From assembly GCA_963813815.1 (NCBI GenBank), contig CAWFAD010000016.1, positions 32,001 to 96,000 of the forward strand: 64,000 bases of DNA, read 5' to 3'. The DNA is from an uncultured bacterium. Lineage in GTDB: Bacteria; Krumholzibacteriota; Krumholzibacteriia; Krumholzibacteriales; Krumholzibacteriaceae. The translations under genes and the position numbers were made by a program. Position 1 is the first letter of the stretch. Every line of letters starts with the position of its first letter. The notes beneath the pieces are model-generated. The model was not told where the DNA came from and made no database searches. It worked only from the letters and a program-made list of their open reading frames with translations. Positions 1 through 64,000 of the stretch are shown here, one piece after another.

Positions 1-670
1 TCTTGAGGTCCTTATAGGTCCTTATCACGTTCGGCATCTCCTGCCGGCAGGGGGCGCACCAGGCGGCCCAGAAATCGATCAGCACCACCTTGCCGCGGTA
101 CTTCGCGAGATCGATCTTCTTCCCCTCGTGCGAGGTGCCGACGATGCCCGCGGCGGGCGATCCGATCTTGATCCGCCGCAGCGCGTCGATGCGGGCGAGC
201 TCGCTCCGCGCCCCGTCGGAGATGCGCTGGTCGATGGAGAGCCCCGCGTCCACGAGCTCGCGGAAGAGCTTTTCCGCCTCGTCGAAGCGCTCGACGGCGA
301 GGTAGCTCGAGGCGAGGACCAGCTTGGCCGCAGCCGCCATGGACGCGTTCTTCACCGCGGGGGAGGCCATGAACGCCTCGGTGTGCTCGATCGCCTTGGC
401 CGTCGATCCCGTGGCCGAGTAGACCGTTCCGAGCGCGAAGTGCGCTTCGCCCGCCTCCGGGGCCTTCGGGTATTTCCTGATGAAATCCCCGAGCGAGCGC
501 TCGAGGAGCATGAAGTACTCGTTCATGGCCATCGTGCCCTGCTTCGCCCGCAGCTCGTCCGAGAGGCGCTTGTACTCGCGCGCCGCCTCGGTCTCGGCCG
601 ACGCGCGGTCCGCCGCGGCGAGGGCGGCGAGAGCGATGACGCAGGCGGCGATGAAGGTCCTCATTTTCAT
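1..670 (-). CDS. Exported TlpA/ResA-family thiol:disulfide oxidoreductase with N-terminal TPR-like helical region (3' end runs off the window)
   Basis: Not in the ORF track. Manual translation from ATG 670 gives a signal peptide (MKMRTFIAACVIALAALAAA) and later KIDLAKYRGKVVLIDFWAAWCAPCRQEMPNV, the TlpA WCxxC motif. Confidence 0.9.
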   Translation of the reverse strand, partial: MKMRTFIAACVIALAALAAADRASAETEAAREYKRLSDELRAKQGTMAMNEYFMLLERSLGDFIRKYPKAPEAGEAHFALGTVYSATGSTAKAIEHTEAFMASPAVKNASMAAAAKLVLASSYLAVERFDEAEKLFRELVDAGLSIDQRISDGARSELARIDALRRIKIGSPAAGIVGTSHEGKKIDLAKYRGKVVLIDFWAAWCAPCRQEMPNVIRTYKDLK

Positions 671-702
671 GCGAAGCTCCCTCGGTTCGATCGGTTCAAA
701 CG

Positions 703-732
703 CGAAGATGCGCCGCGGGCGGCGCACCTTCG
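703..732 (-). other. Intergenic RNA hairpin (13-bp stem) between the DUF1573-like gene and the TlpA-like gene
   Basis: Minus strand CGAAGGTGCGCCG-CCCG-CGGCGCATCTTCG with one G-U pair, followed by CGTTTG. Confidence 0.5.
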
Positions 733-754
733 TCGATTCCATATCGAGCTCCGG

Positions 755-1840
755 CTACTTGCCGGTCTTCAGTTGCCCGCCGCTCCCCTCCCCCACGCGG
801 ACGCTCCCGATGAGGTCGAGGTTCAGGATCTTGTACCTCGGATGGTTCGTGTAGATCTTCACGGAGCCCATGTACTGCCCGATCCGGCTCGTGGGCCGCA
901 CCCAGACGGTTCCGCGGAACGACTTGCCGGGCACGAGCTCCTGTATTTTCACGGTGATGTCGTCGCGGCTCGGCTCGATCTTGAGGATCTCGAGCGAATC
1001 GCCGCGCGCGAGGATGACGTTGAACTGCCGGTCGAAGGTCTTCGTCGCGCCGGGCGGTATCACCATCTCGCTGAAATAGATGCGGTTCGGCTGGAGCTCC
1101 ACGTCGGGCGCGATCGTGATCGAGAGCTGCATTTTCTTCTCCGGGAGCTTCGCGAAATCAGTCGCGAGCACGATCCCGGCGACGAAGCTCTCCGGCGCCA
1201 TCTCTTTCTTGCGCCACACCTTGAGACGATACTTCTTCCCCTTCTCGATCGTCTCGAGCTTGAGCCCGATCCTGTCCTCGTACCCCTTCCGCTTCGACTC
1301 GTCGTCCCAACGGACGCTCGTCAAGTGCACGGCGTTCGGCAGAAGGTTCGTGATGATGCTCTCCAGCTTGAACTCTTCGTCGACGAATCCCGCCCACCTG
1401 AGCTCCCGCGAGAACTCGAACACCTTCTTGATGTTCATCTGAATATTGAGCCCGAAGGTCGCGTTCTGAGGATCGTTCGTCTTGACGGTGTAATGCTTCT
1501 CCGAAAAGCCGGGGTAGAGCTTCCGTCCATCCACCTTTACGTTTATCCGGCCCTCCTTCCCGGGAGGGATGACCTTGTCGTAGTCGGCCACTGAGCAGCC
1601 TCAACCAGGTTTGACGCTCAGGATCTGGAGCTCAGCCGTTCCCCCGTTCTTTACGATGAAGGTGTGGGTGTAATCCTGCCCTTCGAGCACATCCCCGAGA
1701 TTGATCGACTTCTCGGCGATTATCACGATAGGGGTCTTCTCGGGCGCCTTGCCCTTCGGGTTCGCCTGGGCGAACGAGGCGGCCGAGAAAGCTGCGACAA
1801 AGACGAAAACGAGAGCCAACGCAATGATTCTGTTGCGCAT
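755..1840 (-). CDS. Exported DUF1573-like Ig-fold protein with an in-frame UGA at codon 80 (1601-1603), probable selenoprotein of about 361 aa
   Basis: ORFs 1601..1891 and 755..1591 are in the same frame, separated by TGA GGC TGC TCA. Read-through gives NGGTAELQILSVKPG-U-GCSVADYDKVIPPGKEGRI, matching the DUF1573 CGC...IPPG motif. Signal peptide and a GGAGG RBS precede ATG 1840. Confidence 0.8.
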
Positions 1841-2004
1841 AGCCTGACTGCCCTCCAACCGGTTTGGTTCCTGAAGGGGCGACGTATCCATACATTATAT
1901 GCAATCGCGGCCCGCGGATTCCACTGAAAAATTCCCGGCGCCTTCGCGCGGGGGCCCTCGCGCGTCCCCGCCAGCTCGCCGGCCGGGCAGCGGGGGGGGC
2001 TCGC

Positions 2005-2033
2005 TTGACAGGGGGGGTCCCGGGCGTTATGTT
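2005..2033 (+). promoter_or_regulatory. sigma70-type promoter upstream of gdhA
   Basis: TTGACA-N17-TATGTT. Confidence 0.6.
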
Positions 2034-2073
2034 CGCTGGGACGAGAAATCTCGTTCAAGAAAGGATGGGTTTC

Positions 2074-3360
2074 ATGGCCGACAAATCGTTCAACGCCTTC
2101 GAAATGGCCCAAGCCCAGTTCGACCGGGTCGCGGGGCTCCTCGACCTCGACGAGGCGACGCGGCAGCTCCTCAGAGTCAACCTCCGCGAATATCACGTGA
2201 GCATTCCCGTCCGCATGGACGACGGGACCCACCGGGTGTTCCGCGGATTCCGCGTGCAGCACAACGACGCGCGCGGGCCGGCGAAGGGCGGCATCCGCTT
2301 CCACCCGATGGAGACGATCGACACGGTTCGCGCGCTCGCCATGTGGATGACGTGGAAGTGCGCGGTCGTCGACATCCCTCTCGGGGGCGGAAAGGGCGGG
2401 GTCGTGTGCGATCCGCACCACCTGAGCCTGCGCGAGCAGGAGCAGATCTGCCGCGGCTGGGTGAGACAGCTCTCGAGAAACGTGGGGCCCGTCTCGGACG
2501 TGCCGGCCCCCGACGTCATGACGAGCGCCCAGCACATGCTCTGGATGCTCGACGAGTTCGAGACAATCCGCGGGGAGAGGCTCCCCGGTTTCATCACCGG
2601 CAAGCCGGTCGGCATGGGCGGCTCGCTCGGGCGCACCGAGGCCACCGGGTACGGCGTGGTCTTCACGATCCGCGAGGCCCTCAAGGAGCTCAATATCCCG
2701 CCGAGCGAAACGACGGCGAGCGTTCAGGGCTTCGGCAACGTCGCCCAGTACGCCATCGATCTCTACCAGCAGATCTGGGGCAAGGTCGTCTGCGTCTCCT
2801 GCTGGGATCAGACCGACCAGACCTCCTACTCGTTCCGCAAGCGCAACGGCATCGATCTCGCCGAGCTTCGCGGGATCACGGACCGCTTCGGCGGCATCGA
2901 CAAGGCCAAAGCGAAGGAGCTCGGGTACGAGGTCCTTCCGGGCGAGGCGTGGCTCGAGCAGGACGTCGACATCCTCATCCCGGCGGCGCTCGAGAACCAG
3001 ATCACCGCGGCGAACGTGAAGAAGATCGCCGATCGCGTCAAGATCATCGCCGAGGGCGCGAACGGCCCGACGACCCCCGAGGCGGACGCGGCGATCGCCA
3101 AGCGCAAGATTTTCATGATCCCCGATTTCCTCGCGAACGCGGGCGGCGTGACCTGCAGCTACTTCGAGCAGGTCCAGAGCAACATGAACTACTTCTGGGA
3201 AAAGGACGAGGTGCTCGGCAAGCTCGACGTCAAGATGACCTCGGCCTTCGCCGCCGTGAGCGCGCTCGCGAAGAAGCGCAACCTCTACATGCGCGACGCC
3301 GCGTACGTCATCGCCGTCGGACGCGTCGCGCAGGCCTGCAAGGACCGCGGGTGGGTGTAG
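2074..3360 (+). CDS. gdhA: Glu/Leu/Phe/Val dehydrogenase (glutamate dehydrogenase)
   Basis: RGPAKGGIRFHP, LGGGKGG, VPAPDV, GRTEATGYG, QGFGNVA, IAEGANGP and PDFLANAGGV motifs. RBS AAAGGA precedes ATG 2074. Confidence 0.93.
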   Translation: MADKSFNAFEMAQAQFDRVAGLLDLDEATRQLLRVNLREYHVSIPVRMDDGTHRVFRGFRVQHNDARGPAKGGIRFHPMETIDTVRALAMWMTWKCAVVDIPLGGGKGGVVCDPHHLSLREQEQICRGWVRQLSRNVGPVSDVPAPDVMTSAQHMLWMLDEFETIRGERLPGFITGKPVGMGGSLGRTEATGYGVVFTIREALKELNIPPSETTASVQGFGNVAQYAIDLYQQIWGKVVCVSCWDQTDQTSYSFRKRNGIDLAELRGITDRFGGIDKAKAKELGYEVLPGEAWLEQDVDILIPAALENQITAANVKKIADRVKIIAEGANGPTTPEADAAIAKRKIFMIPDFLANAGGVTCSYFEQVQSNMNYFWEKDEVLGKLDVKMTSAFAAVSALAKKRNLYMRDAAYVIAVGRVAQACKDRGWV

Positions 3361-3431
3361 CCCTCCCCGAGGCACGGACGCCGCACGCGCCGCAGCGCGC
3401 GGCGTCCGCCGCGGGAGACAGGTGAGGCCCG

Positions 3432-5189
3432 ATGCGAAGACGTTCGTACAACCCGCACCGCGGCACGCTCACGCGCTTCGCCCGGGAGTTCTACTCGCCG
3501 GCGGAGCGGTTCACGTACATCGGCTCGGGCGAGCTCGGCGGCAAAGCTCACGGGCTCGCCCGCGTCAAAGGCATCCTCGACTCGAAGTTCCGGGGGGCGT
3601 TCGCCCCCGACGTCGAGGTCGCGATCCCTTCCCTCACCGTCATCACGACGGACATGTTCGATCTCTTCATGAAGGAGAACGACCTCTACGAGACGGCGTA
3701 CTCGGGCGACCGCGACGACATCGTCGCGCACGAGTTTCAGCGCGCCTCGCTTCCCGTGCAGCTCGTCGGAGATCTCCGCGCGCTCGTGGAGCAGGTCCGC
3801 TCCCCGCTCGCGATCCGCTCGTCGAGCCTTCTCGAGGACGCCATGTTCGAGCCGTTCGCGAGCGTCTACGCGACCAAGATGGTGCCGAACAACCAGCCGG
3901 ACGCCGACGGCCGTTTCCGGCGCCTCGCCGAGGCGATCAAGTTCGTCTACGCGTCGACCTTTTTCCGCTCGGCGCGCAACTACATGAAGGCGACGCATCA
4001 CGCGACGATCGACGAGAAGATGGCGGTGATCATACAGGAGGTCGTCGGCACGCGCTTCGGCGACCGGTTCTACCCGCACGTGTCGGGAGTGCTGCGCTCG
4101 TACAACTTTTATCCGGTCGGATACGCGAAGCCCGAGGAGGGCGTGGTCGAGCTCGCGCTCGGCCTCGGCCGGACGATCGTCGACGAGGGCGTCTCGTGGT
4201 CGTTCTCGCCCGCGTACCCGGCGATCGGGCCGCCCTTCAAGTCGATGCGGGACATGCTCAAGCACACGCAGACGCGGCTCTGGGCGGTCAACATGGGCAA
4301 GCCCCCCGAGTACGATCCGATCAACGAGACCGAGTACCTCGTGCGCTGCGGCCTCGAGGAGGCGGAGTACGACGGAACCATCCGGCATCTCGCCTCGACG
4401 TACATTCCCGCCGACGACGGCGTCGAGATGGGGATCGAGGCGCGCGGGCCGCGGATCGTCGATTTCGCGCCGATCCTCAAGGGCGGCGTCCTGCCGCTCG
4501 CCGACCTCCTCGGCCGCCTCAAGGCGACGTGCGAGGAGATGCTCGGCGCCATGGTCGAGGTGGAGTTCGCCATGAAGCTCGGCCGCGAGCTCGCCGCCCC
4601 CGCTTCCTTCGGCTTTCTGCAGGTGCGCCCGATGGTCGTCTCGACGGAGGCGGTCGACGTCGGCGAGGCGGAGCTCTCGGGGGAACGCGTGCTTCTCTCG
4701 TCCGAGAACGTGCTCGGAAACGGCGTCCTCGAGACGATCCGCGACGTCGTCTACGTCGACCCCGAGCGGTTCGACGTCCTGAAATCGCGCGACATCGCCT
4801 CCGAGATCGAGCGCCTGAACGGCCCGCTCGTCGAGGCGCGGCGCCCCTATCTCCTCATCGGCTTCGGCCGATGGGGGACGACCGACCCGCTCGGCGGGAT
4901 CCCGGTCGACTTCGGACAAATCTCGGGCGCCGCGGCGATCGTGGAGGCGTCGCTGCCGAACCTGCCCTTCACGCTCAGCCAGGGCTCGCATTTTTTCCAT
5001 AACGTGACGAGTTTCAAGATCCTCTACTTTTCGATCCGCCATCACGACGGACGCGGCATCGACTGGGAGTGGCTGCGGCGGCAGGAGCGGCGGCAGGACG
5101 GCGCCTTCGCGAGCCGCGTCGAGCTCGCCTCGCCGCTCGTCGTGAAGGTGGACGGCAGATGCGGCCGGGGAGTGATACTGCATGCCTGA
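3432..5189 (+). CDS. PEP/pyruvate-binding (PPDK_N, ATP-grasp) domain protein lacking the phospho-His and pyruvate domains
   Basis: LGGKAHGL, PLAIRSSSLLED, EKMAVIIQEVVG, LGLG, LQVRP, GRWG and SQGSHFFHN motifs. Confidence 0.85.
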   Translation: MRRRSYNPHRGTLTRFAREFYSPAERFTYIGSGELGGKAHGLARVKGILDSKFRGAFAPDVEVAIPSLTVITTDMFDLFMKENDLYETAYSGDRDDIVAHEFQRASLPVQLVGDLRALVEQVRSPLAIRSSSLLEDAMFEPFASVYATKMVPNNQPDADGRFRRLAEAIKFVYASTFFRSARNYMKATHHATIDEKMAVIIQEVVGTRFGDRFYPHVSGVLRSYNFYPVGYAKPEEGVVELALGLGRTIVDEGVSWSFSPAYPAIGPPFKSMRDMLKHTQTRLWAVNMGKPPEYDPINETEYLVRCGLEEAEYDGTIRHLASTYIPADDGVEMGIEARGPRIVDFAPILKGGVLPLADLLGRLKATCEEMLGAMVEVEFAMKLGRELAAPASFGFLQVRPMVVSTEAVDVGEAELSGERVLLSSENVLGNGVLETIRDVVYVDPERFDVLKSRDIASEIERLNGPLVEARRPYLLIGFGRWGTTDPLGGIPVDFGQISGAAAIVEASLPNLPFTLSQGSHFFHNVTSFKILYFSIRHHDGRGIDWEWLRRQERRQDGAFASRVELASPLVVKVDGRCGRGVILHA

Positions 5190-8100
5190 TCAGCAGCGAA
5201 AGCTGGACGATATCATCCGGTTCTCGCGCGAGCGCGAGAAAGAGCTCGAGTGCCTCTACCGGATCGAGGAGATCCTCAAGAGGCCCGGCATCGACATGAA
5301 CTCGGCGATCAGGGCGATCGTCGACGCGGTGCCGTCGGGATGGCAGTACCCCGAGGTCTGCCGCGCGAGGATCGACATCGGCACCGAAACGTACGCGCCC
5401 CGGGGCTTCAAGGAAACGCCTTGGGCCCAGCGGGCGGACGTCTTCGTGCAGGGGAAAAAGGCGGGCGAGATCGGCGTCTACTACGCGAAGGAGATGCCTC
5501 CCGCCGACGACGGGCCCTTCCTCACGCACGAAGCGAGGCTCCTGCGGGCCATCGCCGATCGTCTCGGGATCTTCATATTTCACCGGCAGGTCGAGCAGGC
5601 CGTCAAGGACCTTCCCGCGCTGCGGCCGGACGAGGGCGGGGGCGACTGGCAGGTCGTTCTCGACATCCTGCGGCAGACCGACCGCAACCTCCTCGTCGCC
5701 ATGAGCGAGCGAATGCTCAATCTCCTCTGCTGGAGCGGCGTCGAGGAAGCGGAGCGGCTGCGCGACGGCGCCGGCGCGCCCGAGCCGGCCGTCAATGACG
5801 AGGCCTCCGGGCTCGTGAACCGGCCCGGCCGGCGCACCGCCATCGAGATCACCGACGAGCGGAGCCGCGAGATCTTCCGCATCGCAGCGGAGCATTACAC
5901 CGACGATCGGCTCCTCGCCTACATACGGAAATGGCTCCTCGACGACAAGCTCAAGTTTCTCGCCCGCGTGGCGAGCCGCAACCTCCCCCTCGCCGAGGTG
6001 ATCGACGCGCTCCGGCAGTACCGCGACATCCGGCTCGACGGCGTGGGGCTGTCGGACGCTTCGAAGACGGGCGTCGTCGTCTCGCTCATCCGCCGGTTCC
6101 TCTCGAGCCAGCTCAACTACATACGAATCGCGAAGAGCTACGTCGACGTGAAGGATTTCTTCGAGTTTCTCGACCGCACGATCTACTCGACGGAGAGCAG
6201 CGGCAAGCTCGGCGGAAAATGCGCGGGTCTCTTTCTCGCGCGGCAGATCATCGAGAAATCCCCCGAGTCGAACGACCTGCTGCGGGCGATCAAGACGCCC
6301 CGGAGCTGGTACATCACCTCCGACATCCTGCTCCGCTTCCTCAGCTACAACAACATGGACGAGGTGGGCGAGCAGAAATACAAGGACATCAACCAGATCC
6401 GCCTCGAATACCCGCACGTGATACAGGCTTTCAAGAACGCGCGCTTCCCGTCCGAGATCGTTCAGGCGCTCTCGGTCGTGCTCGACGAGTTCGAGGACCG
6501 GCCGCTCATCATCCGCAGCTCGAGCCTCCTCGAGGACAGCCTCGGCTACTCGTTCTCGGGCAAGTACCGCAGCCTCTTCCTCGCGAATCAGGGCACGAAG
6601 CAGGAGCGGCTCGAGGCCCTCATGGACGCGATCGCGGAGGTCTACGCCTCCGTCTTCGGGCCCGACCCGATCGAATACCGGGCGGAGCGTGGGCTCCTCG
6701 ACATCAGCGAGGAGATGGGGGTCATGATCCAGGAGGTCGTCGGCACGCGCGTCGGGAACTACTTCTTTCCGGCGCTCGCCGGGGTCGCCTTCTCCAGAAA
6801 CGAGTTCCGGTGGTCGCCCCGCATCAAGCGCGAGGACGGGCTCATCCGCATGGTTCCCGGCCTCGGCACGCGGGCGGTGGACCGCACGAGCGACGACTAT
6901 CCCGTCCTCCTCGCGCCGGGCCAGCCGGGGCTGAGGGTCAACGTGGCGGTCGAGGAGATCGTGTACTACTCGCCGCGAAAGCTCGACGTCATCAACCTCG
7001 AGACGAACACCTTCGAGACGATGGACGCGCGCGAGCTGCTGCGCCGCCACGGCGGAGAGATTCCCATGCTCGAGAAGCTCGTCTCGGTGTACGACGGGCA
7101 ACACCTTCGCCGGCCGCTCGCCATGAGCGTCGACACCGAGAGAGACTCGCTGTCGTTCACCTTCGAGGGCCTCATGACGGACGGCGTCTTCGTGCCGCAG
7201 ATGAACGGCCTCCTCAAGCTGCTCGAGTCGAAGCTCGGCACGCCGGTCGACATCGAGTTCGCGCACGACGGCCGGGATTTCTACCTCCTTCAGTGCCGGC
7301 CCCAGAGCTTCGGCGAGGACGCCGCCCCCGCCCCGATACCGAAGGACGTGCCGCCGGACTCCGTCGTCTTTTCCGCCCGCCGCCACGTCTCGAACGGCCG
7401 CGTGCCGGACATCACGCACATCGTGTACGTCGATCCGGAGCGGTACGGGGAGCTCGCCGGAGCGGAGCGACCTCGTCGCCGTCGGGCGCGCCGTCGGACG
7501 CCTCAACAAGCTCCTTCCGAAGCGGCAGTTCATTCTCATGGGCCCCGGCCGGTGGGGAAGCAGGGGCGACATCAAGCTCGGCGTCAGCATCACCTACTCC
7601 GACATCAACCGAACGGCCGTGCTCATCGAGATCGCGCGCCGCTCGGGGGGATACACGCCGGATCTCTCGTTCGGAACGCACTTCTTCCAGGATCTCGTCG
7701 AGGGAGAGATCCGCTACCTGCCCCTCTACCCCGACGACGAGGGGATCGTCTTCAACGACCGCTTTCTCAGCGGATCGCCCAACATCCTCGCCGATCTGCT
7801 CCCCGAGTACGCGCACCTCGCCGGCGCGGTGAAGCTCATCGACGTGCCGCGCGCCACGGGCGGAAAGGTGCTGAGGGTTCTCATGAACGCCGAGCTCAAC
7901 GAGGCGATCGGCATCCTCGCGGAGCCCCAGACGGGGACCCGGCTCGCCCCGGCGGCGCCGGAGGAGGGGGCGCGGCCGGCGGAGCAGTTCTGGGTGTGGC
8001 GCCTCCACATGGCCGAGCGCCTCGCGAGCGAGCTCGACGCCGGACGCTTCGGGGTCGTCGCCCTCTACGTGTTCGGCAGCACGAAGAACGCGACCGCCGG

Positions 8101-8359
8101 GCTCAAGAGCGACATCGATCTCCTCGTCCACTTCCGCGGCACGCCGGAGCAGCGCGCCGAGCTCGGCCTGTGGCTCGAGGGTTGGAGCCTCGCGCTCGAC
8201 GAGATGAACTACCAGAAGACGGGGTACCGCACGGGGGGCCTGCTCGACGCTCACGTCGTCACCGACGAGGACATCGCCAACAAGACGAGCTACGCGATCA
8301 AGATCGGCGCCGTCACCGACGCCGCGAGGGCGCTTCCGATGAAAAAGAAGAGCGAGTGA
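5182..8359 (+). CDS. Sensor-like N-terminus, PEP/pyruvate-binding ATP-grasp domain and C-terminal nucleotidyltransferase domain; +1 frameshift near 7459
   Basis: KLGGKCAGL, IIRSSSLLED, EEMGVMIQEVVG, LLQCRP. Removing one G in GCCGGAGCGG restores ELAERSDLVAVGRAVGRLNKLLPKRQFILMGPGRWGSRGD and joins ORF 7538..8359, which carries the NTase motif YVFGSTKNATAGLKSDIDLLV. Confidence 0.82.
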
Positions 8360-8363
8360 CCCG

Positions 8364-9212
8364 TCAGAGAAGCTCGCGGCGGGCGTCTCCCGGATTCTCC
8401 AAATCGAACCGGACGAGCGCGAGCTCGGGGCCGTCATGGGCCGCCGAGATCGCCACGGTGCGCCCGATGCGCACGCTCCACGTTCCCGTCAGGCGCGCCG
8501 ACTCGTGCACGTGCCCGTGGAGCGTCACGAGCGGGGCGCGCTCCTCGATGAAGCGGCGTATCGCGATGCTGCCGACGTGGACGTCGAGCGGGACGTGGTC
8601 GATCTTCATCCCGTCGAGCGCGGCCCGGTCGAGCCCCGAATCGTGCGGCGGCGCGTGGAAAAGGAAGACGGCGAGCGCGAGATCGTCCTCGCCGGCGAGC
8701 GCCTCGAGATCGTCCTTGATCGTGGCGTACTCGAGCTCGTCGGCGGGAACGCGCACCGTCAGCGCTCCGTCGGCGGGGGCGACGCACCCCGGGTCGACGT
8801 GCCGGGAGACGTCGTAGCGTTCCCAGTCCTTGAGGCGGAAGGGCGTCGGCGGCACGTACGCGTACCCGTACACCGTCCACCGCTCGAAGCGCTCCCGGCG
8901 TCCGTGGATGTACGAGACGACTCCGTCCCGCGAGGCCTCCTCGAGCGCCGTCTCGCCGTGCCGTCCGTCGTCGTTGCCGAGGATGACGAACACGCGGGGG
9001 TAGGCGGCGCCGAGCGCGTCGCGCAGCCGCGCGAGCCCCGCGAGGAAAACGTCCTCCAGAAAATCCCCGGCCGGGCCGCCCGCGTGGAAGTGCGGCAGGA
9101 TGTCCCCGCCGACGAAGACCGCCCGGGGCTTCTCGGCGGCGATGGCGTCGAAAAGCTTGAGACAGCGCTCGCGCTTACCGTGAAGGTCGGACACGAAAAA
9201 GCAGCTCGTCAT
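8364..9212 (-). CDS. Calcineurin-like (Icc-type) metallophosphoesterase
   Basis: SDLHG, GGDI, LGNDD, FHAPP and LHGHVHE motifs. Confidence 0.88.
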   Translation of the reverse strand: MTSCFFVSDLHGKRERCLKLFDAIAAEKPRAVFVGGDILPHFHAGGPAGDFLEDVFLAGLARLRDALGAAYPRVFVILGNDDGRHGETALEEASRDGVVSYIHGRRERFERWTVYGYAYVPPTPFRLKDWERYDVSRHVDPGCVAPADGALTVRVPADELEYATIKDDLEALAGEDDLALAVFLFHAPPHDSGLDRAALDGMKIDHVPLDVHVGSIAIRRFIEERAPLVTLHGHVHESARLTGTWSVRIGRTVAISAAHDGPELALVRFDLENPGDARRELL

Positions 9213-9401
9213 TTCGCCTTCGTCCGTTCGCTCGCCGCCTCCGAAGCCCGGAACCGCAGGGGCCATAATACCATATTTTCCTTTAATTTCGGCCCCGCAT
9301 GCTATAGATTATCTTCCGTCGGCGAGCCGTCGCTCATAATAATCGCAACAGCAGTTGTACTATAAGGTATGGAGGAAGGGCGTTCGCCCGCCGTGACAAA
9401 A

Positions 9402-10581
9402 ATGAGTGCCGCACGAAATAAAGAAATATACATGGACCACATAGCCGCCGGGCCGGTGCGCCCGGAGGCCGCGCGAGCCATGTCGGAGCTCCTGCGGGAC
9501 GGGTTCGGGAACCCCTTGAGCGTGCATTCCCGCGGACAGACCGCCGCGGAGGCGCTCGCCCGGGCGCGGGAGCAGGTGGCCTCCCTCGTCGGCGCCGAGC
9601 CCTGGGACGTGATATTCACCGCGACGGGGTCGGAGGCCAACAACCTCGCCCTCAAGGGTATCGCCCCGGCGCGAAAAAAGAAATCGAACCGGATCGTGGT
9701 CTCCGCGGTCGAGCACCACTCGATTTTGAACCCGGCGCGCACGCTCGCCAAGGAAGGGTACGAGCTCAGCGTCCTCCCCGTCGACGGGCACGGGCTCGTT
9801 TCGGCCGCGAGGCTCCGCGAGGAGCTCGCGAAAGGCGCCGCGCTCGTCTCCATCATGCACGCCAACACCGAGATCGGAACGATCGAGCCCATCGAGGAGC
9901 TCGCCGCCGCGTGCCGCGAGTTCGACGTTCCGCTTCACTCGGACGGATGGGGAACGGCGGGCGTCGTCCCGGTCGACGTGAAGCGGCTCGGCGTGGCCGC
10001 CTACTCGATCGCCGCGCAGAACTTCGGCGGCCCGCCGGGGGCGGCCGCGCTCATTCTCCCGAAAGGCACGCCGGCGCGCGCCCTCATCGAGGGCGGGGTG
10101 CAGGAGCGGGGGCTCCGCGCCGGACAGGAAAACCTCCCCGCCATCGCGGGGATGGGCGTCGCCGCGGAGCTCGCGCTCGCGGAGCCTCGAGGAAACGGCC
10201 GCGCGCACGCGCGCCGTCCGCGACGCCCTGCTCGCGCGGCTGCCGTCCGAGATCGCCGACGTCATCGTGACGGGGCATCCGGAGCGCCGGCTCCCCAACC
10301 ACGCGAGCTTCTGCGTGAAGTACATCGAGGGAGAGGGAATGCTCCTCCTCCTCGACGGCGCCGGGATCATGGCGGCGAGCGGCTCGGCCTGCACCTCGAA
10401 AGCGCTCAAGGGAAGCTACGTACTCGAGGCGATCGGCGTCGACACCGCCGTCGCGCAGGGCTCGATCGTTTTCACGATGGGGCCGGAGAGCGAGCTCGCG
10501 GACGTCGACGCGATCGTCGCAACGATGAAGCCCGCCGTCGCGCGGCTGCGCGAGATGTCACCGTTATACCGGAGGAAGTAA
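9402..10581 (+). CDS. iscS: IscS/NifS-family cysteine desulfurase homologue lacking the PLP lysine; +1 frameshift near 10185
   Basis: GNPLSVH, IFTATGSEANN, SAVEHHS, MHANTEIG, GGVQERGLRAG. An extra C at 10185-10186 shifts the frame; ORF 10267..10581 carries RLPNH and SGSACTS. Confidence 0.85.
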
Positions 10582-10585
10582 GGTC

Positions 10586-11167
10586 ATGGCTCTCTACAGC
10601 GACAAGGTGATGGATCATTTCATGAATCCCCGCAACGTCGGCGAGATCCCCGGCGCGGACGGCGTCGGCGAGGTCGGCAATCCCGTCTGCGGCGACATGA
10701 TGACCTTTTACATCAAGGTGAAGGGTAACCGCCTCGCCGACATCAAGTTCAAGACCTTCGGTTGCGGCGCGGCGATCGCCGTCTCGAGCATGGTGAGCGA
10801 GATGGCGACGGGGAAAACGATCGAGGAGGCGCTCGAGATCACCAACGAGTCGGTCGCCGAGGAGCTCGGCGGGCTTCCGAAGAACAAGATGCACTGCTCC
10901 AACCTCGGCGCCGACGCGCTCCACGCGGCGATCGAGAACTACCGCGCGCGCAAGCGCGGCGAGCCGGCGGCGTCCGCGGCCGCCGGGCACGGGCACGATC
11001 ACGAGGAGTGCACGTGCCCCTTCTGCGACGCGGAGATCGACGGGGAGGACCCGATCTGCAGGACCTGCGGCGTGGAGTTTCTCGAGTGCCCCGCCTGCGG
11101 CAAGCTCGCCTCGAACAAGGACACGGCCTGCCCCCACTGCGGCGCGGGGCTCGGGAAGAAGGAATAG
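10586..11167 (+). CDS. iscU: IscU/NifU-N Fe-S scaffold with C-terminal double zinc ribbon
   Basis: YSDKVMDHFMNPRNVG, NPVCGD, FGCGAAIA, KMHCSNL. The tail has CPFC, CRTC, CPAC and CPHC. Confidence 0.92.
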   Translation: MALYSDKVMDHFMNPRNVGEIPGADGVGEVGNPVCGDMMTFYIKVKGNRLADIKFKTFGCGAAIAVSSMVSEMATGKTIEEALEITNESVAEELGGLPKNKMHCSNLGADALHAAIENYRARKRGEPAASAAAGHGHDHEECTCPFCDAEIDGEDPICRTCGVEFLECPACGKLASNKDTACPHCGAGLGKKE

Positions 11168-11191
11168 GCGGCGCCACGCCGAAGACTCGAT

Positions 11192-12103
11192 ATGCCACGA
11201 CATGAAATCGTAGCGGCCATCAATCGGCTCAAGGCCGAGCGCGGGGCCGTCATACTCGCGCACAACTACCAGCCCCCCGAAATTCAGAACGTCGCCGACC
11301 GGCTCGGCGACTCCCTCGATCTCAGCCGCTTCGCCGCCTCGACGGACGCCGCGGTCATCGTGTTCTGCGGCGTTCACTTCATGGCGGAGACGGCCGCGAT
11401 GCTCGCCCCCGGCAAAACGGTCATCCTGCCCGAGCCCTCCGCCGGCTGCCCGATGGCGGACATGATGAGCGCCGAGGACCTCGCGGCGCTCAAGGCCAAG
11501 CATCCCGGCGCCGTCGTCGTCACCTACGTGAACTCGACCGCCGAGGTCAAGGCCGAGACGGATATCTGCTGCACCTCGGCGAACGCCGTGCAGGTGGTGC
11601 GCTCGATACCGGAGGACCGCAAGATCATCTTCGGCCCCGACAAGTATCTCGGCGGATGGGTCAAGAGGCAGACCGGCCGCCGCATGATCATTTGGAACGG
11701 CTGGTGCCCGACGCACCAGAAGATCCACCCCGAGCAGATCGAGCAGCTTCGGAAAATACATATCGACGCCGTCGTCATGGCGCACCCCGAGGTCAATCCG
11801 GCGGTGGCGGAGGTCGCGGACGTCGTGCTCGGCACGGGCGGCATGCTCCGCTACGTGCGGGAGAGCTCCGTGAACACCTTCATCGTCGCCACGGAGATCG
11901 GGATGATCCATCGCCTCGCGAAGGAGTTCCCCGGCCGGGAGTTCATCGCGGCGTCGAAGCACGCGCTCTGTCCGAACATGAAAAAGATCACCCTCGAAAA
12001 GGTCGCCTCCTCCCTCGAGCGCCTCGAACCGGCGATCACGGTGCCGCCGGGCGTGGCCGATCGCGCGCGAGCTGCGATTCAGCGAATGGTCGAGCTCGGT
12101 TAG
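11192..12103 (+). CDS. nadA: Quinolinate synthase
   Basis: ILAHNYQ, GDSL, FCGVHFMAE, GCPMA, YVNS, CTSANA, WCPTH, AHPE and CPNMKK motifs. Confidence 0.95.
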   Translation: MPRHEIVAAINRLKAERGAVILAHNYQPPEIQNVADRLGDSLDLSRFAASTDAAVIVFCGVHFMAETAAMLAPGKTVILPEPSAGCPMADMMSAEDLAALKAKHPGAVVVTYVNSTAEVKAETDICCTSANAVQVVRSIPEDRKIIFGPDKYLGGWVKRQTGRRMIIWNGWCPTHQKIHPEQIEQLRKIHIDAVVMAHPEVNPAVAEVADVVLGTGGMLRYVRESSVNTFIVATEIGMIHRLAKEFPGREFIAASKHALCPNMKKITLEKVASSLERLEPAITVPPGVADRARAAIQRMVELG

Positions 12104-12260
12104 CGGCGCCCGCCCTCCGCGCCCGAGCCGGCTCGCCGGGCGCTACAAACACCTTGAGTTTTTTCGCCGCTGCGCTAAATTATGCGGATTATTCGCTCCG
12201 CCGCGGGGCCGCCCTCGGCGACCGAAGGCCGTCATCACCACTCGCTCACGGGAGGATCGC

Positions 12261-13472
12261 ATGAAACGGTTCGCCATTCTCGTCGCTCTTCTCTCGATCG
12301 CCCTCGTCTCCGCGGCGGCGGCCGAGGAGAAGGCGCCCGCGTACACGTTCACCTGGAGCGGCTACATCAAGGCGGATTTCGCGTACGACGACGCGCGCGT
12401 CAGCTCCGGCAACTACGCCCTCTACGTGCTCGAGCGCACGAGCGGCGCCGAGAAGAACGGCTTCACGAGCATCACGGCGCGCGAATCGCGCCTCGGCTTC
12501 GATTTCAAATGGATCGAGGACGAATACAAGACGGCGGCCAAGGTCGAGTTCGATTTCTACGGCCTCGGCGTTTCGTCGGCGAGCCTCACCTCGCAGGAGA
12601 ACAAGGCGACGGCGATGCTGCGGCACGCCTACGTCGAGGTCGCGCGGGGCCGCTGGTCGCTGCTCGCGGGGCAGACGAGCGACGTCATGTCGCCGCTCGT
12701 GCCGAAGACCGTGAACTACACGGTCTGCTGGGATCAGGGCAACATCGGATACCGCCGCCCGCAGCTTCGCCTCTCCGCCTACGCGAACGCGTCGGAGCGG
12801 GCGAGGGTGTCGCTCGCCGTGGCGGCCGCGCGGACCATCGGCGGCGACCTCGACGGAGACAAGATCGACGACGGCGCCGATTCGGCCCTGCCCACGCTCG
12901 AGGGCCGTCTCGGGCTCGCGATGAAGATGTGCGATCGCGGATCGTTCGACGTCGGCGTTTCGGGGCACTACGGGCAGGAGACCTATTCCGCCGACGTCGA
13001 GGAGATCGAGTCGTGGTCGGCGAACGGCGACTTCAAGGCCGTCTTCTGCGCCAAGCTCGAGCTCGCCGGCGAGATCTTCGTGGGACAGAACCTCGGCGCG
13101 TACTACGGCGGCGTCGGCCAGACCGTGAATCCGCTCTCGGAGGAGATCGGCTCGAAGGGCGGCTGGGCGCAGGTGTCGTACTCGCCGGCGCCGCGCATCT
13201 CCTTCAACGCCGGCTACGGCATCGACGATCCGGACGACGAGGATCTCGCGATCGCCGAGGGGGGCGCCCAGACGACCTTCATCGACGCGAACGAGAACAT
13301 CTTCGGCAGCGTCTTCTACTCGATCACGAGCAACGTGCAGGCGATGCTCGAGGTCTCGCGGATGACGACGAGCTATCTGTACCGGGTATACGACGACGGC
13401 ACGCTCATGACCGACGCGAAGGAGTTCGACGATCTGCGCGTGCAGTTCGCCCTGAAGGCCGCGATCAAGTAG
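12261..13472 (+). CDS. Outer-membrane porin (DcaP-like beta-barrel)
   Basis: Signal peptide, SGYIKADFAYD, ARESRLGF, KVEFDFYG, LRHAYVE, LLAGQT, YRRPQLR, and an amphipathic terminal strand. Confidence 0.75.
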   Translation: MKRFAILVALLSIALVSAAAAEEKAPAYTFTWSGYIKADFAYDDARVSSGNYALYVLERTSGAEKNGFTSITARESRLGFDFKWIEDEYKTAAKVEFDFYGLGVSSASLTSQENKATAMLRHAYVEVARGRWSLLAGQTSDVMSPLVPKTVNYTVCWDQGNIGYRRPQLRLSAYANASERARVSLAVAAARTIGGDLDGDKIDDGADSALPTLEGRLGLAMKMCDRGSFDVGVSGHYGQETYSADVEEIESWSANGDFKAVFCAKLELAGEIFVGQNLGAYYGGVGQTVNPLSEEIGSKGGWAQVSYSPAPRISFNAGYGIDDPDDEDLAIAEGGAQTTFIDANENIFGSVFYSITSNVQAMLEVSRMTTSYLYRVYDDGTLMTDAKEFDDLRVQFALKAAIK

Positions 13473-13554
13473 CGCCGCCGTCTCGTGGCCGGCCCCGAAA
13501 GGCTTCAGCCGGCGGAGAAGGCATCATTTAAATATCTCGGGGAGTTTGCTTCGC

Positions 13555-13809
13555 TCAATCCGAGGAGAGCGAGCGCAGGATGGTTTTCTTTTTCTCTTCG
13601 CTGAATTCGTTTCCGTAGAACCGGAGAAAAAGCTCTCGCCGCAGATCCACGCGCTCGCCCTTCCGCGCGGCCTCGGCCAATATGCCCGCCGCCGCGAGAG
13701 TTTTCGCCGTTTGAAACATCTCGCACGCCATCCTGAGTCTCCGGGCCGGCGCGAGAGACATCATGAGTCGCCGATGCAAGGCTTCATATTTGGAAGACGT
13801 ATCTTTCAT
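13555..13809 (-). CDS. Small helical protein, putative antitoxin/partner of the upstream nucleotidyltransferase
   Basis: 84 aa (MKDTSSKY...RRLRMACEMF...RRELFLRFYG). ATGA overlap with the upstream gene. Confidence 0.6.
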   Translation of the reverse strand: MKDTSSKYEALHRRLMMSLAPARRLRMACEMFQTAKTLAAAGILAEAARKGERVDLRRELFLRFYGNEFSEEKKKTILRSLSSD

Positions 13810-14354
13810 ATCGCGCGAACCAGCTCCACAAGCTCGCGAACGCCCAGCTCGTCCGCCCACTCGAGAATATACACCCAATCGAGATTCTGTGCGCACCTCG
13901 CTATGGCCCCGGCGTCACGAAGCTGAAGCTGCGACCCCGCATCCTTGCCCCACGAGAGCTTTGAGAGCAGCAGGTCCTCCGGGGCAACAACCGACACGGC
14001 GGTTCCCTCGATATCGAATTTCCGGCGGCGCTGGAACTCCATTTCTCGATACGGGCCGGCCTTGCGAACGATAAAATCGACCTTGACGAGCGACTCTTTA
14101 TGAATCGCGTTGAACATTCCCCGGCGGCGCGCCGCATCGATCGCGTCTTCTCGGTCGATATAGCAATCGGCCTCGAAAAGAGCCGCGACCCGAGCGGCGT
14201 CCTCGGTTCCGATGTCGATGACGACGTCGATATCGCGCGTCATGCGCGGTTCGGCGTAAAGCGCGAGCGCCACCGATCCCGTCAGCATGTAAGGAACGTT
14301 GCCCCGCTCCAGCCGCTCAACGATCTCTTTCAAGAATAACGACTGCTCATCCAT
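13806..14354 (-). CDS. Pol-beta-superfamily nucleotidyltransferase (DUF6036/AbiEii/MenT-like)
   Basis: YMLTGSVALALYAEPRMTRDIDVV, KVDF, APEDLLLSKL and QLRDA motifs. Confidence 0.75.
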   Translation of the reverse strand: MDEQSLFLKEIVERLERGNVPYMLTGSVALALYAEPRMTRDIDVVIDIGTEDAARVAALFEADCYIDREDAIDAARRRGMFNAIHKESLVKVDFIVRKAGPYREMEFQRRRKFDIEGTAVSVVAPEDLLLSKLSWGKDAGSQLQLRDAGAIARCAQNLDWVYILEWADELGVRELVELVRAI

Positions 14355-14372
14355 GATCCGTTTTCCTCTACG

Positions 14373-15860
14373 CTAGGCCGCCGGAAGAGACGTCATCCCG
14401 AACCGTTTCGCCTCGCGCTCCATGAGCTCATGGAGATGCGCGGCCACGGCCGCGTCGAGCGGCTCGCTCGCGTGCGAGGCGAGAATCTTCTCGACGCGCT
14501 CCGAGGCGCGCCGGAGCGCGTCCTTGCTCCCCTGACGCTGCCACTCGTCGAGGGCGTTGCGATCGACGACCTCGCCGGGGTAGTACACCTCTTTCCGGAA
14601 CCAGCGCATCGTGTGGGCGAGGGCGAGGAAGCTCCCCCGTTCGATCCCCTCGCGCATGAGCTCGGGGGGCAGGATGGGGTCGTCGCGGAGCTCGATCCCC
14701 GAGACGAGCCGCAGCGCCATTCCGCAGACCTCGTTGTCGAGCACGAGCTTCTCGAGGCTCTGGCACGACTCGAAATCGAGCATGCCGGGGCCGGAGACGT
14801 TGTTGATCCCGGAGAGCGCGGCGATCACGGCGCCCATCGCCGTCTCCATTCCCGCCTGATAGTCGGGGAGCTTCGAGTCGGAGAGGGCCATGTACGCCTG
14901 CACGGGAAGCCCGAGATGCTTGCCGATCTCCGCGTAGGCGCCGTCTATCATCATCGTCTCGACGGCGCCCATCGGCGTCGTGCCCTTCCGCATGTCGAAG
15001 CACGCGGGGGATCCCCCGTACACGATCGGGGCGCCGGGACCTGCGAGCTGATGAATGACGACCCCGCTCAGGCTCTCCGCGCAGTGCTGCGCGACGGCGC
15101 CGGCGAGCGTCACGGGGGAGGTGGCGCCGGTGAGCGGCATCGAGATGAGCTCCGCCACGAGTCCCGTCCGCGCGCAATCGATGAGCGCCTGCGCCGTGAG
15201 GTCGCTCCACTTGAGGGGCGGCGACGGGCAGCAGTCGAAGATCGCGTTCGGCTTCTCGCGGAGCGTCTCCGCGTCGCCCGCGACCGCGGCGAGCATCTCG
15301 TGCATCACCTTGAAGGCCTCGATCTTGAAGGTGCCCGTCACGATCGGCTTCGACGAGTGGAGGAGCCCGAGGTACACGCGGTAGCGGTCCTGAATGTCCT
15401 GCGGCACGTCGCTCGAGATGAGGCCGGTGCTCTGCGCGGCGTAGGACGGGAGCGCGTCGGTGAGCCGCACGAAGCGCACGAGGTCGGCCGTGACCGCCTG
15501 GCGCGGGCGCCCCGCAGCGGCGTCATAGATGCGAAGCGCGGCCGAGCCAGGATTGAAATGCACGCGGTCCCCGCCGAGGTCCATGGCCGGCTCCCCGCGG
15601 CGGTTATGCAGCACGACGCGCGACGGCGCGCTCTCGACCGCCTTCTCGACGACCGCGGCCGGTATCTTCACGCGGCGCGTCCCCTTCTCGACGCCGCACC
15701 CCGCGCCGTCGAGCATCGAGACCGCCTCGTCGTTCTCGACGAAGACGCCGATCTCCGAGAGAATGCGTTTCGCGTCGTCGACGATCTTCTTTCGCGTCTT
15801 TTCGCCGAACCAGGTGACGCGCGGATTAATCTTCTTCTCCAAGACGGGCCTCCCTCTCAT
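14373..15860 (-). CDS. MttB-superfamily (trimethylamine methyltransferase-like) corrinoid methyltransferase, non-pyrrolysine
   Basis: ILSEIGV, SPPLK, GATSPVTLAG, GAPIVYG, DMRKG, SDSKLPDYQAGME, GMLDFESCQSLEKLVLDNE. Confidence 0.9.
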   Translation of the reverse strand: MRGRPVLEKKINPRVTWFGEKTRKKIVDDAKRILSEIGVFVENDEAVSMLDGAGCGVEKGTRRVKIPAAVVEKAVESAPSRVVLHNRRGEPAMDLGGDRVHFNPGSAALRIYDAAAGRPRQAVTADLVRFVRLTDALPSYAAQSTGLISSDVPQDIQDRYRVYLGLLHSSKPIVTGTFKIEAFKVMHEMLAAVAGDAETLREKPNAIFDCCPSPPLKWSDLTAQALIDCARTGLVAELISMPLTGATSPVTLAGAVAQHCAESLSGVVIHQLAGPGAPIVYGGSPACFDMRKGTTPMGAVETMMIDGAYAEIGKHLGLPVQAYMALSDSKLPDYQAGMETAMGAVIAALSGINNVSGPGMLDFESCQSLEKLVLDNEVCGMALRLVSGIELRDDPILPPELMREGIERGSFLALAHTMRWFRKEVYYPGEVVDRNALDEWQRQGSKDALRRASERVEKILASHASEPLDAAVAAHLHELMEREAKRFGMTSLPAA

Positions 15861-16506
15861 CGGGCCGGTACTCGCAATCTTTCCGTCCGCAGTTCTCGCA
15901 CGAATTTTCGCTCCGCAGCGACTCGGGCTCGCGGGCGACGTGCACCGCGAAGGACACCGATTTCCGCGGAATCATCATGCAGCTCGAGCTGAGCCGCACG
16001 CCGATTCTATCCGCCGCCACGAGCTCGAAGATCGAGCGCTGCCCGCTCACGTCCCAATCGCCGTATCCCGGGCTCGCGCGGCAGCTCGTCTTGAGCCCCT
16101 CCCGCGCCGCCTCCGCCGCAATGAGCCGGTCGAGCCGGTCGGCCGTCGCCTCCGCGGCGACCGAGCCCGCGGCGTCGAGCATGATCGCTCGAAGGAGCTC
16201 GTCGCGCTTCGAGAGCCGCGCGACCTCATCCTCGAGCCCGGGGCCGATCGTGCAAACGCAGAAGGCCATCCGGTCGAGGCGCTCGAACATTTTCGATCGC
16301 GGAAGGTCGCGCCCGGCGGCGTACACGTAGACGCCGCGCGGCGCGATGAGCGAGCGGGCCGCGTCGAGCGCCTCGGCGACGGCGCTCCCGACGCGCGGAT
16401 CGTCCGAGGACCCGCCGGCGCGGCGGGCGCCCTTTTTCCCGAGAAGCATGCGGATCTCGGCCGGATCGATCTCGATATCGAATCCCTCGACGACCACGGG
16501 CTCCAT
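15826..16506 (-). CDS. Stand-alone methionine synthase activation-domain-like protein with Cys-rich tail
   Basis: FCVCTIG, MLDAAGSVAAE, RASPGYGDW, IGVRLSSSCMMIPRKSVS, CENCGRKDCEYR. Confidence 0.82.
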   Translation of the reverse strand: MEPVVVEGFDIEIDPAEIRMLLGKKGARRAGGSSDDPRVGSAVAEALDAARSLIAPRGVYVYAAGRDLPRSKMFERLDRMAFCVCTIGPGLEDEVARLSKRDELLRAIMLDAAGSVAAEATADRLDRLIAAEAAREGLKTSCRASPGYGDWDVSGQRSIFELVAADRIGVRLSSSCMMIPRKSVSFAVHVAREPESLRSENSCENCGRKDCEYRPDEREARLGEED

Positions 16507-16533
16507 GGACTCGTCTCCGCGCGGCGCCCCGTC

Positions 16534-17439
16534 TCAGGCGCCGTGTGTCATGCGCTCGTGCACCGCCCGTATGAAATCCGGCGTCGTCCCGCAGCATCCG
16601 CCGACGGCGCTCGCGCCCTTCGCGACGATCCGCATGACGTCCCCGGCGAAATCCTCCGGGCGCTGCTGGTAGACGGGCTCGCCGCGCTCCATCACGGGCT
16701 GCCCCGCGTTCGGCTGAAAAAGGAGGAGCCCGTCCGTCACGAGCCGGTACTCCTCGGCGAGATCCACCATATCGTGGGCTTGGAGCGTGCAGTTGGCGCC
16801 GAGGGCCGTCGCGCCCTCTTTCGGCAGGATCTCGACGGCCTTCTCGGTCGTGTCGCCCATCATGGTGAAGTACCCCTTCGCTCTCCGCTCGAAGGTGAGC
16901 GTGACGGCGACGGGGCGGGATGAGACCTCGCGCACCGCCCGGAGGGCCTCGACCGCCTCCCGGACGTCGTACATCGTCTCGATGACGAAGAGATCGACCC
17001 CCGCGCGCTCGAGGGCGCGCGCCTGCTCTCGAAAGGCCGCGCGCGCCGCGTCCGCTTTGAGCGCGCCGACGGGCGGAAAAAACTGCCCCGTCGGCCCGAT
17101 GTCCCCCGCGACGAACCGCTCGTGCTTGCCGCTGTGGTCGATCGCGCGGCGCGCGAGCTCGACCGCTTTCTCGTTCACCGCGGCGACGTCGAGCTTCCGT
17201 CCGGCCTCGGCGGCATGCATCTTGACGCCCGTCGCGCCGAACGTGGCAGTCGTCAGAACCTCGGCGCCCGCGTCGAGGTAGGCCGCGTGAATGCGCGATA
17301 TCGTCTCGGGCTGGGCGAGCACCCACGCCTCGGGCAGGTCGCGCCGGGCGAGCCCGGCGGCGATGAGCATGCTCCCCATGCCGCCGTCGAAAATGACGAC
17401 CCGCTGCTTCATGATCGACAGAAAATCGTGCTTGTGCAT
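16534..17439 (-). CDS. Homocysteine S-methyltransferase domain protein (MetH N-terminal/BHMT family)
   Basis: DGGMGSML, HAAYLDAGA, AGDIGPTG, IETM, GANC, QPNAG and GGCCGTTP (Zn ligands). Confidence 0.92.
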   Translation of the reverse strand: MHKHDFLSIMKQRVVIFDGGMGSMLIAAGLARRDLPEAWVLAQPETISRIHAAYLDAGAEVLTTATFGATGVKMHAAEAGRKLDVAAVNEKAVELARRAIDHSGKHERFVAGDIGPTGQFFPPVGALKADAARAAFREQARALERAGVDLFVIETMYDVREAVEALRAVREVSSRPVAVTLTFERRAKGYFTMMGDTTEKAVEILPKEGATALGANCTLQAHDMVDLAEEYRLVTDGLLLFQPNAGQPVMERGEPVYQQRPEDFAGDVMRIVAKGASAVGGCCGTTPDFIRAVHERMTHGA

Positions 17440-17482
17440 CGGCTCTCCCGGGAGCGCCGGCTCCCGTTCTCCCGCCGGTCCG

Positions 17483-18133
17483 CTAGCCGCGCGCCCCCAT
17501 GAGGCTTCCCGCGAGCGCCACCGCCGCCACGGCGTCTCCGGCGTACCCGTCGGCGCCGATGTCGCGCGCCCACTCGTCGTTGCACGGAGCGCCGCCGACC
17601 ATGACCTTGATCTTTTCGCGGAGCGAGCGCTTGCGTATCTCGTCCACGACGCGCTTCTGCCCCGACATCGTCGTCGTGAGAAGCGCCGATATGGCGATGC
17701 AGCCGGCGCCCTTCGCGACCGCTTCGTCCACGAAGCGCGCGACGGGCACGTCCGCGCCGAGGTCCGTGATCTCGAACCCGTTCGCCGAGAGCATCGTCGC
17801 GACGAGCGTCTTTCCGATGTCGTGGATGTCGCCCTCGATCGTGCCGATCACCACGTGGCCGAGGGATTTCGGGCGCGCGCTTCCCTTGGAGAGCTCCGGC
17901 TGAAGCACGGTCATCGCGCGCTTCATCGCCTCGGCCCCCATGACGAGCTCGGGGAGAAAGAGCGAGCCCTCTTCCCAGAGGCGTCCGACCTCCTTGATCC
18001 CCGCGACGAAACCCTTCTCGATCACCGCGAGGGGGGAATATTTTTTGGCGAGCGACTCTCGGGCGAGCTCTTCGGCCCTCTCGCCGTCGCCGGAGCGGAC
18101 GGCCTCGGCGCAGCTTGCGAGGAATGCCTCCAT
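17483..18133 (-). CDS. Corrinoid (cobalamin-binding) protein, MttC/MtbC-like
   Basis: Cap domain FLPELVMGAEAM, GDIHDIGK B12 motif, SALLTTT, VMVGGAP. RBS AAGGAGG. Confidence 0.93.
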   Translation of the reverse strand: MEAFLASCAEAVRSGDGERAEELARESLAKKYSPLAVIEKGFVAGIKEVGRLWEEGSLFLPELVMGAEAMKRAMTVLQPELSKGSARPKSLGHVVIGTIEGDIHDIGKTLVATMLSANGFEITDLGADVPVARFVDEAVAKGAGCIAISALLTTTMSGQKRVVDEIRKRSLREKIKVMVGGAPCNDEWARDIGADGYAGDAVAAVALAGSLMGARG

Positions 18134-18163
18134 CGTGTCCTCCTTAAGCTATGTAGAGACAAA

Positions 18164-18192
18164 AGTTTAGGGGAGCCTTGGGACGAAGTCAA
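18164..18192 (-). promoter_or_regulatory. sigma70-type promoter of the corrinoid methyltransferase operon
   Basis: Minus strand TTGACT-N17-TAAACT, about 30 nt before the ATG at 18133. Confidence 0.6.
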
Positions 18193-18209
18193 TAGCCTTT
18201 TCGCGGGCG

Positions 18210-18308
18210 GACAAAGCAAAGGGCCGGTCGCCTCAGGGTATCTCCAACACAAAGTCAACTTTCCCCCACGAAGGTCGACCTTTGAGTTAGGAGTAGGCTC
18301 CCGGCCCT
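18210..18308 (-). other. Long imperfect hairpin (about 90 nt) with U-tract after the peptidase gene; terminator or unclassified structured RNA
   Basis: Nested arms GGGCCGG/CCGGCCC, GCCT/AGGC, CTCCTAAC/GTTGGAG and CAAAGGTCGAC/GTTGACTTTG, followed by TTTGCTTTGT. Confidence 0.5.
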
Positions 18309-18327
18309 ATCTCTCTACAATTATTCC

Positions 18328-20010
18328 TTACTTCAGGGTCCCTCCGAACTCCGACTCGATCGCGAATCTCGGCTCGATGTCGACGGGAATCGCGGCGAAC
18401 CCCTCGATCTGCACGCGGAGCTCCTCGGGCATCTCGCCGTATTTCGCGAAGAAGGCCTTCGTCCCTTCGTAATCGCCGCGAGCCTGCAGCATGAGGATGT
18501 CGCTCGCAAGAGCCTTGACCGCGCCTTTGATTTTCGTGAAATCGACCGACCAGAGGCCCGTGGCCGGATCTCTGAGGTATGCTCCCTTTTCCCGCAGGTA
18601 ATTGAAGATTACCATGACGGCCTTCCCGTGCGCCTCATCCACCCCGAACCGCACCGACCGGAAGAAGCCCGCGAGGTACGTCGCGGCGGCTTCCTTCATG
18701 AGGGATTCAGGGAAAAACCCCTCGTCGATAAGATAATAAATGTTGTACGCCCCCACAATATCCGCTTTCGCTTCCTCGCATCCCGAGTACGTTTCCCGAA
18801 GCGCCTTGTTCACCGTCGTCGCGGTGCCGTCGGGGAGCCGGAGCGTGCCGGGGCCGAGGCCGTGCGAGAACTCGTGGAGCAGTATCTCGTTGAAATACGC
18901 GTCGAAGGTGACGTAGGGGATGAGCTCCGGCGCCATGACCTGCCCGGCGATAGGGACGAGGATCTTGTCGAACTTGGCGCGGCAGATGTTGCGGAGCATG
19001 ACCTTCTTCGTGCCCTTCGCCTCTCGCACCTTCTCGTCGTTCGGCAGGTTGAAGGCGATCGTCTGGACGCCCGCCTTCGTGTCGCCCGCCGAGAAGATCT
19101 CGTCGACGACCGAGATGGGCGACTCGGCGCCGCGCGTCGTGTTCTTGTGCGCGTCGGGGATGGGGAGGTTCGCTTCCATCTTCGTCTGGTACGCCTTGAG
19201 CCCGTCGAGCTTTTTCGTCTCCTCGGGATCGCGCACGCAGAGGAACGCCTCGAAGGCGGTCTTGTAGTTGAAGAGATTGTCCTCGTACACCTCGTAGGGG
19301 CCGATCGTGATGTCGATGACGTTGTCCGTAATGTCCATCCACGCCATGTCGCTCTCGAAGTAGTCGTCGATCCGGAGCCCCTTCGCGCGGAGCCGCAGGA
19401 AATTCGCGAGCGACTCGTTGTCGACGAGGGCCGCCGCTTCTTCGAGGAGCAGCGCCGCGCGCTCGATGAGCTGGGCGTACTCGAGAGAGTAGGGGACGGC
19501 CTCGAGCCCCTTGTCGGCGGTGCGCTTGATGACCGTGAAGCCGCTCTCGAAGGCTTCCTTGACCTCGGGGTGGTTCCGGACCCAATTCTCGAACTCCTCC
19601 TTCGTCATGTCCTCGGGGTAGAAGTTCGCGCCGTCGGGTTTCGGCGTTTTGACGAGCACCGGGGCGTGGGCCTTGAGGCGGTCCCACGGTCCGACGTTCC
19701 GCCAGAAGAACCTGAGAAGATCCGGCTTTCCGAGGCGCACGAGCTCGTCTCGAAGCTCCGCGTTCTTCGCCCAGACCTGCCGCATGAAGAGCTCGTCCAT
19801 GATGGATGCGGCCTCGAAGAGCTTGCGGAGCGCCGGGCGCCGCTCCTCGCCGATGAGGTTCCAGGGAACGGCGATGTCGACCGCGGCGTAGGGCTTGAGC
19901 TGCTCGGTCACGTCGACCGGTTCGATCATGATTCGCTCCTTCTTCGAGCAGCCGGGGCTCATGGCGAGGGCGATGAACACCATACACATGACGATGAGGC
20001 CTCGAGACAT
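18328..20010 (-). CDS. Lipoprotein, M49/dipeptidyl-peptidase III-like (NUDT3-like) Zn peptidase
   Basis: Lipobox SPGC, GANFYP, IGPYEVYED, TIAFNLPNDE, HEFSHGLGP, EEAKAD. RBS AAAGGAG. Confidence 0.85.
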   Translation of the reverse strand: MSRGLIVMCMVFIALAMSPGCSKKERIMIEPVDVTEQLKPYAAVDIAVPWNLIGEERRPALRKLFEAASIMDELFMRQVWAKNAELRDELVRLGKPDLLRFFWRNVGPWDRLKAHAPVLVKTPKPDGANFYPEDMTKEEFENWVRNHPEVKEAFESGFTVIKRTADKGLEAVPYSLEYAQLIERAALLLEEAAALVDNESLANFLRLRAKGLRIDDYFESDMAWMDITDNVIDITIGPYEVYEDNLFNYKTAFEAFLCVRDPEETKKLDGLKAYQTKMEANLPIPDAHKNTTRGAESPISVVDEIFSAGDTKAGVQTIAFNLPNDEKVREAKGTKKVMLRNICRAKFDKILVPIAGQVMAPELIPYVTFDAYFNEILLHEFSHGLGPGTLRLPDGTATTVNKALRETYSGCEEAKADIVGAYNIYYLIDEGFFPESLMKEAAATYLAGFFRSVRFGVDEAHGKAVMVIFNYLREKGAYLRDPATGLWSVDFTKIKGAVKALASDILMLQARGDYEGTKAFFAKYGEMPEELRVQIEGFAAIPVDIEPRFAIESEFGGTLK

Positions 20011-20035
20011 TGCTGCCACTCCTTTCCAGCGGGAT

Positions 20036-22152
<2,117 letters not shown>

Positions 22153-22174
22153 TTCTTCCTTACCTCGCGGCTCA

Positions 22175-22204
22175 AGGATACCCCCTGCCCCGGCCGCCGT
22201 TCAA
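22175..22204 (-). promoter_or_regulatory. Putative promoter facing the CRISPR array and the peptidase gene
   Basis: Minus strand TTGAAC-N18-TATCCT. Confidence 0.4.
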
Positions 22205-22259
22205 CTGATATCGCTCGCCGGCGCGACGCGCCCCGCTCTCCCCGCCGCAGCAAATCGCC

Positions 22260-22288
22260 TTGACGGCGCCCCGGGGCGGTGATAGCGT
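22260..22288 (+). promoter_or_regulatory. Putative promoter of the M20 hydrolase
   Basis: TTGACG-N17-TAGCGT with extended TG. Confidence 0.35.
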
Positions 22289-22368
22289 CGGAGTTCGCCA
22301 AAAACGGCGCATCGGCGAGCCGCGCCGCGCCGTCCCGATACCGAAAGCTCAACCGAAGGGGGATCCCG

Positions 22369-23610
22369 ATGGACAAGAAGCTCCTCAAGAAGGCGTTCGC
22401 GAAGATCGACGGCTATCGCGACGAGATGATCGACGTGCAGACCAAGCTCACCGCCATCCCGGCGCTCGCCCCGGTGAACGGCGGCGAGGGCGAGTGGAAG
22501 AAATCCGAGTTCTTCAAGGGCTATCTGCAGCAGTCCGGCATCTTCGACACGATCGATCAGTACGACTCCCCCGACTCCGAGGTGCCGAGCGGCAAGCGCC
22601 CGAACCTCGTCGCCGTGATGAAGGGCGCCTCCTCCGCCCGCCGCGTGTGGGTCATGGGGCACCTCGACATCGTGCCGCCGGGCGATCTCGCGAAGTGGTC
22701 GAGCGACCCGTACAAGGTGAAGATCGCGGACGGCAAGATCTACGGCCGCGGCGTCGAGGACAACCAGCACGGGATCGTGACCCCGCTCTTCGCCGCGAAG
22801 GCGCTCCGCGAGCTCGGCGCCAAGCCGCCCTACGACATCGGCCTCATTCTCGTCGCGGATGAGGAGACCGGCAGCAAGCACGGCATCCAGTATCTCCTCA
22901 AGCAGCACGGGAACCTCTTTCAGAAGAGCGATTTCATCGTGGTCCCGGACGCCGGCGTCCCCGACGGCACGATGATCGAGGTCGCCGAAAAGTCGATCTT
23001 CTGGCTCAAGATCGAAACCAAGGGGAAACAGTGCCACGCCTCGACGCCGAAGGAAGGCATAAACGCCCATCGCGCCGCGGCGCATCTCATCACGAAGATC
23101 GACAAGCTCTACCGGATGTTCCCTCAGAAGAACAAGGTCTTCGATCCCCCGATCAGCACCTTCGAGCCGACGAAGAAAGAGGCGAACGTCCCGAACATCA
23201 ACACCATCCCCGGCGACGACGTCATCTACATCGACATGCGCGTTCTCCCCGAGATCAAGCTCGACGACGTGTACGGCGCCATTAAGGGGATGATCAAAGA
23301 GGTCGAGGAGAAATTCGGCGTCACGATCTCGACGAACGCGGCGCAGCGCGAGGACGCGGCTCCCGCCACCCCGGCAGACGCCCCGGTCGTGCTCGCCCTT
23401 TCGGCCGCGATCAAGGACGTCTACCGCGTCAAGGCCAAGCCCAAGGGGATCGGGGGCGGCACGGTCGCGGCCTTCTTCCGCCGCCACGGCATCGGAGCGG
23501 TCGTTTGGTCCAAGATCGACGAGGTCGCCCATCAGCCGAACGAGTACACGATCATCGACAACATGGTCGGCGACGCCAAGGTCTTCGCGCACCTCTTTAT
23601 GCAGGAGTAG
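22369..23610 (+). CDS. M20 family metallohydrolase (ArgE/DapE-like)
   Basis: GHLDIVPPG, IYGRGVEDN, ADEETGS, KQCHAS, NTIPG, GGGT and AHQPNEY motifs. Confidence 0.9.
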   Translation: MDKKLLKKAFAKIDGYRDEMIDVQTKLTAIPALAPVNGGEGEWKKSEFFKGYLQQSGIFDTIDQYDSPDSEVPSGKRPNLVAVMKGASSARRVWVMGHLDIVPPGDLAKWSSDPYKVKIADGKIYGRGVEDNQHGIVTPLFAAKALRELGAKPPYDIGLILVADEETGSKHGIQYLLKQHGNLFQKSDFIVVPDAGVPDGTMIEVAEKSIFWLKIETKGKQCHASTPKEGINAHRAAAHLITKIDKLYRMFPQKNKVFDPPISTFEPTKKEANVPNINTIPGDDVIYIDMRVLPEIKLDDVYGAIKGMIKEVEEKFGVTISTNAAQREDAAPATPADAPVVLALSAAIKDVYRVKAKPKGIGGGTVAAFFRRHGIGAVVWSKIDEVAHQPNEYTIIDNMVGDAKVFAHLFMQE

Positions 23611-23709
23611 CCGGCGGGGCGCTCATGGCGCCGCCGCGCTTCCGCGCTCATCAAACCTCGAGGGCCCGCCCGCGCGGGCCCTCGGTCATTTTCCACGAAG
23701 CCTCTTCGC

Positions 23710-23928
23710 TTACCCGTCCTGCCGCGCGGCGGCCTCGTCGTCGAACAGAAAGACCTCCTCGATGGGCAGGCGGAAGCGGAGCGCGATATCGTGCGCCAGC
23801 CTGAGCGAGGGATTGTACTTGCCCTTTTCGAGGAAGACGATCGTTTCGCGCCTGACCCCCACAAGCCGCGCGAGCTCGAGCTGCGAAAGGTCGTGCTTGG
23901 CGCGCAACTCCTTAATTCGATTATACAT
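23710..23928 (-). CDS. XRE-family HTH transcriptional regulator
   Basis: [38 protein letters not shown]. Confidence 0.9.
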
Positions 23929-24319
23929 TTCTCGTTCCGAGCGTTTTCACGCCGAGCCAGCAAATGAAAAAGACGACGGCCATGCCCAAAATCCCCGCGC
24001 CAACGAGGCTGTGCGCCTCGAGCGAGGTCTTGTCGCTCACATACATGACGAAGAGCCAGAGGTAGATCGAAACATAGTAGGCAAGGGAAGACGCCCGGGT
24101 CATCACCTTCTTCGAGAGCTCGTCATCTGCCGGTTCGCCGCGCCGGTGGCTCCGAAGCCTCATAACGCCGAGATACACGGCGAATCCGACGACCACGAGA
24201 AGGAGAGCGGCCGTAAGGATCTCCCGCGCGTCCCCGGCGAAATGCCCCTTGAGAGCCCACACGGCAAGGCTTGCCAGTATCAGGACGCTGATTGCGAATG
24301 AGACGATCGCTTTCTTCAT
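23921..24319 (-). CDS. Four-helix membrane protein (DUF2178-like) paired with the XRE regulator
   Basis: Hydrophobic segments and a [11 protein letters not shown] motif. RBS GAGGAGG; overlaps the XRE gene. Confidence 0.7.
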
Positions 24320-24341
24320 GGGTCCTCCTCTCTTGAAAACG

Positions 24342-24376
24342 TTAACTAATTCTAACACATTGTTAGAAATAGTCAA
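24342..24376 (-). promoter_or_regulatory. Promoter with overlapping palindromic operator (likely XRE autoregulation)
   Basis: TTAACTAATTCTAACA-CAT-TGTTAGAAATAGTCAA is a 14/16 inverted repeat and contains minus-strand TTGACT-N16-TAGAAT. Confidence 0.65.
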
Positions 24377-24534
24377 CACTTTTTTGAATCATCGATCTCT
24401 TTAGCCTCTTTAGCGGAGCCATCGCCGCGTTTCCGCTGGACACGCCGACTCCGGGTTCCATACCATTCGGCTCGAAATCATATGCGGCAGCGCATCCAGC
24501 GCCGGCCCGGCATGCCGGGCCCGAAAGGAGCCAT

Positions 24535-25074
24535 ATGCGACCCTCTCTCGTGCTCATTGCGTGTGTATTCGTCTTGGGCTTCGTTGCCGGCTGCGGCGAC
24601 GACGAATGCGACCCGTACGTGCCCGTCGTCTCCGAGGAGCCGCTCGCTCAAATCAGCATCACCGGGGGCGGCGGAGCGGCCTACCTCACCGATACCCTGC
24701 GGATAAATTTCGTCTCGTCGAGCTACGATACGCTGTTCAACCTGCTCATTACAGCCGCGGACGAGGGTACGGCGAGGATGATCGACGCCGCGACCTATCC
24801 TGCGTTCGCCGATGCGGCCGCGCGACTCGCGGACGGCGTGAACGATCAGTGGACGTTCTGGGTCCGCCTGTACCCGAGCAGCTCCGGCGGGGGATGGGGG
24901 ACCAGCGAAACGAACTGGATCGACGGCGGGCTCACGGGCGAATACGTTCCCGATCTTTTGGGCGCGGAGATCACGAAGGCCCGGCTCATTCTGGATAGAG
25001 TGGATATCGTCGCGGATGCCGGCTATACCAACTACGATATCGAGGCCCGCATCGTCATTATCGGGAAACCCTGA
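24535..25074 (+). CDS. Hypothetical lipoprotein
   Basis: Lipobox VAGC, RBS AAAGGAG, beta-rich sequence. Confidence 0.7.
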   Translation: MRPSLVLIACVFVLGFVAGCGDDECDPYVPVVSEEPLAQISITGGGGAAYLTDTLRINFVSSSYDTLFNLLITAADEGTARMIDAATYPAFADAAARLADGVNDQWTFWVRLYPSSSGGGWGTSETNWIDGGLTGEYVPDLLGAEITKARLILDRVDIVADAGYTNYDIEARIVIIGKP

Positions 25075-25108
25075 GCGCCCCTCCACGCCGCGGCGGCATG
25101 GTCTCAAC

Positions 25109-25141
25109 AAAGCGGCGACCCCGAGGTGGGGTCGCCGCTTT
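25109..25141. terminator. Bidirectional intrinsic terminator between convergent lipoprotein genes
   Basis: AAAGCGGCGACCCC-GAGGT-GGGGTCGCCGCTTT, a perfect 14-bp stem. Confidence 0.75.
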
Positions 25142-25166
25142 CAGAGAGATGCGTTTCGCCGCGATC

Positions 25167-26177
25167 TCAATCCTTGCCCGGAATATCCCTGCCGCCTCCG
25201 CTGCTGGGCTTGATGTAGATTTCCAGCACGCTCGCGCTTCCGTCAGCCGCGAGCTTGGGCTCGTAGACGACGACTTCCGGATCGCTGTAGCCGAGCAGGT
25301 CGGCGGGGTCGAGACTCGCGATCCTCGTGTTGCGCGGATACGTGTGGACCACGCCGTCGTAATCGGTATAGCTCGCCTCCGCATCCAGACCGAAGGTGAG
25401 CCGGTACCAACCGCTCCGCACGGCAAGAGTCACGGTTCGGACGTCCCAGTTGAAACCGTAGATGCACTTGCCGCCCATGTTGATCTCGGCCGAATAGGCA
25501 TCGGTCGGACCATCAATGAAATACTTTTCGTAGCAGGGGCTGTCGTAGATGACCGCCGTCGGCGTTCCGCCCTGCACGTCCAGCTTCTCGATCTTCAGGC
25601 GAGCCACGTTCGAGTACACCGTGGCGGTCGTGGCCTGATATTTCGTGGTGTTCGTCACGAACACCTCTTCGAGCTTCAGGCCCCCGAGCGAGTACATGTT
25701 GTAGCCGGTCAGCGGATGCGCCACCGGATCGATGTTGTCGGCGAATAGAACAACTTCGACGCGAACCTTCGACTTGTCGGTCCACGTCTGGCGGGTCATG
25801 TTGTCCGCCCAGTCGAGCCTGACGCCCACTTCGCCCCAGGTCGTGCCGTCGGCCCAATCGGCGCACCATTCGTTGATCGACGGGTTCTGATACACCGGAT
25901 ACCCGTCGATGAGAGTCGCGTCATACGGTGCGACGAAGTACTCGACGCCGGGGATCCCCCGGAGCCCCGTCAAGTGCGTGGGGTCCTCGCCGGTGAGGCC
26001 GTGTCCTTCAGCGAACACCACCGGCATCGAGAGGCAGTTGACATAAACAGAGGGCTTTGCAGTGACGATCTCTCCTATCGTCTGGTTCTCGGCGACACTG
26101 GCAGGGTCCTCCGAGCAGCCGGACAGGAACACTACCGCCAGCAGCACGCAAATTGCGGCAATAGACAGTCTACCCAC
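25167..26177 (-). CDS. Hypothetical lipoprotein
   Basis: Lipobox LSGC, RBS AGGAGG, 336-aa ORF with natural composition. Confidence 0.72.
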   Translation of the reverse strand: MGRLSIAAICVLLAVVFLSGCSEDPASVAENQTIGEIVTAKPSVYVNCLSMPVVFAEGHGLTGEDPTHLTGLRGIPGVEYFVAPYDATLIDGYPVYQNPSINEWCADWADGTTWGEVGVRLDWADNMTRQTWTDKSKVRVEVVLFADNIDPVAHPLTGYNMYSLGGLKLEEVFVTNTTKYQATTATVYSNVARLKIEKLDVQGGTPTAVIYDSPCYEKYFIDGPTDAYSAEINMGGKCIYGFNWDVRTVTLAVRSGWYRLTFGLDAEASYTDYDGVVHTYPRNTRIASLDPADLLGYSDPEVVVYEPKLAADGSASVLEIYIKPSSGGGRDIPGKD

Positions 26178-26499
26178 AGTGCACCTCCTGCGAGTAAGTT
26201 GAGCTGTGTTGTTAAGTATAGCAACCCAGGGCCCGTTGCCCTACAGTCCACCCGGTCCCCGGCCGGTAAACATAACTTTACCAGAGTAAGAATTTCTTGT
26301 CAATGAGAATAGTTCGAGATAGAAAAAATCTTTCTTTATGCCATGCTCGCTTGCAACTCTATATAAGATTGATGCGCTGGAAGCGGGATGCGGTCGCTTC
26401 ATCTTTCCGGGGAATCGCCGGGTCGCTATCAAAGCTTTGCAAGAGAAACTCTCTATGCTATAGTGCCGCGAAACTCGCCTTTCTCGCGGGAGGGGACTC

Positions 26500-27825
26500 G
26501 TGAGCACACTTTTGAAAAACCTGCTTTTGCTCGCCTTGTTCATGGGCCTGAGCCTCGCCTTTTTCTATCTCGCCCTCGACAACGGCTTCTGGCACGCCGA
26601 CGATTTCACTTACCTCGGGCACAACCTGCGCATGACGACCGGCAAGACGGCGCTCTTCGACAGCGATCCGCCGTTCAAGTTTCAGCCGCTCGTGTACGGA
26701 TTGTCCTACGTGCTGTTTCACCGGTTCGGATTCAATCCGCAGGGGTATTTTATCTTCAACATCCTGCTCCACGGGCTCAACTCCTTCCTCGTCTATATCC
26801 TCGTGTGGACGCTCCTCAAGGACCGCGCCGTGGCGATCGTATCCGCCCTTCTCTTCGTGTTCACCGTCGGAAGCTACGGCAAGGCGATCATGATCATGTC
26901 GGGGCTCGAGGACCTCGTCATCACGGCGCTCACGCTCTTTACGATGGTCTTCTATTTCAAGAACGAGCTCGACGGCAAGGGGAAGATGCTCTCCCCGTGG
27001 TTCGTCCTCGCGTTCATCTTCTTCGTCGGCTCGATGTTCACGAGGAGCACGAGCTTCGCCATCCTCGGCGCGTTTCTCGCCTTCAACTTCTTTTTCCGGT
27101 TCGAAACGGGGCGCCGCGTCATGAGCAGAAACTTCGTTCTCCTGCTCCTCGTGGCCGTCGCGGCCGTGGTCGTGAAATCGCTCGTGTTTCAATACCGGCC
27201 GCCCTTCTACTCGACGGCGAATCCCGGCCCGCTCGAGGTCGTCTACTACTTCGCGAAGAACATCATCAGCTACCTCGTCCGGATGATCTTCCCCGTGCAC
27301 ACGTCCCACCTCGTCACCGAGGCCGGGCCCCTCGTGCGCTTCGTCTACGCCTTCGCGACCGCCATCAGAATTCTCATCGCGCTCGTCGTGGTTTCGTACT
27401 CCTTCTTCGGCTTCCTCTTCGGAAACCACACGATCCGCTTCTTCATCGCGTGGACGTACATCATGGTGATCCCCTTCGCCTTCTTCCAGTTTCCGGGGGA
27501 CTGGCTCAACATCCGGCACCTCTACCTCGTTTCGATCGGCCTCGCGATGGTCATCGCCGCCGGGGCCGTCTACTGCTCCCGCCTCATCTCGCACCGCCGC
27601 TGGCGCCGGTTCGTCCCCTTCGCCGTGCCCCTCTTTTTCATCGTCATGGCCCGCTTCATCGTGCACGAGCTCGACCAAAGCTACGAGCTCAGGAGAACGA
27701 GCGAGCTCGCGCTGGAACGCAAGAAAGCGATCGTCCAGAGATATCCGTGGGTCATGATCGAGGAGGGGCGCCTTCGCTACCGGCCCGAGGTGCCGCCCGA
27801 CGCGGCGGGCGCCGGAGAGCCCTAG
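26500..27825 (+). CDS. Polytopic membrane protein, GT-C fold glycosyltransferase-like
   Basis: About 11 TM segments, FWHADDF after TM1, FNILLHGLNSFLVY, RHLYL. Confidence 0.7.
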   Translation: MSTLLKNLLLLALFMGLSLAFFYLALDNGFWHADDFTYLGHNLRMTTGKTALFDSDPPFKFQPLVYGLSYVLFHRFGFNPQGYFIFNILLHGLNSFLVYILVWTLLKDRAVAIVSALLFVFTVGSYGKAIMIMSGLEDLVITALTLFTMVFYFKNELDGKGKMLSPWFVLAFIFFVGSMFTRSTSFAILGAFLAFNFFFRFETGRRVMSRNFVLLLLVAVAAVVVKSLVFQYRPPFYSTANPGPLEVVYYFAKNIISYLVRMIFPVHTSHLVTEAGPLVRFVYAFATAIRILIALVVVSYSFFGFLFGNHTIRFFIAWTYIMVIPFAFFQFPGDWLNIRHLYLVSIGLAMVIAAGAVYCSRLISHRRWRRFVPFAVPLFFIVMARFIVHELDQSYELRRTSELALERKKAIVQRYPWVMIEEGRLRYRPEVPPDAAGAGEP

Positions 27826-29192
27826 GAAAATTTCAGCCGGACGGACGCCGAGCGCTCGAGGGCCGAAACGTCGCGCCGGCGAACCCGCACGCGGAGCACG
27901 AGATTGCGGCCGATGATCTTGCGCGAGAGGACGTGCGCCATCCGCTCGACGGCCGCCGCGGCGCGGCCGTCATCGCTCGGCACGATGATCTCCGCCTCGA
28001 CGAAATCCCCCGCGCGATGAGTCTCGATCCGCTCGAGGAGCTCCTCGATCCCCTCCCCCGTCGCCGCGCTCGCGAGAACGGCGTCCGGATGCCGGAGCGA
28101 GAGCGCCGATCTCGCCTCCGCCCCGGAGACGAGATCGACCTTGTTGAGAACGAGGAGCGAGGGCACCCGCGCGCCCGCATCGCCCGCCTCGCCGCCGGGG
28201 CGGGCTCCCCGCTTGCGATCCGGGGCGGCGGCCCCGGCGCCGTGCCGCTCCTTCGAGAGGACGCCGTCGAGAACCGTGTTGACGATCTCGATGTGATCGT
28301 CGCGGCGGGGGTTCGAGGCGTCGACGACGTGGAGGAGGAGCTCGGCCTCGCTCACGTCGAGGAGCGTCGCCCGGAAGCTCGCCACGAGATGCGGGGGAAG
28401 CTTGCGTATGAATCCGATCGTGTCGGTGAGGAGAAACGGCTCGCCCGAAGGGCCCCGCACGCGCCGCGTCGTGGAATCGAGCGTCGAGAAGAGGCGCGGG
28501 GACTCGAGCACCTCGCTCCCGGACACGCGATTCAGGAGCGTCGACTTGCCGGCGTTCGTGTAGCCGACGATCGCGACGTTGAAAAGACCCTCCCGGCGCC
28601 TGCGCCGCTCCTCGACCCCCCGGTGGATCCGGTCGAGCTCGCGGCCGAGGCTCGCCATCCGATCGTACGCGCGGCGGCGGTCGACCTCGATCTGCGTCTC
28701 GCCCGGCCCGCGCGTTCCGATGCCGGCCTCCTGCCTCTCGAGATGCGCCCAGAGGCGCCGCAGGCGCGGCAGCATGTATTTGAGCTGGGCGATTTCGACT
28801 TGGATCCTCGCCTGCTTCGTGCGGGCGCGTCGGGCGAAGATGTCGAGGATGAGCTCCGAGCGGTCGATGACGTTGACGTCGAGCCGCTTCTCGATGTTGC
28901 GCGCCTGCGCCGGGGAAAGATCGTCGTCGAAGATGACGAGATTGACGTCTCTTTCGTGAATGATTCCGGCGAGCTCGTCGAGCTTGCCCGAGCCGATGAA
29001 GGTCGACCCGTCGATGCGCGTGCGGTTCTGGATGGTGCTGCCCGCGATGTCGGCTCCTGCGCTGCGGGCGAGCGCCTCGAGCTCGCGGAGGTTCTCGGCC
29101 TCCGCCTCGCGGCGCACCGCGGGGAGGGTCACTCCCACGAGGAACGCCCGTTCGACGGGCGCCTTTGACTGCGGGACTCGATGGGACCGCAT
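27822..29192 (-). CDS. hflX: GTPase HflX
   Basis: IGSGKLDE, LILDIFARRART, RGPGETQIEVDRR, GYTNAGKST, DTIGFI, NKVD. Confidence 0.95.
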   Translation of the reverse strand: MRSHRVPQSKAPVERAFLVGVTLPAVRREAEAENLRELEALARSAGADIAGSTIQNRTRIDGSTFIGSGKLDELAGIIHERDVNLVIFDDDLSPAQARNIEKRLDVNVIDRSELILDIFARRARTKQARIQVEIAQLKYMLPRLRRLWAHLERQEAGIGTRGPGETQIEVDRRRAYDRMASLGRELDRIHRGVEERRRRREGLFNVAIVGYTNAGKSTLLNRVSGSEVLESPRLFSTLDSTTRRVRGPSGEPFLLTDTIGFIRKLPPHLVASFRATLLDVSEAELLLHVVDASNPRRDDHIEIVNTVLDGVLSKERHGAGAAAPDRKRGARPGGEAGDAGARVPSLLVLNKVDLVSGAEARSALSLRHPDAVLASAATGEGIEELLERIETHRAGDFVEAEIIVPSDDGRAAAAVERMAHVLSRKIIGRNLVLRVRVRRRDVSALERSASVRLKFS

Positions 29193-31733
29193 CTACTTCC
29201 CGGGCTCCTCGCTCTCGTCTTCCGCTTCCTCCGCCCCGTTCACCTCTTCCGTCTCGTCCGCTCCGAGATCCTCCTCGCCCTCCTCGCCGAGCGGGCCCTC
29301 TTCCTTCTCCCGCTCGCCCGCGACGGCGAGACCGACCACGGCGTCTCCCTCGGCGAGATTGATGAGCCTCACACCCTTCGCGGGTCTTCCGAGAATGGGG
29401 AAGTCTTTCGCCGGGCTCCGGATGATGATGCCGCCGCGGGTGATGACCATGATTTCGTCGGTGTCGAGAACCTCCTTGACGGCGACGAGCGGGCCGTTGC
29501 GCTCGTCGGTGTCGATCGCGATGACGCCGAGGCCGCCCCGCTTGATGTTCCGGAAGTCGTTGATGCGCGTGCGTTTGCCGTAGCCGTTCTCGGTGACGAC
29601 GAGGATCTCCGTGCCGCGCTTGACGACGACCATCTCGACGACTTCGTCCCCCTGCTTGTCGAGCCGCACGCCGGTGACCCCCTGCGTGGCCCGTCCCATG
29701 ACGCGGACGTCCCGCTCGCTGAAGCGGATCGCCTTGCCCCGCCGCTTCGCCAGGATGACGTCGTCGCCGCCGGCGGTGAGCCGGGCCGCGATGAGCTGGT
29801 CGCCGTCCCGGAGCAGCACGGCGATGATGCCGTCGCGGCGGGGGTTCGCGTACGCCGAGATGTGGGTCTTCTTGATGAACCCGTGCTTCGTCGCCATGAT
29901 GAGGTAGGCGTCCTGCGTGAAATCGCTCACCGGCACGAAGGCGGAGATCGTTTCCTCGCGCGACATTTCGAGGAGATTCACGATCGCCTTGCCGCGGGCG
30001 AGGCGTCCCGCCTGCGGGAGCTCGTGCACCTTGAGCCAGTAGCACTTGCCCTTGTCGGTGAAAAAGAGGATGTAGCTGTGCGTCGAGGCGATGAAGAGGT
30101 GCTCGACGAAGTCCTCGTCCTTCATGCCGAGCGCGGAGAGCCCTTTCCCGCCGCGGCGCTGGCGCCGGTAGGTGCCGGTGGGGATGCGCTTGATGTATCC
30201 CGTGTGGGTGATCGTGATGATCATGTCCTCTTCGGCGATGAGATCCTCGATCTGGAACTCCCCTTCTTGATCGACGATCTCGGTGCGGCGATCGTCGCCG
30301 AAGCGGGCCTTCAGATCCTCGAGCTCGTCCCGGATGATCCCGAGGAGCCGCGTGCGGCTCTCGAGGATCGAGCGGTAGTACTCGATCTTCTTGATGAGCT
30401 CGCCGTACTCGTCCTCGATCTTCTTGCGCTCGAGGCCGGTGAGGCGCTGGAGCCGCAGGTCGAGGATCGCCTGCGCCTGAACCTCGCTCAGCTTGAACTT
30501 CTTCATGAGACCCTTGCGGGCCTCATCGGGAGAGGCGCTCTTCTTGATGAGCTGGACGATCTCGTCGATATGGTCGAGGGCGATCCGGTATCCCTCGAGG
30601 ATGTGGGCCCTCTCCTCGGCGCGGGCGAGATCGAAACGAGTGCGCCTCGTGATGACTTCCTCGCGGTGGGCGAGGTAGCGCTCCATGAGCTCCTTGAGGT
30701 TCATCACGACGGGCTTCATGTCGACGAGCGCCAGCATGATGATCCCGTAGGTTTCCTGGAGCTGCGTGTGCGCGTAGAGCTGATTCAGGACGACCTTGGG
30801 GTAGGAGTCCTTCTTGAGATCGACGACGATCCGCATCCCTTCCTTGTCCGACTCGTCGCGGACGTCCGAGATGCCGGTGAGCTTTTCCTCGCGCACGAGC
30901 TCGGCGATCTTCGCGATGATGGCCGCCTTGTTCGTTTGGTAGGGGATCTCGCTCACGACGACGCTCGTCTTGCCATTTTGCTGCGTCTCGATCGTGGCGC
31001 GCGCGCGGATCGTTATCTTGCCCCTCCCCGTGCGGTACGCCTCGTTGATGCCCCCCCGGCCGTAGATGATCGCGCCGGTCGGGAAATCGGGCCCCTTCAC
31101 GATCCGGCAGATCTGGTCGATCGACACGTCCGGATCGTCGAGGATCGCCTCGAGCCCGCTCACGATCTCGCGGAGGTTGTGCGGAGGAATGTTCGTGGCC
31201 ATGCCGACGGCGATGCCGGCCGAGCCGTTCACGAGGAGGTTCGGAACCTTCGCGGGGAGCACGACGGCCTGCATGCGCGTCTCGTCGTAGTTCGGAACGA
31301 ACTCGACCGTCTCCTTTTCGAGGTCGAAGAGAAGCTCCTCGGCGAACTCCGTCATCCGGACTTCGGTGTACCGCTCGGCCGCGGGCGGGTCGCCGTCGAC
31401 GGATCCGAAGTTGCCCTGCCCGTCGACGAGCGGGTAGCGCATCGAGAAATCCTGGGCGAGACGGGCGACGGCGTCGTACACGGCCGAGGTTCCGTGGGGA
31501 TGGTAGTTGCCCGTAACGTCTCCGGTGAGCTTGGCCGATTTGCGGTAGGGCTTGTTGTGCGCGAGGCTGAGGTCGTTCATCGCGAGCAGGATGCGCCGGT
31601 GCACGGGCTTCAGGCCGTCCCGCACGTCGGGGAGCGCCCGCGACACGATGACGCTCATCGCGTAGTCGAGATAGCTTTCCTTCATCTCGTCTTCTATGTA
31701 GACGGGGAGAATCCGCTGGCGCGTGATGTCCAT
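29193..31733 (-). CDS. gyrA: DNA gyrase subunit A
   Basis: RALPDVRDGLKPVHRR, YHPHG, RYTE, GyrA-box QRRGGKG and an acidic tail. Confidence 0.97.
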   Translation of the reverse strand: MDITRQRILPVYIEDEMKESYLDYAMSVIVSRALPDVRDGLKPVHRRILLAMNDLSLAHNKPYRKSAKLTGDVTGNYHPHGTSAVYDAVARLAQDFSMRYPLVDGQGNFGSVDGDPPAAERYTEVRMTEFAEELLFDLEKETVEFVPNYDETRMQAVVLPAKVPNLLVNGSAGIAVGMATNIPPHNLREIVSGLEAILDDPDVSIDQICRIVKGPDFPTGAIIYGRGGINEAYRTGRGKITIRARATIETQQNGKTSVVVSEIPYQTNKAAIIAKIAELVREEKLTGISDVRDESDKEGMRIVVDLKKDSYPKVVLNQLYAHTQLQETYGIIMLALVDMKPVVMNLKELMERYLAHREEVITRRTRFDLARAEERAHILEGYRIALDHIDEIVQLIKKSASPDEARKGLMKKFKLSEVQAQAILDLRLQRLTGLERKKIEDEYGELIKKIEYYRSILESRTRLLGIIRDELEDLKARFGDDRRTEIVDQEGEFQIEDLIAEEDMIITITHTGYIKRIPTGTYRRQRRGGKGLSALGMKDEDFVEHLFIASTHSYILFFTDKGKCYWLKVHELPQAGRLARGKAIVNLLEMSREETISAFVPVSDFTQDAYLIMATKHGFIKKTHISAYANPRRDGIIAVLLRDGDQLIAARLTAGGDDVILAKRRGKAIRFSERDVRVMGRATQGVTGVRLDKQGDEVVEMVVVKRGTEILVVTENGYGKRTRINDFRNIKRGGLGVIAIDTDERNGPLVAVKEVLDTDEIMVITRGGIIIRSPAKDFPILGRPAKGVRLINLAEGDAVVGLAVAGEREKEEGPLGEEGEEDLGADETEEVNGAEEAEDESEEPGK

Positions 31734-31750
31734 TCACTGCTCCTTGCGTA

Positions 31751-33980
<2,230 letters not shown>

Positions 33981-34080
33981 GGCGACGAGCTCCCTCCTGC
34001 GGACGTATCAGATATTAGTAACACAGGCGCCTGGAATAAACAAGTTTTTAGCGCCTTTCGTGGCGTCCCGATGCCCTTTT

Positions 34081-35226
34081 TTACGTTTCTTCGGGCGGCG
34101 GGGGCGGCGCCTGTCCGGACCCGCTCTCGGGCCGCACGACCCCGCCCTCGACGAGAAATCGCGCGGCCGCAGCGGGGCCCGCCGCGAGCTCCTCGGGGCG
34201 CGGCGAGGCGATGAAGCACTGGTATCCCCCGGCGAGGCGCTCCCTCACCCGCTCCGCCGTTTCGGCGTCGAGCTCGGAGAAAATATCGTCGAGAATGACT
34301 ATCGGCCGCTCCCCGCGCCGGTCCAAAATGGTCGCCGCTTGGGCCAGCTTGAGGACGAGCGAAACGAGACGTTTTCTCCCCTGCGACCCGTACCGGCGGA
34401 TTTCGGCGCCGTCGAGCGATATTCGGACGTCGTCGTGCTGCGGGCCGCAGATCGTGTAGCCGCGGCGCCGCTCCGATTCGCGGCTCCGCGCGAGGGCCTC
34501 GCGGAGCGCCGGGCCCGGATCGCCCCCTCCCGGGCAGAAGGAGCAGACGTACTCCATGGCGAGGCCGCCGGGCGCGCCGACGATCTCGCCGACGAGCGCC
34601 CCGGCCCGCGCGGCGAGCTCCCGAAGCGTCTCGCGCCGGATGCGGACGAGCTCCGCCCCCTTCGCGGCGAGAACCTCGTCCCACGCGTCGATCCCGCCGG
34701 GGGCCTCCGCCTCGCGCGCCGCCCGCTCGAGGAGAGCGTTGCGCCGCCTGAGGACGCCCGAGTATTCGCGGATCGCGGCGAGGTAGAGCGGCGAGAGCTG
34801 AGCCGCCGTGTAGTCGAGGTACGCCCGCCGGCCCGCCGGCGGCCCTCCGGCGAGCGCTATGTCGTCGGCGACGAACATGACTCCGGGGATCATGCCGACG
34901 ATGTCCGCGAAGGCGCCGTCCCGCTTGCTTCCCGTCGAAACCTTCGCGCGGCCGCCCCGCTCGTACCCGGCCTCGATTGCGAAGGCGACTCCCGAGTCGC
35001 TCTCGCCAGAGAGGCGCAGGAAAAAGTACTCCTCGCCGAACCGCACGGCCTCGTCGAGGTCGCGCGTCCGGAAGGAGCGGCCGAGGGAAAAAATGTAGAG
35101 CGCCTCGAGCAGATTGGTCTTGCCCTGCGCGTTTCTCCCGGAGATGAGATTGACCCCGGGGGAAAAGCGCAGCTCCGCGCGGGCTATGTTCCTGAAATTG
35201 ACGATGTCGACGCCCCTCGCGATCAC
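34081..35226 (-). CDS. recF: DNA replication/repair protein RecF
   Basis: NFRNI, GRNAQGKTNLLEA, RRAYLD, GPQHDD, GSQG, LDDIFSELD. Confidence 0.95.
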   Translation of the reverse strand: MIARGVDIVNFRNIARAELRFSPGVNLISGRNAQGKTNLLEALYIFSLGRSFRTRDLDEAVRFGEEYFFLRLSGESDSGVAFAIEAGYERGGRAKVSTGSKRDGAFADIVGMIPGVMFVADDIALAGGPPAGRRAYLDYTAAQLSPLYLAAIREYSGVLRRRNALLERAAREAEAPGGIDAWDEVLAAKGAELVRIRRETLRELAARAGALVGEIVGAPGGLAMEYVCSFCPGGGDPGPALREALARSRESERRRGYTICGPQHDDVRISLDGAEIRRYGSQGRKRLVSLVLKLAQAATILDRRGERPIVILDDIFSELDAETAERVRERLAGGYQCFIASPRPEELAAGPAAAARFLVEGGVVRPESGSGQAPPPPPEET

Positions 35227-35257
35227 CCCTTCATCACCCCCGCCCCGCCGCGCGATC

Positions 35258-36364
35258 TCAGGTGATCCGCAGAGGCATGACGATGCAGAGCTGCTTGACG
35301 TTGCCGCCGTCCGAGGCGGGCTTTACGAGCGCCGCCGTGTCGGGGCGGTCGAGGAGGAACAGTATCTCCTCCGCGTCGATCGTGCGCAGGATGTCGAGGA
35401 CGTACGCCGCGTTGTACCCGACATCCATGTCCTCGCCGGTGAACGAGGCGTCGAGCTCCTCGCGCGCCTCGCCGAGCTCCTGCGTGCTCACGTTGAGCGT
35501 GAGCTTGTCCTTGGCGATCGAGAAGACGACCTGCCGGGTGAGCGTGTCGGCGAGAATGGAGACGCGCTTCACGGCCTCGGCGAGCGCCGAGCGGGATAGG
35601 ACGAGCCGCTTCTCGTTCTTGGCTGGGATCACGCGCTGGTAGCTCGGGAACGGGCCCTCGAGGAGCCGCGAGTAGATCGTCGTTCCCGTCATGTCGAAGC
35701 TGACGCTGTTCTCGCCGATCGAAACCCGGACCTCTTTCTCCCCCTCCGCGTAGGTGCGGAGCGTCCCGAGCGCCTTGGGCGGAACGATGACCTCCACCTT
35801 CTGCGCGGCTCCGAGCTCGATCGCCATGTCGACCTTGGCGAGGCGGTGCCCGTCGGTCGCGACCATCGAGATCCCCTTCCGGTCCACTTCCCAGAGCACG
35901 CCGCAGAGGGCCGGCCTCGTGAGATCTCCCGAAACGGCGTAGGCCGTTTTATGCACGAGCTCGCCGATGATCTCCGGATCGACGGCGAACGACGTTTTGC
36001 TCTCCTGTTTGGGGAGCTTCGGAAAATCCTCCGCGCTCCGGCCGTTCATCACGAACCGGCTCTTGCCGCAGGTTATCGTTATCCTCTCCCCGGCGCACTC
36101 GAGCCCCACGGTTTCCCCGGCGAGCGATTTCACGATCTCGGCGATCTTTTTCGCGGGCGCGGCGACGCGGCCATCCTCGGCCACGGCGGCCTCGACCCTC
36201 GACGTTACCGATATGTCGAGATCCGTCGCGGAAATGCTGAATACGCCCTTCTCCGCGTTCATGAGCACCGTCGAAAGAATCGGCATGGTCGTCTTTCCCG
36301 GAACCACGCTCGATATGGCGTTCATCTTGTGGGTGAGCTCGCCCAGTGGAACACTGACCTTCAC
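35258..36364 (-). CDS. dnaN: DNA polymerase III beta clamp
   Basis: ATDLDIS, VATDGHRLA, SRLLEGPFPSY, IVMPLR. Confidence 0.96.
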   Translation of the reverse strand: MKVSVPLGELTHKMNAISSVVPGKTTMPILSTVLMNAEKGVFSISATDLDISVTSRVEAAVAEDGRVAAPAKKIAEIVKSLAGETVGLECAGERITITCGKSRFVMNGRSAEDFPKLPKQESKTSFAVDPEIIGELVHKTAYAVSGDLTRPALCGVLWEVDRKGISMVATDGHRLAKVDMAIELGAAQKVEVIVPPKALGTLRTYAEGEKEVRVSIGENSVSFDMTGTTIYSRLLEGPFPSYQRVIPAKNEKRLVLSRSALAEAVKRVSILADTLTRQVVFSIAKDKLTLNVSTQELGEAREELDASFTGEDMDVGYNAAYVLDILRTIDAEEILFLLDRPDTAALVKPASDGGNVKQLCIVMPLRIT

Positions 36365-36540
36365 GCCGCCACCTCCTGAAACCGGAGAGGATCATGAGTG
36401 ATTTCGCGTACCCTGCGGATTGGAGTCCCCATGATACGGAACGAAACCTCTCTCTTCAAGCGAAAAGAGAGAGAAAGGGCATCCGTGCATCTCGGCGCGC
36501 AACGCGGCCGAAACGACGCTCCGGATATCCTTCTGGTTCT

Positions 36541-36596
36541 GATTAGAAAGAATTGAAATACAGTAGTCGCAGTAGACCCTGTTGATATGTTGAAAG
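36541..36596 (-). other. oriC unwinding module (tandem DnaA boxes, GC motif, DnaA-trios, AT-rich tract)
   Basis: Minus strand CTTTCAACA TATCAACA GGGTC TAC TGC GAC TAC TGT ATTTCAATTCTTTCTAATC in the dnaA-dnaN gap. Confidence 0.75.
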
Positions 36597-36764
36597 AGGA
36601 GTCATCCGCAAGGCCCGAAGGGCGGTTGCCCGGAATCAGGGTGTTGAGGGCCGCGTTGGCATCCTTTTTTTGTCCCCAGCGGGGGCGATCTGGGCGAGTC
36701 ATGAACAGCCTTCCGCAACGTGGTATGTCGACTCTGTGGGAATCTCGCGAAACCCGGCGCCCGG

Positions 36765-38114
36765 TCAACTCAAAAGCTCTTCCTTGATTGTTTGCACCTT
36801 GCGCTTGAGCGCCGGATCGGCCTCGGTCGCCGCGCGCACCTTGGTGCAGGCGTGGAGCACGGTGCTGTGATCCCGGTCTCCGAAAAATGAGCCGATCGAG
36901 ACGAGCGAAGCTTCGGTGAGATCGCGCGCGAGGTACATGGCGACCTGGCGGGCGAGAACGACGCGCGCGATGCGCGTCTTGGCCTTGAGCGTCTCGAGCG
37001 GAATGTCGAAATGCTGCGCGACGGCCTTCTTGATGAGGGGAATGGAGGGCACGCGGGAGGCCGGCGGGCGCATGAAATCCCTGAGCACCTCGCGCGCGAG
37101 CTCCAGCGTCCCCTCGCGGCAGGTGAGGCTCGAATAGGCGAGAACGCGCACGAGGGAGCCCTCGAGCTCGCGGATGTTGCTCTTGACGTTCTCGGCGATG
37201 AACTGGATCACGTCGTCGGGGATGAGGATTTTTTCCTTCTCCACTTTTTTCCGCAGGATGGCGATCCTCGTCTCGACGTCCGGCGGCTGGATGTCGGCGA
37301 CGAGCCCCCACTCGAAGCGCGAGACGAGGCGCTCCTCGAGGCCCGGGATCTCCTTCGGCGGGCGGTCGCTCGTGACGACGATCTGCTTGTTGGCGTTGTG
37401 GAGCGCGTTGAAGGTGAAGAAGAACTCCTCCTGCGTGCTCTCCTTGCCGGCGAGGAACTGGACGTCGTCGATGAGAAGAATGTCGATCGAGCGGTAGCGT
37501 TCCTTGAAGGTGTGCGTCGTTCCGGAGCGAATGGCCTGGATGAGCTCGTTCGTGAACCCCTCTGAGGTGGCGTAGGCGACCCGCAGGCGCGGGTGGTGCG
37601 CTAAGGCGTGGTGGCCGATCGCCTGAACGAGATGCGTCTTGCCGAGCCCGGCGCCTCCGTAGATGAAGAGCGGGTTGTAGACCTGCGCGGGCTGGTCGGC
37701 GACCGCGCGCGCCGCCGCGTGCGCCATCCGGTTGGAGCTTCCGACGATGAACTCGTCGAACACGTAGCGGGCGTTGAGATGGCACCCGCTCGGGATGGAG
37801 ACGGGATCGCTCACCATGATCGTGCGCGTGGCGGTCTGCGCTGGGGCCTCGGAGCGCGCCGGCGCCGCCGCGGCGATGAACTCGACCGTCGACTCTTCTC
37901 CGAGGATCTCGCGCGCCGCGTGCTCGATCTTGTCCCGGTGATGCTCGGCGAGCCAGTCGACGAAGAACGAGTTCGGCCCCTCGACCACGAGGTGGCCCCC
38001 GTCATACGCGACAAGCCGGGTCGGCTTGAACCACGTCTGATAGCTTTGCGCATTGACGAGCGTTGCGAGGCGCTCGAGAATGGCGTCCCAGAGGCGTGCG
38101 AGCTCTTCCTTCAT
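36765..38114 (-). CDS. dnaA: Chromosomal replication initiator DnaA
   Basis: YNPLFIYGGAGLGKTHL, LLIDDVQF, SRFEWGL, NIRELEG, RDHSTVLHA. Confidence 0.97.
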   Translation of the reverse strand: MKEELARLWDAILERLATLVNAQSYQTWFKPTRLVAYDGGHLVVEGPNSFFVDWLAEHHRDKIEHAAREILGEESTVEFIAAAAPARSEAPAQTATRTIMVSDPVSIPSGCHLNARYVFDEFIVGSSNRMAHAAARAVADQPAQVYNPLFIYGGAGLGKTHLVQAIGHHALAHHPRLRVAYATSEGFTNELIQAIRSGTTHTFKERYRSIDILLIDDVQFLAGKESTQEEFFFTFNALHNANKQIVVTSDRPPKEIPGLEERLVSRFEWGLVADIQPPDVETRIAILRKKVEKEKILIPDDVIQFIAENVKSNIRELEGSLVRVLAYSSLTCREGTLELAREVLRDFMRPPASRVPSIPLIKKAVAQHFDIPLETLKAKTRIARVVLARQVAMYLARDLTEASLVSIGSFFGDRDHSTVLHACTKVRAATEADPALKRKVQTIKEELLS

Positions 38115-38208
38115 CGCGGAACGAGAAAGTTATAAGCCCTTGGCGCTTCCCCGGCGGGGAAGCAAAAATCCCTCAGGAGATCCGTTAAATCTCTTAAAAC
38201 CGAAGCGG

Positions 38209-38296
38209 CTTTCCACAATTGTGGAAAACAACGCAACTTCAATTTTTACCGAAAGATCAGCGGGAAATTATCAAAGGGTTCGGAGCGTTATCCACA
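38209..38296. promoter_or_regulatory. DnaA-box cluster upstream of dnaA (second half of a bipartite origin and/or dnaA autoregulation)
   Basis: CTTTCCACA 38209-17, TGTGGAAAA 38220-28 and a perfect TTATCCACA 38288-96 in an AT-richer gap. Confidence 0.75.
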
Positions 38297-38584
38297 ACAC
38301 AGAATGCGAGTCTTGTAGAAATGTAAGCCTTTGTGTTATATATCGCTCACGGGGGATAAACCCCCCCAATCCCGCGGGCGGTAATCTACCACAAGCCCCC
38401 AGGCCTGGCAAGAAAATTCTTGGGAGCGGAGGAAAAATTTTGCAACATCCTGTCGCATATAGAATTAAAGGCGGCGAACGGCTCATTTGCGCGCGGGCCC
38501 CCCAAAAGGCGCAGAATCGCCGATCGCCGGACGCTTCAAAAGCCGCGCTGGGGCAACGAGATATGATTTCGGAAGATTATGCGC

Positions 38585-38613
38585 TTGACAACGAAACAGC
38601 GCTTTCCTATTCT
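38585..38613 (+). promoter_or_regulatory. sigma70 promoter of the rpmH operon
   Basis: TTGACA-N17-TATTCT. Confidence 0.7.
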
Positions 38614-38680
38614 ATTCTGCTTTTATATAATAAGACCTAACGTCGAATGGGGTCTTACCACCAGCAGCGAAGGACGCGAA

Positions 38681-38815
38681 ATGAAAAGAACGTATCAGCC
38701 GCATAACACGAGAAGGAAAACGACTCACGGGTTTCGAAAGCGCATGGCCACGAAAAACGGCCGCAAGGTTCTGCAAAGGAGGAGAACGAAGGGAAGAAAA
38801 CGCCTCACGGTCTGA
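38681..38815 (+). CDS. rpmH: 50S ribosomal protein L34
   Basis: MKRTYQP...[29 protein letters not shown]. Confidence 0.97.
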
Positions 38816-38839
38816 TAGCGAAGGATGTGTGATGCCCAT

Positions 38840-39184
38840 ATGGCATCACGGGGATTACAGAGCAATCGTCAATTTCGTCTTGTTTATAGCGAAGGTACCA
38901 GGGAAGCCGGGAGCAAGGTCGTCATCTATTACCTGCGTCGCGATGAGGCCGGCGTCGCTCCCGGGTTCGTAGCAAGCAAGAAAATAGGCAAGGCCTGTCA
39001 GCGGAATCGGGCGAAGAGGCTCATGAGGGAGATATTCAAGCGGCTCGAAGCATCCATCGCCGAGCCCAACCTCTGGATCGTATTTATCGCCTCGTTCAAC
39101 CCGAAGGAAAACACGTTCCACGAGATCTACACGGATGTCGAGCGCTCGCTCAAGAGGGCCGGACTCCTGATATCGATCGGATGA
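38840..39184 (+). CDS. rnpA: RNase P protein component
   Basis: [23 protein letters not shown]; synteny. Confidence 0.92.
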
Positions 39185-39405
39185 TGACGAGAATCGTGAC
39201 ATACATCGCTCTTGCGCTCCTGCGCATATACCGAGCAGCCATCTCTCCCTATCATCCGCCGGTGTGCCGGTTCATACCGTCGTGTTCCCAGTACGCGGAG
39301 GATGCGGTCCGCCGCCACGGCCCCGGCCGCGGCGCGGCGCTCGCCGCGAAGCGTCTCATGAGATGCCATCCGTTCGCGCGCGGCGGATACGACCCCGTGC
39401 GCTGA
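39181..39405 (+). CDS. yidD: Membrane protein insertion efficiency factor YidD
   Basis: [22 protein letters not shown]. Confidence 0.95.
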
Positions 39406-39483
39406 TTTCGATAGGACTTCTCGTTCGTCCGCTCGGCCGCCGTTGCTTCGAACCCTCCGCTTCCCGGAAAAAAAGAGGAGTTC

Positions 39484-41259
39484 ATGGATCGAAGATCGTT
39501 GATCGCGATCGTTATGACGTTCGCCATTCTCATCGCTTGGGAGGCCCTCTACATGGCGCCGAAGAGGGGCGATCTCGCGCGCCGGCAGGCGGCGGCCCTC
39601 GAGGAGCGCCGGCAGGCCGACTCGATCGCCGCGCTCGCCGAGCCGGCGCCGGCCGAGACGACGGCCGCGGTCCCGGCGCGGCGCGACAGCGCGGCGGCCC
39701 CCCCGGGAGCCTTCCTCGCCGAGAGCGGCGAGCGGGGCGCGGGACGGATTACGGTCGCGACGGGCGTCGCGCGCGTGGCGCTCTCGAGCGCCGGCGGCGA
39801 GGTCGAGAGCGTGACGTTCGCGGAGTTCGCGCGAAAGGACGGGAGTCCCGTCGAGCTGGTTCCCGAGGGCGCGCGCGGCGGGATGCGGCTCTCCATCCTC
39901 GAGGCCGGGGAATGGAAGAAGCTCAGCGACGTGCCGTTCGACGCGTACGTCGACGGAGCGGCCGCGGAGCCGGGCGGGGAGATCGTTCTCGGCCCGGGGC
40001 GCGACAGCGCGACCGTTCTCTTTAGGCGCGCGGGCGCCGGGGGCGAGCTCATCGAAAGGAGCTACACCTTCAGGCGCGACTCGTACGAGGTCGGAGTCCG
40101 CGTGGCGATTCATCGCGAGGGCGACCTCTCCCGCACGACCGCCTACTCGATCGGCTGGGAATGCGGGCTCGCGACGAGCGAGCCGAACGTCAAGGAGGAC
40201 CTGCGCAAGTTCGCGGCCCTCGGCAAGGTCGGCGAGGAGCAGTACAAAACGGACGTGGCGAAGTTCGGCAAGGAGATGCGCCGGGAGCACGAGGGAACCG
40301 TCGTGTGGGCGGGAGCCCGGACCAAGTACTTCCTGAGCGCGCTCGTCGTGAAGGGCGGGGAGCGCTCGAGCGGCTCGCTCGTGCTGCTCGGGGACCGGGC
40401 CGAGAATTTCATCGGCTGCGGGATCAGCTATCCGTTCCGCGGCGACCCGAGGCTCGTCGAGGACGAGTTCGCATGGTACGCGGGGCCCCTCGACATGAAG
40501 CGCCTCGGGAGCTACGGGATAGGGATGGAGAAGGCGATCGACATGGGCTACCTGCGCGTGCTGAGCGTGGGGATTCTGCGGCTCATGGTCTGGACGAAGA
40601 AATGGATTCCCAACTACGGGCTCATCATCATCATCATCTCCGTCCTGACGAAGCTCCTCTTCTACCGTCTCACGCACAAGAGCTTCAAGTCGATGAAGGA
40701 CATGCAACGCCTTCAGCCGAAGATCAAGGAGATTCAGGAGAAGTGGAAGGGCGACCGCGATCGGCTCAACAAGGAGATCATGAAGGCGTACAAGGAGGCG
40801 GGCGTGAGCCCCCTCGGCGGGTGCCTTCCCCTGCTCCTCCAGATGCCCGTGTTCATCGCCCTCTACAACGCGCTCGGGAGCACGATCGAGCTTCGGAGCG
40901 CGCCCTTCGTGAGCTGGATCAACGATCTTTCGATGCCGGACACGCTTTTCCGGTGGGGAGCGAACATTCCGTTTCTCGGCAGCGAGTTTCACCTCCTCCC
41001 CATCCTCATGGGCGTGGCGATGGTGGCGCAGTCGAAGCTCGGCGGCTCCCCGACGGGCGAGGGGGCGCCGGCGATGCAGACGAAGATGATGAACTATCTC
41101 ATGCCGATCATCTTCACGATCTTCTTTTACGGCATGCCCTCGGGGCTCGTTCTCTACTGGCTCGTGAACCAGGTGCTCTCCGTGGGACAGCAGTACGTGG
41201 TTCAGCGCGAGATCGATACCGAGGAACGGAGCCGCACGCTCGAAGGAGCGCAGCAGTGA
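39484..41259 (+). CDS. yidC: Membrane protein insertase YidC
   Basis: NYGLIII, MQRLQPKI, GGCLPLLLQMPVF, WINDLS, PSGLVLYW. Confidence 0.95.
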   Translation: MDRRSLIAIVMTFAILIAWEALYMAPKRGDLARRQAAALEERRQADSIAALAEPAPAETTAAVPARRDSAAAPPGAFLAESGERGAGRITVATGVARVALSSAGGEVESVTFAEFARKDGSPVELVPEGARGGMRLSILEAGEWKKLSDVPFDAYVDGAAAEPGGEIVLGPGRDSATVLFRRAGAGGELIERSYTFRRDSYEVGVRVAIHREGDLSRTTAYSIGWECGLATSEPNVKEDLRKFAALGKVGEEQYKTDVAKFGKEMRREHEGTVVWAGARTKYFLSALVVKGGERSSGSLVLLGDRAENFIGCGISYPFRGDPRLVEDEFAWYAGPLDMKRLGSYGIGMEKAIDMGYLRVLSVGILRLMVWTKKWIPNYGLIIIIISVLTKLLFYRLTHKSFKSMKDMQRLQPKIKEIQEKWKGDRDRLNKEIMKAYKEAGVSPLGGCLPLLLQMPVFIALYNALGSTIELRSAPFVSWINDLSMPDTLFRWGANIPFLGSEFHLLPILMGVAMVAQSKLGGSPTGEGAPAMQTKMMNYLMPIIFTIFFYGMPSGLVLYWLVNQVLSVGQQYVVQREIDTEERSRTLEGAQQ

Positions 41260-41283
41260 ATCAGCGAAAGGCAGGAATCGCAT

Positions 41284-41997
41284 ATGGGCAGAACCGGCAG
41301 GGATAACGACAAGCGGCGCGACGAGGCGCGCCTCGACAGCATCGAGACGACGGGCAAGACCGTCGAGAAAGCGCTCGAAAAGGCGCTCGCGAGCCTCAAG
41401 GCGCGCATCGATGAGGTCGACATCAAGATAGAGGATCAGGGGCAGAAGGGCGTGCTCGGCATATTCGGCGCGCGCGAAGCCCGCATTCTCGTCTCGCGCA
41501 AGAAACCCTCGAGCGGCGGGGTCGAGGCGGTCGTCGACAACGTCGCCCGGGCGATCATGGAATCCCTCGACGTCAACTACCGGCTCTTCTCCGAGGAGAG
41601 CGACGGAGCGACCTATATCAACATCGAAACGGCGGGCGTCGACGGGCTTCTCATCGGCCGCAAGGGGGACACGCTCACCTCGCTCCAGCATCTCATCGGG
41701 CGCATCGTGTCGAAGAGGCTGGGCGGCTATCAGCGGCTGATGCTCGACGTCGGCGGATATCTGCGCAACCGCCACGATATCCTCAAGCAGAAGGCCGTCA
41801 GGGCGGCCGAGAAGGCCAAGAAAACGAACCACGAAATCTCGCTCGAGCCGATGAAGGCTGCCGAGCGGCGCATCGTTCACCTGGCCCTCTCCGAGCTCGA
41901 CGGCATCTCCACCTACACGGTCGGGAACGGCGAGATGCGCAAGGTCTGCATCGCCCCCCAGCGGGCCGAGGAGGGAAAGCGCGCCGGCGACCGCTGA
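41284..41997 (+). CDS. jag: Jag/KhpB (EloR) KH-R3H RNA-binding protein
   Basis: GKTVEKAL, LLIGRKGDTLTSLQ, LEPMKAAERRIVH. Confidence 0.92.
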   Translation: MGRTGRDNDKRRDEARLDSIETTGKTVEKALEKALASLKARIDEVDIKIEDQGQKGVLGIFGAREARILVSRKKPSSGGVEAVVDNVARAIMESLDVNYRLFSEESDGATYINIETAGVDGLLIGRKGDTLTSLQHLIGRIVSKRLGGYQRLMLDVGGYLRNRHDILKQKAVRAAEKAKKTNHEISLEPMKAAERRIVHLALSELDGISTYTVGNGEMRKVCIAPQRAEEGKRAGDR

Positions 41998-42003
41998 TCC
42001 ACC

Positions 42004-43371
42004 ATGGACCGGGACACTATCGTCGCGCTCGGCACACCGGCGGGCGAATCGGCGGTCGCCGTGGTGCGCGTGTCGGGCCCCGAGGCGATCGACATCGTCG
42101 ATCAGCTCGCGCCCGGGACGCGGGACGCCGCCTCGCACTCCCTCGTGCTGAGAACGCTCCGGGACAAGGGCGGCGCGCCGATCGACGAGGCCCTCGTCGC
42201 GGTCATGCGGGCGCCGTCGAGCTACACCGGCGAGGACCTCGTCGAAATATCCTGCCACGGCGGCACGCAGGTGGCATCCGATCTCCTCGAGGAAATCATG
42301 GCGCGCGGCGCGCGACTCGCCGGACGGGGCGAGTTCACGCGGCGCGCGTTTCTCTCGGGCAAGATGGACCTCGCCGAGGCGGAGGCCGTCGCCGATCTCA
42401 TCGCGGCGGAAACGAAGCTGCAGCGGCGCGTGGCGCTGGAGCAGCTCGAGGGGGCCCTGTCGCGGCGGATCGGCGAATGCGAGGCGGCGCTGCTCGGCGA
42501 GCTCGCCCTCGTCGAGGCCTCGATCGATTTCAGCGAGGAGGAGATTCCGCCGCGCTCCCCCGCTGAGACGCTCCGCGTGGCCCGCGAAGCGAGGGAGCGC
42601 ATAGCCCGCCTGCTCGAGTCGGAGGTCGCCGGGGCCAAGCTCCGCCGCGGGATACGGGTGACGATAGTGGGCCCGCGGAACGTCGGCAAGAGCAGCATCT
42701 ACAACGCGTTGCTGGGCGAGGAGCGGGCGATCGTATCCCCCGTTCCGGGAACGACGCGGGACAAGCTCTGCGAGCGGATCCACGTCGGCGGGTTCACCTG
42801 CTATCTCGAGGACACGGCCGGGATGGCCGAGACGCGCTGCGAGATCGAGGCGCGCGGGATAACGATCGGCCGCGAGGCGGCCGATCGGGCCGATCTCGTG
42901 CTCTTCACCCTCGATGGAAACGCCGAGATAGATAAGGATGCGGCCCGCGAGATCGGGCGCATCGACAAGTCGAAAATTCTGCTCCTGCTCAACAAGTGCG
43001 ACCTCGGGCTGCGCCGGCCGGCGAAGGAGCTAAGCGAGAAATTGGGTGTGAATGACGTCGTCGTCGCCTCGGCCGCCACGGGGGCGGGGCTCGAGGATCT
43101 GCGGCGGCGGATCTACGAGCGCACGGTCGAGCGGGACGCGGGAGCGATCGGCGCCGAGCAGGTGGCCGTGAACGCGCGGCAGGCGGGCGCCCTGCGGGAA
43201 GCGGACGAGGCGCTCGCGAGGCTCGAGGCGCTCGCGGCGTCCCTCGCCCCGCCCGAGCTTCTGAGCGTCGAGCTGCGGGCGGGCGCGGACGCGCTCGGAG
43301 CGGTGACGGGGCGAACGGCGCCGGCTGATATCCTCGATATCATTTTCAGCAAATTCTGCATCGGGAAATAG
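42004..43371 (+). CDS. mnmE: tRNA modification GTPase MnmE
   Basis: DTIVALGT, SYTGEDLVEISCHGG, GPRNVGKSS, GTTRD, DTAG, IFSKFCIGK. Confidence 0.96.
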   Translation: MDRDTIVALGTPAGESAVAVVRVSGPEAIDIVDQLAPGTRDAASHSLVLRTLRDKGGAPIDEALVAVMRAPSSYTGEDLVEISCHGGTQVASDLLEEIMARGARLAGRGEFTRRAFLSGKMDLAEAEAVADLIAAETKLQRRVALEQLEGALSRRIGECEAALLGELALVEASIDFSEEEIPPRSPAETLRVAREARERIARLLESEVAGAKLRRGIRVTIVGPRNVGKSSIYNALLGEERAIVSPVPGTTRDKLCERIHVGGFTCYLEDTAGMAETRCEIEARGITIGREAADRADLVLFTLDGNAEIDKDAAREIGRIDKSKILLLLNKCDLGLRRPAKELSEKLGVNDVVVASAATGAGLEDLRRRIYERTVERDAGAIGAEQVAVNARQAGALREADEALARLEALAASLAPPELLSVELRAGADALGAVTGRTAPADILDIIFSKFCIGK

Positions 43372-43431
43372 GGCTTAAGCACTACTGCCCTCTTTGAATA
43401 TAAACATGTTATGCAATTGTTCATAACCATT

Positions 43432-45307
43432 ATGAGTTATAAGGGCAAAGGGGATTGCGCGGTTATCGTGGTCGGGGCCGGGCATGCCGGGATAGAGGCG
43501 GCCCTCGCCGCGGCAAGGATGGGGCACGAGACCCTTCTCATCACGATGAGCCGCGGGGATGTGGCGCGAATGCCGTGCAACCCTGCCATAGGAGGGCTCG
43601 CCAAGGGACAGCTCGTCCGCGAGATCGACGCGCTGGGCGGCGAGATGGGGCTCGCGATCGACGAAACGGGGATTCAGTTCAGAATGCTGAACCGGGCGAA
43701 GGGCCCGGCGGTATGGTCCCCGCGCGCCCAAGCCGACAAGAAGGCGTACCACCGGCGGATGCTCTCGGTCATCGAGGGGCAGGAGCGCCTGAAGCTCGTC
43801 GAGAACGAGGTGGCGGCGCTTCTGATCAGGGACGGGGCGGTCGAAGGGGTCGAATTGGCGAGCGGCGAGAAAATCAGGGCGGCGAGGGTGATTTGCGCCC
43901 TCGGCACTTTTCCGAATGGGCTCATGCATATCGGAGAAGAGAGCTTTCCGGGGGGAAGGGAAAACGAGCCTCCCTCCTGCCGGCTCGCGGACCAGCTCGC
44001 GTCGATCGGCCTCGAGCGAGGCCGGCTCAAGACGGGCACTCCGGCGCGCCTCGCGAGCGGGAGCATAGACTTCTCGCGATGCGAGGGGCAGCCCGGAGAC
44101 GAGACCCCCGCTCCCTTCTCGTTTCGGACGAAAGCCATAACGGGGCGCCAATCCCTTTGCTACATTACATATACCAATGAGGGCACCCATGCGGTGATTC
44201 GCGAGAACCTCGGCAGATCGCCTCTCTACGCGGGGAGGATCAAAGGTATCGGCCCCCGGTATTGCCCATCGATCGAGGACAAGGTGGTCCGCTTCTCCGA
44301 GAGGAAGCGCCACCAGCTCTTCTTGGAGCCCGAGGGGCTCGATTCGGATGAAATCTACGTCAACGGGCTCTCGACGAGCCTCCCGCGCGACGTTCAAGAG
44401 AAGATGGTAAGGACGATAGTCGGGCTCGAGAACGCCCGGATCGTCCGCTATGGGTATGCCATAGAATACGATTACTTCCCGCCGCATCAGATCTTCCCCA
44501 CCCTCGAGTCGCGGATCGTTCGGGGGCTTTTCTTCGCGGGGCAGGTAAACGGCACCTCGGGTTACGAGGAGGCCGCCGCGCAGGGAATCGTGGCGGGGAT
44601 AAACGCAGCGCTCGGCATCGAAGGCCGGGAGCCCTTCGTCCTCGGCAGGCATCAGGGATATATCGGGGTCCTCATCGATGACCTCGTTACAAAGGACATT
44701 GACGAGCCTTACCGGATGTTCACGTCCCGGGCGGAGCACAGGCTCATCCTTAGACAGGACAACGCGGACGAAAGGCTCTTCAAGTTTGGCGCGCGATACG
44801 GGCTCCTCCCCCGCTCGCTCTGGCGGGAGATGGCGAGCCGGAGGAGGCGGGTCGCGAGGGCGCACCGCACGCTCGAGAGGCTCTCCGTATCGCACGGCTC
44901 TCGCGGGCAAGGTCCGGGCGATCGAGCTCATGAGACGCCCCGCGACGACTCTTCGGGATATCGAGAGCGCGCTTCCGCCCGAGGTCCTCGCGCTCGACCG
45001 GCGCGAGAAGGAGGCCCTCGAGACCGGCATTAAATACGAGGGGTACATCGCGCGGCAGAGAAAGCTCGTGGAGAGAATGCGCGGCCTCGAGCGGATGAGA
45101 GTTCCCCCCGGATTTTCCTTCGATATCGCGGCGCTGAGCGCCGAGGCGAGGCAGAAGCTCGCGAAGTTCCGGCCGGTCACCCTCGGACAAGCCTCGAGGA
45201 TAGCGGGAGTGCGGAGCTCCGACATCTCGATTCTCATGATTTTGCTGGACAGGCGCGGAAAAGAAGCGGATAAGAGGCGGAAGGCGCCGGGGATCGCGGG
45301 AGAATGA
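43432..45307 (+). CDS. mnmG: tRNA modification enzyme MnmG (GidA), frameshifted near 44895
   Basis: GAGHAG, MPCNPAIGG, GPRYCPSIEDK, GQVNGTSGYEEAAAQG, EPYRMFTSRAE. The C-terminus (ELMRRP, IKYEGYI, TLGQASRIAGV) continues in ORF 44678..45307. Confidence 0.92.
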
Positions 45308-45333
45308 GGCCCACCGTCCCGGTAGCCGCGGGT

Positions 45334-45349
45334 TGTTTCACGTGAAACA
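45334..45349. promoter_or_regulatory. parS site
   Basis: TGTTTCACGTGAAACA, a perfect consensus palindrome. Confidence 0.92.
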
Positions 45350-45417
45350 GCCCGGGACGGGGCGAACGCCCCCACCCCCGACGCGGGAACGAAGCGAAGA
45401 CGCGGGAGCGAAACGAA

Positions 45418-46062
45418 ATGGAGCAGTGGATCTCGGCGGCCCTCGCCTCGAGCGGGCTCGAGGATCTCCCGGCTGCCCGGCTGGAGATGCTCGAGGCGTT
45501 TGTGGGAGAGGTCGCGATCTGGAGCGAAAAAATCCACCTCCTCGGCAAGGGCCGGCTCCAGGAAAACCTTCGACTACAGACCCTCGATTCGCTCCTTTTG
45601 CTGGCGGCGGCCGAGAGAGAGGCCGCGGACGCCTTTGCGGCGCCCGAGGCGCGGCTCGCGGACATAGGGTCGGGAGCCGGATTTCCGGGTCTCGTCTGGA
45701 AGATAGCGAAGCCGGAGATCCGGGCGGTGCTTTTCGAGCGCAGGCTCAAGGCGCACATATTTCTCGAGCGAACCATCGCGGTTCTGGGCCTCTCGGGAAC
45801 GGAGGCCCGCGAAGGAGACGCCGCCGCTTGCGCGGGCGTGGGCTCCTTCGGGATCGTAACCTCCAAAGCGGCGGGGCGGCTCGACGCGATGCTGCCGATC
45901 GCAGAGCGACTGCTCGCCCCGCGCGGCATCTACGTGACGATCAAAGGGGCTTCCCGCGGCAAGGAGCTCGATTTCTCGAGGAGCGGCGCCATGCGGCCGT
46001 TTGCCGAGATAGAGCTCCCGGAAAAGCGCGGACTCGCCCTATTGTTCAGGAAATCCGAATAG
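45418..46062 (+). CDS. rsmG: 16S rRNA m7G527 methyltransferase RsmG (GidB)
   Basis: LDSL, ADIGSGAGFPGL; synteny after mnmG. Confidence 0.88.
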   Translation: MEQWISAALASSGLEDLPAARLEMLEAFVGEVAIWSEKIHLLGKGRLQENLRLQTLDSLLLLAAAEREAADAFAAPEARLADIGSGAGFPGLVWKIAKPEIRAVLFERRLKAHIFLERTIAVLGLSGTEAREGDAAACAGVGSFGIVTSKAAGRLDAMLPIAERLLAPRGIYVTIKGASRGKELDFSRSGAMRPFAEIELPEKRGLALLFRKSE

Positions 46063-46098
46063 AGGCCGAGCGGCGCGGCTCGGGAGCCCGGCGGGCGC

Positions 46099-46114
46099 CG
46101 TTTCACGTGAAACG
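46099..46114. promoter_or_regulatory. parS site
   Basis: CGTTTCACGTGAAACG palindrome. Confidence 0.88.
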
Positions 46115-46280
46115 CGCCCTCGAATGTCCCTTAACGGCATAATCAGCATATAAGATAGGATGTTACACACATGTTAATAAAGTGGTGCATATAATTGAGC
46201 TTCCCCCCATATTTTTCATTGCGTTCCCCGAAGGGGATGTCTATAATGCCATTGACCCCGCCCCACCCCCGGAGGAAACA

Positions 46281-47537
46281 ATGCGTCGTAACATGTTGTA
46301 TTTAGTTCTGTTGTGCGCGTTATCAACAGCTTTGCCGCTTCTTTGCGGCTGCGAGGATACGGTCAAGTACCTCAACACGAAGCCCGAGGGCCTGGCGATC
46401 ACCTACGAAAAGTGTCACGTCGCCGCCGGCGGCAGCGTGGAGCTCTCGGGAATCGCGACCGACGCGGACGGAGACTCGCTCACGTATAAATGGAGCGCGA
46501 CCGCGGGGAGCTTTGTCCCGGCATCCGCGGCGGGCCGATACGTCGCCTGGGTGGCGCCGGCGGGCTTCGGCCCCGCCGTGGTCACGATGACCGTGACGGA
46601 CGGATTCGAATCGGTCTCGCTGCAGCAGACGATAACTGTATGTGAGCTTCTCCCCTCTTCGATCCTCGTGTCGCGTTCCATAGAGAACGCCGGCCATATG
46701 TACATAACGAAGAGCGGCGGCCCGCTCCTCATCGCGGGAAGCGCGACGGTCACGATCGACGCGGGGGTGACGATCGTCGTGGATCTCGGCGGAGGCATCG
46801 AGTCGTACGGCGGAATCGTCGCGCTCGGAACCGCGACGCAAAAGATCCGCATCATGCAGAATAGCTGCACGGGCGAAGACGGCCTCTGGACGGGCATTTA
46901 TCTCATACAAGCCGAGGCGGAAGGGGAGTTCCGGTACTGCGAGATCAGCGGAGGAACGTCCGGCGTCGCGGCGCGCGAGGCGGCGCACCTCGATATGGAG
47001 GATTGCCAGATTTACAATCACGGCGATTGCGGCCTGAACCTTTCGCTCTGGGCGACGGCGGATATACGGCGCTGCTCGATCTGGGATAACGGGCAGGGCG
47101 TTTACGTCGAGGATGCCGCGGTCGCGATGAGCCGTAGCTCGATACGTTACAGTGGCGGCGACGGCATATTCCTCATCGCCTCGACGGGCGAGGCGCAGAC
47201 GACGATCGACAGCTGCGTCGTCGCCAACAACTATACGAACGGGATCGTGATCGCCGACAACGCGATGCCGTCCATCCACTACTGCTCGATCTTCTCGAAC
47301 GGCGAGGCGGGCGCGGGCAACTACGCCGTCAGGCTTTCGTCGACCTGGACGAGCGTGCCGATCGCCGCCGAAAACAACTACTGGGGGCTCGGGAAGGACA
47401 CCGAGGCCGAGATCGCGGCGCTCATCTACGACGGCGCCGACAACCCCGTTCTCAACACCGTGGACTTCGTTCCGTGGCTCGCGGGTCCGCCGGTATCGGC
47501 GGCGGCGGGCGCGGCGGGGACTCAATGGGCAAGATAA
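46281..47537 (+). CDS. Lipoprotein with PKD/Ig-like domain and right-handed parallel beta-helix
   Basis: Lipobox [15 protein letters not shown], repeated I..N..GI beta-helix coils, AENNYWG...FVPWL. RBS GGAGG. Confidence 0.78.
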
Positions 47538-48361
47538 TAGCCATCGCGAATCAGAAGGGGGGCGTCGGAAAGACGACGACCGCCGTGAACCTCGGCGCGA
47601 GCATGGGCGCGGCGGAGCATCGCGTCCTCCTCGTTGACGCCGACCCGCAGGCGAACGCCTCGAGCGGATTCGGCGTGCGCGCCGCGGAGAATGAGGCCAC
47701 GATCTACGAAGTGCTGCTCGGCGAGACGACGGCCGCCGAGACGATCCGGAAGGTCGATCTCATCGACCTGTTGCCGAGCCACCAGAGGCTGAGCGGCGCC
47801 GAGTACGAGCTCGTCTCGCAGATGGCCCGCGAGAGAAAGCTCAAGGACGCGCTCGAGGGGATCAAGGATCGCTACGACTACATCGTCATCGACTCGCCGC
47901 CGAGCCTCGGGCTCCTCACGCTCAACACGCTCACGGCCGCCGATTCGGTTCTCATCCCGATTCAATGCGAGTACTACGCGCTCGAGGGGCTGAGCCAGCT
48001 CCTCAACACGATACGCATGGTGCAAAAGCATCTCAATTTGGATTTGCGGATCGAGGGAGTGCTCCTCACGATGTTCGACAAGCGGCTCAATCTCTCGAAT
48101 CAGGTGGCGCAGGAGGCGATCTCGTACTTCGGCGACAAGGTGTACGACACCGTGATTCCGCGGAACGTGCGGCTGAGCGAATGTCCGAGCTTCGGACGGC
48201 CGATCATTCTCTACGACGTGCAGAGCGCGGGCGCGACGAGCTATCTCAAGCTCGCCCGCGAGGTCGTCGAGAAGCAGGGGAGAAGCGAGGGGCACGAGAA
48301 GCGCGCGGCGGCCGCCGCGGGCGAGCCGGCGGCGCGCGGCGGGAGAGTGCAGGCCAAATGA
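47525..48361 (+). CDS. parA: Chromosome partitioning ATPase ParA/Soj
   Basis: [47 protein letters not shown]. Confidence 0.96.
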
Positions 48362-49215
48362 CGAAGAAGGTTCTCGGCAGGGGCCTCGAGGCGCTCATCT
48401 CTCAGGATCTGAGAGAGAGCGTTTCGGAGACCGAGCGGGTGAAGGAGCTCGACGTCGCGAGGATCGATCCGAACCCGCATCAGCCGCGGGCGAGCTTCGA
48501 CGAGGAGCACCTGCGCGAGCTCGCCGAGTCGATCCGGCGGCACGGCGTGCTGCAGCCGATCGTCGTTCGTCGCGCGGGAGACCGGTACGAGCTCGTTCTC
48601 GGCGAGCGCCGGCTGCGCGCCGGCAAGCTCGCCGGGCTCACGGCCATCCCCGCCATCGTGCGCGAGGTCGACGACGCCGAGTCGCTGAAGCAGGCGCTCA
48701 TGGAAAATCTCCAACGCGAGGATCTGAACGCGATCGAGGAGGCCCGCGGCTACGAGCTCCTGCGGAGCGAGTTCTCCCTTTCGGCCAAGGATATCGCCGA
48801 CATGATCGGCAAGGACCGCAGCACCGTCGCGAACAGCCTCCGCATTCTCGCGCTTCCGGATGAAGTGAAGGACCTCATCGCGGCGGGCCGCCTCACGGCC
48901 GGGCACGCGCGGGCCCTTCTCTCGATCGAGGGCGCGGACGCGCAGATCGAGTGGGCGAGAAAGATCGTGAGCGAGAGCCTCACCGTGCGCGAGATCGAGC
49001 GCACGGCGCCGGGCAAGCCGCGCAGGGGAAAGCGCCGCGCGCGCCGGCAGCTCGAGGCCGAGCTGCGGGCGGTCGAGGAGGGGCTCGAGACGCATCTCGG
49101 AACGCGCGTGCGGATCGCGCCGCACGGAGCGGGCGGCCACATCGGAATCGAGTATTATTCCACCGAGGATCTCGAGCGGATCCTCGAACGAATCGGCATG
49201 AAGCTTCCATCCTAG
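48358..49215 (+). CDS. parB: Chromosome partitioning protein ParB
   Basis: [51 protein letters not shown]. Confidence 0.96.
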
Positions 49216-49217
49216 CC

Positions 49218-49997
49218 ATGGTAAAGGGAAGATTCTCCGTCATCATCGTCCCGCACGACATCCGCAAGACGCGGACGTATCGCGTTTCGTACGGCATTTT
49301 CTACTCGATACTCGCCCTTGCCGGGGTGGGGCTCGTCGTGGTGCTGTTTTTCATCGCGACGTACGGAGCGCTCCTCATCAGGACGCGCGAGTTCAGGCTC
49401 TACAAACTTCAGGTCGAGGAGCTGACGAAGCGGCAGGAGCAGATGAGCGAGCTCCAGAGAAATCTCGCCGAGCTTCGCGCCTTGAACGCGCAGGTGCGGC
49501 ACATGCTCGGTCTCGGGCTCGCGCCACAAGACAGCCTCGCGCTCGCGGCGGGCGGGCGTTCGGGCGCCGAGACGAGGCAGGGTTCGCGGCTCGAGCAGGC
49601 GTCGATGCTGCGGGCGATTCCGACCTTCTGGCCCGTGAGGGGATTCATCACGAGGCGTTTCACGGGAGCGGGGGGCGGGGCGGCGGAGGCGCTCCACGGG
49701 GGAATCGACATCGCCGTCGAGCGCGGAACGCCGGTTCGGGCGGCCGCGGGGGGGTACGTGACGGAGGCGGGCTGGAGCAACGACTACGGGTATTACGCGC
49801 AGGTCGATCACGGGTACGGCATAAAAACACTTTACGGGCACGCCGATATGCTGGTAGTAGTTAAGGGGGAGCGGGTGACCCAGGGGCAGACGATCGCTTA
49901 CTCGGGCAACACGGGGAAGAGCTCGGCGCCGCATCTTCATTTTCAGGTGACGCAGGGCAACGTTCCCGTGGACCCTTTGAAATATCTTCTTCAGTGA
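49218..49997 (+). CDS. M23 family peptidoglycan endopeptidase with TM and coiled coil
   Basis: HGGIDIA, YGHA, GNTGKSSAPHLHF, VDP. Confidence 0.92.
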   Translation: MVKGRFSVIIVPHDIRKTRTYRVSYGIFYSILALAGVGLVVVLFFIATYGALLIRTREFRLYKLQVEELTKRQEQMSELQRNLAELRALNAQVRHMLGLGLAPQDSLALAAGGRSGAETRQGSRLEQASMLRAIPTFWPVRGFITRRFTGAGGGAAEALHGGIDIAVERGTPVRAAAGGYVTEAGWSNDYGYYAQVDHGYGIKTLYGHADMLVVVKGERVTQGQTIAYSGNTGKSSAPHLHFQVTQGNVPVDPLKYLLQ

Positions 49998-50047
49998 GGT
50001 GCAGCATGATCGGGGGAAAGAAAGAGGCGAGGAAGGAGGATGTGGCA

Positions 50048-50482
50048 ATGTTCGGCAAAGAGGGAGAGAGCGTCGCAGGGGAGGGAAAGATGAACTCGAT
50101 AATCGGAAAAGGCTGCAAGATCAACGGCACGGTCACGATCAGCGAGGGCACGATCCGCATCGACGGGGAATTCGAGGGGAACATCACTTGCCCCGATACG
50201 CTCGTCATCGGCAAGGACGGCCACGTGAAGGCCGAGATCAAGGTGAAGGGCGCGGTCGTCGGCGGAACCGTCATCGGCAACATCGACGCCAAGGAGAAGA
50301 TCGAGCTCCAGGCGGGCTCGCGCCTCGAGGGAGACATCAAGACGAGCCGCCTCGTCATCGACGAGGGCGTCTTCTTCGAGGGGAACTGCAAAATGAGCCC
50401 CGAGGGAGCCCGCCCCGCAGGCGTCGGGATGGGGATGCCGGGAATGCAGCCGAAGCCGCAGACTCCGGTTCCCACGAGGTAA
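50048..50482 (+). CDS. Bactofilin (polymer-forming cytoskeletal protein)
   Basis: SIIGKGCKING, IRIDGEFEGNI, LVIDEGVFFEGNCKM. RBS AGGAGG. Confidence 0.93.
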   Translation: MFGKEGESVAGEGKMNSIIGKGCKINGTVTISEGTIRIDGEFEGNITCPDTLVIGKDGHVKAEIKVKGAVVGGTVIGNIDAKEKIELQAGSRLEGDIKTSRLVIDEGVFFEGNCKMSPEGARPAGVGMGMPGMQPKPQTPVPTR

Positions 50483-50566
50483 TCCGGCGACGAGCGGCCC
50501 GCAGCTCGCCCCGCATCGCATGTCGTCGCGCCGCCGGCCGGCCGGCCGGCCGGGCGTGCGCATAGC

Positions 50567-50605
50567 AAAAAGGAAGGCGTCCATGGAGGACGCCTTCGCT
50601 TTTTT
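50567..50605. terminator. Bidirectional intrinsic terminator
   Basis: AAAAAG-GAAGGCGTCC-ATGGA-GGACGCCTTC-GCTTTTTT between the convergent bactofilin and hsp20 genes. Confidence 0.8.
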
Positions 50606-50657
50606 GGGCCTTGTGGTGGTTGGCCGGCCCGTAGCCAACGAGAAGTGATACCAGCCG

Positions 50658-51104
50658 CTATTTAACCTTTACTTCGATTTCTTTCGGCTTTGCCTTCTCC
50701 ACCTTGGGGATGGCGAGCTTGAGGACTCCGTCCTTGAACTCCGCCTCGATCCCGTTGCGGTTCACGTTCTCGGGGAGCGTGAACGTTCTGATGAACTGGC
50801 CGTAGCAGCGCTCGGCGAGACGATAGTTCTCCTCTTTTTTCTCTTCCTCGATCTTGCGCTCGCCGCGGAGCGTGAGCATGTTGTCCTGAATCTCGATCTT
50901 GATGTCTTCCTTTTTCATGCCCGGAAGATCCGCATTGAGCTCGAAGCCGCCGTTCGCCTCGACGATGTCGACGCGCGGCGCCCAGCGGATGAAGTTGGCT
51001 TCGCCCTTCGCGGTGTCCGTGCCGAAGAAATCTCCGAGCAGCATGTTCATCTCTTCCTGAAGCCCGAACATGTCCCGAACCGGATTCCATCTTACGATCG
51101 CCAT
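50658..51104 (-). CDS. Small heat-shock protein Hsp20/alpha-crystallin
   Basis: WAPRVDI, ADLPG, LTLRGERK, ERCYGQFIRTFTLP, DGVLKLAIPK. RBS AAGGAGG. Confidence 0.95.
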   Translation of the reverse strand: MAIVRWNPVRDMFGLQEEMNMLLGDFFGTDTAKGEANFIRWAPRVDIVEANGGFELNADLPGMKKEDIKIEIQDNMLTLRGERKIEEEKKEENYRLAERCYGQFIRTFTLPENVNRNGIEAEFKDGVLKLAIPKVEKAKPKEIEVKVK

Positions 51105-51168
51105 GGCTGAACCCTCCTTGGTCATAACGTTTAGCGTTTCCCATCGTCGTCTTTCGCTTGGTGAAAAA

Positions 51169-51184
51169 TGCAGAATGCGTGCCA
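51169..51184 (-). promoter_or_regulatory. sigma54 (-24/-12) promoter of hsp20
   Basis: Minus strand TGGCACGCATTCTGCA (GG-N10-GC). Confidence 0.65.
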
Positions 51185-51361
51185 TTCGGCGGGCTTCGAT
51201 GCAACGCATTATATTATATATGGTTGGGTCATTGCGACGCGGCGCGCCAATTTAGCGCAGCAGCGGCAGAACGACAAAACGAGCCATGCCGGCAGGCGTG
51301 GCGCATGACGGCTGCCATATTGGCAGGCGATGCATTTGAACTTACCGAATTGAGGCGATGG

Positions 51362-53116
51362 CTATTTGCGGGGCGGTTTCCGAGTCAACTCCGCTAGGAG
51401 CTGCCGGGCCGTTCGCGTGTTGAGGATGTTCTCCTTCGTGAGCCAGCCGCGCCGCGCCGTGCCGACTCCATATATAATGTTCTGGAGCTCCGGAAGGACG
51501 TGCGTGTCGGTGCCGATTGCGATTTTTACGCCGGCCGCGGAGGCGAGGCGGCAGCTGCCGGAGTCGAGGTCGAGCCGCGCCGGGTGGGCGTTGATCTCGA
51601 TGGCCGTGCCGGCGCGCGCCGCGGCGGCGAAGACCTCGGCCATGTCGATTTCGTAGGCGTCGCGGACGCCGATGAGGCGGCCCGTGGGATGCGCGAGAAT
51701 GTGGGCCCGGGGATGATCGATCGCCGCCACGACGCGCCGGGTCATCGCGTCGCGCTTCATCTTGAAGTTCGAATGAACGGCGACATAAACGAGATCGAGC
51801 CTCTCGAGAAGGTCCTCGCGCATGTCGAGCGAGCCGTCCGGGAGGATGTCGACCTCGCTCCCCTTGAGCAGCCGAAAGCCTCGCAGGCGATCGTTGACGG
51901 AGTCGATCTCGTCCATCTGCCGGCGGAGCCGCGCGGGGGAGAGGCCGTTCGCGACATGGAGGCCCTGCGAGTGATCGGTGATGAGCATGTAGGAGTAGCC
52001 GCGCTTCCTCGCGGCGGAGGCTATCTCCTCGAGCGTCGCCTCGCCGTCGCTGTAGCTCGAATGGCAGTGGAGATCCCCCCTGATATCGGAAAGCTCGACG
52101 AGCCGCGGGAGCGATCCCGCGCGCGCCGCCTCGATCTCGCCCGAGTCCTCGCGGATCTCGGGCGGAATGTAGGGAAGCCCGAGCGCCCGGTAGACCTCCT
52201 CCTCGGTCTTTCCCGCCACGCGGATCTCCTTGGCGCCCGCGCGCCCGGCGCCCTTCGCCCCCCGGAACACCCCGTACTCGCTGAGCTTGAGCCCCCGCTC
52301 GATCGCGATCTCGCGGAGACGTATGTTGTGCTCCTTTGAGCCCGTGAAATAGTTGAGCGCCGAGCCGAAAGAGCTCTCCTCGACGACGCGGAGATCGATT
52401 TGAATGCCGTCGCGTGTCACGACGCTCCCCTTGGTCGAGCCCTCGGCGAGAACGCGGGAGACCTCTTCGAGGCGCGCAAAGGCCGCGATCACCTTTTCGG
52501 GCGAAGGGGATGCGCAGAGGATATCGATGTCGCCGACCGTCTCGCGGAATCGCCGAAGGCTTCCCGCCGCCTCGACCTTTTTCACGTCGGGGCGCTTCTC
52601 GAGCTCGGCCACGATGCGCCGCGCGAGCGGAAGGGCGGCTCCTATCGGCGTGCGGCCGAGGGCGCGGCTCAGAAACTCGAGCCCCTTGAGAATATTCTCC
52701 TCGGTCTTGGCCTTCATCTTCGGGAGGTTTTGAATGCGGTGGTCGATGGCGGCCCGACGAAGCTCCTCGAGGGAGGAAACGCCGAGCTCCTCGTGGAGCC
52801 GGACCGCGGTTTTCGGTCCAACCCCGGGGATGCGGAGCATATCGAGGAGGATCGCCGGGGTTTCCTCGCGGAGCTCGTTCAGGTAGCGAATCTCGCCGGT
52901 CTCGATGAACTCGGCGATCTTGGACGCGAGATCCTTGCCGATGCCCGGAAGCTCAGTGAGGGCGTTCTCCGCCGCCGCGTCCTCGATCGGACGGGCGAGC
53001 CCCTCGACGGTCTGCGCCCCGCGCCGATAGGCGTTGATGCGGAAAACATTTTCTCCGCGAAGCTCGAGGATATCGGCGATTTCGCCGAAGAGAGCCGCGA
53101 TGTCCTTGTTCTTCAT
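51362..53116 (-). CDS. polX: DNA polymerase X / PHP 3'-5' exonuclease
   Basis: LPGIGK and IPGVGPK HhH motifs, AGSLRR, GDIDIL, IDLR, YFTGSKEHN, GDLHCHS, ITDHS, AHPTGR, GTDTH. Confidence 0.94.
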   Translation of the reverse strand: MKNKDIAALFGEIADILELRGENVFRINAYRRGAQTVEGLARPIEDAAAENALTELPGIGKDLASKIAEFIETGEIRYLNELREETPAILLDMLRIPGVGPKTAVRLHEELGVSSLEELRRAAIDHRIQNLPKMKAKTEENILKGLEFLSRALGRTPIGAALPLARRIVAELEKRPDVKKVEAAGSLRRFRETVGDIDILCASPSPEKVIAAFARLEEVSRVLAEGSTKGSVVTRDGIQIDLRVVEESSFGSALNYFTGSKEHNIRLREIAIERGLKLSEYGVFRGAKGAGRAGAKEIRVAGKTEEEVYRALGLPYIPPEIREDSGEIEAARAGSLPRLVELSDIRGDLHCHSSYSDGEATLEEIASAARKRGYSYMLITDHSQGLHVANGLSPARLRRQMDEIDSVNDRLRGFRLLKGSEVDILPDGSLDMREDLLERLDLVYVAVHSNFKMKRDAMTRRVVAAIDHPRAHILAHPTGRLIGVRDAYEIDMAEVFAAAARAGTAIEINAHPARLDLDSGSCRLASAAGVKIAIGTDTHVLPELQNIIYGVGTARRGWLTKENILNTRTARQLLAELTRKPPRK

Positions 53117-53226
53117 AATGCCGCCCCGAGGATGAAGGCGCCGGGGCGCGATGATTGTAGCATAGGAGGGCGCGAGGGTAATATAATCTCCTGCGTCGCG
53201 TCCGCGGGGGCGCGGGGGAGATCTCG

Positions 53227-53904
53227 ATGCGCCGAGCAAAACGAAAGGGCGCGGAGGCGGGGCGGGTCCGAGCGGCAGCCTCCTGCGGGCTAGCGCTCCT
53301 CGCCCTGCCGGGCTGCTTCACCTACTCGTCGTATCAATCCGCGCGCATCGTCGAAAAGGGGGGCGCGCAGGGCGCGCTCGCCGTCTCGCGAAGCAGGATC
53401 GTGCGCGAAGGCCCGGACGAAGATACGTGGTGGGCGATCGAGGGGGGCGCGCGTTTCGGGCTCGCCAAGCGAGTGGACGGGTCGTTTCTCCTCTCCCTCT
53501 TCCCGGACGTTCAGGAGGGATGGGGCGCCGCCGTGCTCACGATTGACGTGCGGGGCGGCATCGTCGAGAACTACATCGCGGCGGTGATGCCGGTGAGCGC
53601 GACGCTCGGGGATTCTTACCTCGCGTCGCTTCGCGTGCAGCCGGGCCTCGTCGCGACGCTCCCGCTCGGAGACCGCGCCGAGATAAACGGCTCGGCGCGG
53701 GCGCACATCTTCGTTCGCGCGACGGATCTCTTCGCGATGGGGTACAACGTCGGTCTCGGGCTCAAGAGCGAGTCGGGCGCGTGGACGATCCGCCCCGAGC
53801 TCGGGTGGATGCGTTTCGCCGGGGAGCACGAAGGGTTGACGTACGCGCAGTACGGAATCGGAATGGAATTTCGGGCGCCGCGAAAGAGCGCCGGCAAGGA
53901 GTGA
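53227..53904 (+). CDS. Hypothetical lipoprotein / beta-barrel-like outer-membrane protein
   Basis: Lipobox LPGC, YQSARIV, amphipathic strands. Confidence 0.6.
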   Translation: MRRAKRKGAEAGRVRAAASCGLALLALPGCFTYSSYQSARIVEKGGAQGALAVSRSRIVREGPDEDTWWAIEGGARFGLAKRVDGSFLLSLFPDVQEGWGAAVLTIDVRGGIVENYIAAVMPVSATLGDSYLASLRVQPGLVATLPLGDRAEINGSARAHIFVRATDLFAMGYNVGLGLKSESGAWTIRPELGWMRFAGEHEGLTYAQYGIGMEFRAPRKSAGKE

Positions 53905-53911
53905 GAATCGA

Positions 53912-54829
53912 ATGATCCGGTTATCGAAGAGGCCGCGCCGAGGCGCGCGGCGCATCGCGGCGGGAGTCCTCGCGGCCGCGTCGCTCGCGTGCGCCGGCTG
54001 CGGGCGCGGAAAGCCGGAGGGATTCGTCGGCTCGGGAACCCTCGAGGCGACCGAGGTCGTCGTGAGCGCCCAAACCGGAGGACAGGTGCTTCGCCTCATG
54101 AAACGGGAGGGGGACGCCGTTTCCACGGGCGACACGCTGGCGATCGTCGACGTCGAAAAGCTCGCTCTCGAGCGGCGCCGGCTCGGGTCGAGCATCGACG
54201 AGATCACGGCGAGCCGCCTCCCCGTCGCCGAATCGGTGAAGCAGGCGCGGGAGCATCTCGACAACACCGAGAAGAGCTACGGGCGCATCAAGGCGCTCTT
54301 CGACGCGGGCACGGCGACGCAGCAGCAGTACGACGACGTCTCGACGAAGTACCGGCTCGCCGAGAGCCAGCTCGTCTCCGCCAAGGCGCAGGAGAAAACG
54401 CTCGACGCGCGAGAGGAAACGGTGCGGGCGTCGATCGCGCTCCTCGACCGGCAGATACGGGACGGGGCCGTCACGGCTCCCGTTTCGGGAGTCGTCGCCG
54501 AGAGATACGTCGAGGCGGGGGAAATGGCGCCCACGGGCGGCGCGGTCTTCAAGATCGTCGACCTCTCGGATTTCTGGATCAAGGTGTACGCGGGGGAGAA
54601 GGATCTCGGGGCCTTCGCGCTCGGGGCCGGGGTACGCGTCGTGGTCGACGCGCTCGAGACTCCGCTCGAGGGCGTCGTCTCGTGGGTCTCGCCGGAGGCG
54701 GAGTTCACGCCGAAGAACGTCGAAACGCGCGACGCCCGCGCCGAGCTCGTCTACGCGGTGAAGGTCGCCGTCACGGCGCCGCCCGCCGCGCTCAAGATCG
54801 GGATGCCGGCGGAAGTGTACGTGAAATGA
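53912..54829 (+). CDS. HlyD/YbhG-family membrane fusion protein
   Basis: SGTLEATEV, coiled coil, AEFTPKNVET, LKIGMPAEV. Confidence 0.9.
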   Translation: MIRLSKRPRRGARRIAAGVLAAASLACAGCGRGKPEGFVGSGTLEATEVVVSAQTGGQVLRLMKREGDAVSTGDTLAIVDVEKLALERRRLGSSIDEITASRLPVAESVKQAREHLDNTEKSYGRIKALFDAGTATQQQYDDVSTKYRLAESQLVSAKAQEKTLDAREETVRASIALLDRQIRDGAVTAPVSGVVAERYVEAGEMAPTGGAVFKIVDLSDFWIKVYAGEKDLGAFALGAGVRVVVDALETPLEGVVSWVSPEAEFTPKNVETRDARAELVYAVKVAVTAPPAALKIGMPAEVYVK

Positions 54830-55749
54830 GCGACCTCGCGATTCGCGTCGAGGGACTTAAGAAAAGCTTCGGCGACACGGCCGCCCTCGTCGAGGCGAGC
54901 TTCGAGGTGCGCTCGGGGGAGATGTTCGGCCTCATCGGCCCGGACGGCGCGGGCAAGACCACCCTCTTTCGCATTCTCACGACGCTCATCGATCCCGACG
55001 CCGGCGAGGCCGAGGTGCTCGGGGCCTCGGTGCGCCGGGAGCCGGAGCGGATCCGCGAGGCCGTCGGATACATGCCGCAGCATTTCTCCCTCTATCAAGA
55101 CCTCAGCGTCGCCGAGAACATGCGTTTCTTCGCGGACCTCTTCGGCGTGCGGGCGGTCGAGCGGCGCCGGCGCACGGAGGAGCTCCTCGCCTTCAGCCGC
55201 CTCGGTCCCTTCGTCAAGCGCAGGGCCGGGGCGCTCTCGGGAGGAATGAAACAAAAGCTCGCCCTCTCGTGCGCCCTCATCCATACGCCGCGGCTCCTCG
55301 TTCTCGACGAGCCGACGACCGGGGTTGACCCCGTCTCGCGGCGCGACTTCTGGGAGATGCTCGAAGGGCTCCGCGGGCAGGGGGTCACGATCGTCGTATC
55401 GACGCCGTACATGAACGAGGCCGCCCTCTGCGGCCGAATGGCGTTCATTCACAAGGGAAGGCTGCTCGCGACGGGAAGCGCCGGGGAGATCGCGAGCCTT
55501 TTCGCGGGAAAGGTGTACGCCCTCGACGGGCCGAGCCTCGGGGCGATAGCGGCCTCGCTCAAGAAGATCCTGCGGCCGGAGCTCGTGCGGATTCTCGGCG
55601 ACCGCGTGCAGGCGATCGTTCTCGAGAACGGCCGGGAGGACGCCGAACGCGCCTTCGCGGCGGCGCGGGAGGGAGGGCTTCTCGACGGTCCTCCGCGCGA
55701 GGCGGCGCCGGACGTCGAGGACGCCTTCATCGCCCTCATGAGGGAATGA
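54826..55749 (+). CDS. ABC transporter ATP-binding protein (YbhF-like, part 1)
   Basis: GPDGAGKTT, LSGGMKQKL, LDEPTTGVDP. Confidence 0.92.
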   Translation: MSDLAIRVEGLKKSFGDTAALVEASFEVRSGEMFGLIGPDGAGKTTLFRILTTLIDPDAGEAEVLGASVRREPERIREAVGYMPQHFSLYQDLSVAENMRFFADLFGVRAVERRRRTEELLAFSRLGPFVKRRAGALSGGMKQKLALSCALIHTPRLLVLDEPTTGVDPVSRRDFWEMLEGLRGQGVTIVVSTPYMNEAALCGRMAFIHKGRLLATGSAGEIASLFAGKVYALDGPSLGAIAASLKKILRPELVRILGDRVQAIVLENGREDAERAFAAAREGGLLDGPPREAAPDVEDAFIALMRE

Positions 55750-55766
55750 GCCGGAGAGAGCAACTC

Positions 55767-56504
55767 ATGGCGAACGACGTCGAATACTCCGTCCGCGTGC
55801 GGGAGCTCACGAAACGCTTCGGAGATTTCACCGCGGTCGATCGCGTCTCGTTCGAGGTGCGCCGCGGCGAGATTTTCGGGCTGCTCGGGGCGAACGGCGC
55901 CGGCAAGACGACGACGATCCGCATGCTCACGGGGCTCCTGCGCCCGACCTCGGGCGAAGGAACGGTCGCCGGGCTCGACGTCGACACGCAATACGACGAG
56001 ATCAAGAAGAGGATCGGCTACATGTCGCAGCGGTTCTCCCTCTACGGGGATCTCACCGTGGGAGAGAACCTCGAATTTTTCGGCCGGGTGTACGGGCTCG
56101 CCTCCCGCGAGATCGACGCGCGCATCGAGGAGCTCGAGGGCGATCTCGGCGTGAAGGACCACCTCCGCCGCCGCACCTGCGCGATCCCGCTCGGATTCAA
56201 GCAGCGTCTCGCGCTCGGGGCCGCCATACTCCATCGACCCGCCGTGCTCTTTCTCGACGAGCCGACCTCGGGGGTCGATCCGATAGCGAGGCGGCATTTC
56301 TGGGAGATCATCAATGGGCTCGCGGAGGGCGGGATCACCGTTCTCGTGACGACGCACTACATGGACGAGGCGGAGTACTGCAACAGGCTCTTCGTCATGC
56401 ACGCGGGGCGGATCGTGAGCATCGGCTCGCCCGCGGAGCTCAAGACGAGGCACGGCGGCCGTTCGATCGAGGAGGTCTTCGTGGGCCTCGTGGGGGAGAG
56501 ATAG
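55767..56504 (+). CDS. ABC transporter ATP-binding protein (YbhF-like, part 2)
   Basis: GANGAGKTT, PLGFKQRL, LDEPTSGVDP, TTHYMDEAE. Confidence 0.92.
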   Translation: MANDVEYSVRVRELTKRFGDFTAVDRVSFEVRRGEIFGLLGANGAGKTTTIRMLTGLLRPTSGEGTVAGLDVDTQYDEIKKRIGYMSQRFSLYGDLTVGENLEFFGRVYGLASREIDARIEELEGDLGVKDHLRRRTCAIPLGFKQRLALGAAILHRPAVLFLDEPTSGVDPIARRHFWEIINGLAEGGITVLVTTHYMDEAEYCNRLFVMHAGRIVSIGSPAELKTRHGGRSIEEVFVGLVGER

Positions 56505-57713
56505 ATGGCGCGGGGAGGATCGAGAATCGGGGCGCTCGCGGCGAAGGAGTTCCGCCACATCATGCGCGACCCGCGCTCGCTCTGGATTATCTTCATGCTC
56601 CCGATCGTCATGATATTTCTCTTCGGGTACGCGATCGACCTCGACGTCACGAATGCGCGACTCGCCCTCTGCGACCGGAGCGGCACGCCCGCGAGCCGGG
56701 CGCTCGTCCGGGATCTCGAAGCGTCGAGCTACTTCACGGTCGCCGCGCGCTGCGGCGATCCCTCCGAGACGGAACGGCTCTTCAAGCGCCGGGCCGTGCA
56801 CGCCGCCCTCGTCATCCCGGAGGACTACGAGCGGAGCCTCGAGCGGGAGGGAAGGGCGGAGCTCGGGCTCGTCATCGACGGGAGCGACGCGAACACGGCG
56901 TCCCTCATACAGAACTACCTCGAGGCTTTCCTCGCGACGCGCTCGCCGGCCGGAGAGGGCGCCGGCGGAGCGGAACCTCCCGTCTCGGTCCGGCCGACGA
57001 TCCTCTACAACCGCGCGATGGAGTCGACGAACTTCATCGTGCCGGGGATCGCGGCGATCGTCATGATGATGCTCGGGGCGCTCCTCACCTCCGTGGCGAT
57101 AGTCCGCGAGAAAGAGACCGGCACGATGGAGCAGATTCTCGTGAGCCCCGTTCGAAGCCACGAGGTGATCCTCGGCAAGGTCCTCCCGTACCTCGCGCTC
57201 GCGTTCTGCGTGGCGGCCATGGTCGTGGCGGTGGGGCATTTCCATTTCCACGTGCCTTTCGCCGGCTCGCGGGCGCTCCTCATGCTGTACTTCGTGCTGT
57301 ATATCTTTACGGCGCTCTCGCTCGGGCTCCTCGTTTCGACGATCGCCGCCACCCAGCAGGTGGCCATGATGGCCTCGCTCATGGTGACGCTCCTTCCGAC
57401 GATCATGCTCTCCGGGTTCATCTTCCCGACGGCATCGATGCCCACGCCGCTGCGATACGTCTCGAACGCGCTGCCGGCGACGCATTTCCTCGTCATCATC
57501 CGGGGAATCATGCTGAAGGGTTCCGGGCCGGCCGAGCTCGCGGGCCACGGCGCCGCGCTCGCGGGGATCGGCGCCGTGCTCATGACGATCGCGATGAAGC
57601 GCTTCAGCCTGAAGCTCACGCGGAAAGGCGACGGGGGGGTAGATCGCTCGTGCGCGGAGTTCTCAGTCTCGTCCGCAAGGAGCTGCGGCAGATCTTCCGG
57701 GATCCGAACATGA
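56505..57713 (+). CDS. ABC-2 permease (YbhS-like); the true stop may be near 57642
   Basis: KEFRHIMRDPR, DGSDAN, REKETGTME, LSGFIFP. Dropping one G from the G7 run at 57633-39 puts TAG in frame. Confidence 0.88.
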   Translation: MARGGSRIGALAAKEFRHIMRDPRSLWIIFMLPIVMIFLFGYAIDLDVTNARLALCDRSGTPASRALVRDLEASSYFTVAARCGDPSETERLFKRRAVHAALVIPEDYERSLEREGRAELGLVIDGSDANTASLIQNYLEAFLATRSPAGEGAGGAEPPVSVRPTILYNRAMESTNFIVPGIAAIVMMMLGALLTSVAIVREKETGTMEQILVSPVRSHEVILGKVLPYLALAFCVAAMVVAVGHFHFHVPFAGSRALLMLYFVLYIFTALSLGLLVSTIAATQQVAMMASLMVTLLPTIMLSGFIFPTASMPTPLRYVSNALPATHFLVIIRGIMLKGSGPAELAGHGAALAGIGAVLMTIAMKRFSLKLTRKGDGGVDRSCAEFSVSSARSCGRSSGIRT

Positions 57714-58792
57714 TCCGGATCATCTTTTTCATGCCGCTCATGCAGCTCTTCGTCCTCGGCTACGCGATCACCTTCGACATCAAGAACCTTTCGCTCGCCG
57801 CGATCGACCGGGACGGATCGTCGGCGAGCCGGGCGCTCTACGATCGCTTCGCGCACAGCGAGCATTTCAGGGCGCGGCGGATCGCCGATCCGGGGGGCGG
57901 GATCGAGGAGGTTCTGCGGCGCGGGGAGGCGGTGATCGCGATCGTCGTGCCGGAGGGGTTCGGCCGCGATCTCGAGTCGGGGAAAACGGCGGAGGTGCAG
58001 GTCCTCCTCGACGGGCAGAACTCGAACACGGCGGGCGTGGCGCTCGGCTACTGCAGCCGGATCGTGAACCGCTTCATGCAGGATCGCGCCGCGGAGGCGC
58101 GGGCGAAAGCGGGGCCGCGCGCCGCGGCCGGCATCCGGCGCGGGGTCCGCGTCGTCGCGGCGGAAACGCGGATCTGGTACAACCCCGAGCTGCGGAGCGT
58201 CTATTTCATGATTCCCGGGATCATCACGATCCTGCTCACCGTGATCACGATGCTCCTCACGGGGCTCGCCATCGTGAAGGAGCGGGAGGCGGGCACGCTC
58301 GAGCAGCTCCTCGTGACGCCGCTCCGGCCGTGGCAGATCATCGCCGGCAAGACGATCCCGTTCGCCCTCGTGGGGATCGCCGAAATGGCGATCGCGACCA
58401 CGATCGGCGTGCTCTGGTTCGGGATTCCCGTTCTCGGGAACGTGGCCCTCTTGGCGCTCATCGCCTTTTGCTTCATCCTCACGACCCTCGGGCTCGGGGT
58501 GTTCATATCGACGGTGGCGGGGACGCAGCAGCAGGCGCTCTTCGTCACGTGGTTCTTCCTCCAGATCTTCGTGCTCCTGAGCGGGCTCTTTTACCCGATC
58601 GAGAATATGCCCGCCTGGGTCCAGATCGCGACCCGCATCAACCCCGTCCGCTACCTCGTCACGGTGAACAGGGAGCTCCTCCTCAAGGGGGCCGGTATCG
58701 CCGAGCTCTGGCCCGAGCTCGCCTGGCTCCTCGGAATCGGCCTCTCCGTCTTCACCTTCGCGACGCTCCGGTTTCACAAACGGGCGGCGTGA
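57650..58792 (+). CDS. ABC-2 permease (YbhR-like)
   Basis: KELRQIFRDP, WYNPEL, KEREAGTLEQL, LSGLFYPIENMP. Confidence 0.9.
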   Translation: MRGVLSLVRKELRQIFRDPNMIRIIFFMPLMQLFVLGYAITFDIKNLSLAAIDRDGSSASRALYDRFAHSEHFRARRIADPGGGIEEVLRRGEAVIAIVVPEGFGRDLESGKTAEVQVLLDGQNSNTAGVALGYCSRIVNRFMQDRAAEARAKAGPRAAAGIRRGVRVVAAETRIWYNPELRSVYFMIPGIITILLTVITMLLTGLAIVKEREAGTLEQLLVTPLRPWQIIAGKTIPFALVGIAEMAIATTIGVLWFGIPVLGNVALLALIAFCFILTTLGLGVFISTVAGTQQQALFVTWFFLQIFVLLSGLFYPIENMPAWVQIATRINPVRYLVTVNRELLLKGAGIAELWPELAWLLGIGLSVFTFATLRFHKRAA

Positions 58793-58899
58793 GGGTGCGA
58801 ACCGGCGCCGAGGAGCCCCGAGCGATTTTGTTTGTCCGGGGACGGTCGATCCTTTATCATTAATATCGGCCTTTGGTTTCACCGATTCAGCGGTGTGCT

Positions 58900-61416
58900 A
58901 TGCGCTTCGCAGTTAAAAAATCTTACGCCATCGCGCTTCTCTTCGCCTGCGCGGGCCTCGCGCTCATAGCCGCACTCTCGACCTCGCCGGGCAGCCCTGC
59001 GGCGCAGGATAGGGACGAGGAGTCGCTCGACAAGGCCGAAACGATCCAGCGCACCCTCATTCTCGACGGCAGCCGCATCCACTTCGCGGGCGAGCTCCAG
59101 ATGAACGTCACGAATTTCGGATTCTTCGGATCGCTTCCGAAGAGCACCTACGTCATGTCGGAGGCCCCCTCGGCGCAATGGCCGGCGGGGAGCGGCGTCG
59201 AGTACCTCTACGCCGCCGGGCTCTGGGTGGCGGCCGAGGTCGACGGGGTTCCGTCCGTTTCGACCGGGTACCCGCAAACGGAGTTCTACCCCTCCGACGA
59301 CGCGACGGCCGTCATCTACCGCTCGTTCGAGGGGGCCGCGGGCGGCAGGCGCTATCCCGCGGATCCCGACGACGACCGCGACGGCGAAATCGACGAGGAC
59401 CCGCTCAACGGCCGCGACGACGATCGCGACGGCCTCGTCGACGAGGACTTCGCGGCCGCCGGAAAGCTCATGTACTCCTGCGAGTACAGCGACGTCGAGG
59501 TGTCGGCGCAGCAGGTGTGGCCCGAGCACAATCCTCTCGGCATCCACGTGCTGCAGGAGAGCTACCAGTGGAGCGAAGAGGCGCTCAACGACTTCGTGGC
59601 CGCGAGCTACCTGATCACGAACGAGAGCTACCGGTTCCTGAACAGCGCCTACATCGGCCTCTTCGCGGACCTCGACGCCGGACACCGGGATCTCGGCGCG
59701 TATTACAAGGACGATCTCGTCGGATCGTGGGAGGGCATCTGGTGCGCGCCGGTGAGCGGCGTCGAGCTTCCGCAGCGCGTGCGCATCGTGTACGTGCACG
59801 ACAACGACGGCGACGAGGGGCGCACGCCGGGGTACTTCGGCGTCGCGTTCTTCGGCATGAGGGAGTACGGCTCGGGCTACTATGCGAATATGGGCGGCGG
59901 ACTCAGCTCCATCAGATACTTCGCGGGGCTTCTCCCGTACGACCGGGGGGGAGAGCCGGTGAACGATTTTCAGCGCTACGCGGCCATGTCGAGCGGCGTG
60001 AGCGACGCCGATCCCGACGTGCCCAAGGATTACAAGGCGCTCATGAGCGCGGGACCCTTTTTCATTCCTCCGGGGGTCACCTTCGCCTTCGACGTCGCGT
60101 TCGTGGCCGGCGGGACCCTCGACGAGCTGCTCGACAACGCAGCGACGGCGACCCGCGTGTACTGCGGCGTCTACGCCGACGGGGACCGGAATCCCAACAC
60201 CGGCGTTCGGGGGCGAGAGGGGTTCATCGTCGGCCCCTCGGATCCGGATCAGGGCATCGATCCCGATCCGTGCGACAACATCGCCGAGAGCATCGTGCTC
60301 TCCAAGCGGGAGACCCTCTGGTGCAATTTCGATTGTCAGGAGGAGAAGCTCCTGTGGAGCTACCCCTGCTACAAAGGGTCCATGACCTTTCTGCAATTTC
60401 AGAGCGGGTCGTACGGGAAGGAGCTCCCGGTGCGATGGATCACGAGCACGGCGCCGCCGGCGCCGGCGCTGCGGGCCGTCGCGGGGGACAACAGCGTCAC
60501 CCTCCTCTGGGACAACACGAGCGAGGTCACACCCGACGCCATTACGCGCCAGTACGATTTCGAGGGATACCGAGTCTATCGCGCGCACGACTGGCACCGG
60601 CCGCTCGGGTCGACCGTCGCGAGCGGTCCGAGCGACGAGCTCTGGTACCTCATCGACAGCCGCGATCTCGTGAACGGCGTGCCGCCGGACCAGAATCTCC
60701 AGCTGCCGTGGAAGGACGGCGGGTTCGAATACGATCCCCTCGGCCGTCTCGACGAGCGGGAACGGAGCCACTACATCGAGGCGTTCGAGCAGGGCCTCCT
60801 GCACGATCCGCTCTCGAGCCCGCCCTGTCCGCCGGGATTCACCGTGGAGGAATGCGACACCCTCGAGGCCCTCGCCCGGTGGAGCATCGGCTACGAAGGC
60901 GGCCGCCGCTACTACCGCTACGTCGATCCCGACGCCAAGAACGGGCTTCCCTATTTTTACGCGGTGGTCGCGTACGACCACGTCATTGTCGACGGCGAAG
61001 CGACGGGCGTGAATCTCGGCGATACGCCGATCGCGAACTTCGTGTACGTCACTCCGCGATCGAGCTCGCAGGCGGACGGCGAGTTCCGGAGCGAAGACGT
61101 CTACGTCGTGCCGAACCCCGTGACGGGAGCAAACACGGCGCCGTGGAAGCTCGAACCGAACAACGCGGATCCGTCGGGGGACAAGTGCGAGTTTCGCAAT
61201 CTCCCGCGCTGCCGCAGCGTCGTGCGGATCTACTCGGTGGCCGGAGATCTCGTCCAAACGCTGTATCACGACGGCTCGTCGGGCGTCGGCACGCTCTCGT
61301 GGGATCTCATGTCCCGGAACGGGCAGAGCGTGACGAGCGGCGTGTACCTCTTCTCCGTCGAGAGCGAAGACGGCAGGTTTCCCCGGGTGATCGGAAAGTT
61401 CGTGGTGATACGATGA
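58900..61416 (+). CDS. Large secreted protein with Asp-rich Ca-binding loops, FN3-like domain and T9SS/FlgD-like C-terminal domain
   Basis: Signal peptide, WPAGSGVEYLY, DDDRDGEIDED and DDDRDGLVDED, APPAP...VTLLWD...FEGYRVYR, VYVVPNP...IYSVAGDLV...SGVYLF...GKFVVIR. Confidence 0.75.
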   Translation: MRFAVKKSYAIALLFACAGLALIAALSTSPGSPAAQDRDEESLDKAETIQRTLILDGSRIHFAGELQMNVTNFGFFGSLPKSTYVMSEAPSAQWPAGSGVEYLYAAGLWVAAEVDGVPSVSTGYPQTEFYPSDDATAVIYRSFEGAAGGRRYPADPDDDRDGEIDEDPLNGRDDDRDGLVDEDFAAAGKLMYSCEYSDVEVSAQQVWPEHNPLGIHVLQESYQWSEEALNDFVAASYLITNESYRFLNSAYIGLFADLDAGHRDLGAYYKDDLVGSWEGIWCAPVSGVELPQRVRIVYVHDNDGDEGRTPGYFGVAFFGMREYGSGYYANMGGGLSSIRYFAGLLPYDRGGEPVNDFQRYAAMSSGVSDADPDVPKDYKALMSAGPFFIPPGVTFAFDVAFVAGGTLDELLDNAATATRVYCGVYADGDRNPNTGVRGREGFIVGPSDPDQGIDPDPCDNIAESIVLSKRETLWCNFDCQEEKLLWSYPCYKGSMTFLQFQSGSYGKELPVRWITSTAPPAPALRAVAGDNSVTLLWDNTSEVTPDAITRQYDFEGYRVYRAHDWHRPLGSTVASGPSDELWYLIDSRDLVNGVPPDQNLQLPWKDGGFEYDPLGRLDERERSHYIEAFEQGLLHDPLSSPPCPPGFTVEECDTLEALARWSIGYEGGRRYYRYVDPDAKNGLPYFYAVVAYDHVIVDGEATGVNLGDTPIANFVYVTPRSSSQADGEFRSEDVYVVPNPVTGANTAPWKLEPNNADPSGDKCEFRNLPRCRSVVRIYSVAGDLVQTLYHDGSSGVGTLSWDLMSRNGQSVTSGVYLFSVESEDGRFPRVIGKFVVIR

Positions 61417-63662
61417 AGAAAAACGGATGCAAGCAGGCTCCCGGGTTCCGGGGTGCCGCGACGGCCGCGGCGGCGCTCGCCGCCCTCGCCGCGTTCGCTT
61501 CCTGCGACGAAAGCCTCTATACGGGAACGATCAAGCCGAACGTCCCGCCCACGATCAAGCTCACGAGCGGCCCCCTCGAAGGGGACACGACCGCGTACGC
61601 CATCGACTTCAGCTGGGTGGGCAACGACAAGGACGGCACGATCGACCACTATGAATTCGCCATGTCGGCGGGGGATCCGATCGGCTTCGATCCGGCCGAC
61701 ACGACGGGTCCCGACCAGTGGACGAAAACGCGCGCGACGGACAGCCTCTTCAGGTTCACGGCCGACGAGGAGGCCGGGGACATTTGGTTCAGCACGAAGT
61801 ACTACACGCTCTACGAGAAGACGCACACGTTCTTCGTCAGGGCGATCGACGACCGCGGCGGCTGCTCGGAGACCGCGTATCGCTCGTTCACGGCGCAGAC
61901 GCTCGCCCCCTTCGCGGTCATCGACCTGCCGCGCTCGTTTCTCCCGGGCCAGACGCAGATCATGCCGCCGATCGTGCGCTTTCAGTGGCATTGTCTCGAT
62001 CCGATCGACACGCCGTGGAACACGCAGCAGGCGGATTCCGTCCGCTACCTGCTCACGCCGTACGACCGGAGCACGATCGAGAAGCTCAACGTGGAGCCCG
62101 CCACGTTCGAGGAGTACTGGAGCCGATGGAAGTCGTATGACGCCCCCGGAGATTCCGGAATCGCGACCGTCATCGGCGACGACGAGATGCTGAGCAAGAT
62201 GAGCAGCTACGTCTTCGCCGTTCAGGCGAAGGACGACGCGGGCGCGGTCACGGCGGTCTTCGATCCGGCGATGAACGTGCGCATCTTCGCCATTCTCCAG
62301 TCGGCGGGTCCGGAGCTCCGGGTGAGCGAGCCCTATCTCGGCTGGTGGCAGTACATCGGCATCGACAACCGGACGGAGGTGTTCCGGCTCCCGGCGGGGT
62401 TCGTGGTCCGCTTCAGCTGGTCGGCCGACGCGTCGAGCTACGGAGGGGAGATCGCCTCCTATCGCTACGGATGGGACATCGTCGATCTCAACGATCCGGG
62501 CGAGTGGGCGATCGATCCGAATCCCTTCGTGAAATCCGCTCCGCCCGTTTCGTTCGCCTCCGGCGTGCACACGCTCTACATCGAGGCGGTCGACAATAAC
62601 GGCGCCGCCACGATGGCCCAGATGGAGATCAACATCTTCGCCCTCAACATGACGCGCAACCTTCTCTGGATCGACGATTTCTACTCGACCGACACCTTCC
62701 AACAGGTGAACTACGGATTCCCGACCGAGACCGAGCACGACACCTTTTGGCTCGCGATCTGCTACCGGACGGTGGGCTTCAGCCCGGACATCGACGTGTA
62801 CGACTCGGCCCAGCGAGGCGCTTTGCCGCCCGACATCGAGCTCCTCTGGCGGTACAAGAACATCATCTGGAGCTATTCGTCCCTCGACGAGGTCAATGCG
62901 TGGGACAACATGGTCCGTTTCATACCGGAAAGCTGGATCACTTCGTCCACCACGCTCACGTTCAATTTTCTCTCGTACTACATGGCCTCCGGCGGGCACA
63001 TTTGGACCGAAGGCAAGTCGGACAAGCAGGGCGGCCTCATAGCCGTTCTGTTTCCGTACCGCCAGGTCGAGCCGATCAATCTCCGGTGCGAGATCACGGG
63101 CGTGCGCACGGGATGCGACGGCGACACGAGCGGGGTCAACTGCATCGCGTACAAGGATTACTGCGTTACGGTGCTCGACAAGATCGTGCCCAACGAGCGG
63201 ACCGACGAGATCATGCCCATCCGGCGGGTCGATTGGGACGCCATGACGTACGCCTACCGCGATCCGCGCGACGCGGTCACGCTCGCGCACCCGGCGCTCC
63301 CGACGACGCTCAAGCTCTGGGACAAGGTGACGGCGACGGGGATGTATTTCGATCCGGCCGTGCGGGGCTTCACGTACGGGGAAATCTACAACCCCGGCTA
63401 CTGGATGTCGGCCACCCTCGCGCGGACGCAGAGCTGCTTTCACCCCATGTACCGGATGAAGTCGCGCAACACCCTATCGGCGATCAACAACGCGACGATC
63501 GCCTTCTGGACGACGAAGTACGCCGACGTCGCCGCTCCCGCGGAGGGCGCCATCCCCGCGCCGAGCGTCCACTTCGGCGTGCCGCTCTGGTTCTTCAACC
63601 GCTCACAGGTCGACTCCATCGCCGACACCGTTTTTCGAGAATGGAGAATCAGCTCCCGCTAG
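61413..63662 (+). CDS. Large lipoprotein with repeated Ig/FN3-like domains
   Basis: Real start MKKNG at 61413 (ATGA overlap) inside the 59178 ORF. Lipobox FASC; repeated FSW.G.D.DG.I..Y and HTF.VRA.DD motifs. Confidence 0.75.
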   Translation: MKKNGCKQAPGFRGAATAAAALAALAAFASCDESLYTGTIKPNVPPTIKLTSGPLEGDTTAYAIDFSWVGNDKDGTIDHYEFAMSAGDPIGFDPADTTGPDQWTKTRATDSLFRFTADEEAGDIWFSTKYYTLYEKTHTFFVRAIDDRGGCSETAYRSFTAQTLAPFAVIDLPRSFLPGQTQIMPPIVRFQWHCLDPIDTPWNTQQADSVRYLLTPYDRSTIEKLNVEPATFEEYWSRWKSYDAPGDSGIATVIGDDEMLSKMSSYVFAVQAKDDAGAVTAVFDPAMNVRIFAILQSAGPELRVSEPYLGWWQYIGIDNRTEVFRLPAGFVVRFSWSADASSYGGEIASYRYGWDIVDLNDPGEWAIDPNPFVKSAPPVSFASGVHTLYIEAVDNNGAATMAQMEINIFALNMTRNLLWIDDFYSTDTFQQVNYGFPTETEHDTFWLAICYRTVGFSPDIDVYDSAQRGALPPDIELLWRYKNIIWSYSSLDEVNAWDNMVRFIPESWITSSTTLTFNFLSYYMASGGHIWTEGKSDKQGGLIAVLFPYRQVEPINLRCEITGVRTGCDGDTSGVNCIAYKDYCVTVLDKIVPNERTDEIMPIRRVDWDAMTYAYRDPRDAVTLAHPALPTTLKLWDKVTATGMYFDPAVRGFTYGEIYNPGYWMSATLARTQSCFHPMYRMKSRNTLSAINNATIAFWTTKYADVAAPAEGAIPAPSVHFGVPLWFFNRSQVDSIADTVFREWRISSR

Positions 63663-64000
63663 CCGCCGGGCCCGGCCGCGGCGGCCGCGACCGCGGGGCC
63701 GCGGGGTCCTGCCGGTAAAAGCGGGCGAGGAGCCCGTAGAGCCCCGGGTGGCGGGATTTGAGGTCGGCGGGCCTTTCGAAAAACGTCTCCGTGAGCACGG
63801 CGAAGAACTCGGCGGGACTCTCGGCGCCGTACCAGTCGAGCAGCGTCGGAACCCTCTTGCCGGCTTTCTTCCCGAGCGCCTCGAACTCCCGCGCGAACTC
63901 GCCCGCCCATTCGTCGGCGAGCTCCCTGTCGTCGAGTCTCGGCGTGCCGTCGGCGATTCCCGCCTCGTCGTCGAGCTGGTGGGCGAACTCGTGAAACATG
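63649..64000 (-). CDS. MtfA/M90-family Zn-dependent peptidase (5' end outside the window)
   Basis: HEFAHQLD, LDWYGAESPAEFFAVLTETFFERP, FYRQDP. Confidence 0.85.
   Translation of the reverse strand, partial: MFHEFAHQLDDEAGIADGTPRLDDRELADEWAGEFAREFEALGKKAGKRVPTLLDWYGAESPAEFFAVLTETFFERPADLKSRHPGLYGLLARFYRQDPAAPRSRPPRPGPAASGS

Follow-up and report, generated by a model that had tools for sequence, protein, structure and literature searches.

A probable DUF1573 selenoprotein gene of Candidatus Krumholzibacteriota with a predicted two-helix recoding signal and a conserved TlpA-like neighbour

Introduction

OS_HP2 (PF07610; NF041425) is a computationally predicted selenoprotein family, in which a DUF1573 domain carries selenocysteine (Sec) at the first Cys of a CGC motif and for which the entries cited here give no function. 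It was reported from Olavius symbionts and has stood on selenoprotein lists since 2007 (PMC1976440), the GOS study links it to pfam07610 with a UxC motif (PMC2398784) and two reviews list a 'DUF1573 domain-containing protein, UGC' (PMC9312934, PMC13188914). Going by the legend to Figure 5 of the 2007 paper, the SECIS of OS_HP2 is absent from those drawn (PMC1976440). In the bSECIS model, the distance from the UGA to the apical loop is 16-37 nt, the loop has 3-9 nt with a G in its first two positions, and the stem has 4-16 bp (PMC13188914). Reviews and databases note bacterial selenoprotein genes that lack a canonical SECIS, amounting to 12.6% of BSepDB entries, and the relevant passages do not describe an alternative class (PMC13326102).

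Redox-active Ig folds have been described in the periplasm, namely CsgC and DsbD's N-terminal domain (nDsbD). The CxC motif of CsgC has a potential of -139 mV, CxC motifs lie in the isomerase range, and it is a thioredoxin domain that recharges nDsbD (PMC3173608). In addition, a CGC motif is needed for the activity of MauE (bioRxiv 10.64898/2026.03.05.709764).

The gene described here lies in a 64,000-nucleotide stretch of DNA from an uncultured member of the Krumholzibacteriaceae (hereafter, the window), and resembles OS_HP2 in its DUF1573 domain and in the position of Sec. A sequence-only reading of the window had called it a hidden selenoprotein; the call holds but the implied novelty does not, since DUF1573/OS_HP2 with UGC is already catalogued as a selenoprotein family. 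Its own feature with respect to OS_HP2 is its occurrence in Ca. Krumholzibacteriota. What the present analysis adds is a predicted, atypical two-helix SECIS and a conserved partnership with TlpA. Literature searches found no account of the two-helix signal, of a DUF1573-TlpA operon or fusions, or of tandem Sec/Cys paralogues; paper supplements or BSepDB may already hold these genes.

The gene and its product

The genome is 2.53 Mb in size and 91% complete, and its relatives are Ca. Krumholzibacteriota. The features of the locus are given in Table 1.

Table 1. Features of the DUF1573 locus, in window coordinates; signal positions (+) are counted from the base after the UGA
Feature	Position	Strand	Details
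Exported TPR + TlpA-like thioredoxin (WCAPC), 307 aa, 5' part	1..670	-	Probable start 670; runs to G000:C16:31747
DUF1573/OS_HP2-type selenoprotein gene, 361 residues	755..1840	-	Signal peptide, then three Ig-like (ASH/PapD-like) domains in tandem
Domains 2 and 3, residues 141-349	794..1420	-	Ig-like, without cysteine; structure model
Domain 1, residues 38-140	1421..1729	-	DUF1573, carries the motif; PapD/ASH-like fold; Pfam and model
Helix B (predicted)	1551..1568	-	CCCUCC (+33..+38), loop CGGGAA (+39..+44), GGAGGG (+45..+50)
Helix A (predicted)	1569..1591	-	GUGGCC (+10..+15, 1591-1586) with GGUCAU (+27..+32, 1574-1569)
U80-G81-C82 motif	1595..1603	-	Sec codon is the TGA at 1603-1601
Predicted signal peptide, residues 1-24	1769..1840	-	Hydropathy and model helix 2-24; putative cleavage site
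Putative ribosome-binding site	1852..1856	-	GGAGG, 11 nt ahead of the ATG; assigned from sequence

The product has the make-up of an exported protein, as had been proposed, with a basic N-terminus, a hydrophobic core and a predicted A-x-A cleavage site; hydropathy of the whole protein gave no hydrophobic segment besides this one. U80 and C82 are its sole Sec/Cys residues. Pfam DUF1573 (PF07610) covers residues 41-133, across the TGA, at 71.5 bits (cut-off 26.1; E 6e-20), and at E up to 0.1 the only other Pfam match is PF22544. With C scored for U, the NCBIfam model NF041425, 'OS_HP2 family (seleno)protein', aligns over model positions 3-97 of 98 and scores 99.2 bits (cut-off 100); all 37 Cys paralogues (37/37) match it, with a best E of 1.3e-31.

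The AlphaFold2 model (mean pLDDT 87) consists of three beta-sandwiches in tandem, with residues 80-82 in a loop between strands 71-78 and 83-87. Domain 1 superposes on the PapD-like domain of HYDIN (2e6j) with a VIA-align Z of 10.3 and an rmsd of 2.0 over 99 residues, and for domains 2 and 3 the best bacterial match is 2qsv of P. gingivalis, with a Z of 12.0 and an rmsd of 13.1 across 190 residues. The domain fold is that of the ASH/PapD-like group (HYDIN, CEP192, the Ig domain of VesB/VesC, pilus chaperones and 2qsv; Z 9-12, PF22544), a likeness that by itself shows no function. A PDB sequence search with the protein returned no match. A promoter scan found none on the strand of the gene, and RNA run X17 yielded one contig over 1236-1430, which stops short of the TGA and is no proof of transcription.

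Decoding of the UGA codon

The in-frame TGA is codon 80 of 361 and falls, as first noticed from the sequence, at the first Cys of the DUF1573 CGC motif (VKPG-U-GCSV), with 281 residues beyond it. Gene callers have indeed split the gene: its database entry (P0002) is a 278-aa fragment, and of 120 listed homologues, counting the window's own entry, 87 begin at the Val84 codon just past the UGC. All of the full-length proteins in that list (27/27) carry CGC. The selenoprotein call is in itself ordinary, yet it corrects many split database entries.

Homologous DNA was compared at this column. Loci L022-L123 gave 141 sites, of which 27 duplicates were removed; L024 had no match covering the codon and was left out. 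The remaining 114 distinct sites comprise 73 TGA and 41 Cys codons (37 TGC, 4 TGT), and neither TAA nor TAG, under a search pattern that allowed Cys or stop only. G-C-Q variants (in genomes G020, G033 and G136) were missed by this pattern and do match one that combines the TGA with the downstream signal described below. Among 201 genomes from the phylum, 65 match the latter; they fall in five of the nine families, and its reversed control has 0 matches. Outside the phylum, no homologue DNA was found in viral contigs, and five matches in plasmids belong to Bacteroidota. An assembly error is ruled out by the recurrence of the TGA at 73 distinct sites and by a contig from run X1, possibly the source sample, which spans 1566-1900 and has a single difference, at 1846.

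The machinery for Sec is encoded in the genome, with selA (506 bits), selB (353), selD (367) and tRNA-Sec (71) all above their cut-offs and, as had been stated, all outside the window. The anticodon of the tRNA-Sec is UCA and its extra arm is long, and selD carries an in-frame TGA of its own. Across the phylum, selA was matched in 64 of the 65 pattern-positive genomes (the exception, G151, is 75% complete); since it is near universal there (193/201), this co-occurrence is consistent with Sec and does not discriminate. Genome-wide screens for TGA read-through gave the DUF1573 gene and MvhA as the only convincing cases and missed SelD, so that their count of the selenoproteome is a lower bound.

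The codons around the TGA are, as had been remarked, unusually A/T-ending: CCT, GGT, TCA and AAA make up 3.0%, 4.2%, 1.2% and 15.5% of their synonyms in the genome, and seven of codons 61-80 (TGA included) end in A or T, against 11.7% genome-wide. The rare CCT and GGT codons stand directly before the UGA, at 1604-1609 on the minus strand. CCT two codons upstream of the site is found in 51 of 73 TGA copies and in 0 of 41 Cys copies; no pairing partner for this conserved codon was found, and the rare codons may possibly slow the ribosome before Sec insertion.

Taken together, the machinery, the TGA/Cys column and an RNA signal specific to TGA copies point to UGA80 being read as selenocysteine by tRNA-Sec and SelB, to which we assign a probability of roughly 95% on sequence evidence.

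A predicted recoding signal of two abutting hairpins

The sequence-only reading had drawn two hairpins after the UGA. The distal one, at 1568-1551, exists with strong comparative support (helix B), and the contrast between TGA copies, in which it is conserved, and Cys copies, in which it has decayed, marks this G-loop hairpin as the likely SECIS. The proximal one, GGCUGC-UCA-GUGGCC at 1600-1586, can be drawn, but one of its pairs is broken in 22 of 71 TGA sequences with no compensation, and across homologues its strand 1591-1586 pairs better with 1574-1569, forming helix A. The two foldings share that strand and have similar energies (-17.2 kcal/mol with helix A vs -17.5 with the proximal hairpin). 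The proximal hairpin, which would sit largely within the decoding ribosome, is probably wrong and helix A is preferred.

Pairing in the two helices over 71 distinct TGA sequences amounts to 98.5% of 852 cells, with four pairs changed on both sides; no shuffle out of 500 attains this value, and slid controls give 34-58%. In the 41 Cys sequences, only 64.4% is paired and 463 of 500 shuffles are as high, the sequences within both sets being kin, which makes the shuffle counts overstate. For helix A alone the values are 97.9% in TGA and 71.5% in Cys sequences, and for helix B 99.1% and 57.3%. RNAalifold recovers both helices unprompted. The 11-nt loop of helix A is variable in sequence, and two of its pairs have compensatory changes, in one sequence each. 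Helix B abuts helix A directly, and 12 sequences have a compensatory change in it from C-G to U-A.

The synonymous codons at the pairing and loop positions differ accordingly between the two kinds of copy (TGA vs Cys): the loop Gly is GGG/GGT in 73/73 vs 15/41, Pro is CCT in 57/60 vs 2/11 (genome, 3%), Val is GTG in 66/69 vs 18/33 at one position, and at another GTC in 64/64 vs 15/21. Where Leu is CTT, all 12 TGA sequences (12/12) have GAA opposite, with some five joint changes of this pair on the tree. Counts on the tree of 66 TGA copies are 5 and 6 changes per side and only 6 joint for pair +35/+48, and 3, 3 and 3 changes for pair +36/+47; lower GC in some lineages could have aided the swap from C-G to U-A. 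Support for helix B is thus good, because synonymous sites are fixed at the pairing base and compensatory changes occur in TGA copies; the case for helix A comes mainly from fixed synonymous sites and from compensatory events in two single sequences. It is comparison that carries the RNA case, since the single-sequence folding energy is no better than that of shuffles (z -0.49 to -0.09). A search of Rfam over 1400-2100 at E up to 5 returned one snoRNA model, which scores far under its gathering threshold and was set aside as a chance match.

Like the bSECIS consensus, helix B is a hairpin within the coding region 3' of the UGA, with a 6-bp stem and a 6-nt loop in which positions 2 and 3 are both G and the next base is G/U (position 2 is G in 73/73). 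It is unlike the consensus in its spacing, as 38 nt separate the UGA from the loop in every one of the 73 TGA sequences without gaps, outside the range of 16-37, and in having a second conserved helix upstream in place of one extended stem. Spacings in the same lineage are canonical in both SelD (20 nt, 25 sequences) and MvhA (22 nt, 8 distinct sequences of 12), suggesting that the long spacing belongs to the DUF1573 gene and not to the SelB of the organism. Helix B is probably the SelB-binding hairpin, a prediction drawn from the loop motif that it shares with the MvhA hairpin of the lineage (CGGGUA).

In the proposed mechanism, helix B with its (C/U)GG(G/U)NN loop would serve as the SelB site. 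Helix A starts 10 nt past the UGA, about where mRNA would enter the ribosome; by folding away 23 nt of spacer it may allow a hairpin 32 nt downstream still to work, and it could compact the spacer and stack on helix B. The element is defined to the base pair, has natural Cys paralogues as controls and is open to test with reporters.

A TlpA-like neighbour and a proposed function of the protein

The gene for an exported TPR protein with a TlpA-like thioredoxin domain adjoins the DUF1573 gene downstream on the same strand. In 41 of the 43 informative loci, that is, those with at least 1,750 bases past the last site, the next gene downstream matches TlpA, and this arrangement spans five families of the phylum. 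The exceptions are L087 and L121, and the TlpA gene of L118 appears frameshifted; the remaining neighbours of DUF1573 differ among families. In addition, fusions of DUF1573 with AhpC-TSA/Redoxin domains, in operon order, are present in seven of 26 distant homologues, which were selected out of 147 for their size and CxxC pattern, so that 7/26 is no frequency. These fusions came from a HMMER library search; a word-index search among longer proteins had found none in 39 candidates. Thioredoxin cysteines are lost in two of the seven fusions (P0179 has CxxS, P0240 none), from which it follows that the pairing of DUF1573 and TlpA need not be redox. The genome also encodes a complete DsbD, with N-terminal, TM and thioredoxin domains. 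A complex prediction for a Cys paralogue (from L026) and its TlpA scored 0.00 and gave no answer. Operon and fusions offer a concrete, testable partner for DUF1573, a large family without a function.

The earlier reading had left the UxC site as redox or metal, and gene context tilts the choice towards a thiol-redox partnership with TlpA. The reading that we favour, at about even odds and from gene context and analogy, is that of an envelope redox adaptor or isomerase, an Ig fold with UxC that is recharged by TlpA; it draws on the TlpA operon and fusions, the genomic DsbD and the known redox-active Ig folds. The exported protein would present a Sec-Gly-Cys redox pair on the loop of its first Ig-like domain, the TPR-TlpA protein, itself exported and supplied by DsbD, would reduce the Se-S bond, and the DUF1573 protein would pass electrons to envelope clients, or reshuffle their disulfides, while its ASH/PapD-like domains held them. 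Its mode of working would resemble that of nDsbD and CsgC, outside both families. All three would have in common a periplasmic Ig-like sandwich and a CxC or cysteine pair borne on a loop, and in DsbD, too, it is a thioredoxin-fold domain that recharges the Ig fold; the present protein differs in having three ASH/PapD-like domains, Sec, and a TlpA that is separate or fused. Pfam DsbD_N and CsgC gave no sequence match at E up to 0.1, and neither CsgC nor nDsbD was among the best 50 structural rows, the query being the whole three-domain model. To our knowledge, ASH/PapD-like domains have no known redox role.

With recoding taken as given, the U-G-C site might instead bind a soft metal (Cu+, Hg2+, Ag+), making the protein an envelope metallochaperone or scavenger whose site TlpA keeps reduced. 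TlpA is known to keep the copper chaperone Sco reduced, and the TlpA linkage fits this explanation equally well; the structure model has an exposed two-ligand site on a loop. We nevertheless consider it unlikely: no copper or metal-resistance gene was recognised in the recurrent neighbour clusters of 78 loci (clusters judged by sequence, and only a part of them by Pfam as well), and the invariant or near-invariant columns hold no other conserved Cys, His or Met ligands.

Less likely still is a structural role, in which tandem ASH domains would build an envelope rod or adhesin, UxC/CxC would provide a cross-link or a switch, and TPR-TlpA would be a dedicated folding or maturation factor. The top fold matches of the model are indeed tandem ASH scaffolds, adhesins and S-layer proteins, the gene occurs in arrays of one to three copies, some distant homologues bear SH3 or FimA-like domains and two fusions lack an intact CxxC. 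But Sec insertion is slow and selenium-limited, which makes a catalyst more plausible than a structural protein needed in abundance, the genome holds the Sec copy only, and a shared Ig fold proves no function.

Doubts about recoding itself carry far less weight. Decoding of the UGA as Cys or Trp, by a suppressor tRNA or a variant code, would suit the Cys found at 41 of 114 sites and is very improbable, as the sole UCA-anticodon tRNA at default stringency is the tRNA-Sec, ordinary genes of the genome terminate with TGA, and only the TGA copies have a fixed G loop of SECIS type. A genuine stop, leaving two short genes or a pseudogene, has in its favour the annotated 278-aa ORF beginning at GTG 1591 and is the least credible of all, given that the stop would interrupt DUF1573 mid-domain, is always TGA and in frame at the 73 distinct sites, recurs with its signal in 65/201 genomes against 0 in reversed controls, is followed by rare synonymous codons fixed in TGA copies alone, and would leave a downstream ORF without a signal peptide.

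The redox-adaptor reading can be taken one step further, tentatively, to a distinct SECIS class, in which an upstream spacer helix is stacked on the SelB hairpin and would let it act from outside the accepted range, together with an envelope redox pathway, so far undescribed, from DsbD through TPR-TlpA to a Sec-containing ASH/PapD chaperone-isomerase, for which repeatedly evolved Cys copies would be selenium-independent back-ups. If true, the DsbD/TPR-TlpA pathway would supply a function for the large DUF1573 family, for which a cut-off of E up to 0.001 gives 8,225 representatives of clusters, other ASH-type domains included.

Evolution and copy number

Many relatives have two or three tandem copies of the DUF1573 gene, whereas the window's genome has one. 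Arrays of two or three copies that mix TGA and Cys forms in varying order occur at L026, L028, L075, L097, L109 and L111. On a midpoint-rooted FastTree tree of 104 of the 114 sites, parsimony places Sec at the root and counts 10 Sec/Cys changes, the direction of change being tentative under this rooting. Helices A and B are decayed on the Cys branches. This suggests, from the sequences, repeated duplication followed by replacement of Sec by Cys. A few genomes of family f7 with selA have only Cys copies in the fetched loci (L115, L117). In family f4, a distant DUF1573-like match (L114, G005:C32:151398-151682) has one in-frame TGA outside the motif pattern.

Other observations in the window and genome

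The plus strand of the window at 1864-8359 holds a glutamate dehydrogenase gene and then PPDK_N-domain genes, the second and long one of which seems to be interrupted by a frameshift around 7500. Most relatives of the genus have nifS-nifU-nadA directly upstream of the DUF1573 array, so that the glutamate dehydrogenase/PPDK_N cassette looks inserted here. Further on, a cysteine desulfurase gene at 9369-10610 (plus strand) seems to contain a frameshift, as the Pfam match extends over residues 20-268 and the C-terminal portion is in another frame (ORF 10267-10581).

Downstream of the TlpA gene, G000:C16:20000-31665 (minus strand) is a long co-oriented cluster, the first two genes of which come after TlpA in many loci of the family to which the window's genome belongs. 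Its genes presumably encode Fe-S and NAD-binding subunits of sulfhydrogenase type, a protein of the molybdopterin family and a module resembling a membrane-bound hydrogenase/antiporter.

Elsewhere in the genome, an 85-nt 'tRNA-Cys' call at G000:C13:13414-13498 has several mismatched stem pairs and is probably a false positive. The MvhA-like [NiFe] hydrogenase large subunit (L125, G000:C5:41443-42906, minus strand), whose group was assigned by gene context alone, belongs to an hdr/mvh cluster. In Group 3 hydrogenases, a CxxU at the N-terminus is regarded as an exception (PMC13582414); in L125 the TGA falls in the N-terminal motif RICGV-U-P (CxxU), with a canonical SECIS, and 20 of the 38 matches listed in a search of the MvhA family have one TGA.
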